DNA of 63,997 nt, the filler included, from Collodictyon triciliatum (Eukaryota): NCBI GenBank assembly GCA_043381765.1. It is 5 parts of 5 records of this genome, joined end to end, with 100 filler letters (N's around TTAATTAATTAA, not from the genome) between each part and the next. Parts side by side here need not be neighbours in the genome. Positions count along the whole stretch, not along the records: positions 25,809 to 38,589 come from JBHJMP010002100.1; 4 more parts are not named here. One strand, 5' to 3'. A model generated the notes under the pieces. The model had not been told where the DNA came from. It saw only the letters and a program-made list of their open reading frames with translations, and made no database searches. A program made the translations under genes and the position numbers. Below are positions 1-63,997 of this stretch, in pieces; the first letter of the stretch is position 1; each line of letters starts with the position of its first letter.

Positions 1-15
1 AACAACACCAACACC

Positions 16-95
<80 letters not shown>
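1..95. repeat. (AAC)n microsatellite, in an ADAT1 intron
   Basis: Direct reading. Confidence 0.95.
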
Positions 96-116
96 AAGCA
101 ATAAAAACACAAAAAC

Positions 117-1763
117 CTGCAAGATAACGAAGAACACTTTTCTCCACGACCAGGCTTTGTTCTCAGAATACCTACTGAATGATATTCGGTCCCTGGGACG
201 AGCTGTTGTGTACATGTGTAACCATTTTGATTCATATAATATTTGTATTCCAATATGTTTGGCAGTTAAGAAAAATAGAAATTCAGTTGAGATAGCAAAT
301 TATATTATTATTATTATTATTTATTTATTTTTAGAGAAAAAAGCAAGCATGGAGTAAAATTAATTCATAGTTTTGGTACAGGGTCAGTTTCTAAGGGGGA
401 TGCTGGTTTAGCTCCTGTCCTATGGACATCTTTTTCACTCTTATGCCTTTTTCTTTGAGAGGATTCTACTGGCTCCTGTTTAATTATGATAGCCGAAGAA
501 TTAAAACATCTGGCTAATGATATTGCTCGAAATATAACAGAGTCTTGGTTTGACAAGGAGTATTTTTTGTGGGTGTTATTGCCAGCAAATCAAATCAAAT
601 CAAATCAAATCAAATCAAATCATAATAATAATAAATAATAAATAATAAATAATAAATAATAAATAATAATAAATAATAATAAATAATAATAAATAATAAT
701 AAATAATAATAAATAATAATAAATAATAATAAATAATAATAAATAATAATAATAATATCAAACATGACACATGTGATAATCGGGTGCAGTATTATATAAT
801 GATTTGAATTGAGGCGATAATATAAATAAGGAATACTGATTGAACTTCGCCAGAGAGTAGTTCGGTTCCATCTGTTGGAAGAGAAAATATCGACGCGTCT
901 CCACCTTATTTTTAATATGTGCGTTTTTTTTTAGGAGATGAAAGAGTCCATCATCTTATTTTACACGAATGCTTCTAGTCTTACATGGAGTTTGGCTGAT
1001 GATGAGCTCAACATTTACCCGGTGCCTTAACATGAGCTTCTTTGTTTCTTCTTGAAGCATCAAAATGTATGAAAATACAACGAAGTAGAGGAAGATATAT
1101 ATATTTATGTTGATGGACACGCGGACTAAATTGATTTAAGGGACTGAAGACTACGAATAAGCTGAGAAAGAGAAAGAGAAAAACCACACACCATTTAGAA
1201 TAAAAAAAGGAGACTCTGCCCCTCGGGTGATGCTATCGTGCTCAGTATACAAAAACCTAGACTTTCGACGCAACCATAATGAGAAATACCAAACAATATA
1301 TACATCAGACATCTGTATATTATAAGGGTTTATGTATTACAGGAGAATTATTTCAATCCGAGGCGAAACAAAAGTACTGATATTAGCAAAGAGCGGGTTA
1401 GAGGAGAAAAATCAAGAGCGAATAAATTAGAATAAACCCGATAAAAAAAAAAGAAGAATAAATAAGCAGGGAACAAAGAGGCGAGATAAAAAAAAAAGGT
1501 TTTTACTTTTTAAACGCTCTTCTGGCGAGAACCTCTGCATGAGTGTCACCCACCACAGCGCCACTTTCATCCCGAGCTGCGTCCGGTACACACTTTGTCC
1601 CTGTTCCAAGTGCGACCACAACTCGTTTCGGGTCACCCAAACTTGCGTCCGAGCGCAGTGCAAATCCTGCAATCAAAGTCCACTCGTGCGCAGCACACTT
1701 ACCGGCGGTGCGGAGTGATTCATATGCCGCAAAGAGCACCCGCGCGCAGTCTGCTGAGGCCAT
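117..1763 (-). CDS. ADAT1: tRNA-specific adenosine deaminase 1 (ADAT1/Tad1), multi-exon, 3' end runs off the window
   Basis: Spliced exons give VALGTGTKC...GDTHAEVLARRAF (HAE zinc motif), IISQTPCGDASIF, HRTGAKP and LRTKPGRGEKCSSLSCS, all hallmarks of the ADAT1/ADAR deaminase domain. No dsRNA-binding domain precedes it, favouring ADAT1 over ADAR. Introns are GT-AG. Confidence 0.9.
587..755. repeat. (CAAAT)n followed by (AATAATAAAT)n, intronic
   Basis: Direct reading. Confidence 0.95.
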
Positions 1764-1990
1764 CGTGGCTGCTGCCTGCAGAGTATTTTCTTATCACTTG
1801 TATGACTGGTTGTTCATAGGCTTATTTTATTTTTATTTTATTTTATTTTTATTTTTGATTGTGTGTATTGTTATCCTTCGTCTGTCGCTCAAGGCGAATG
1901 TGCTGGAGGGCTGTGCTATATTCTCATGGCAAAAAGTAGCAATGCGGAGGGAAATATCATTAGAAGGTTAATTCCGCAGGCGTCTTCCAC

Positions 1991-2391
1991 AAAAAAACAA
2001 AAACAAAAACAAAAACAAAAAAAAAAAAAAAAAACAAAAACAAAAAAACAAAACAACAAAAACAAAAAACAAAACAACAACAACACAACAAAAAACAACA
2101 CAAAAACAAAACAACAAACAAAAACAAACAACAAAACAACAACAAAAAAAACAACAAAAAACAACAACAAAAACAAAAAACAAACAACAAAAACAAAAAA
2201 CAAAAAACAAAAAACAAAAAACAAAAAACAAAAACANNNNNNNNNNNNNNNNNNNNNNNNNNNNNNNNNNNNNNNNNNNNNNNAAAAAACAAAACAACAA
2301 AACAAACACAACAACAAAAAACAAAACAACAAAAAACAAAACAACAAAAAACAAAAACAAACAAAAAACAAAACAAAAAAAAAAAACAAAT
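1991..2391. repeat. A/C low-complexity tract with an internal N gap, between CEP135 and ADAT1
   Basis: Direct reading. It generates the spurious K/Q/N/T and F/V/C ORFs in the track. Confidence 0.9.
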
Positions 2392-2609
2392 GAAAAACAA
2401 CACATCTTTCACTCTGCCATGGCCTTTGTTGTCTGGGCAGTGGTTTTTATCGCTCTGTGTGGAAGTCTGCTTCATCTTCCTTGGCTTGAAACGATATTTA
2501 CAAAAAAAAAAAAACAAAACAAAAGCAAAACAAAAATATAATAAAGCAAAATCTTTGAAAAAATCCCAGAATCCGAATCGTTGGTCCTGGTGAAGCCACT
2601 CTCAGGTGT

Positions 2610-12527
<9,918 letters not shown>

Positions 12528-12683
12528 CTGCGCAGACTCGTTTGGCCGGGTCGGTGGTTCGATCGCTTCGTGCTCTTGGCTTGGGTGTGGAGAGGGCTGT
12601 TCAGATCGACAGGGCTTGTGTCAGGGCTAGATATTGTGCAAAATATATGCCCATGTATGTATTAATCAGTGTTATTTTGAATG

Positions 12684-12819
12684 TTTTTGTTTTTTGTGTG
12701 TTTTTTGTGTGTTTTTGTGTGTTTTTGTGTGTTTTTGTGTGTTTTTGTGTGTTTTTGTGTGTTTTTGTGTGTTTTTGTGTGTTTTTGTGTGTTTTTGTGT
12801 GTTTTTGTGTGTTTTTGTG
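12684..12819. repeat. (GTTTTTGTGT)n decamer at scaffold end
   Basis: Direct reading. Confidence 0.95.
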
Positions 12820-12919
12820 NNNNNNNNNNNNNNNNNNNNNNNNNNNNNNNNNNNNNNNNNNNNTTAATTAATTAANNNNNNNNNNNNNNNNNNNNNNNNN
12901 NNNNNNNNNNNNNNNNNNN
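12820..12919. other. Artificial scaffold spacer (N44-TTAATTAATTAA-N44)
   Basis: Exactly 100 nt, with a six-frame-stop 12-mer at 12864-12875. Confidence 0.97.
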
Positions 12920-15900
12920 TGAAAAGGAAATTTAAAATATGGTTTCATACTTGGAGATTTCACATCGATGACGACGACCGGTACTGTCTGCGTTTCGTCG
13001 ATTATAGGAGTACTGTACATACACATGATGTAAACATCGCTTCCTGTGGATGCCGATGTTGAGTAGAGGCAGCTGGGGAGCGATGGCGAGATGTTCTCCC
13101 AATTTCCTGTGGGTACATCTACAGCTATTTATAATCAATCAATTCATTTTGAAACTGCAATATTGTCAAACATTTTTATTTACTTTTCCTTTATACGATT
13201 CAAAGTAAAGCATATCTCGAGTTAAATACGTTTATGTATATAAAAACCTATGTGCACCATCTGTGACTCCGTTTCTGTTTTGTTGATGCAATAGTGCTAT
13301 ATTTACGAAAATGAAAAACTCGTCCATCTGTACGAAATATGACCAATGACGAGAAAATCATCTGATAAGTTAAAATAAACCTTATTGATGTCGTTCTGGT
13401 AAAACCCTTCCTCACACGGAAAGCACTCTCCACTTGGTGTAATGTACTTGTTTATCTGGCAGACGCATAATAGGCTCACAATATCGAATCCATTTGGACA
13501 GACTAAAAATAATTGAATTTTTTTGATAAATGAGCTTTCGTGTTGAATTTAAACCCCCTCTTTGCTTATTATAACCCCCAAAGAGACTTCGAATCAGAAT
13601 AACATACAGATAGAGTTGAGCGAGAATCCTCCTCTTGAGACCAACTGCCTTGATGTATGGAATGTTATGAGAAACGATGAACCAGGTATCTTGACCCACA
13701 CACCAGGACCCAGAGATGACAGTTTTACCTTGTTAACAAAAAATAAAAATAAAAGCATGTTAATACAATAATCAATAGAGTCAGGATATGAATGAATTGA
13801 TGTTTCGATTTTTTCAAATACATACATCGACGCCGCTATCGACTTCATTCACATATACGCTTTGGTCTCCACACTTATTCAGTGACTCGACATCCACGAC
13901 AGAAAAAATATCCGTATCCATCGCGGATATCTAATGATTACGAGCGTTCAACTCTTTTGTTTGCATACTAAATGATTTACATCGCATACAGTGCTTTTTC
14001 AAAAAAAAGTTCACGTACCACTAGGTTGTTTGTGTTTGAGACCCTCCACGAACATTCTGTAAAAGGCATATATCCAAACGAACCACTGCCGTCGGTTATG
14101 CTTTGTACTCCATCTCTAGCATCAATAGCCACTTCTCCGTAGCAGAACATTTTGCCTGTAATATTGGAATGAAAACACGTATGAAATATCATTCCATTAT
14201 TTTAATACAGAAGACATGAAACGTTAACAAGGTAATCAAATCCTATTTGAGACCTTACACAAAAATCATCCATCTACTATCGATATTTTCTTCAAAAGAG
14301 CTTACCCATGTCATATCCAAATATACGTGGGTCATCCGACTTTTCATTTTCAGCTCCAATTACAACAATCCATTTGTTTAAGGTGATTGTTCTGTGCATT
14401 TTGAATGGAGGAGGGCGATTCTGGGCAGTCTCTCTCATACCCCACATTCCTGCATCTACATTTTATACAAAAAAAAATTAATATGTTAAAGTTTAAGCTT
14501 CAAAAATTAGATCACTTTCAGATTGTTGACCGAATGGAAATAATTCAATCAAAATATTGTTGAAAATACCATAGTTGTAAATCCATATGTTTGGTGAAAA
14601 CGTGTTTGTCAAGTCCTCGCCTCCAATGAGCAGGCCAGCTCCAACATCGATGAAGGACGAGTACAAATAGCTTTCTATGTTCATATCTGAATTCTCGAGC
14701 TGATTCCATGTTTGAAGGCCTATGAGAGAAATATTGACAGTTGAGCGCATCTTCTCAAAATAATTCGAGATTATTTTAATTGAACTAAGGCATGAAAATT
14801 AAAAAAAAACTCGCCTTTGTTGAAGCACCAGATGTCCATTATTGGATTATAATCAACATCCATTCCTCCTTGAATACAGAATTTTCCGTTATGAACAAAT
14901 CCAGATGCTTGAATCCTTGTCTGCATTCCCGGATATCCGTCATAGAGCTCAGCAGTATTCGTTTCCATACCGTAGTATATTAATGTCGTTTCGTTAACAG
15001 ACCCTTCGTATCCAGAGACATAAATTCCTCCCCAAAATATAATTGTGGAATCAATGGTGTATGTAGCTTGCTGTGTCATGAAACCAAGGTGAGAAACACT
15101 TGGGTCGATTTCAAGCCATTCCCATGTATCGGAACCTTTTTATGTAGAGAATTAACAGCTGTATTTAACACTCAAATCTAAACACAAAATTGGCAAATCA
15201 ATATAGCAGAAATATTATTTGTATATGATTCACGTACTAAGGTGATAACGAAAGGTAATTCCATCGGGATAAAACTCTAGCCCTTCTCCTCCGATGACAA
15301 AGAGAGTCTCGTTATGATATGATAGAGTCTGTATTTTTTTCAATTTGATTTTATTTTCATTAATAAATGAGAAAATATTAAGCGGAATTCTTGTTACAAA
15401 ACCTCCTCCTTTCAAATGAATGAAGGACAAATATTATCGAAAAAAATAAATCTGTAAATTATATAATTGGCGTTCGAGTATGTCTGCTCACAGAAAAGGC
15501 AGCAGGAGGAGCATAATCCTTGGGGCTAGAAGGGTCATACATTTTCTGTTCGAACAGACGAATCCACTTCTTCGAGCCTATAAATTTTTTTCTGGTCAAA
15601 AGGCTTTTTTCCTGTGAAAGTAATTTGCAAATATCTGTTGTATTTTTATTTCTTTAAATTTTTAATAACATACTTAATGTAAAAATCCACAAATCGTTCA
15701 TGGAGAATACATTGAAACACTGAGTGACCCCTCCATAGAATGCGAAACTGTCTTCTGATAGCTTCATAACAGACGGATACTGGCGCGATATGGGGTAAAA
15801 TCCAATTGAGGAAGTATCCCACACTTGAGTTACTGTTTTTTTTTAAAAAAAAAGTGATAAATAATTGAGCTTATGGTTTTAACTACTACTTTGATGCATT

Positions 15901-18262
15901 TAAGAGACATAATTCAATATCTAATCAAATACATAACCTCGCTACACTTTGAATCGAATAAAGGAAAAAAATATCTAATCAAATACATTCATATATTGTA
16001 AAATCTTCACATTCAACAGCATGTGATCGCCTTCATTATTCTGCCTTAAAAATATAGAATGCAAACCTCCATTGAATGTCCAGATTGAATCATCCGCACA
16101 AGTAGCTTCACCGCCCAACAGAATCAAGTGGTCGCCGAGCTTTGATGCAAAAGTGAAGGAACGAGGCATCGGGCATGTTGCATCGTAAGGGTAGGTTTCA
16201 ATTTCACTTGTGTAGTTCTTGAAGTAAACGATGGATTTTTGTACTGTGTTTATTATTTAATATGGTTATTTATAAGGTGACTGAAATTTGTATTCATAGA
16301 TTAAGTGATATATTGCGGCAGGGAATTGTTCGTTTTCATAATAATATGTATTTCAAAAAAACCAATCAAGTGTCTCACCAACGTCTATTCCGACCATAGT
16401 GGGTTGGGCTGTTTGGTCCATGAAGTTGTGAATTCCGTGCAAAAAATATAAGACATCACCGACCAGCGCATAAGCGGACGTATACGCTCCAGGTAAGTAA
16501 CGAGGTAGTGAATAGTCCAAGTCGTACTTTGTCCAAATCAAGGTATCTGATAGTGTTGAATCGAGAACAATTAGTAAAGCTCATGTTAAGAAACCCCCAG
16601 AATCGAAAAGGCCTCGAGAGTATACAACGCAAAAAAAGAAAAAGACTGATAAATTAAAAAATCTGACTAAAATGTTTTATTGGGGAAAACTATGTATACC
16701 AAAGTTAAATCCCCAGAAATCATATGTGACGTAATTATATGTGCCGTCTCCACCCATCCCGCTGTAAGTGTAAAGTGTTCTATCGTGAATGGCGAATATT
16801 GAGTAACATTCGAGTGGGGTGTCTTGAGACTTGTAACCAACACGCTGCCATCCTTTATCTATTGACGGGTTAAAAAATAAGCCTTGTATTGAGCGAAAAA
16901 TAATTAGATACGATGTCAGACTCCCAATACCACTGCGCATTCAATTAAAATTATTCATTTTTCAAAAAAAATTGAGCGAACTGAAATATATTTTTAATAC
17001 AAAGAGAACGAATTTGAATGAAGATGAAATTACCTGGTATATATTTCCACATATCATTTGAACTCTCAACTGAACCGAGGCCACTGTATACATGGAAGAA
17101 CCCATCCCATTCAAAACATAAAGGAAAACGGCGAGCAGAGGGCCAGGCTGATGAGGAGCGGGCAAATCTCTTCCATCTATAGCGGAACACATCAAGGGCA
17201 TAAAAGTCATCCATATATGCGTCGGTGATTCCGCCGAACAGGTAAATCTGGCATTTTTAGATGTCAAACACCATTAGTAACAATATGCTATTTTATCTAG
17301 AGAAAAGCAAAAAAGTCACAAATCATTTCTTATTCTTTTAAACCTTTATTTTTCGAATAGGTGGATAGAAGTAGTTTTGTTCATTTATCTTTTGAAAGTG
17401 CTTGTATGGTTACATTTTGCGTAATTTATTTTCATGACCTATACTCGTGATTTGAAAAGAAAAGGAATAAAGTCTAACCGTGTCTCCAACGGCGGCAGTG
17501 CAGTAGTCATCACGAACCAGGGGAGCGTCTCCAGCAATCCACTGCAGGTCCCACTCGAACGTTGCTGAGTTGTAATATTTTGCAATTTAATAAGAGTTGC
17601 TTCCAGTATTTCTCACCAAGGCTTTCTATTTTTACATGATGACATAAATGCTCTACAATTATTGCCAGAATTTGATTCAATATTGCTTTATTTTAATAGA
17701 ATTGTTCTTTTTCCACAAAACATGTGTGTGGTACATATAGCTACTTAAGATATAGCGATACTTTGAACTTCTTACATCCTTCAGACATTTCTTTTGCTGA
17801 TCAGCTTGATATCATGTCAAATACTTACTTAAATTACGAAGAATGTATGTCCTGTCCATGATGCGAACGTCTTGGTCCCAGTCATTGATATATCTGAAAA
17901 ATAAATGAAGGAAATAAATGAGAAAAGGACATAAGAATGGTTCACTTGCCTGCGTACTGGCTACTTATATGTATATGTGTGTGAATAATATATGAGACAA
18001 TCATCTAGATGAATGTTGGAATGTTTTTTTTTTTTTTAAATTGTGGAGGGAAAATGGCCTACCTTTCAGGAAACAGGTAGACCGAGTTGTTGTAGACAGT
18101 GTTTCCACGAGTTGCAAAGCCGGGCGGGTAGTTTGTCAGGATGGACCACTGGTTGATTTGCGAATCAACAACCTGGCTGGAAAAGCCAAATACATGTGGG
18201 AGTGCGAGAAGAAGCACCAGATAAGCACCCTGTCCGAAGGCGGCGGGTGGCGTGGACCGCAT
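12920..18262 (-). CDS. Secreted or cell-surface Kelch-repeat + CUB + Cys-rich (GCC2/GCC3-like) protein, paralog 1; C-terminus truncated by scaffold end
   Basis: Signal-like MRSTPPAAFGQGAYLVLLLALPHVFG. Many kelch exons (LILLGGE, LFVIGGE, IIFWGGIY, FCIQGGMD, W...PSARRF). CUB-like CYGEVAIDARDGVQSITDGSGSFGYMPFTECSW...LITFHTS..GGFSL. Then CFPCEEGFYQNDINKHYC, then a further kelch-like exon. Confidence 0.78.
13184..13211 (-). mobile_element. Degenerate family-1 retroposon tail
   Basis: Minus strand reads gctttactttgaatcgtataaaggaaaa. The TSD is not clear. Confidence 0.5.
15916..15988 (+). mobile_element. Ultra-short retroposon tail, family 1, with perfect 19-bp TSD
   Basis: aatatctaatcaaatacat [aacctcgctacactttgaatcgaataaaggaaaaa] aatatctaatcaaatacat. 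Confidence 0.85.
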
Positions 18263-20518
18263 TCTCGACGGGAGGGGAAAAGTCGCGGTGCGGAATAGTC
18301 TCAAGCTGCTTGCCTCTGGAGAGTAGTCTTGCTGCCTGGTCTTGCCGAGCGGGGACGGTCACCAGGCGAGTTTGCAAGTGCGAGCAGAGGAGAAAGGTTT
18401 GCGCTGATGTGGGATAAAGGGTCGAGCTTCTTGCTGGCTGGTAAGGAGAGAGGGCAGAAAGTGGGGTTGGGGATTTGTCGAGAAGCGCCCAGGGTGGCGA
18501 ATAGTCGCTGTTCACACGAGCCAGCGAGAATTATCCCCAAAGACAGATCGCCGCTGCGAGGGTTTGGTGTGGTGAGATTCTCAAGGCCACAATTTTCCCG
18601 ATCAAATTATGCTTGTTTGGCGTGCAGCTTTTTGTTGGCCTGCTTTGTCTTAATGTGGATTGGGTTGCGATTTTCCGCTGTTCTTTCTTTATCCAACACA
18701 CGCAAGAAAAGTTTGCTTGTTTGTTTGACATGTTGGTTGCTTGTTTGTTTGGCATGTTGGTTGGTTGATTGATTGGTTGATTGATTGATTGATTGATTCT
18801 TTTGTTTTGTTTAACTTTCTTTCGCTTTTTTTTTTTCACCGGGCGGTCTGGCTGAAAACGGCAATGAGAAATTTTCGTTATAATTCTATCACTGGAAATT
18901 ATCGATGAAGTGATGCAATCCTGGTGCATTCTCTGTACTATTTCCTAAATAAAATATGACGCCACCGCTTTCGACGGCATGAACATTCACATAAAATAAC
19001 ATTATTTGGATAAATATCTGTACAAGGTTCAAATTTGGATACATGAATTGAAATTTGACCACATTTGTAACTGAAATAAGTATTTGTGGAAATTATATTC
19101 TTGAAGGTCATTTTCCCTCTGGTTACACTGTATTGTCTTAGCAAGTGCATAAATAATTCGCTATAAACAGATATTATAATAGGCCAAGGGCTATCATATA
19201 TGCAAGGGCGGCTTTTTCGCCTTTCTATTACATTACCACAGCATCAGCTGTTTTCTGATTTGCGCAATAGCTCGGGTTATAGTGCCCCCAGATATTGTTT
19301 TTTTTTCTCGTTCCAGTTTGTAATATTCCTTTCTCACTTGCCGTATGCGCTCCTTTTGCTTTTGCTTTCCACCTCCACAAAGACTTTCGAGGCAAGGAGC
19401 CAGCAATACCCACGCGCCCTTCCCTGGGGCCTTTGGTTGAAGAGCTTCCTAATGAATCAACCAACTTTAACTGGCCATTACGGCATCACGACGCTCTGCG
19501 ATACGCTCGATGAAACTGAGGAGGGAAAAGAAAACCAATACGCAAATGATGTAATGTACACATGGCGTTTGGGTATTTACGGTCTCCATTATCCATTAGG
19601 ATGGAAGGTATCTTCATAGCGGGAAAACAGCGACCGATTAGATATCTGGGATTGATGCTTGCCTTCGATATCTGCAGCTAGCAGACAAACGGCGTGTGGC
19701 GCGCAGAGAAAGCATCGAACAAACGGATGAACGAGATGCAGAACACAAACATTCCAGAATCCGCTCTTTGATGACTCGTGAGAAAGCGCATGTGTCTTTT
19801 TTATGAGTCTTATCTGCACATTTATGTCCCTTTCGCGCCACCTTCGCCCGCTCCTTCATCCCTTGTTGTTTTATTTTACTTTTGGTCTGTGCCTCCGAAA
19901 ATTCGTGAATGGTTGGGAAATGTCACTTTGGTGGAATGATCGGTGCGAATGACTGAGGAGGGTGCCTTGTGATCGCTGAGGTTGGTAGTGCCTCATACCA
20001 GAGCCGATGCGAGAGACAATAGCCGCCTCCCTCCCTCTTTTTCTTATCAGATGGCTTTTATCCCAACTCTTGTCTTGATCTTTTTATTCACTAAATATTT
20101 GCTTTAAATGCGCCTCTTTTGTTTTTTGTTTATTATTTTTTGTTTTGTTTTATTTTATTGCTGGCCTATTCATTTTTGTTGCTATATTCGATTTTGCTGG
20201 CCTAATCATATTGATGGGTTGGGCTTCACATATGCCACAATTTTGCTTTCTTTCCTTGATCACACTAAGTCACTGATACTTACTTGCGAGCTCAAAGTCG
20301 GGCGACTATCTGTGCTGAAGGGAGGGGTGTGACAGAGCAGAGATGAGCAGATAACTGAAGCGAGAAAAAAAAAAAGGGTCTTAAGTCGGCTTGTGCGACA
20401 ATTATAAAAGTTTTTCACTCCCTCTTTACAACTAGGGTAACATACAGCCTCTGTCAGGACAAACACTTTCCCGCTAGAAGACAGTTGGCGCTCTTATTTT
20501 TTTCTTGGATTTGCGTTG

Positions 20519-23500
20519 ATGTCTCGCCCAGCGAAAAAAGATAAAGACCCTGGGTCGCCGAGTCGCAGGGAATTGCATTTGTCCGAAAGAGATTTCGACT
20601 TTCGAGAGGTCAGACCTTAACAAAAACGCTTGAATTTTCTATCATTCGTCGTTGTGTATCACAGTATTCACCTCACGGTTTCGGCCTTTTTGTTTTTGTT
20701 TTTGTTTTTGTTTTTGTTTTTGTTTTTGTTTTTGTTTTTGTTTTTGTTTTTGTTTTTGTTTTTGTTTTTGTTTGTTTGTTTGTTTGTTTGTTTGTTTGTT
20801 TGTTTGTTTGTTTGTTTGTTTTTGTTTGTTTGTTTACTTTTGTTTTTCAAGCGTATAGCTTGCGCTATCTCGTCTTGTTTAAGATACTCGATGTTTTGCT
20901 TGATTTCAAATGACATCACTTGCTCCAACTAAGTAATAAACACATGTTTTCTTGCCATAATACCTAGACCATTACACACGGGATTCCTCCAGGTCTTAAA
21001 TGCATGGCTTTTGACCCCATTCAAGGGCTCTTGGCTGTGGGGACGATCACAGGCGATGTAGTTATGTAAGTGAACAGATCATAAAAGTCTATTAATATCA
21101 AGATAGAGAAGAAATAAGGTTTTATTTACATAGGTCTATATAAAAAGCGATACTATTAATTAGTTATGCATTATTATTGCTATTATTTTATTTTTACTAT
21201 TGAGATTAGCCAAGAATTCATTGTTATTATTCAGATCAAACTTTCAAGAATACCCTTTATAAAATGACATTGTTAGTGTCATATTGTAGTTAATTTTCTA
21301 TTTTAACTCCTCGGGACATCACGCAGATATGGCAGACCTTCTGTTGACCGTAGATTTTCACTTTATGATGCCTCAGTAAATTTCGTGTTCTTTATGGTAA
21401 ATGAGGTATTCTCTCATTTCTTAGATACCCTTATTTCCTTCATACACAACCAAATGCAAAATTCACAAAATCTGAATATCTGTGAAGTTTGCCTTCTGCC
21501 ACGGCTTTATAGCATCTTTATTATTTCTGAATTACATCCTGATGAGACCCAATATCACAATTTTTTCTGTCTTTTCTAGACTTTTTTTCATCTTATTTTA
21601 TGAATTCATTTTCTTCTCTCTGACTAGGGGTATCTCATCGCATTAACTGAAGGGAAGCAAGTATGGATCTTAGGGCTACATGAAAAGCCTATCAAGGAAT
21701 CATTTTCGTCAGGAACCGGGTACCTGATATGTTTTTTTTTCTTTCGCTTATCAATTACTCATTCACTATGTTTTGCCTCAAGATACTTATTAAAATGCTG
21801 TTGGACTGATTTTTTTTCTTGGAACCCAAAATTATCTATCATATATAGAAAAATAACATCTTTCTATCATCCAACGGGCACATCGTACGTATTCCTGGGC
21901 GACAACACAGGTCTGCTTAGCGTTGCAGATTTGAAGGAGAGGCAGATTACAAAGTACAAGCTGAAGATCACTGAAGTCCTAGGGTTCGTCATGATTTGCT
22001 TTGCTTTCTCGTTATGTTTAGATGTCTCAATAATATACCCACTGATAGGTCTAAATACGTTTATATTTCCTTCTTGCCCTCGAATCCAAAAGCAAACGAT
22101 TATTTCACCTATAGTCAAAATCCTGCGGGAGATGTCAGCTTGATTGCGATTCACGTGCATCCAGATGAAGAAAATAAGATTCTGCTGGGGTACGCAACCG
22201 GCCATATAGCCCTTTGGGATATAAAAACAAAGTCCTTGATCAAGACCTACGGTGCTGGCATACCTGTATGTCTGTGATACTACGCATATTTAGATATTTT
22301 GAGACATTTAGCAAAAATAGAATCATATGGTTGAATGATCCCCTAATGATGAATTTTGATAACAGAAGCTTACATGTTTGTGTTGGCACCGGTTGGGAAA
22401 ACAAGTAAATACCATTTCTCATCGCCCGTTGTAAAGATATTTGAAAAAATTAGCAAAGTTCCTGGATTAAATAATACCTTTTCACGCAATTTTTTTTTGC
22501 TTTTTTTTTTTAAAAAAAAATAATGGCAATAAAAGTAATAATGAAACTAATAACAATATAATTCATCGATTTACAGTTCGTGTCTGGGTATGAAAACGGA
22601 GAAGTGATTATGTGGAATATAAAGGGAGATATTTCAGGGCGATTTCTTCGTTTGTTCAAACCCATTGCCCTTTATTCGTTTTACATATTACCATCAAACT
22701 GGTGTTTATATTGATATATTCCTGCTTCTTGATATGTAAAAGAAAACACACGTAATACATATGTTTTCCATCGATATCAAATAGTGTTAAAATCTATGCA
22801 ATATTGCTTAGCCCTGCTGCACTTTGAACCGAATAAAGGGGAAAATTTATGCAATTTTTATCATTATAGAAACCGGGGGGCCAAGAGAAATCAAAAGACA
22901 TCCAGTTCGGAAGATCATTTGGAACAGCTATACGATCGGAGAAAGAAGTGTCATCCACGTGATTGGCGGATGCCGTGTTGGCGTAGACCCAGAAGTAGCG
23001 TCACAATATTCTCCACCGCGTTATGAAATATCTTCCAAAGAATAATTATCCTCATCCTATGCTCTTGAGATGAACTTATTCTGTTGGTGGAATGATCATC
23101 GATTAATGAGAGAGTACCTATTCGTATATATGCAGGGTTCCATTATGTACCTCTCGGGACCAACATACCAAGAAAGTCAATATGTGCACATAGGTAATAT
23201 TTACCTGCTTTTGCTCAGATTCCAGCGTTGCGACTTACCATAGTGGCATGTAGGTTCCTGCCACGACATGATCACTACATCATCAAATCCTTGGGCGACT
23301 GGTATTTTTTTTATTGCTTTTTTTACTCTCTGTAAAACTGCGTTAATTCCAAATATGACTATAATGCTTTTTTAATTAGAATGATATTATCACACATTTG
23401 ATAATTTTTTTATATAAAAGAAATGAAAAGGAAATGAACGACATATTATTGCAAATAGGGGCTGACGATTCACCCGTTTTAATTGCTTTGCCGACAGAAG

Positions 23501-24921
23501 GAGGGATACAATTTTATAAGATACAGCAACACGGGTTCAATATTCATATATCTATATTTCTGCTAAAGAGCAATAAAATAATTTTTAAAAACAACCTTCT
23601 AATGACAAGGTCATGGCACTTTTAATGTCAAATATCCATTGATACGTATGCTTATAAATCATAAACTACTATCGGTACTTTTAGATACCCTCCATTGAGC
23701 GTACCATCTCTTTTTCTTCTCCAAAATACTCAAGTATCATCGGTCGTGGTATGGTTGTATATCTAAATTAACTGAATAAAATTACGTGCCTAGTATAAAA
23801 TTTCAAACTAAGGTTTAAAATAGTAAATTTCCGCGAAGCGCAAAAGACATCATCTGTATTTTTTATTTTTATTTTTTTGCTAATCAATCTATTACAAAAC
23901 ATATAACAGTATTGTCCGGATTGCCCACCGGAGTTTTTGGAAGATCTCCTTATGCTGACACAGGAATTCGAAAAAGATCGTATTGCAAATGTAACTTTAT
24001 TTGCTTGAAACATGCCTTTTTCTTTCATTCTTTATTTTATGATATTTTCAAATTAGAATTCGAAGTGATCTAAAAATTCATGACAATAGACGAAAACTGT
24101 AACAATAATTATAATAATTTTAATTTTAATTCAGATATTGGAAAACTGGCCTATGAAATCTGGTGGGAGATTACCACCAGATTACGCATCATCTCCGTCT
24201 GTTTTGGTCACAGGGTGAATAAATTAACAAATGATACCCCTTCTTTTTTTATATTTTTTTTATCCATTTATATACATGTATATTTTAAATGATTGCTTTT
24301 ATGAAATTCCGAATCTGTATCTGAATGAATACACCTATAGACATACTGATGGTTCTGTGAGATTATGGGATGTTTCGTCCATTTACGTAAGCATGGTATA
24401 TTGTTTCAACTCTACGTAAGATTTGTTTCCATTTATGTATCAATCAGAAAAATATATGATAGCTGCTAATTAATTCCATACCATACTTCCTAGGGGTTAA
24501 AACCCATTATTTTTTAATTTATCAAAGTATCTATCTACTCAAAATAAAATGACTGTAAATCATCCGTCTGATTTCCATTTTGTTTTCGGATAAAGGGAAA
24601 AATTAGTCAGAAAGCCAAAGTCTCTGGAGATTACTTTGATGAAGCTCTGCCCAATTTCTAGGACGTTAGTGTTGAGTTATATGAGTGGAGAAGTAGCTGT
24701 TTTCAATTTTAGGCAAGTTTCAAAATATCAGTACACAGATAATGAGAACTTTGATAATACTGCATACAATATTTCGTTAAATAAAGAGCATTTTAACTTT
24801 ACATATCCTTCGTAGTCCCACATATTTACACGATTTACCACATTAAAAATAGACTATCTCAAAGATATCTCTTTATTTTAGACTTGTGATCCCTTCTGCA
24901 AAAGGGACTTCGAATTCACAG
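20519..24921 (+). CDS. Tomosyn/Lethal giant larvae (STXBP5/Lgl/Sro7) family WD40 protein, 5' half only
   Basis: THGIPPGLKCMAFDPIQGLLAVGTITGDVVIYGRP, ILLGYATGHIALWDI, FVSGYENGEVIMWN and ENWPMKSGG...VLVTGHTDGSVRLWD are family-typical blocks. The gene runs into the N gap at 25018. Confidence 0.85.
20687..20835. repeat. (TTTTTG)n then (TTTG)n in tomosyn intron 1
   Basis: Direct reading. Confidence 0.95.
22789..22858 (+). mobile_element. Ultra-short retroposon tail, family 1, 17-bp TSD (15/17 identical)
   Basis: aaaatctatgcaatatt [gcttagccctgctgcactttgaaccgaataaagggg] aaaatttatgcaatttt. Confidence 0.8.
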
Positions 24922-25708
24922 GTTTTTTCTTCTCTTTTTATAATAATACTAATAATACTAATAATACTAATAATACTAATAATAATAATACTAATAATAA
25001 TAATACTAATAATAATANNNNNNNNNNNNNNNNNNNNNNNNNNNNNNNNNNNNNNNNNNNNNNNNNNNNNNNNNNNNNNNNNNNNNNNNNNNNNNNNNNN
25101 NNNNNNNNNNNNNNNNNNNNNNNNNNNNNNNNNNNNNNNNNNNNNNNNNNNNNNNNNNNNNNNNNNNNNNNNNNNNNNNNNNNNNNNNNNNNNNNNNNNN
25201 NNNNNNNNNNNNNNNNNNNNNNNNNNNNNNNNNNNNNNNNNNNNNNNNNNNNNNNNNNNNNNNNNNNNNNNNNNNNNNNNNNNNNNNNNNNNNNNNNNNN
25301 NNNNNNNNNNNNNNNNNNNNNNNNNNNNNNNNNNNNNNNNNNNNNNNNNNNNNNNNNNNNNNNNNNNNNNNNNNNNNNNNNNNNNNNNNNNNNNNNNNNN
25401 NNNNNNNNNNNNNNNNNNNNNNNNNNNNNNNNNNNNNNNNNNNNNNNNNNNNNNNNNNNNNNNNNNNNNNNNNNNNNNNNNNNNNNNNNNNNNNNNNNNN
25501 NNNNNNNNGCTGCTGCTTCTGATTCACGCGCTGGTGAAGAAGCCGTAGCGGCGTCGTCTTGAAGGTGTCCATGGCAGGGCGGACTTTGAGACGGAGGCGA
25601 AGGTGAGCAGACTTCATTGTTCTTTTTTTGTTTTTTTTTTGTTTTTTTTTGTTTTTTTTTGTTTTTTTTTGTTTTTTTTTGTTTTTTTTTGTTTTTTTTT
25701 TTTTTTTT

Positions 25709-25808
25709 NNNNNNNNNNNNNNNNNNNNNNNNNNNNNNNNNNNNNNNNNNNNTTAATTAATTAANNNNNNNNNNNNNNNNNNNNNNNNNNNNNNNNNNNN
25801 NNNNNNNN
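25709..25808. other. Artificial scaffold spacer
   Basis: N44-TTAATTAATTAA (25753-25764)-N44. Confidence 0.97.
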
Positions 25809-26271
25809 ATGATTGTAAAGAAAATTTAATAATATATTGTTGATTCCAGAAATAAGAGACTCTTCATTAACCGTTTTTGGGTTTTGCCAACGGGTTTCCC
25901 CTTTCGTGATCAGTATTTCTTTTTTCCCATCCAGCTGCTAATCACAATCCAACAACGAATCTTCCTTCAACTAATCGCCCAGCATCAACATCGTCTGAGA
26001 AATCAAGAGTCATTGACGCAAATCGCGCATCACGCACCAAGCGCACTCTCTTTGCATACAACAAGGTCGAGCGTGTGAGTTCGAGAACAAGTGGCAGAAT
26101 TAACACGCTTCAAGAGGCATTGAGAGGGGCAGGGGATTTTTACTTCATGTTGCAGGATTATCCTCTTTTTGTGTCCATGCTCTTTCTCCCCAGTCGGCGT
26201 GTATGTATGTTATATCTGTATTGGAGTTGGGGCTAGACTACTTACTCCAGGGATTGTGTAGAGCGGCAGGG

Positions 26272-29200
26272 ATGGTTCTGAAGAAAATAAGCGCCGACGA
26301 ACTGAGACCGTCACCAGCCTTCAGCCGCGCAGGAAAGGCCTCTGCCGCAGTGCTGTTGGGTCATGCTTGTGAGTAATTCGCCCTCTCCTTTGCGACAAAC
26401 ACGCTGACTGGCAAACATGGAGCCATCGTTGCCTGCAGCAGTGACCCGTTACCATAGTGTTGGAAGGGCCTTTGTAGTCCGTATTTTTGGTCAAAAAAGA
26501 AAAGAAAAGAAAAGAAAAGAAAAGAAAAGAAAAGAAAAGAAAAGAAAAGAAAAGAAAAGAAAAGAAAAGAAAAGAAAAGAAAAGAAAAAAGAGAACTCAA
26601 CCCTTTCTTCTTCTCTTCTTTCATTTAACCTCCCATGTACAACGACTAGTATTCAGCTCCCATGAACATTCTCCACATAAACCAGAGGATGAAGTGGTGG
26701 AGAAGCCCACAGAAGCACGTAGAGAAGAACGCGTGGATGGGCCGCATGCGCATGATAGGTACATCCATTCGGAGCCACTTGCCGCTTTGCCTTTTCAGTC
26801 CTTTTGAGTTTATGCTGATATAAGTTGATTTGCAAATATTCGTCCGATTGCTGTTTCTATCTTCTTCCTGAGTAGTCGACTATAATTCATTTCAAAAATG
26901 TCATGTTTTACAGTACCAGAACGATATTAGAAACACCGAAACTACTCTTTCACATTGCCATAATTTTTTATTTGTTTTTTTTGTTTTGTTTTCTGGAGCC
27001 AACAAGTATCGGTTTAAATATTGAATCCATACAGAGGCCGAGATCGTGTGATAAGTTCATCACCAAGAGTAACCATGGAAGCAGAGCTAAACCAGGTTTC
27101 TATAATGATTCTGCGCATGTATAGCTCACTTGCTTATGTTTTCTTTTCATTATCTATTTTATTGGTGTATTATCGCTCACCCTTGTCCAATCTTCCTTTC
27201 GAGACAAGTAACTTGCATTTATCAGCATTAAAAGTCACACGCTTGAATCTGTACAGACCCCCGGCACGAAGCTTCTTATTCCAAGGGAACTCGGTGAGGA
27301 TGAGCCTAGCGAGCTGGTGATCAATTTCTTAGGTAAAAACCCATACACCTTTAGATGAATTGCTTCTTTATCCCTTACTTCCTCCAAAAGCTTACTGCCA
27401 GGACTCTATCACTCTGATGAATATGGCTCTTTCTGTCTCCAATTTCTTGCACATATGTGCTTTAGTTGAACCCTGATAAATCACTATATATCTATGGTCT
27501 CATGTGTTTGATTCATACTCTATTTTCTATCCCTCCTATTCCACAGCAAAAGTATCCAAAGAAAAAGCCAAGCCTGACGATGTAAAGCCAAAGTCACTAG
27601 TAAAGGAAATCAAACCCGAAGACATGGTTTGTCCAAAATGCTGTAAATTCCACCTGTATTTTTTCTTCACAAAGAGAAATGTCGGGCACGCGATTTCGCT
27701 TTTTATACTTTTAGATTTTTTTATTCTCCTACCTTCTTTCTCTCTAAGGAGCATATTTTTGGAGCTGACCACGAGGAAAGCAAAGTCGAGACAGACCATG
27801 CAAAGCATCCTTCTGGACAAAAACTCCTTGTTGAACACGGCTCATCGGCATTTCTTGCCCCAGATCGATGGAAGCAATTTAAGAAGTTTGCCCCTCCTCC
27901 AGTCGGGCATTACCGACCACGTGAAACAATCACCACCCACAGGTCTAATTTTGCCTATCACTATGAAATGAACATCTTAATTAAATTTCGATTATAAATA
28001 CTTTTTTTTAATAAAATACTATTGACAGTTTTTTTGTCACACTTTCTTATTTTCTTACTCTACGTTTTCCATTGAATTGTATAACTAACGTTACGATATC
28101 TAGGATACCAGAATACGACTTTGGTTTACACAACTCAAACCCAAGAAAGGACAAGACAGATACTTTGAACTCTCCTGGCGTTGAGGCTAAAGTTGGACTT
28201 GAATCACGTATGCTGAGTATTCTCAAAAACCATTCTGTGTATTTGAAATCATAATTGAATCTGAAAAATACTTTCATAATTGCATTTTTTTGATCATCAT
28301 TTTATTTTATTTGAATAGACCGCGACCCTCATTCACCAAATGCCATACAAGAACAGGTATCTACTAAAGCAAAACAGTACCCTGTCATGATTCGATGAGA
28401 GCCATCACTGCATCGTTCTTTCAGTGAGATTGTCAACGAACTCACCACCATATGCTTTTTATAGATTACAGATGAAACTGGGAGATACAGCCCCACAAAA
28501 GATTATGGTAGCTGAATCCGCCGCGACAAATTATAATTTTCCTCTTGATATTTGGATATTATTCTCTGCTCCTTGGAGAATATTTTGAATTCTTTTTTTT
28601 TTAAAAAAAATAGATTATAACACGTCAAGGACACCCAAGAAGAAAGGAAAGAATGACGCCGATGTATGTGTAAATAATGAGACGGAGCTCCACTCTTGTT
28701 GATATATTTTGTCTCGGTGCTTTTCATATGATCACTGTTTCTTTATTTTTAAATCGAGATTTAATTCAACCGTCATGGTTTAAAACGCAAGACTCTCACT
28801 TTTTTTAAATCTTCAGAACGAAAAGCATTTCATGCTGTTGCCCAAATCAAACATGTGTGCCTCTTCGTTTAAATCGAAATCGCCTCAAAGATTTCACCAC
28901 CGGACTTTTACTCCAGAACCTTACTCTCCAAGTATTGATGCTGTTCGACAATCGGCACCATCTTTTACTTTCCCTAAAGACCGCCAATACTTGTCTGAAG
29001 GTAAGCATTCATACACCAATAAAGCAATTTTCAAATATATTTATATTCCTCAAATTTAAGACTTATGATTTTACAAAATACCCTAGCAATTTTTTTTTTC
29101 AAATTGATAAATATCTACTGTACTGTGAAATCATGAGGGGTGACCTTTTCTGTTGATAGGACGACCAAGCACGGCACCGCCGCCTGATTTAGCCGCCATT

Positions 29201-30810
29201 CCACACGGGTCCGCTTACGACGTTTGTCCTCTATACCTGCCGTTTCATGCCATAATCCCATATGAAATCAGTTTTTCTGAAAAAAAGAAGATAAAAGAAT
29301 ATGCGTGATGCACATCTCAGTGCCTTTACATATCAGGTATCCTATACATTTGTAAAGCCATCTGCGCCCTCTGTGGTTCCCATGAACAAACGAGTTTCTC
29401 GAGAGAAATGGGCTCCTGCCAAAACGTCATACTATCGCAAAGTCGACGTATGATGGCATCCACCCTCGAATTTTCTTGATTCTCTCTTTTTTTTTTAAAA
29501 AAAACAACAACAACAATTTGCTGGATATTAACGTAATTCTGATTTATTTGTGCCAATGTCAATAAAATTCTCACGGCAATCGCACATTTCACACAAAGCT
29601 GGAACCCATCAAAGCTCCACATCACATCCCCTCTATCAAATTCGATCGCATGTCTGGGCGTCATCAAGTCGCCACCCAAAAAGACATGGTCGACTCATCC
29701 GTCGACCCCGTGTATCCTTACAGCCCCGAACGTAACACTTTCATATGTTTTCATTACTTCTAACCATCTTAACACCTTGGCAAAACATGTATTACAAAGC
29801 AGTTGTCCCCAAAAAAAAAAATCAACACGAGGAACTAAACTCCCACTTCTGTTGTCAAATTCGGACTCTTGCAGTGGTGAAAGACCTCCTTGGCCACCGC
29901 ACGCCCTCTCCAAACCTGAAAAAGATGCCGCCTCGGAAGCCCCTGATGGCTAACATGCTCGACCAGTACTTGCTTGTTCCCTTCCTTAATTTCATTTGGA
30001 TGCAATGCCTTTATTCACAACGACAGGATTCGTAAAGGGTTAAATGTATAGAAGGACCATCTTTGGTGCTATATCTAGTCTTGTCCTTGACACCATGATT
30101 AAGAAATAGAATCAATCCGATATCATCCTCAAACACTCCCAAACAACTTCACCTAGGGTTTATGATATTCAAGAATCCAAACTCTACCATAGCCATATTT
30201 CCAACGTCCATGATTTTGGAAAGGGCCCAGGACACAGGTCAGCCAACCAATCATATTTTTAATACGTCTTTTCCCTGGATTGGACTCTTCTTGATTTCTG
30301 CTAACTGTTGAATTCACACAGAGAACTGAACAATTTCAACGCCGCAGATGTGATATATGACGCACATGTCCCTCCAAGGTAGCATACCACATCGATTGAT
30401 CGGCACAAAGAAATATCACCAAGAAATATCACTGCTCTTTGTCAGCAGATATCGTGAAACTTTCAGATGTATTTCCTATTGCTTGTTTCAGATTATTAAT
30501 GTTTTCCGATTCTATCTTAGGCATAGTCCCTCGCCTGACTTAATGAGGCAAGTCCCCAGAGATAAGGCCACCTCGATATCGATGAGAGAGAAAATCACTT
30601 CCCTGGACGTGGTTTGTCCTCTTCCTTTCTCCCCTCACCATTCTTTTTTTCTTATTAGTAATACATGCATTTAAAACAAACTAAGATATATTCCATTCTC
30701 GACTTTGTTACAATTAGATTTATGAACCTGATTGGTCTCGTCTTCTTCCTCGTGTAAAAGGCGACCCGATGATTGAGCGGCAGTTGTCGCGTTCCCCAAA
30801 CATTTTCTGA
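26272..30810 (+). CDS. ODF3/STPG1 (SHIPPO-repeat)-like Pro/Ser-rich basic protein, probably axonemal
   Basis: GT-AG exons give repeated P-x-x-x-Y-x-P motifs (PPPVGHYRP, ETGRYSP, TPEPYSP...APSFTFPKDR, PVYPYSP, SPRVYD, DVIYEP). The last exon IYEPDWSRLLPRVKGDPMIERQLSRSPNIF ends in TGA at 30808-30810. Confidence 0.55.
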
Positions 30811-31359
30811 GCCTGCGCGATGGTCTTCTGACCAGATAATCCGTTTTACATTTTTCCACGCATCTTCCTTCTCTTTTTTTTTTTCCTTTCCTCTTTTTCT
30901 TCTTTTTTCTTTTCGGATGTTTTGACAGTTTGCTCCCTTAAAAGAAGACATCGCTGGTTATCGGTGTGTGGTTCTTTCATAACCTCTCATGCAACTACCA
31001 GACGGGTTATTATCACACCACATTCATATTAAAACAAAGAATTCCTGGTTGGGTGGATGATGAATTATAATGTCGCGTTTGTGGAGGATTGTTGTATCCA
31101 CCAGACTGTAATTATTATTATTTTTTTTTGTCTTCGCGAGCCACACTATCTCCATGAAATAGTTCATACTTTATCTAAGGTTTCCTGAAAGTCGCGACAT
31201 TGATATGTGCATGGCGGGTGATGTGACTAAAAAAGCAAACCATCCTCTTTCCTTATTTTCCTTTTATTTTTTTCTCCATCTGTTAATGTGGACTGCGGGT
31301 GGATGACTTGTTCCTGTGGTACTGTCTCTAATGACGACAGAGTGCATATAAAGAGCTCC

Positions 31360-34300
31360 TCACCCATCAATCTGGCATAATGACAGGGCTTTCAGATCGC
31401 CGTAGGAGGCTGCGCTTTGGTTCCAACATGGAAGAGTCGAAATCTTTGAGTCAGCAAAAATGACCTTGACAAGGAATAGCGCGTGAGTCGTACATAAGTG
31501 ACATATGATATACAGATAATTTCATTCTACGGACAAAACTGTGCGGACAGCTCTACCTTCTGCTCGATGCCATATCGCCGATATAAATTTAAATGCATTT
31601 ATTAGAAACTGTAAAATATAGTCTTTGGTAATGATTTGAATCTTACGACCTTTGATTTAGAAACCTCGTCAACACTGTCGTGATAGGGTGCGGTTCCATG
31701 TGTTATAGTTATACAAAGATATCAAAGGGTAAATGGATGAATAAAAGTCACAGCCTAGTTTAAATGATTCAAGTGGATGGTTTTAGGGTGATGACGCGCA
31801 GTTCAAAATCGACCAGATAAAAAAGGTTGTGATTCGGTAATCATTCATCCAGGTTTTGATACTGATAAAAGTTTTCATGGTCTTCAATAAAGGATGCAAC
31901 AGCCAAAGATATTATGAAGAGTGTTACATCCTTTGAATTTTGTTGACATTTTTTTTTAAAAAAAATTAAATATATTCTAAAAAAAACACCTCCATTTAAG
32001 TTATATGGTGTACTTACATTCTTTGAGAATTATTTAAAATTTTCAAAAAACTGTTGGAAATAGGAGAGAAAGGAAGGGTTTGGATTCAAAATTATGTTAT
32101 AATGCATACTGCTAGATTTATAATTATTTACTCACATCCTGAAATCATTTATATTGAGTACTTGATGATAAAATTGGAGATTTAAATTATTGTCCTCTTA
32201 CTTCCTAAAAGAAGGGGGTTTTCTCTCAGAAAAGTAGAGCATATACCCGGTGATTGTGATTTGACTTACATCCTACATTTACAAAGTGATTGAGAAGGTG
32301 GGAATAGCAAGAGGATGTAATTGTTCCGTTGATATCAGTCATATATTATTTTGGAGGATTGGTACTCACATTCCTCGGTTTACGGCCACACTTGCAAAAA
32401 AATTTTTTTTGAGTGGAGGATTTACATTCATCGAATAACCGTATTCAGAGAAGATGCTATTTACATACGTACTTACGGATATTCAATATTTTAAGGGTCA
32501 ATTACATAAAAAAATTAAAATGATTTAAACGGTGAAGATTTTGCTCACGTAATTCTGCATTTCCTATTATGATTAACAAGTTTAATAATTGAAAAAACAA
32601 TCAACCAAACAGTCAGTTTCATGGCCAGGCCTTCGAACTCATCGTATTACTTGGATATGGAGAACAGCCAGTTTTTTCAATTTTGTGATGGACGAAGGTA
32701 TTTCGGATATCTGTAATTGTGTTAAATGTGTAAATGTGCAGGAAGTGGTTTATTTTACATGATATTACGAAATTATTTTGCATCTATACACATACTTACA
32801 TAGTTATTTTGTAAGTGCAGAGATTCCAGCAGAGTCAAACAATATATTGGTTCAGGAATACAGGTAAACTAGAATTATTTGATTGTTTACAAAACAGTGA
32901 GAGATGGGTTGATTTATTGAATTCATATTCATTTTCAGATCATTTATATTTTAAAGAAATCCGAGTAATAAATGCCTTCATGTACTTTGTTGTATGATAT
33001 GTTTAACTCTGTAAGAGCCACCAGTTCAGATATCCGGTCTGGAAGAGATGCAATCTATGTAATGTGTGGAATTTTTGGCTACACTTTTGATTGTATGGAA
33101 TACATGAGCGAGAATATAGGATTAAGTATATATCGGTGTGAGTATACATTGTTCTTTGATGCGTCAAGGGCTATAAAAGAAGGCAGAAGAAATATCGAGG
33201 ACGGGATATAATTCAGCTCTCTGGATGAGATGCTTAGGATATTTTGTAGCAGCGCAATAGTCTTTAGAATTTTCTTGTCCTCCAGACCGAAGCGATTATG
33301 AGAAAAATTCATCATTTTCAATTTGGAAAGTAATCTCATGTCAGGTAGATGGTCTATCTACAAGTTTCAAAAAAAAAATGCACATGAACACGAAGAATGA
33401 AATAGAGGTCGTGATAAATTAAAAAAAAAAAAGAGTTTGTCAGACTATCATCTCGTTCCATTTAGAATTTCAGACTTGATTATGATCAGCGTTGAGGGAC
33501 TGAATATTTGCCAAGCTCGGTATACCGTGTCCCAGCGATGATAACTGCAACGTGTAAATCGAAATGTCTATTTAGAGGTGTTGGTATATTTTGGGAGTTG
33601 TTTTCTTGGAAGAAAAAATTACGATATTTCTAGATACGTCCAGCTTTTTCAATAATGAAAGATATTGGATTTCGTCGGGCAAAACACTCATCTAGAAAGA
33701 AAAATAACCCGCAGTTATAAAAATACTTAATTATGACATTAATCCAGGTTATTTTGTATTTCAAAAAGATATGTATGTGAAAACCTTTGTCCCGTTGATA
33801 TTCAAATGTTCTATTCTTGTTAAATTAAAAAGTTCCACAGGTAATTGAAACAGCTAGCCAAATTTCATCATAGTAAACTGTTATTATTATTTTTACAAAA
33901 AAAAAAAAAACTAATAAATTCATAAACTACCAAAAATGAAACTTGTGAGGGGGGTTTTTTTTTTTTGAAAAATAACATCATTCCGTAAAGCTTGGAGTAC
34001 TGCTAAAAATGAAGATAAAATATTGATTACACTTACGTTAAGAAATTGCAAAAACATGGTATTCAAATTGGTCAAGCGGGATATCTGACTTGGTAAGGAG
34101 TCAACCTAGAATGTTTGAAATTTATAATATGTGATGTGGGCTATATATTAGTTTGTAAAATAACGTAAATAAGAGTCAATACAGGATTCCCATTGAGAAA
34201 TAGAGATTGTAGACGCTCCAAGCGCATGAATGACTCTGAAAAATCAGTAATCTACAACATATAATTCCATGATAAGGCTCAGCTGATACGCGTATTATGT

Positions 34301-35077
34301 CATGAATTCAAATTCTATTATATTATCATCAGCCGATTAAGGTATAGCCATATGAGTTAAAAAAATTGAAAAAATTGTAAAAGAATGAAAATAATGAAGT
34401 CCAAAAAGGAATATGTGCTATTTAAATAATTTATAATGATGGCTTTGAGAGAAATTCATACAGGGTTGTGATTGATTCCTATTTGTTTCAACGTTGGCAA
34501 GTCACCGATGCATTTAGGGATGGTCACAAACTAAAGGACATAGATAATGTGTCATGAGTGGAGTCTTAAGGGAGAAAGAGAAAAAAAACGGGGGATAGGA
34601 AAACTAAGTTTTGACAAGAGCTATTTGTCTTGAAATACAACATGGATGACCAACTTTATTTCTATTGACATCCAGCCGTGTAAGGTTTGACAGAACGGAG
34701 AAGCCATCCGGCAAGTATGAAAGCTTTCATCAAACAAATTGAACGGTTTTATTAAAGGCGAATACTTTCTCTCAAAATGGGATTTCGATAAGTTTTGCTG
34801 CCTAGCAGGGATGTATGAATCGAAGATACAGTTAAGGTATTGAAGAAACAGGCACCTGGTTGTCATCCAGCCACAGCTCCAACAGCAGCGTCATTTGCAT
34901 TATGGCGCCGGGTAATCGGGATATCTTCCTGTCGCATAGGTAAAGCCATGTTGCGTCGACAAGTCTCTCGTTCAGAATTGTCTTTGGCGAATATTTCGGC
35001 TTCAAGGCCTCCAGCTCAAGAACAGGGTCACGCTCTTGGTGTTGATTGCCATCCTCATCCATTCTATCTGTGCACAT
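31360..35077 (-). CDS. Leucine-rich repeat protein B (one 23-aa LRR per 69-nt exon; micro-exon linker)
   Basis: Exon 1 VLELEALKPKYSP...ATWLYLCDRKISRLP...LWLDDNQ. Eight 69-nt phase-0 exons (e.g. 34462-34530 FVTIPKCIGDLPTLKQIGINHNP). The terminal exon 31360-31464 VIFADSKISTLPCWNQSAASYGDLKALSLCQIDG* is homologous to the paralog's FTSLPCWTNEDGMDYEDIIQLQLFD*. Confidence 0.88.
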
Positions 35078-35848
35078 GAATTATTTCGTTGACACAGGGG
35101 TGTCTTTCTTTTGCTTGTTTATTATTATTATTTTATTTTTTTTTTAAAAAAAAGGCTTGCTCAGACAACAGCTTCTTTTTTTCTTTCACAACTCTAGCAT
35201 GGGATTCTATTCTATCATAAAATTTGCTTTTACATCTGCATATAGACTGAGAATGAGAAAAAGTCTTACAGGATAATAGAGATGTGGTGAAGTGAAGAGG
35301 CTAAAAAAAAAAAAAGGAGTAAAATGAATGACAGACGCAGCCGATCTGCTCGTGGCCGACCTTTTGCAGAGAATTGAGAGGGGTGAGAGAAGTAGAGTTG
35401 CCATTTGGTTTCATACACGGCCAGTCAGATGCGCCTCGCCTTGTAACTTCTCTTCTGACAAACCCCATCTCCCCATCCAGTTGGCATTGGTTTGGCATCA
35501 AAGCGGGAAGCTGGCATGTTTTCCTTTCCGAAATATCATGGTTGTTATATCTGTATCCTTTTTTGTTTTTTTTATCTGAGTGAGCTCCGCACTCTATTAA
35601 ACTTTTGATGGTGGGTGTAAACTCGACGAAAAAAGAAAAAGAGAAAACAGGGGGTATAGAACTTGTCGTTTATTCGTTGGTGGTCCGGGATGGTGGATTC
35701 TTATCCGGAGAATTGCCAGACTCTTCTGCTATGATTTTGGTGAGAACAGTTCAGTCCGTCGCAGCAATGCAGAAAACAGAAAAAGAAGCATGAAATGAAG
35801 GTAATTCAAGTGTATTTACAGGAATATATGTAGGAAAAAACTTTATAC

Positions 35849-37576
35849 TTAGTCAAACAGCTGCAGCTGAATGATGTCCTCGTAGTCCATGCCATCCTCG
35901 TTTGTCCAGCAAGGAAGAGAGGTAAAGCCGCGAGGGACGCGCTTCAGTGCCACTGAGCGTCTGTGACTTATCCTCAGTTTGATGAGCCCAGTAAGATGTG
36001 TCACCTCGACCGGGAGAGATTCAATCTAGACGATATGTTAAAAGAATTGATAGCTAGAAGGCATGGAGCTAACGACAAAGCAACTGGCTTGCTTCGGTCG
36101 CATAATGAAAAGAAAGAAGAAAAAGATGAGGGATAAAAAGATGGGAAGGGAACTCCTCCAGAGAGAAAGAGAAAGGGAAAGGGAAAGGGAAAGGGAAAGG
36201 GAAAGAGAAAGAGAAAGAGAAAGAGAAAGAGAAAGAGAAAGAGAAAGAGAAAGAGAAAGAGAAAGAGAAAGAGAAAGAGAAAAAGAGAAAGACCGTACGG
36301 GGTTGCCCCAGATGGCAAGGTAACTGAGTCTTGTGAGGCCGGAGATGCCAGGAGGCAGTGCAGAGAGGGAGTTCTCAGCCAGGTTCAAGTCCCTCAGATG
36401 CACCAGAGACGAAATCTCCGGGGGCAGTGAAGAGATCTGGTTGGAGACGAGGTAGAGGTCCGCGAGGAGCGAGAGGCTGCAGATTTCGATGGGGAAGGTG
36501 GTGAACTTGTTCTGATTGAGCTGGAGGGTGGTGATGTTTGTCAGGAGGGAGAAGGAGGCAGGGAGGGAGGAGAAGCAGTTGTCGATCATGTTGAGTTTGC
36601 AGAGGGAGGCTAGCTGCGAGAAGTTCTCGGGGAGAGCCGAGAGGCTGTTGCGGCAGGCATGGAGGTCCTTGAGGTGCCGGAGGTGGGCGACCTCGTCGGG
36701 GAGCTGCGCCGGGGTCTTGTCGTCGAGATAGAGACAGGTGCAGGCGGCAATCTCGCCGGGGGGGCCGTAGAGTGGGCGCAGCCTGTCGAGGTTCTTGACG
36801 GCGCCGTCCGCATAGCAGGCCAGCAGGTTTGCGGGGATCTGGTCGGGAGCCACGCCCGAGAGGTAGAGGGCCCTGAGGTTGGTGAGGGCGGAGAGGCCGG
36901 GCGGCAGGGCGCTGAAGGCGTTGTCGTGCAGCTCCAGGACGGCGAGGGCCGTGAGCGCAGAGAGCCCGTCGGGCAGCCGCGACAGGCCATTGCCGCTGGC
37001 CTGCAGCCGCGAGAGGCCGCCAAGGCCCGAGACCCCGGCCGGCAGCAGCTCCAGCCGGTTGGAGGCGACGCGCAGCTCGGCCAGCCCGGCCCAGGCGGCA
37101 ATGCCCTCGGGCAGGGCGGCCAGGCGGTTGCCTTCCACATTCAGAAACGTCAGCCGGGTCAGCTGCGCCACGCCCGCAGGCAGCCCGCTCAGCGCGTTGC
37201 CCCCCAGATTTAGATGCTCCAGCGCCGTCAGCAGCGACACGCCCGCAGGCAGCTCGCTCAGCGAATTGCCCTCCACGTTCAGCAGCGTCAGCCTCAGGAG
37301 CAGCGACAGCGTCTCGGGAAGCTCGCTCAGCGAATTGCCGGACAGGTTGACGTGCGCAAGGCCCTCCAGCAGCACGAGCCCTGCAGGTACCCGGCCCAGC
37401 GTCCGCTGCTGCGACAGCGACAGCCACGTGCAGCTTGCAAGCGTCTCCGGCCCGTCTTCCGGGTTCCACCTCGGCCCGAGCGCCAGCAGCTCCTGCAGAA
37501 GTTGTCCGCGCTCTTCCTCGCCGCTTGTTGTTGTTGTTGTTGTTGCTGTTGTTGTTGTTGCTGCTGGCTCAGACAT
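35849..37576 (-). CDS. Leucine-rich repeat protein A (GC-rich, two exons: 36299-37576 and 35849-36025)
   Basis: Repeating LxxLxxLxLxxNxLxxLP units. Donor after AIWGNP (gtacgg), an intron containing a (GAAAGA)n tract, and an acceptor before IESLPVEVTHLTGLIKLRISHRRSVALKRVPRGFTSLPCW...FD*. Confidence 0.92.
36160..36291. repeat. (GAAAGG)/(GAAAGA)n in the single intron of LRR gene A
   Basis: Direct reading. Confidence 0.95.
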
Positions 37577-38435
37577 CTTTGTCCGCTCTACAGGGGTGAT
37601 TAGCAAGGGAGTTTGCTTATTTTTCTGTTTTTTTCCTTATTTTTTTGGCGTAGTTATTTGGCTTCCAATCTCTCGCGTGGTGGGTTGCTTGTTCTGTCAG
37701 CTGCTGATTCATTTTCTGCTGTTCGATAACCTGCTCCCGCTCGCGCTGGTTTTTTTTATTCTGGTGGGTTTCGAAGGTGGGAATTCTGGGATTACATGGA
37801 TTCCCGAAGTTCTATGTCGTGCATCATGCCTAATTGTGGAATGCATCGCGGTCTGTTTTTTTTGTTCTTGTCTGAAAAAGCTGTGTGGACGGTAAAGTTG
37901 TGTGGAAACGGATGTCAGTCTCAGCGCTCGACTATCTGATAATGGCTGAAAAAATAATATCCAAGAGCCCCGACACGTCCAGAGTACGCCTCTCGTTCAT
38001 CTCGCACCGGCCTTTTCTAATTCTAATAGTGCAGATTCCTTAAGAAAGCTGTAGATTTCTTCGCTCCTATCCCAGGCACAACAGGTCAAGTTTCTACCAT
38101 TTTCTTCTTTTTGGTCGCATTCATTCTTTGAAGCAGATTTCTGTCGTAACTCCTACATACCGAAGTAGCCCTAAAGTAAATCGCCCAAGTTCGATGATTT
38201 GATGTGAGAGTTGATTGAGTTTAGTATTATTTTTCCAGTCTCATTTACTTTCATAATATGTTTTCAAAGCTGGGCGCACAGGGAGCCCTTGACATTGATT
38301 TATCAATCCTTTAAAATATCAAAAAAAATGCACTTGTAGATATTATTTGTATACCAGAGTTGATGACACGCTTATTAAATGTGCGTTTTTTTTTTTATGC
38401 ATGTATTTTGAAAATGGGGTTCCATATCCTTTAAC

Positions 38436-38589
38436 TTAGTCCAAAAATATAGTATCTAACTCTGATTCGGGAATAATATTAACGACTTCTTGGAAGCTGG
38501 GCCTTTCGCTCGGACTCCCAACCCAGCACCTCACCATGATTTTTTGAAGAAACGGATTCGGCAAACCAGTCAGGGAAGGACGCGCTCCT
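38436..38589 (-). CDS. C-terminal fragment of a tyrosine kinase-like (TKL/TK) protein kinase, subdomains X-XI
   Basis: Reads GARPSLTGLPNPFLQKIMVRCWVGSPSERPSFQEVVNIIPESELDTIFLD*, carrying the G-x-RP...CW...P..RPSF signature. It is absent from the ORF track. The rest of the gene is lost at the scaffold end. Confidence 0.85.
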
Positions 38590-38689
38590 NNNNNNNNNNN
38601 NNNNNNNNNNNNNNNNNNNNNNNNNNNNNNNNNTTAATTAATTAANNNNNNNNNNNNNNNNNNNNNNNNNNNNNNNNNNNNNNNNNNNN
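38590..38689. other. Artificial scaffold spacer
   Basis: N44-TTAATTAATTAA (38634-38645)-N44. Confidence 0.97.
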
Positions 38690-41600
38690 CCATGTGCATT
38701 CAGAATTTGGATAGTACTTATAATCTCCACTTCCATCAGATATAGTGAGGTCATTGGCTGTAATGTATGAGGTTCCTCGGCACCAAAGCTTGCCTGAAAT
38801 TATTTTCATGGTTAGTAAGTTGTAAATTTAGACTCCGTCTTAGACAATCTTCGCTTTATGTCTCAATAATATAATTCTTGTCCAATAGTCTCAAATTTGA
38901 ACTCAAAACCTACTCAAATCAAGTGAGTATAGTCCATTTGTGGTGTCACTCTCCGCATCGCCTCCAAACATGTATATTTTACCAGATAATAAAATGGAAG
39001 AAGAGTATGCCCTTCCTGGTGCTCTGGTTGTCTGTCCTGTAAGTAAACTCCACTCGCCAGAATCCACTTATTGGAATGGGTTTTAAATTATAAATGTTTA
39101 CAGCTTTTAAAATATGTAAAAAAAAAAAACTATTTTAAAGGTAAAAATTACCGTCGCCGATCCAAAAATCTCTTGATAGAAAATTTTGTTGATCGAATCC
39201 TCCAAAAATGAAAAGATGAACATCATATCCAAGCACAATATTAAAATCTGGAGCAGTTGGTGGCACATCTCCGTATTTTTCCCAGCTATTTTCATCTATA
39301 AATTTACTATGGTTTAATATTCGTGAATTGCTTTTCTTAAATATATATATGGATTGTGATGAAATGAAACCTTCATTCCAACACCATATTTCTCTATCCG
39401 GCACGTAGTAAGATGTGTAGTCAACAAAGCAAAATTGGTCGTGAATTAAGACACCTTGAGTTGACCATCGTACTTGTGGTATGTTTGTGGTATTCACAAT
39501 TTCAAGTCCCTCCGTATTCGACATATCAAATATTAAGATTCCATCCAATGAGTCGGTAAAATCAGACATTGCGCCACCCCAAAGGATGAATTTGTTCTCT
39601 CTAACGATGTACGCTGAATCAAATCGCATTCCAATCGAAGAGTATGTAAATGAATCCGCTATAATAGGTGACCATTCTCTTGTATCTAGGATAAAAATCG
39701 GAAACAGTCGCTAAACTTTTTTAAAAAAAAAAACATACAAAGCTACCCTTTGATGATATAATACGTATAAAGGTATTTCCATTTTTACTCACTGAATGAG
39801 AACTGAAGCATAACTGGTCCATAATATCTTCTGTAATAACCGCCAATAAGATAAGCAGTTTCGTTCCAGTAGCCAAGAGACTAATATCAAATAAAAGCAA
39901 TTAAAGTCTTCATTTCAATTTTATGCAAATAATAACAACAATAATTGTTCTAATGCAAATATAAATAATAATAATGTCAATACCAAATAAATAGACCAAT
40001 CAATCATGAATCACAACGCTAATAAACACCGAAATCTAATTGTTGCCACTTACAGCGTAAAGAACAGCAGGAGGACATGTCAGTTGAAATGGCGAACAGA
40101 CAGACTCTCGGTGAATGATATCCCATTTTTTTGAGCCTAAGAAGAAAAAAATTACCATAAGTGGGATATCAGATATTAAACCACATGTATGGGGATGTGA
40201 AAATATTGCATTTTTCTTATGTTCGATTATAATTATATTATTTAACTTACTAGCATGATATATCCATAAATCATTTATCGGCTGGTATGCTGAATAGCAT
40301 ATCTGTCCACCAAACAGGAGAATCTTTGAGTCTGATACTTTTGCAAGATGAGCAAATCTTCTGCTTAACGGATACATAGATAGGCTACTATTGGTCCAGG
40401 CATTCGCAACTAATTTGAAGTGGAAACTTTAGCTTCCAAAAAAAAAAAGCGGTAGCATTAACGGAAAGAATGCAGTATAAATATAACCTGCATCAAACAC
40501 CCAAAAGTCATTTTGGTAACAATAGCTGATACCACCGGCAGTAATTAATTTGGGTCCAATGAAAGCAGTATATGCATGAGAGCGTGGGGATGGTACGGTT
40601 ATAGGATAAGTCGAAAGGTGCGACGGTGTGCGCCCGTATATGATTCTGAAAGTGTCATGAACTAGTGGTGTATGGGATGCATTTTACTCCAAAAAGAAAA
40701 AAGCATTCTGACTAAACGGTCATATAGATGCATAATTGGAGCTAATGATTTTGCTATAACAAAGACGTAAAAACTCTTACTCAAATCAATGATTATAATG
40801 TTTCCAGAAGATATGGTTTTTCCAGCAGAAGAATACGTCCCACCAAAAATGTAAAGTGAATCTTCATATATACTCGTCGACCCAGAGACCACGGATATCA
40901 TACCCATGAACGTGGTTGGAGTTTTCCATTTATGCTCGGCTGGTGAGATGAGAATATTAAAAAAAAAAAACTATAATGAAGGTGGATTTGGTGCAGTGAT
41001 TTCATGTTCATTCGGGAAAAAAACTATACTGATGTTAAACTTCCACAAAACCGGTTGGTTGATTCCGTCATAACCATGCCCTCCGAAAATCAACAAGGAG
41101 TCTTTATAATTTGACATATGCGTGTAGTAAACCTTTGGTGCATACACTTGGTTATCATTTGCTGGAATTATGTTTCTCCAAGCCCGAGTTTCTGCGAATA
41201 TTTTTCATTTGTTATAGACTTATTTTATTGTTCCTGGGAGTGATTATGGATCAATAGTCAGTACGCACCTATATTTAAGGACCAAAGGTCGTAGGTAACG
41301 CCCCCCGTGAAGCCTGCGTACAGATAGAGATAATTTTGATATCCAACAATCTTCATATTTTCTCGCTCAGAGGGAATCGCGCCAGGTGCATATATTATCT
41401 TCTCCCATCGGAGTGAATTGAGGTCGAGGCGAAACATGTCATTGACGTTTGCTGCACCCTTAATAATTCGGCCTCCGAATAGATATAACTTTCATAATAA
41501 TAGTTTTTTTTTAATTGAGAATACTGAATTGGACAAGGGAGCTATGAAAGGATATCATATAGCTTGAAAAAAATACAAACTGAATTTTGATGTGACGTAA

Positions 41601-42331
41601 GTGCGTAAAACGTCATTCTGGGAGGTATGTCTCCTTTAGTCATTACCGAATTCCATCGAAGAGTATCTTTGGGGGCAAAAAAAAAAAAAGATAAAACGTA
41701 AATAAGACTTCAGAATATATTAAGTGTGATATACACCTGAGTTTCGTTCACCTGCGTTCAATGCCCAGATTCGCTCATAAATCAATGCATCATTTGCATA
41801 TTCATTATTTTGACTAGAATTGCAATGTTAATTTTAGGAGGAAAAAATGTCATCTTTTCGTATTGGTTTACACTGTTGCATAATCTGTTTTTTTTTAATG
41901 TACTGAATTGTGTTCATATTTGGATGTCATCTATGTCATGAACTAGTAGGTTAGAATCGTATTTGAACTCCTCACAAAGTTCCTAGGATGTAGACGGAGT
42001 CATTGTGTGATGCTATCTGGGCCAGCCCAAACTCAACAGGGCAGTTACTTTCATATTCCCACCCTTTGAATTCGATAATGGATGCATAAAATGATAACAA
42101 TCGAAAAGTGATATTGTATTTTATGATATTTTCACTTAATTCAATTCAATGACGTTTATGGTATCATATGTAATAAAACAGGGAGTGTGTGATAAACCGT
42201 GGGCTTTTAAAAAAGGAGGAAAACAACAAACCTCCCAGAATATCCTCAGCAGTCACAATGTGTGGTTGTGAGTAAAATACCCAGAAGAACAGAAACAGAA
42301 ACAGAAACATATTCTTTGCTTCCATGCGCAT
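38690..42331 (-). CDS. Secreted or cell-surface Kelch-repeat + CUB protein, paralog 2; truncated in the CUB domain by scaffold end
   Basis: Signal-like MRMEAKNMFLFLFLFFWVFYSQPHIVTA. Kelch exons LYIFGGT, ILLFGGQ, FILWGGA, LFIFGGF. Last exon KLWCRGTSYITANDLTISDGSGDYKYYPNSECTW aligns with the CUB start of paralog 1. Confidence 0.8.
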
Positions 42332-43641
42332 CGCTTTCTCCCAGACCTTTTCGTTCAAAAGATATTTGTTTTAAACGCATCAAATCACGACTGAGGATCA
42401 TATGAAACGATAGTTCTGAATTATTGCAAATAAAAAAAAAAGTAAATGTATTAAACTAAAAAATAATCCAAAAGTGTCAAACCCAATACTGTTGTAATCA
42501 AGCTAAATAACAAAACCAAAATAAAAAAAAAAGTGAACCTATGTATTAACCTTGTTCTTGAAATTATGAAACTGATCCCTGGCCCTCTGTCTTTGGTCTT
42601 TTGTGCTTGATTAGAAGAAAAAGGAGAGATGGGTCTGAGCCAATACATACACCTTTGCAACAAAGGGAAAGGAGGAGAGGAACCCGGGGAAAGAGCCAAG
42701 AAAGTAACAGCAGCAGAGGCAGGTGGTCCCACAAAAACAACTATCGGCCATGCCACTCAGGCGCTCATATGAGCCAAGTCTTCGATTCCCTATTCCCTAT
42801 TCCTTCTCCTTGTCCGCAAGGCGTGTCGGTGCTTTCCACTTGGCTCTATTACTCTACCTGTCTTGCAACTTGCCCAAACAAACTCATCAAAGTGTCTTCT
42901 CTTTCTCAGAGTCTCTTCCTTTTGCTTGGACTTTGGAAACGTATTCTCTCTCTGGGACACAATCTTCGCTTGGGGAGTTTGGCGGGTTGATTCCTTTCAA
43001 CAAAACGCGCCTCGGAGAGTGCGGAATAATTACCATTTATGGAAAAACGGCCACCTGCTTTCTCTGTGATTCTGAAAGAAATTATTTGTGCACATAATCA
43101 TGTCAACATTTCTCAATCTTCTGAATGTGGGTTCTTGGTCGAGGGTAGAACCGATGTTATGTGCTTACATCTTGGTGCGTCTGCAAATACAAACCCAAAA
43201 AAAAAAACACGAACACAAACACAAACACAAACACAAACACAAGACAGAGGACAAATAACTAATTTTGACAAACGGCAGATTCTCACTTTTTTTTTCTCTC
43301 TCTCTTTGATTTAATTCTTTTTCATGATAAAACAAATGACAATAATGTGGTACCCCAGCGAGGGAAAAGTGAGAGGGAGAAGGGGGTTGTGTAGACGTCA
43401 AAACAAAAGGAATTAATAGAAGGTGCCAGCGAGATACGCTTGTGGAAACTGATGACCAAACGGGTCGGGTGAGAAAAATAAAACGAATTAAATAAAAAGA
43501 ATATTGAGTCAGGCCAACCAAAGTATGAACCAAGACGGAGGATGGGTTCACACCCAATCTTTCCTTGCGTCAAGCCGACTAGTTTCTTATTCCTCGATTC
43601 ATTTTCTTCTTCTCCTCGCTTATCAGCTAATGCCGTTGTAA

Positions 43642-46156
43642 TTACGACACAGCATGAAGGGGAGCAAATATCGCTCTTCGAGACAGCCCAACGCGTGGAG
43701 CACGCACCATTCCGGGTAGTTTAACTGGCTCGAGCGCTCCTTTTGGACCTACAGAAGTAGAAGCAGAAGGCGCTTTCAATTGAATATCATTCAAGAAATT
43801 TCCTTATTACATGGGCCATTTTGCATCGTCTGTGCCGACGTTTCTTTTTCCATAGAAAAACTGAGTTGGGCGGAATGAAGCAAAAAAATGAAGAAAGGAA
43901 GAAAAAAGAAGCATCTACAAATTACCGCGTTGTGATGCAAGACTGGTTATGTCATTAGACAACGACCACACGCTTGACGAGGGTATACATAAAAGATGAC
44001 TATAAAAAAAAGAGAGAGAGAGGGAGGACAAATGCATACTCTTCATGCCGGGTCGCGGAGAAGGAGAGGGTGCCGGAGAAGCTGGATGATCCACAGAGTC
44101 TTCTGTCTCAATCCTACGCAACTTTGACTGTACTGGTGTCGTCGGCACTATGATGGGTGTAGGGAATAATTGTGAGCCTATTTACCCTAGATGATAACCC
44201 AAAAGCAAGAACCAGAGACAAGAGCAAAAACTGGGCAGGGATAAATAAAACACTCAAAGGTGCGATGAACCCAGGATAAAAGGTGGTTCTCCGTGAGTTA
44301 GAAAGTTTCAGTATGGATGCATTCATTATCCTTGGTTTTCTTTTTAATTGGGAATGGAGGGCCGTCGATGTTCAGCAATAATTGGTTTGGGCATGCACCA
44401 CTAATGATGTGGAATGCTCTGGAAGGGAATGAGAGGAGGGCGATAAAAGAACTCGGACAAACCTTTGCAATCGGGAGTGTCGTGGGAGTAGGAAGGCGAG
44501 GCAGAGGAAGCTGGGGAGAGACGCTGCGGGGTTTCTGCCTTGGGTGTAGCAGGTCGTCCCCTTTTTGCTGGAGCTTTGACTAGCGTTGGTTCTTTTGCAT
44601 CGTCCTTGCTCTGGGCAGCCTCTTTTTCGGTGGTTGTTTTCTACATTGAAAGAAACATCTCTATTTCAGAAAACTTTTTCTTTTAGTTGGTGGGACAACT
44701 ATTATGACCTGTGTTGATAAAGGGTACTTACTCTCTTGGCTGTTGGCTTCATCTGTGCTTGTGCTTGTGCTTGTGCTTGTGCTTGTGCTTGTGCTTGTGC
44801 TTGTGCTTGTGCTTGTGCCATTTTTCTCGGATTTGGTGGTTCATCATCATCCATACTATCGTTGAACTGAAGACATAGGTTCTTCTCTTTCTCTTTCTCT
44901 TTCTCTTTCTCTTTCTCTTTCTCTTTCTCTTTCTCTTTCTCTTTCTCTTTCTCTTTCTCTTTCTCTTTCTCTTTCTCTTTCTCTTTTGCATCTTCTTCTT
45001 CCATTTCAAAGTCCTCGCTTATTTTTTCATCATCAGACAACTCTAGAAGCTCACCAGCAACTTTGCTGCATATATTCCGTGCTTGCATCCCAAAATCCAA
45101 GTCCTAACGCACAAACTTGATTTAATATATGTATTCATTTCGATGTAAGTCAGTCCTGCAGTGGCGATGCGCGCATCCATCAGCCACAGAATATAAGAGG
45201 AAACAACAGATTTTCCATACACAACCAAAAGTAAACATACCTCAGAATCAGAGGAACTTGACGAGTCGGAAGAACTTAGTTCGAGGTCAGAATCGGAATA
45301 CTCCTTTTCCTTTTTGGATTTTGGTTTGCTTTTAGACTTATCTAACGGACTGGATTCATTTTCGGCGGTCTTTTTTCTCCCCCTTGTAGACTTTAAGGGT
45401 TCGCTCTTTTTTGCATTCTTTGTAGTAACTGCTGCTGCTGCTTTTTTCTCTACGTTTACATGCAAGATTACAAACCCACAATTATCGGCCGAAGAAGAGT
45501 GTTAGAAGGTAAGAGATAGAGGTGTATCTTTTCACGGCGATTAATTCGGCGCAGCGAAGAGAACCAACCCAAAATCTGCTTGAGTACGAATGGATAAGAA
45601 TCATGTCAAAGGTTAAAGAGACCACATGCCTGGAGGTTTCTCATTCTTCGCGGAGCTTCTTGTTTGTCTTGTTTTAGTGACGACATCTTGCGGTGACACC
45701 TGCAGTTTAATGTGAAAACAATCAAACTATTCAATCGCAATGAGGGTTTGTATCAGAAGGTGAGATTTCTTTACTGACGAAATGTTAATTCCTGAATTAC
45801 ATAATAACCGGAGCCTCAAGCCCAACAAAATAAACAGCTGTTATGAACATCTGCTTCGCAAAAAAGGAAGATGATATTGTGGGTGTCAGCCTTATGTGCT
45901 GTAATCTCGTGGATAGGGATGTGAATGGCATTGCGCGTACCTGGGTCTCCTTTTTCTGAGGCTCCTTCTTTGGGGGTGGACTTTCCTTTTGCTGAGCCGA
46001 GCGTCCTCTTCTTGGCATATCTGCGATAGGTGCTGGCGCAGGTGCGGTCGAAGCTGCGGCTGTGGAGGCTCTTTTGGAGCGAGTTCGAGTAGATGCGAAG
46101 CCGACCATGTTCTGGTTGGATTCTTCGAAATCGTCATCATGGTCTAGGCCAACCAT
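43642..46156 (-). CDS. Intrinsically disordered K/E/S-rich protein with a C-terminal RAD51AP1-type motif (RAD51AP1-like)
   Basis: Low-complexity basic/acidic exons (DHDDDFEES, TRGRKK, KRGRP, SDSSSSSDSE). The last exon ends APRVGLSRRAIFAPLHAVS* (compare RAD51AP1 RLGLSRLARVKPLH). The 5' end is uncertain and may extend to about 46430. Confidence 0.55.
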
Positions 46157-47006
46157 ATTTGAAAGGTGCAGCCTGTGTGTCTTGTTTGTAAATCTATTGG
46201 GTACAAAGAAAAGGGATGTCATGTAAGACGTCAGGGCCTTCTCGCCGTCATAAACCGAGGCAGGGTAAACCACCATTGAAAAGGATACATATCTAAAAAG
46301 AAATACTATGAAATCATGAGCGAATACATTTAGACTATCTTCCGAAAATTCGGTGTAGACAAAGTCCCTTTTCTTGCAATGCGTATTCCTTATCTTTGCT
46401 TCGTCCCTGTTCTCGGCGCTGGGCAACTGCCCGTTAGATATCGCTCATGTCTGTGTTTGTGCTTTCACCCCGTTTTATTGCTGCCCTGATGGCCGTCCGC
46501 TAAATCCCTGGACTATATCGCCCCACCTCCACGCGTGTGATGGAACGCCCCCTTTTTCTACCCAGGCCTCTGCCGTCTCTGGGCTCCAGTCCCTTTTTTC
46601 GCCGAACCCGCCTGTCCGCCCAAGAACTGGGCCCTCGTTTCGCCGAAGGTTCAGGGTGCCATCCCTCAGTGTACTAATGTGGAAATAGTGGATATGCTTT
46701 GGGCTCGAGGGCGGAATTTCACTTGCATCTGATTGGCTGTCGCTTGCACACCTTTTTTTTGTTTTTTCTGTTTTTTTCTGTTTTCCTTATCGTTTCTTCG
46801 GTTTTCGATATTACATTCATATTTCTTTAATTATGCAATTTGTAGTGGAATACGTATAATGGAAGTAATAAGACGAAAAAATTGGACAACATTCATAACA
46901 GACGACTAGTAATAGTGCCAGGTTTTTTTTTTAAAAAAAAAGAAAAAATAGATTTATCTCATGCTTTTCTTTTCTTGAAGAGCTGATCAAGGGTCCAGTA
47001 TCGCAA

Positions 47007-50000
47007 TCAGAACGGGAAGGTCAAGTAGAATCGGCCGACAATGGCGTTGAATCGCTCGTTGGTCATATCCACAGTAAACCCAAAGTATCCTTCCATCCAA
47101 CCTATGTTGCAGTATGTCGTTGTAAATAGTAAATCTTTTCGAGCTGCGTTGTAACTGTGGTTTAAAGAGAAAGAGTGAAATATAAATATATTGCATGTAT
47201 CTTTCCTTTTCTTTTCAAATTTATATTTATATTTATATTTATATTTATATTTATATTTATATTTATATTTATATTTATATTTATATTTATATTTATATTT
47301 ATATTTATATTTATATTTATATTTATATTTATATTTATATTTATATTTATATTTATATTTATATTTATATTTATATTTATATTTATATTTATATTTATAT
47401 TTATATTTATATTTATATTTATATTTATATTTATATAATAACGCAGAAACCAGAGGGAGATGAAATCGGGCAGCAACTGGCATATTCAAACACTGTCCCA
47501 GGAGAGATTTTGGGGAAATGCCCTATTTGTTTCCGTACAATCATTTATAAACATAGCATTCAATAGCATGTGGTGGGCAAAATAAAATGAAAAATAATAC
47601 CGATTACTCCAGGTCCGTTCACGATTTCATTCTGTTTTAGTAGGTTGAACTGTTTTTAATCACACGATGTATATTGGACAACAGATGTAATCTAGATGAG
47701 GGCAACTATGCTATATTCGTATAACCAGAAGCCCATCTCGTTTGTTTCATTTCACAAAGTGTTTACTTGAGTCCCTCCACGATTAATCTCCCAGTGCCTG
47801 TTGACTAAGGTGCATGTGAGGGACGGGTCCTCATCATCATCCTTTTAAATTGAAAAAGAAGGGAGAGGACATTTCGTTATTTATTTATACAGATGATATG
47901 TATCTTCTTGACATATGAATTTATGTAGGCTGATACCCTCTTCCAGAGGAATGCATATCTTTTAAAATAAATGGATAAAACACGAGTACTCAAACGTACC
48001 ATGGATATGGATATTTGGTACGCAAAGAGATATTGAGACCGGTTACCCATAATGTAACTGTCAGAAATTAATTCAGTTAGTAGGTTGCAGTGAATAGTTA
48101 TTATTTTATTGTCAAACTTATGCATGTTCGATTGTTCACATATTACTTTAACTTTTATAAGCGTTTTTTATAAGCGTTTTAACAATTTATGAGTATTTTC
48201 ATTCTTAAATTTGCTTCAAAGAATTTTTTTCTTTATTCGATTCGAGTTTACTTCGAAGAATATGCTTTTATAAGTATTCATCATTCAATATATGAAAACA
48301 AAAAAAATGCTTTGTAGGCTTAACAGTTGATTTCAAAAAGTATTTGTGATACACACCTTTCCTGGGGAACGAAACGAACAGATGTTGCTACTCTCACTCC
48401 TAGGATAAAAGTATAACCAATTATGTGCTCGCTGCACTTTGAATCGAATAAAGGGGAAAAAATAGCCAATTATGTGCATTGACATATACATATAGCCGAT
48501 TTAGGCCAATTCTTGATCTCAATTTTAGTATAATAACAAGCTTCATCAACATATGGCACTTAGGAATGAATTTTCCGCGTTACCGTTTGTGACTGTGGCC
48601 TCTCCATAGGGAGGCCAAAGAGAAATCTGAGAGTTCCTGAACGAGTAAAATCCTGATACGATTTTTTCAGCGTAATCGGCCTATGAATCCATACTTCATA
48701 AATATATACCACAAAAAAATATGTAAATATGTCCCCATAATGTGATGGGAATCTAGCAACGTGGTCATATATCTGAAAACAGCACGACCATTCAGAGAAA
48801 AAGTGTTGAAATTGTCATTATGATATCTGTGTTGAATTCGTAATATTATTACAAGGTAATCAGAGAAAGTTTGGGCTATCACAATTCTTCTTCTTCCTCG
48901 AGAAGCTGAGTACACCATCTACGTTATAACTGTTACCTTCCATAATATGAATGGGGAATACACGATTTAGATCGCTTTCTAGAAGAGGAGTGAGCTACTC
49001 ACTTGTCTAGGTAAAATCCCATCGTATGGCTTGGTAAAGGTAATTATGGCAGTACCAGAACGTTTGCAGAAAAACAGAGGTAGGACTCCGTGTTCTAGAT
49101 TTAAGAAAGAGAATTTTTTTTATTCTTCCTTTCAATTTTGTGCAGGATGGCGGAGATGTTGACTTAAGAAAGAGAATTTATTATCCGTACTTTATTGATG
49201 ATGTTACCACATGTCCTTGATATATTATGTATATCTCCAATATTTCATGATATAAGAAAGCATAATAAAGATACAATCAACACTTATAAAAGAAAATGTG
49301 TGACCTTTCAATTGAGGACCTGTGCGCGATAGAATTCCCTTTTGTGAGAGTAATGATAATCAGGTATTCTAGAAGGTTGCAAACAAGGGAATATAAATTT
49401 ATGTAAATATTTATATATTACCTGGACACTTAAAATTTCCATGCATTCTCCTTGGTCGTAAAAAGAGAATTCCCCAAAAATACCAGGAATTGCCTCATCG
49501 CTGTTGGCATGTGTAAAATGGCATTACAATCACCCGAATGCAATTAAAAAAAGTTCAGTACTCTATTATATCTGTGGTTTTTGTTGTTGTTTTTTACTTT
49601 GGTTCCTCGCCATTAAAAAGGGACAGCGAAAAAAGTATATCTTCAGGAATTTGTCCGGAATATTCTTGTTTTAACCTGAGCACATGTTGAAAAAAAAAGT
49701 TTCCAAAATTTTAACATTATACAATCTATTTAACCTTTTCTATCAATTAACAGCGAAAATAAACACAGACAAAAAAGAGGAAATTGATTTACTACAAGAG
49801 AATTGGTTTTCTTCGGTTATTTATTCATGCTTTTAAAGTCATAATAACGTTACACTTTCTCATTATTTGAATATTTTCATATATGATCAATACTTTATCA
49901 GATCCTCTTCCCTAGCACCGCTCTTAAGGAATATCAAAGCCTTATTTTCAATACAATTTTTTTTTCAAAAGTAATATTAGTAAATCTCGTTCTGCAAGAT

Positions 50001-51392
50001 AAATAAGGAAAGTTTATTATAATGTGATGTTTCAACGTTTTACTTGTGGGCATCTATCTTTGAGAAAAGGAACTAAGCGCTCCCAAGATGTGTAGATTGC
50101 TCTCAAAGCTGGTGACTTGCTGAAATATGTGAATTTTAATTTGGCGCAACCCAGAAAGATCAATCTTTGAAATTGATATTATTTTATCGAAAGGGAAAAT
50201 GATACTTTGTTTATAATGATTATTGTAGGAATCGAATAAAGGAAAAAATAATTATTATTGTAGGTATTATCTGGCATATGGGCGCTTTTAATTTTGATTT
50301 AATTTATATTTACATTTACATTTACATTTTATTTTTATTTTTATTTTTATTTTTATTTTTATTTTTATTTTTATTTTTATTTTTATTTTTATTTTTATTT
50401 TTATTTTTATTTTTATTTTTATTTTTATCTACCACAAAATTCTTAAATATAACAATATACTGTTGATTTAAATTCCTGATATAAAAAGACTAGCTGTGGA
50501 ATGTTAAGATGACCTAGATATGTTGGACAGGCGCAAGTATTCCATGGCGCGTTTTTTGTGGTTGAATTCCTCTATTTCATAGACGCAAGGGGACTGCTGC
50601 TCCATCGAAAGGACCAGATAAATGATAGAGCAAAAGGAGAAAACCTTATTAAATCGCAAGCAATGCACTCCTTCTTATTTTCTGAATATTAAATAAGGAA
50701 TATCAGGATTTATTATATTGGAACTGCCTTACGTCGATGCAATCCCTTTGATAAGTGTATGATAAAAATGAATCATCGCACATCTTCTTCCATAGCCTGC
50801 AAGGATATTCAATAAGTAAATGGCAGCATTATTCTTTATATATATATATATATATATCGGTTAGCATCAAAGTGTTTAAAAAATATACCCCAAATCAGCA
50901 AATAAAAAGGAAAAAGGAGTCAGATAAAACTGGCGGTGAATATTTGCATATTTTATAATAGTATCCATATGTTTTTAAATTACTAATTGATTATAAAGCC
51001 ACCTCCAATTTCTTGTCGTCTGTGCCCAACTTTTGCACACGTGAGATACTTGAAGCAAAGATTGAGAGTCCAAAAAACGGAACACCGCCGTCAGGACCTC
51101 GTCGGGAAGCTCGAGTCTGCAAAATCAAGGGGAGATGGGAATAAGCCTCCGTTACATAAAACTCTGAGCACATCAATACAGGAGCTTTACGAATCTAAAC
51201 ATAGAGGCACGATTCCAACCCAAAGCAAGAATTCGCCTCAGTTGCCCATAGTTTAGTTTTTTTTTTTTTCACCCCCACACATATACATATATAATAAGTA
51301 ACTTAATAAATAGATAGATGAACTAAATAAACATGAAATAAGTAAAAAAAAACAAGAGCCTGAATTAACTGGAAAACTCACATGGAAGCCAT
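47007..51392 (-). CDS. FBXO3: F-box + SMI1/KNR4 + ApaG protein (FBXO3/SKIP16 family)
   Basis: F-box [16 protein letters not shown]...VSHVCKSW...LWKKMC. SMI1/KNR4-like [15 protein letters not shown]...[10 protein letters not shown]...[14 protein letters not shown]. Apa[10 protein letters not shown]...[10 protein letters not shown]...[25 protein letters not shown]...GWMEGYF. The first coding exon is only 11 nt (51382-51392). Confidence 0.88.
47218..47436. repeat. (TTTATA)n in the last FBXO3 intron
   Basis: Direct reading. Confidence 0.95.
48210..48261 (-). mobile_element. Ultra-short retroposon tail, family 1, 15-bp TSD (13/15 identical)
   Basis: Minus strand: attcttcgaagtaaa [ctcgaatcgaataaagaaaaaa] attctttgaagcaaa. 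Confidence 0.7.
48413..48477 (+). mobile_element. Ultra-short retroposon tail, family 1, 16-bp TSD (15/16 identical)
   Basis: ataaccaattatgtgc [tcgctgcactttgaatcgaataaaggggaaaaa] atagccaattatgtgc. Confidence 0.85.
49101..49179 (-). mobile_element. Short retroposon tail, family 2, perfect 16-bp TSD
   Basis: TSD ttaagaaagagaattt at 49101-49116 and 49164-49179. The insert on the minus strand is gtcaacatctccgccatcctgcacaaaattgaaaggaagaataaaaa. Confidence 0.75.
50213..50264 (+). mobile_element. Ultra-short retroposon tail, family 1, 17-bp TSD (16/17 identical)
   Basis: ataatgattattgtagg [aatcgaataaaggaaaaa] ataattattattgtagg. Confidence 0.8.
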
Positions 51393-51413
51393 GACTTGAA
51401 GCCCTCTCCTTTT

Positions 51414-51479
<66 letters not shown>

Positions 51480-51579
51480 NNNNNNNNNNNNNNNNNNNNN
51501 NNNNNNNNNNNNNNNNNNNNNNNTTAATTAATTAANNNNNNNNNNNNNNNNNNNNNNNNNNNNNNNNNNNNNNNNNNNN
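51480..51579. other. Artificial scaffold spacer
   Basis: N44-TTAATTAATTAA (51524-51535)-N44. Confidence 0.97.
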
Positions 51580-51616
<37 letters not shown>

Positions 51617-51697
51617 AAAAAAAAACAAAAAAAAACAAAAAAAAAACACAAAACAATAAATCATAAATAATAAACATTTTACCTTCAATCTCAAGTC

Positions 51698-54600
51698 ATG
51701 CAACAGATGCAGCACAGAGGCAGACAGAGCAGCCACACCCAACGCACTCTCCCACCACATGAAAAGCACAGAAGGGACAGCAACGACGAAAACAACACCC
51801 CACAGCACAACGCACCCGCAGGCCTTCGCCAATCGGCGCTTTACGCCACAGGCAACAGAGCCCGCACAAAGCACACCTCCCCACTTCGAGAGAGACACAC
51901 ACCCAAGAAACTTGTAGATAACACCTCTGAAGACGCCCATTCAAATGACCAACCACACACAAAGTCACAAGCCAGCAAAGCCAGCCCACCAAACTGCAGA
52001 GGTATCCACAGCACAGAGGCATCGATGCGTGCATTTGGTTACGGATTCGTGGGTGATTCTCACAAGACACATCGTCTCAACGATATTCTCACCAGCTCAG
52101 ACTCGATGCATCTTGCGCCTCTTCTGGTTAACCCGCAAGATGCCGATAAAGATTGCGGAGAGTCTTTGTTTTGCATCTCTTGCGACTCGTCTGAGGCCTC
52201 CGATGTGCCTCATCAACAGTCCCATCTGCAGTATCCACCCGCGCCTTCTCTGGCTACTCCATGCGCGCAAGACTGCGTCTCTGAGTCAGAACTCTCATGC
52301 TCAGTCTATGTGCAAATCGAAGCCCTTGTTGTTTCAGATGCCCTGTCTACTGATTCTGCTGCAATCGAAAAGGAGTCGCCTGAAGCGATTGTTAGCTCGG
52401 AAGAAGCCGAAAAGTCGAGCCTGCATCCTCTTTGCAAAGCAGAGACCGCCTCAATAGCACCAGTCAGCGATGGAAAAAGAATGAATCCCCGCACTGATGT
52501 CATCACAGGTGTGATTACGTCTCCTGTGCGAACGGCGAATCAGAAGCCTCTGGACTTAGAGGAATGCATCCATGCGGCAAAGCGGGCTCTCGACTTAAAC
52601 GGAGCTGAGGATTTCTCCACTGACATCCATCACCCACCTCTGGTAACGGGAAGACAGAACGAAGTCCAACGTATCCATGACTTTTGGATTTCCCATTTGA
52701 CCCAACGCCGCTCGGGTGCCATGTATGTTTCTGGAAAGCCCGGCACAGGAAAGACTCTTGCCATGAACAGAGTCATGGATGCCGTTGGGTCATGGGTTTC
52801 TCAGGTGATTATCTGACCATTCATACATGCCAGAATTATAAATTCCTCTTTCTATAATTTTTTTTAAGGATAAGAAAAGTATGTTTCTGAATGCGTAATA
52901 AATTTGGGCATATTTATTTTTATGACAGAACCAACCCCATGAGCATATTGTTGTATATATAAATTGTCTTCGAGTCAATTCCAAGACCGCAGAAACCTTT
53001 TACAGCGACCTCATAAAAGCCTCCAACATCCCTATCCTTGGAAAACGACCCACCCAAGCAGAATCAAAGTATTTTTTCCGAGACCTGGTCAAGCAAACAG
53101 ATGGACCCATGGTGTAAGTTTTGAGCGACGAATGTCAAAAAAGAATGCAGCACAAATAATGCCACTACAATTTCGTCTATATGAATGTGATTTGATAGCA
53201 ACCCATGGTTTCTTCTATTTTTTTCATAGTTCTTTAATCGCAGACGAAATGGATGGCCTGTCTGGAAACATCCAACTCTTATACGAGCTCTTTGATATGG
53301 CATCACTGAAATCCTCTCACTTAGTATTAATTGGTCTGTGCTTTGATGACGATTTTTTAAATCATTTATAATAATGCGTTTGCAACACTTTGCATCATGT
53401 AATCCTCATCAAACATACGAATTTCTTGTTTAGCCACACTAGCATAACTACACAAAAATAGTCTGGATGTTTTTCACACCGCATAACATATGAACTCATT
53501 GACTATAACACGCTTGTATTCTATATCAGGTATTGCAAACAGTCTTGGTTTCACTGAGCAAGTTCTCCCAAATCTGAGAAAAAGAGAGAGTACTGCCTCC
53601 TTTTTAAAAAATAGACTCACTCTAACTGTAGTTTACTAAAATCAACTTCTGATCGATATATTTTTGCGTCATTTATCTTTTAGTGAATAGTATATACGAA
53701 TCCCCAATATGCATTCATCTTATAACAGTTTAAATTAATTACAAACAGTTTTGCCTGAACTTGTTCAGTACTCACCGTACGACAAAAATGCAATTATTAC
53801 GGTTCTTAAAGAACGCTTAAGATGTTTACCAAAGAAGTTTATCGATCCGTGTGCATTGGAGTTGTGTGCTGCTAAGGTTTTTGGATTTGCAGAATACGAA
53901 AAAATGGATAAATTATAGGCATTTAAAAAATTATCTCTTTTATTTGCTCTCACTAACATATATTCACCAAGATGAAATTAAGTGCGTGCAATTCGACAAT
54001 TTTGTTTATTTACGCTCTATTTACACACCAAAGGTCGCATCTCTTCATGGAGACATGAGAATAGCCCTTGATTTGTGCAGGTCATTGTCCAAACATGAAA
54101 ATGTGCATAATTTTGTTGCTTAGCACGGTGTTTGAAACTCTTTTTTTTTTTATTCTTATATAGAGGAGCCATTGAAGTTGCCGAAAGAGAGATATCTAAA
54201 CCGAACGCGAACAAAATATCCATAAATGAAAACACCTACGAGAGTATGAGCCCTGGAGAACCCTTCGTTGTCACCACACAACACATGCGCAAAATCCTGG
54301 TTGACTTTATGCCCAGCAACAACGAATCGCCAATATCGGGGCTCACCACACATCAAAAGCTTGTCTTGTGTGCGGCAACTAAGCTTATACTTGGAAGAAA
54401 AGGGAAGCGCAGCCCTGTGAATCTGGCGCAGGTGTGTTTATACAAGATGGACAGATAACTGCTATCCAAAATCTAGTGCTTCTTTCTCCTAATATTTACG
54501 CTAATGCAGCTCAAGAAGGGTTATCATGCGCTTTACTCCTCATTCCTCACTGTATCCGACATGTATGTACTAAATAAGTAATATCAACAAAAGAGGAGCT

Positions 54601-55011
54601 GTTTGCATTCTTTCCTCACTCTTGTCCTCTTTTTCTGATTTCACCAGACCATGCATTCTTGTTTTTTCTTTCACCTACATGGGTACTTAGCTATCAAATT
54701 CATTACTATTGTCTTTGTTGTTATATATTTCATCGGAAGATGTCCTTTTTATGTGATTTATTTATCTTTACGGAGAAGTGCATACATCTGCTCACACAAT
54801 CGCACACACAAATACACATAGAGACGAGCAGATGAGTTTCAACGAGATTTGGCAGATGATTCCTGTCCTGAAGGTGAGCGGAAAGGCCGGAGCAGATGCA
54901 AATCACCGTGCAGTGTCCTTTGCCTGCCCAGTGGGCGACATGGCTCGCTACTTGCAGTCCGAGGTGCTTTTTGCTGACATGCTGAACAGCAATATCGACT
55001 TACTGAAGTAG
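51698..55011 (+). CDS. CDC6: Cell division control protein 6 (replication licensing AAA+ ATPase)
   Basis: GRQNEV...SGAMYVSGKPGTGKT (Walker A), YINC, LIADEMDGL (Walker B), LVLIGIANSL, YSPYDKNAIITVLKERL, ALELCAAKVASLHGDMRIALDLCRGAIE. Long disordered N-terminal exon with S/T-P-x-K/R sites. Confidence 0.93.
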
Positions 55012-55359
55012 CTTCTGCTCTCCTTTTCCCCAACCAATCTACTCTCCTCCACCTTTTCGATAATCCATCTGTCAGGCCGCATCAATCTCGCGCACATGCT
55101 TTGTTTGTCGCTGCCTGAGTGGGTCACTGCTTGAGGAAAGCGTGTCTGCGTGGAGCGTAACAAACCCGGTTCCCTCTCTCTCTTTCCCTGATTTAGAAGA
55201 GCAATAAAACCCTCGCAGTATATGCCGCGGTGCGTTGTCGGTATCTGTGCTGCCAATAGTCTGTGTTCTGCCCACGCCCTGATATGCTGACAGTTTTCAA
55301 ATACAGCGAAGGTTGAATATACGACAAGGAAGAAAAAAAGAGACAAGGCGCCGGCTGAT

Positions 55360-56280
55360 ATGCTCTTTCTCGTTGTGTGGCTTCTCGTGCGTGTTGTCCG
55401 CTGCCTTTCGTGGATATCCCGTCCCTTTCTGTGGATCGGCCGCTGCTTCCTGACTCTGCTCATTTGGCTCATCCCAAACTTTCATTGGCTCATAACGCTC
55501 ATACTGGCGGTAAACCTCGCGCTTTCCTCGTCTCTCTACCTTTTTGCTCACTTCATCCCTGTTGCCACGATTCAACAAAGCCTCGTCCGTGATATTGCCG
55601 CGTCTGCTGCCGACAACGACCAGTGCGCTTTGTTTCACATTATCTCTGTGTGCTTTTCCATATCGATGTTTATATTCGCCAGTACTATATATCGAAACAC
55701 TTATGGTCTCCTAATCCAAGATACAGAAACCCGACTTATGTGGCCTCTTTTCCCACCGAACCTTCCCACCCGATTTTCTTTTGGAAAGCAAGAATCCCAA
55801 CCGAAGGCTACCTGTATGATGCACATGTAGAGCTGACTTTGCCAGAGTCCGAGTCTAACATCAATCTCGGTAAGGCTCTTGAAGCTCCTTTTATGTTTAT
55901 AATCATTTGCCAGCACTGCTTTTGGGTGATGGCATCTTTGACTTTGGCATATCGAATCCACATCTTCTTTTTGGTTTATATTCTTTTTTTTTTTAAAAAA
56001 AAAACATAATTTGTTTTGGAGTGACATCATTTTATATGTTGGAGAGTTTCGCGTTTTGCTACTTTGTTTTAATCTTTTATCACGACATACTTTGAAAAAT
56101 GTATTGATTACCATTGCAATTCATGGATTATTAAGGCATGTTTACGATACAACTGGAACTTCTCGATGTAAACAAAACAATAACTACTTCTGTGAAAAGA
56201 TCGGTGAGTAATTGCCAATGTGGTTGTAGAAGTTCTCAACTTTTTTTAAAATAATGATAATGATAATGATGATGATAGCG

Positions 56281-56378
<98 letters not shown>

Positions 56379-57254
56379 GTGTCTTGATTACTTTCATATT
56401 CTCCCAAAACTATATAAGTACATAACGAATTAATTTCATATCATGAAACGATATTGAGAAAAAAATCAGCGACGGTTGGTGGGTTATGTGGAACGTATCT
56501 GAATACAAGATTATGTATGCTTAGACAATGTTGCGATACAAACCGCCGTCTGTTCGAAGTTATGAGAATTTTATCCATTTTATTCCGGTTTACCTTGGGG
56601 CCATGAAACTTACACAGACTCTAAAAACGTCTCTAATTGAAGGGATTTCTACCGGGGTAAGGAAAGCACGTTGACATTACAAAGTATCTCTTATCGTGAG
56701 CTATACTTTTCGGATCATTTTATTATCCCAATGATTTTTCATGCTATCGCACACAAAAAAAACCTTTAACAGATTATCCAAATCGCCCACGCAAGAGTCA
56801 TCATACACTCGAAAGAGATTGAAGTTTACTCTGGACAAATCATTCTAGAGGCCCAAACGAGCGGGATAAGGTACTTTCCTTTGGTGTCATCATCCTTGTT
56901 TCTATTCTCATTAACTTTTCAACTCAAGCCACGCTCGATTTGGCTGAAGCCCACCTTCACATCTGCAGATACCTCCTAGCAAATTGGGCCTGGACATCGC
57001 AGATACTGCTTTTCTGGGTCTTGTTTTTGGGCTTCAGCATCGTTCTCTTTGGCCTTCGACTCATGCGGGGATTTCTTCTGAAGGCAGTGTGGTGGGGAGC
57101 GTCTAGCAAGGTCAGTATATACATTCTGTATCCAAGCTTGTTTTCATCTTTGCACCAGCCGCGTAAGGGCCTCTGCTTTTTTCCAAAGGCCAAGATTCTT
57201 GCGTGGATGTGTAACAAAGATGGATTTTCTGTCGCATGCCATTCAGGCGCATAG
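55360..57254 (+). CDS. BSCL2: Seipin (lipid droplet biogenesis; BSCL2/Sei1 family); 3' end uncertain
   Basis: N-terminal transmembrane segment, then YDAHVELTLPESESNINLGMFTIQL, RSTMLRYK, ARVIIHSKEIEVYSGQIILEAQTSGIRYLLANW, then a second transmembrane segment. These are the typical seipin luminal-domain motifs. Confidence 0.87.
56281..56376. repeat. (AAT)n, intronic; similar tracts at 11286-11383 and 60994-61096
   Basis: Direct reading. Confidence 0.95.
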
Positions 57255-57781
57255 ACACACTCTGTCGGTTCTGCTGAATCACAGTTGTCAGAGAAACTAA
57301 AGACCAATCTCGTGAGCAGGTGGATTCCATCACTCCAGCGACACAACCGACATCACAGTCTGCGTGGGTTTCGTTTTTTTGGTCGGTCTGGTCGATTGTC
57401 CGCTTCTTCCTCTAGGCCTCAATAACCATTATGTTCTCTCTCAATGCAATCCACACATGCCCCGTTTTTCTGCTAAATAATTTTCGTTCCTCTTTTTTTT
57501 TTTTTTTTTTATAAAAATAAACTAACCAGCAACATGGACAATCTCAATCCTAACCCTAACCTTAATAATAATAAAAATGATAATAATAACAATAATAATG
57601 ATAATAATAATAATACTCATCCGGCGACGTCTTATTATAGTGGTCACTAAGAAAAAGAAACGTGAGATAGCCCATATCATGACTTCTTTACAATCAGCAA
57701 TTCTCATCAAGATGGGGTTTGTAATGTGTCGAAAGCATCTGTTTTTCAAATGGAGTTTATCGAATCAAAGGCATGATTTAT

Positions 57782-61652
<3,871 letters not shown>

Positions 61653-63017
61653 CGAGAACGGGTGTGGTTGCTTGGGCTGTAGCGAAAAAATCCTCTTGAG
61701 ANNNNNNNNNNNNNNNNNNNNNNNNNNNNNNNNNNNNNNNNNNNNNNNNNNNNNNNNNNNNNNNNNNNNNNNNNNNNNNNNNNNNNNNNNNNNNNNNNNN
61801 NNNNNNNNNNNNNNNNNNNNNNNNNNNNNNNNNNNNNNNNNNNNNNNNNNNNNNNNNNNNNNNNNNNNNNNNNNNNNNNNNNNNNNNNNNNNNNNNNNNN
61901 NNNNNNNNNNNNNNNNNNNNNNNNNNNNNNNNNNNNNNNNNNNNNNNNNNNNNNNNNNNNNNNNNNNNNNNNNNNNNNNNNNNNNNNNNNNNNNNNNNNN
62001 NNNNNNNNNNNNNNNNNNNNNNNNNNNNNNNNNNNNNNNNNNNNNNNNNNNNNNNNNNNNNNNNNNNNNNAAAGCTTTCGCCAGGCGCGTTGGAGCCGGA
62101 TCGCAGGCTTCTGCCGTTTCCTGAGTTGCCATCAAGCGCGTTTCAAGAAGGCTTTCCGACTAAGAGGCTGAGATAGCTCGGACTTTTTCGACTCTTCTTA
62201 CTTTACGCATCACCATTATCACATTGCTTATGTAGTCAAAAGCCTAGACCACTTCTCTATGCTCCTTTTGCCCTTTCTTTTTCTTTTTTTTTCTTTCGAA
62301 TCTCTTCTGCAATGCTATTTGGCCGGCTTCAGCGAGCTAACACGACGCAAACACGCCTGAAGTGAGGCCATGAGACCTAATTGTCGAATGCCATGTGTAT
62401 AGGTGGGGACTTTATGGGAGACTGCAGCCGAATTATACCGTCCAAGGCCTCGACTTCCTCCCTGTCTTCGTTCTATAACTACGCGCAGGAGACTTTTGCC
62501 CCCGATGCCATTCCTCCCCGCTCTGTGCTGTTGCCTTTGATTCTGCGTCCTCGCCGAAAGCCGAAAAGGTTTGAGATTCTTGCAACGTACTCCTTTTTCT
62601 GTTCATTCCTCTTCTTTCCTTTTTGATAAGAGAGTTATGTCATCGGCGCGGCTTAAATGCGTGCATACAGCACGGATCTAATTAAGAGTCGGTATTTCTT
62701 GGTTAGAGCCACAGATATCCAGATTTTTGGGGGTTAGAAATAGACAAGCAGAGAAGCAGATAAGTAGAGAAGTAGAGAAGTAGAGAAGTAGAGAAGTAAA
62801 GAAGTAAAGAAGTAGATTATTAGAGAGAAGAAACATAGAGAATATGATTGAAAAAAGGATAGATATGAGAAACCAAGAGGTCAGTTAGTCTGTCTGCCCT
62901 CACAAACGACTAAAAGACAAACAAAGCTGTCCACAGGCGTATTTTTTGTTTTTGTTATAAACAGCAGCGCATCGCCACAAGCACCCCATTCAGCCCGAGC
63001 CTCGCTATCACCGTTGT

Positions 63018-63820
63018 ATGTCTCACACTCGCCACATCAACAGCGTATCTCCGCCTCTGGTGACAGACTCTCCGCCATCGTCTCCAAAGTTGGCACCTCT
63101 TCCACTGCCTTTACCTGAACCACCTTTGGAGTCTGTGAGTGATGAGAAGCCATCATCCAGTGGAAGTGTTGATCAAACCGTCAATAACAATCTCGACTCG
63201 CCCTCCTTGAACCCACAACCCCTCTCGGGCATCAATTCAACTCCCGCACCATGGACTGGATTTACAGACTCGTCAAAGCCAACAGAAATGGATTCGTTAA
63301 ACATTGACTCAAACCTCAAACTCCTTGCCTCACAAGTGATAGACATATCTGCAAATGACCAGTCCATTTTATCCACGCGTAATCATCACACCTTGTGATA
63401 TATCTTTGAATCATGTCCTCTTCAGTTCAAAAGCTCAGAAAGATATTGTCATCGTGAATATCTTTTTATTTGTAATTAAGTGTTCATTAGATTATGAACT
63501 GTGTAAGTTATATTTGAAATAATTTTGCTTGCATATCGTTGTAAATCAGCGCCTAGTAAGAAATATCGGAGAGACAATGACCATGGTTCTGACCTTCGTG
63601 AACCGCGCAGGGCATCTTCTTCACGAAGACGGACTATGTAATTATATTAAAGATGTGTTATTAGAAGCATGCTGCGCTGCCTGTCGGCATCAGTTTTTTG
63701 TTTATGTTTTTTTTTAAAAAAAATTCTTAGTAATCGACCAATTACTTCCTCTTGTGAATAAACGTTCAGTCGGTCTTCTACTGACGGATTTGATGCCCTC
63801 CTCAACGTTGTAACTGGCCA
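63018..63820 (+). CDS. Hypothetical protein, Pro/Ser-rich N-terminus followed by helical exons; partial
   Basis: ORF MSHTRHINSVSPPLV..., then GT-AG-bounded segments RLVRNIGETMTMVLTFVNRAGHLLHEDGL and IDQLLPLVNKRSVGLLL. No family recognised. Confidence 0.45.
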
Positions 63821-63883
63821 AAACTCGCGTGAGTCCCTTTTGTTATTCCTCATGACTTTGAACGATGTGAAACCTTTTGTTTG

Positions 63884-63997
63884 TAAGAAATAAAGAAATA
63901 AAGAAATAAAGAAATAAAGAAATAAAGAAATAAAGAAATAAAGAAATAAAGAAATAAAGAAATAAAGAAATAAAGAAATAAAGAAATAAAGAAATAA
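63884..63997. repeat. (AAGAAATA)n octamer running off the window
   Basis: Direct reading. Confidence 0.95.

Follow-up and report, generated by a model that had tools for sequence, protein, structure and literature searches.

A probable chain of single-codon micro-exons near the end of an LRR gene in Collodictyon triciliatum

Results

Gene B lies on the minus strand of the window (the whole stretch of C. triciliatum DNA that was analyzed, 63,997 nucleotides including filler) and has 69-nt and 210-nt exons. Outside the region described below, its introns measure 78 to 209 nt, and the nine confirmed by RNA measure 78 to 132 nt. The LxxLxLxxN pattern is visible in the 23-residue exons. The 70-residue exon matched a single Pfam profile, LRR_13, under the cutoff (E = 0.002), and a protein search against 1.84 billion representatives returned five weak LRR matches, the best with 53% identity over 21 residues; no longer protein was matched by this exon in a separate search. 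Paralog A is an LRR protein by Pfam profiles (LRR_8, E = 1.2e-29; LRR_14, E = 5.4e-29; LRR_4, E = 6.4e-23), and its best relatives in the protein search were LRRC40-like proteins at 30% identity. The weak or distant matches of the 70-residue exon and the paralog indicate that this organism's proteins are absent from the collections searched. The gene B product is a generic LRRC40/SHOC2-like LRR protein, and we saw no sign of the recognition role that a preliminary description of this DNA had given it. The same description had called the paralog intronless; contig alignment places at least two introns in it, though its tail is a single exon. Scanning the window with Rfam at the gathering level returned 0 matches.

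RNA evidence came from contigs of two runs (X1 and X2) of one study, obtained from two relatives that are 2 to 5% diverged from the window. The runs are called RNA by guess only, though spliced joints and poly(A) ends are present. A third run of the study, X3, yielded low-complexity pieces only. Contig cover was absent in X1 on 32400 to 32650 and in both X1 and X2 on exons E3 to E5 (33902 to 34468).

The series of ordinary LRR exons in gene B ends with E12 (32651 to 32710, minus strand), which at 60 nt is 9 nt short of the one-repeat exons of 69 nt. Its upstream joint (32710 to 32800) was seen in contigs of both X1 and X2, and its donor at 32650 reads GTAATA. The terminal coding exon (31360 to 31464, minus strand) has 34 codons and a stop and is homologous to the tail of the paralog, as had been claimed: against the paralog's last coding exon, BLASTP found 9 of 22 residues identical (E = 2e-5). 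The differences from the relatives at 31429 and 31432 are third-position changes, synonymous in frame. Given this homology, the reading frame has to continue through the region that separates the terminal exon from E12. The 3' untranslated region (31086 to 31359, minus strand) is covered by X1 record 3 to 31086 and by X2 record 11 to 31208.

Between E12 and the terminal exon (31465 to 32650), the minus strand proved in a pattern scan to carry exactly nine units of the form AG-NNN-GT[AG], with coordinates and flanks all as first described; the two larger candidates of that description (6 or 15 nt, 32549 to 32554 or 32563, and 21 nt, 32370 to 32390) are present too. In the order of the gene, all on the minus strand, the series opens with a putative 15-nt micro-exon, GAAATGCAGAATTAC (32549 to 32563), which has aatag before it and gtgagc after it. 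Its five codons end in Asn-Tyr and supply the N-x ending found in eight other translated 69-nt LRR exons. There follow a predicted one-codon unit, TAC (32469 to 32471; cgtaag before, gtatgt after), and the 21-nt candidate of seven codons (32370 to 32390; tttgcaag before, gtgagt after), which has approximately 52% G+C in surroundings of 30%. The remaining one-codon units are GAT (32270 to 32272; atgtag, gtaagt), GAA (32202 to 32204; cccccttcttttag, gtaaga), which has the best upstream pyrimidine tract of the array, GAT (32136 to 32138; tttcag, gtgagt), AAT (32018 to 32020; tcaaag, gtaagt), GAT (31928 to 31930; tcaaag, gtaaca), GCT (31752 to 31754; aactag, gtgact), GTC (31647 to 31649), and AAG (31557 to 31559). 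On the gene strand, each of the 11 candidates is preceded by AG and followed by GT[AG], as expected of micro-exons, and every one is open and a multiple of 3 in length. The introns of the full model would measure 87, 77, 78, 97, 65, 63, 115, 87, 173, 102, 87, and 92 nt.

The AG-NNN-GTR units are not due to chance. Across the whole window, the minus strand has 91 such sites and the plus strand 82, which averages out at 1.66 and 1.54 per 1,186 nt, respectively; the maximum is 9 on the minus strand, reached solely in spans overlapping this region, and 6 on the plus strand. Within the region, the coding strand has nine units and the opposite strand four. None of 5,000 dinucleotide-preserving shuffles of the region reached nine sites (mean, 0.96; maximum, 5). 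When the AG-to-GTR spacing was varied from 0 to 15 nt, enrichment appeared solely at 3 (nine sites, versus zero to four at the other 15 spacings). The region also contains eight GT[AG]AG motifs, versus 1.5 expected per 1,186 nt. The regular, intron-like spacing that had been noted was borne out by random placement: the smallest centre-to-centre gap is 66 nt, and only 151 of 200,000 random placements of nine sites were as wide, a gap that was kept in 2 of 200,000 placements of eleven sites (with the 15-nt and 21-nt exons added). In the three next-best clusters of the window (five to six sites each), donors are weak and gaps irregular.

The splice signals of the array are unequal in strength. 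At donor positions +4 to +6, the match to A-G-T averaged 2.0 of 3 in the array versus 1.0 at the 164 AG-NNN-GTR sites elsewhere in the window (P = 0.0013 [by a Mann-Whitney test]). The ten micro-exon donors averaged 2.3, versus 1.27 for 11 ordinary donors of gene B, 3 of which are inferred from sequence alone (P = 0.015). Strong donors of this kind are a feature of micro-exons, which need strong flanking signals, GTRAGT in the case of 1-nt exons, according to the available text of one study (PMC8831610). The pyrimidine tracts are not stronger: upstream pyrimidine content is 0.50 for the micro-exons, 0.59 for ordinary acceptors, and 0.52 for background. YTRAY branch-point-like motifs are scarce in micro-exon introns and ordinary introns alike and are thus uninformative. 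Overall, the evidence supports the view that the units behave as selected splice sites, and they lie on the strand that codes for gene B, flanked on either side by an in-frame exon.

One contig crosses the region in spliced form. X2 record 12 is 612 nt long, and window position 33148 corresponds to its position 237; pieces of 69, 3, 66, and 65 letters then bring the record to position 440 at window position 32646. The next aligned piece, 31649 to 31555, occupies record positions 493 to 587 and is followed by 25 letters of the terminal exon. The 52 letters joined between 32646 and 31649 match nowhere on the window. (The same arithmetic gives the length of X1 record 6, 555, exactly.) The alignment halts precisely at the acceptor predicted for GTC at 31649, the skipped part ending in AG on the minus strand, so that this 3' splice site is used in X2. 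On the upstream side it overruns the E12 donor by five letters, four of which match the start of the 15-nt exon, and among 32 candidates lying between an AG and a GT this exon alone explains the run-on to 32646. Under the model that includes all units, this supports the 15-nt over the 6-nt form of the first micro-exon.

With the 5-letter run-on past the E12 end (32651) added to the 52, the extra letters amount to 57 nt. The all-inclusive model predicts 15 + 3 + 21 + 18 (six times 3) = 57 nt, an agreement on length alone. We rejected total length as a unique fingerprint of the chain, since 809 canonical chains that start with the 15-nt exon, with 3 to 9 tiny exons, reach 57 nt. Of these, 105 are open, 27 have every piece at 17 nt or less, and some use just four exons. 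The chain originally proposed ranks first by donor strength among those totalling 57 nt. The 21-nt exon was left unplaced in X2 by an aligner that placed 18-nt pieces elsewhere, which indicates that it is either missing from that contig or different in that relative.

Unspliced RNA is represented as well. An X1 contig runs unspliced over 31555 to 32399, spanning seven proposed exons, at a depth of 13.2 versus 4.4 to 6.9 for exon contigs, a measure that cannot rank gene parts. In organism A, the GCT unit reads ACT (difference at 31754, X1), with the flanking AG and GT intact. Contigs of the relatives showed no alternative micro-exon isoforms.

At the downstream end, the predicted last intron (92 nt, 31465 to 31556, minus strand) is confirmed: it is skipped exactly in one spliced contig each of X1 and X2, where the joint between 31464 and 31557 was read with a cut shift of +2, so that the donor after AAG is a 5' splice site used in both runs. 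An unspliced contig over this intron (31438 to 31584) is also present in X1. The 87-nt segment between GTC and AAG (31560 to 31646, minus strand), an intron in the earlier model, fared differently. It is retained in the only spliced contig seen, X2 record 12, which like X1 record 5 spans 31555 to 31649 unbroken, and it carries an in-frame TAA TAA; the X2 contig as assembled would end the protein before the conserved tail. With GTC and AAG, the segment forms a 93-nt exon (31557 to 31649) resembling a decayed LRR exon. The top LRR-profile match of the region starts at 31640, with a score reached by 21 of 1,000 shuffles. Two predictions of the proposed array, the acceptor at 31649 and the last intron, match the spliced contigs exactly. 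The donor after GTC (GT at 31646-45) speaks against part of it, being unused in the X2 contig and lost in organism A, where AT replaces GT at 31646.

As to origin, the recurring tcaaag acceptor had been taken as a hint of growth by duplication. The motif does recur, in three of the nine units. Comparison of the 12 array introns and 11 ordinary introns, 253 pairs with a best z of 3.7, detected no similarity within the array or between array introns and the others, and we consider a duplication or introner origin unsupported on these grounds. The array region is unique within the window, A/T runs aside, and a repeat search gave nothing beyond splice-motif matches.

Discussion

The array is probably a real micro-exon chain. 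With moderate confidence, we read the 1,186 bases between 32651 and 31464 not as one intron but as some twelve short introns (63 to 173 nt) alternating with tiny in-frame exons. The likeliest set combines the 15-nt exon and the 21-nt exon with between six and nine single-codon exons, and it would encode a short, mostly acidic linker ahead of the conserved C-terminal peptide. We infer that members of this set supply the 52 letters. Since 3 nt leave no room for 3' and 5' splice-site complexes together, the introns must be removed in succession. In the sequence of events that we envisage, the growing upstream exon would be joined to the next codon at each step, and each step would expose the next strong GTRAG donor, a process like recursive splicing in which a ratchet leaves one codon behind per step. 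Introns flanking micro-exons are described as being removed consecutively and often detained (PMC8831610, available text); such frequent detention fits the unspliced X1 contig.

A less generous reading, which we consider unlikely, is that only a few tiny exons are real (e.g., the 15-nt and 21-nt exons and one or two more), followed by the 93-nt exon at 31557 to 31649. Most single-codon units would then be unused, perhaps as relic exon boundaries or as stepping-stone sites whose codons do not all enter the mRNA. Open four-exon chains such as 15 + 21 + 18 + 3 likewise total 57 nt, the 93-nt segment is a single exon in the only spliced contig, organism A has no donor after GTC, and the LRR-profile match at the start of this segment suggests decayed LRR exons. 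Against this, it would give no account of why the one-codon units show a ninefold enrichment specific to one spacing, strong donors, and regular gaps. Moreover, pieces of 18 and 21 nt are placeable by the aligner, yet nothing within 31650 to 32645 was placed in X2, and the acceptor of the 18-nt exon would be the AG within a GTAAG donor.

That the region is one ordinary, unusually long intron, with the AG-NNN-GT units as unused chance or relic sites, is improbable. A direct splice from 32651 to 31464 would be in frame and would leave a spacer of 8 residues, nearer to the 14 residues of the paralog than is the full model with its 29, and X1 includes an unspliced contig across most of the region. 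The X2 contig, however, splices into 31649 rather than 31464 and carries the 52 extra letters, chance is disfavored by site counts, shuffles, placement, and donor strength, and the other introns of gene B do not exceed 209 nt. Least probable of all is that AGGA(A/T)GT cores mark clustered protein-binding sites or else an internal promoter, the unspliced X1 RNA then being a separate transcript starting within the intron: the core, common to four units (a fifth reads AGAATGT), resembles what we take to be an ETS-type GGAA/T site, and the X1 contig ends at 32399 with a depth above that of exon contigs, but the likeness among units extends to the RAG[TA] after GT that is a donor feature, enrichment is confined to the coding strand, and spacing, X2 joint, and 52 letters are all left unexplained.

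For a micro-exon chain, we think that the likeliest purpose would be to split a stretch ten times as long as the usual intron, leaving pieces manageable for the spliceosome of this organism, the linker residues being merely tolerated. More tentatively, the spliceosome might handle six to nine consecutive single-codon exons through an obligatory ordered ratchet that clears a 1.2-kb spacer in a short-intron organism, with in-frame units permitting residue-by-residue change of linker length and charge by step-skipping or intron detention. If true, this would be the hardest known test of splice-site pairing where an exon cannot hold both complexes. It would also force a fixed order of intron removal, tie micro-exons mechanistically to recursive splicing, and provide a compact 1.2-kb natural minigene for studying minimal exon size, splicing order, and intron detention. 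Gene finders and standard RNA aligners would miss such a gene end; because it is unrecoverable by these tools, similar chains may be hidden elsewhere.

Known 3-nt exons are oddities that occur in isolation, and where long micro-exon runs have been described, the longest use exons of at least 6 nt. Our literature search, which covered main texts and abstracts, mostly outside subscription journals, found no description of a run of single-codon exons, and the array seems more extreme than the micro-exon clusters that it did find. In the available text of the sources cited here, one of the closest likenesses is to the micro-exon genes (MEGs) of Schistosoma, which also have many consecutive symmetric (multiple-of-3) micro-exons, any subset of which is skippable in frame. 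MEGs have 10 to 20 very short exons per gene, of 6 to 81 bp (3 to 81 according to the abstract) and mostly 15 bp, with introns of 0.1 to 5 kb (10.1101/2023.06.21.545858). Micro-exons there, separated by long introns, account for almost all of a gene whose secreted protein is specific to schistosomes, whereas in gene B most of them have 3 nt, they are confined to the tail, and the introns between them measure 63 to 173 nt; an LRR gene whose exons include ones of 69 and 210 nt and whose ordinary introns span 78 to 209 nt, gene B falls outside the MEG family. Plant micro-exons of 1 to 15 nt share strong GTRAGT donors, successive intron removal, and frequent detention with the array, and an adjacent pair of 5 and 12 nt arose via stepwise intronization (PMC8831610, PMC11096116). 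The plant examples in the text available have no more than two micro-exons side by side, versus nine to eleven in the gene B array. Human RPS24 has three consecutive, alternatively included micro-exons (3, 18, and 22 bp; PMC12207440, PMC11162997), only one of them a single codon, in a vertebrate gene. Isolated 3-nt exons, as in MAP4K5 (PMC8632122) and Drosophila homothorax (PMC7392893), demonstrate that single-codon exons are spliced; unlike gene B, these genes have one such exon each and no array, as far as the accessible portions of the two reports go. Zero-nucleotide recursive splicing in Drosophila resembles the array in its stepwise removal, juxtaposed acceptor and donor, and strong regenerated donors (10.1101/006163, PMC8605326). 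As those sources describe them in the parts available, however, its ratchet points contribute no nucleotides to the mRNA and lie in very long introns, whereas gene B has 3 nt between AG and GT within 1.2 kb. Consistent with this difference, an AG-to-GTR spacing of 0 occurs twice in the region, versus approximately 1.4 expected, and a spacing of 3 occurs nine times.

Results

The window DNA is eukaryotic, AT-rich (~37% G+C), and rich in microsatellites, and its minus strand carries two paralogous LRR genes. Paralog A (about 35659 to 37576) is GC-rich, with its LRR part in a single long exon; it was assigned to the Pfam families LRR_8, LRR_14, and LRR_4, and its closest relatives are LRRC40/SHOC2-like proteins (30% identical). 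Gene B (31086 to 35069) has one repeat per exon. Nine of its exons are exactly 69 nt, eight of these with an N-x ending; the gene also has a 210-nt exon, and its last LRR exon is just 60 nt long (32651 to 32710). The stretch at issue, 1,186 nt on the minus strand (31465 to 32650), separates this short exon from the terminal coding exon (31360 to 31464).

The preliminary description read this stretch as an array of nine single-codon exons, each an AG-NNN-GTR unit (TAC, GAT, GAA, GAT, AAT, GAT, GCT, GTC, and AAG). Every listed unit is present, both in the sequence and in a pattern scan. The window mean is 1.66 such sites per 1,186 nt on the minus strand (91 sites in total) and 1.54 on the plus strand (82 sites), and a count of nine was reached only by scan windows overlapping the array. 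The density also withstood the shuffled control: none of 5,000 dinucleotide shuffles reached nine (maximum, five). Enrichment is confined to the 3-nt spacing (0 to 4 sites at each of the fifteen other spacings between 0 and 15 nt) and is specific to the coding strand (nine sites versus four on the opposite strand), and the three clusters that come next in density look random. Donor positions beyond GTR fall outside the search pattern. Array donors match A-G-T there twice as often as the window's 164 other sites (P = 0.0013) and are stronger than the donors of gene B's ordinary introns (P = 0.015), which are notably weak (e.g., gtctga, gttttc, and gtatac). The smallest gap between units, 66 nt, was equalled by nine random sites in 151 of 200,000 trials; with a 15-nt exon (32549 to 32563) and a 21-nt exon (32370 to 32390) added, random placement matched the spacing in 2 of 200,000. 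The array is thus far more than chance, and its units are spaced like introns.

Contigs from three sequencing runs of one study, whose RNA nature was only guessed, were aligned to positions 30500 to 36150. Two of the runs, X1 (from organism A) and X2, behave as RNA from two organisms closely related to that of the window. They differ from the window by ~2% in exons and by 3 to 5% in the untranslated region and intron, and most differences are common to both runs. Seven of the 12 listed joints have CT..AC ends outright (GT..AG on the minus strand), and one, which belongs to a neighbouring convergent gene, has GT..AG ends on the plus strand. Three leave 1 to 3 unplaced letters and are canonical, on our own reading, if a boundary-adjacent difference is allowed; the twelfth is a join across the array in X2. 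Nine gene B introns of 78 to 132 nt were confirmed by contig joints, and one contig from X1 and one from X2 show splicing of the last intron predicted in the array (31465 to 31556). The convergent plus-strand gene has an intron at 30611 to 30716, and poly(A) marks the ends of its X1 and X2 contigs at 31064, only ~20 nt from the 3' end of gene B (contig end, 31086).

The join across the array comes from X2 record 12 (612 nt). This contig spans exon 33148 to 33357 and the next three exons and then jumps from 32646 to the predicted acceptor tcaaag|GTC, resuming precisely at 31649; from there it is continuous to 31555 before joining the terminal exon. By record coordinates (237 + 69 + 3 + 66 + 65 = 440, with the next piece beginning at position 493), 52 letters between 32646 and 31649 match nowhere on the window; the same coordinate sum reproduces the length of X1 record 6 (555 nt). 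The aligner ran on for five letters past the exon end at 32651 because the 15-nt exon starts with GAAAT and the intron with GTAAT. Only 1 of 32 AG|x|GT candidates, the 15-nt exon, reproduces this run-on, and the 6-nt first exon offered earlier as an alternative does not. Counted from the true exon end, the unplaced stretch is 57 nt, or 19 codons, and the all-inclusive model up to GCT (15 + 3 + 21 nt plus six codons) is also 57 nt.

This total alone is no fingerprint, since 809 canonical chains starting from the 15-nt exon share it (introns of at least 55 nt), 105 of them open. The chain first proposed ranks first by donor strength among those totalling 57 nt; four-exon solutions also exist. 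Every solution requires 3 to 9 exons of at most 25 nt; we therefore regard the presence of micro-exons in the X2-type transcript as robust, but not any particular count of single-codon exons. Pieces of 18 nt were aligned elsewhere, yet no piece of X2 aligned inside 31650 to 32645; if the X2 relative has the 21-nt exon at all, its sequence must therefore differ from that of the window. We consider it fairly probable that the chain of tiny exons is real, and less so that all nine single-codon units are used.

Several observations count against the full model. The segment between GTC and AAG (31560 to 31646), an intron in the proposed model, is retained in the X2 contig. It carries an in-frame TAA TAA, so translation of the contig as assembled would stop short of the conserved tail. 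Other evidence points the opposite way: the terminal exon has a homologue in the tail of paralog A (9/22 identical; E = 2e-5), and the relatives differ from it at two sites, both synonymous third positions. A form without the stop-bearing segment should therefore exist or have existed. In organism A, the donor G after GTC reads A (31646), and GCT reads ACT (31754). One X1 contig is unspliced over 31555 to 32399, crossing seven proposed exons (845 nt, following the genomic DNA throughout with 28 differences and 4 gaps), and stops at an A8T9 tract at ~32400; a second is unspliced across the last intron. The depths of these contigs (13.2 and 7.1) are not lower than those of exon contigs (4.4 to 6.9), although contig depth cannot rank parts of one gene. 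The unspliced X1 RNA could be a detained precursor, which would fit the detained introns beside micro-exons described for plants (PMC8831610). Alternatively, the longer contig could be a separate transcript with an internal start inside the intron near 32400.

Discussion

If the tiny exons are spliced as proposed, the array would most likely work by recursive splicing that leaves one codon behind per step: the upstream exon would gain a codon, and the next strong donor would be presented. Introns would have to be removed consecutively because three nucleotides leave no room for an acceptor complex and a donor complex at the same time. The array stretch is ~10 times gene B's normal intron length, which makes its splitting into normal-sized intron pieces a plausible reason for the array. 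The linker residues in the model, mostly Asp, Glu, and Asn, would lie between the last repeat and the conserved tail and simply be tolerated there. All units are in frame, which makes regulated skipping possible; we saw nothing pointing to it.

Earlier work describes isolated 3-nt exons (PMC8632122 and PMC7392893), three consecutive micro-exons of 3, 18, and 22 bp in RPS24 (PMC12207440 and PMC11162997), adjacent 5-nt and 12-nt exons as well as 1-nt exons in plants (PMC8831610 and PMC11096116), 10 to 20 micro-exons of at least 6 nt in schistosome MEGs (10.1101/2023.06.21.545858), and zero-nucleotide ratchet points in flies (10.1101/006163 and PMC8605326). No description of a run of single-codon exons was found in the literature searched on micro-exons and recursive splicing. 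The array would thus be an extreme form of micro-exon clustering, new relative to that literature.

The 15-nt exon supplies the N-x ending absent from the short 60-nt exon, which suggests that an intron arose within what was once an LRR exon. Within the region, a profile of gene B LRR exons matches best at the 93-nt segment 31557 to 31649 (a score reached by 21 of 1,000 shuffles). GTC may therefore be the opening codon and AAG the closing codon of a decayed exon that was intronized in between, a reading that is marginal. The array introns lack mutual similarity, leaving growth by recent duplication of exon-intron units, as suggested in the preliminary description, without support, and likewise a common inserted element as their source.

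The two paralogs, 800 nt apart, contrast strikingly: gene B is AT-rich with one intron per repeat, whereas paralog A is 57 to 58% G+C (over 36001 to 38000) and nearly intron-free in a neighbourhood of 30 to 40%. At 35728 to 35851 on the minus strand, paralog A has a 121-nt intron immediately following the stop codon (TAA|gtataa); it is spliced in X1 and X2, splitting the 3' untranslated region at the stop. Its last coding intron (36026 to 36330), confirmed by an X1 contig whose loose end, at 36025, matches the exon at ~36330, contains a 131-nt (AGAGAA)n microsatellite (36162 to 36292) that, if left unspliced, is a long open Ser-Leu/Ser-Phe run.

Elsewhere in the window, successive open frames at 51674 to 54458 (plus strand) hold a Walker A motif (GKPGTGKT) and a DEMD box, with AAA_16 as the only Pfam match, below the cutoff; on these motifs, we take this to be a putative ORC1/CDC6-like AAA+ gene. 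Several open frames on the minus strand (14771 to 15139, 39135 to 39710, and 40036 to 40428) resemble Kelch repeats, with weak Pfam matches that fall short of the cutoff.
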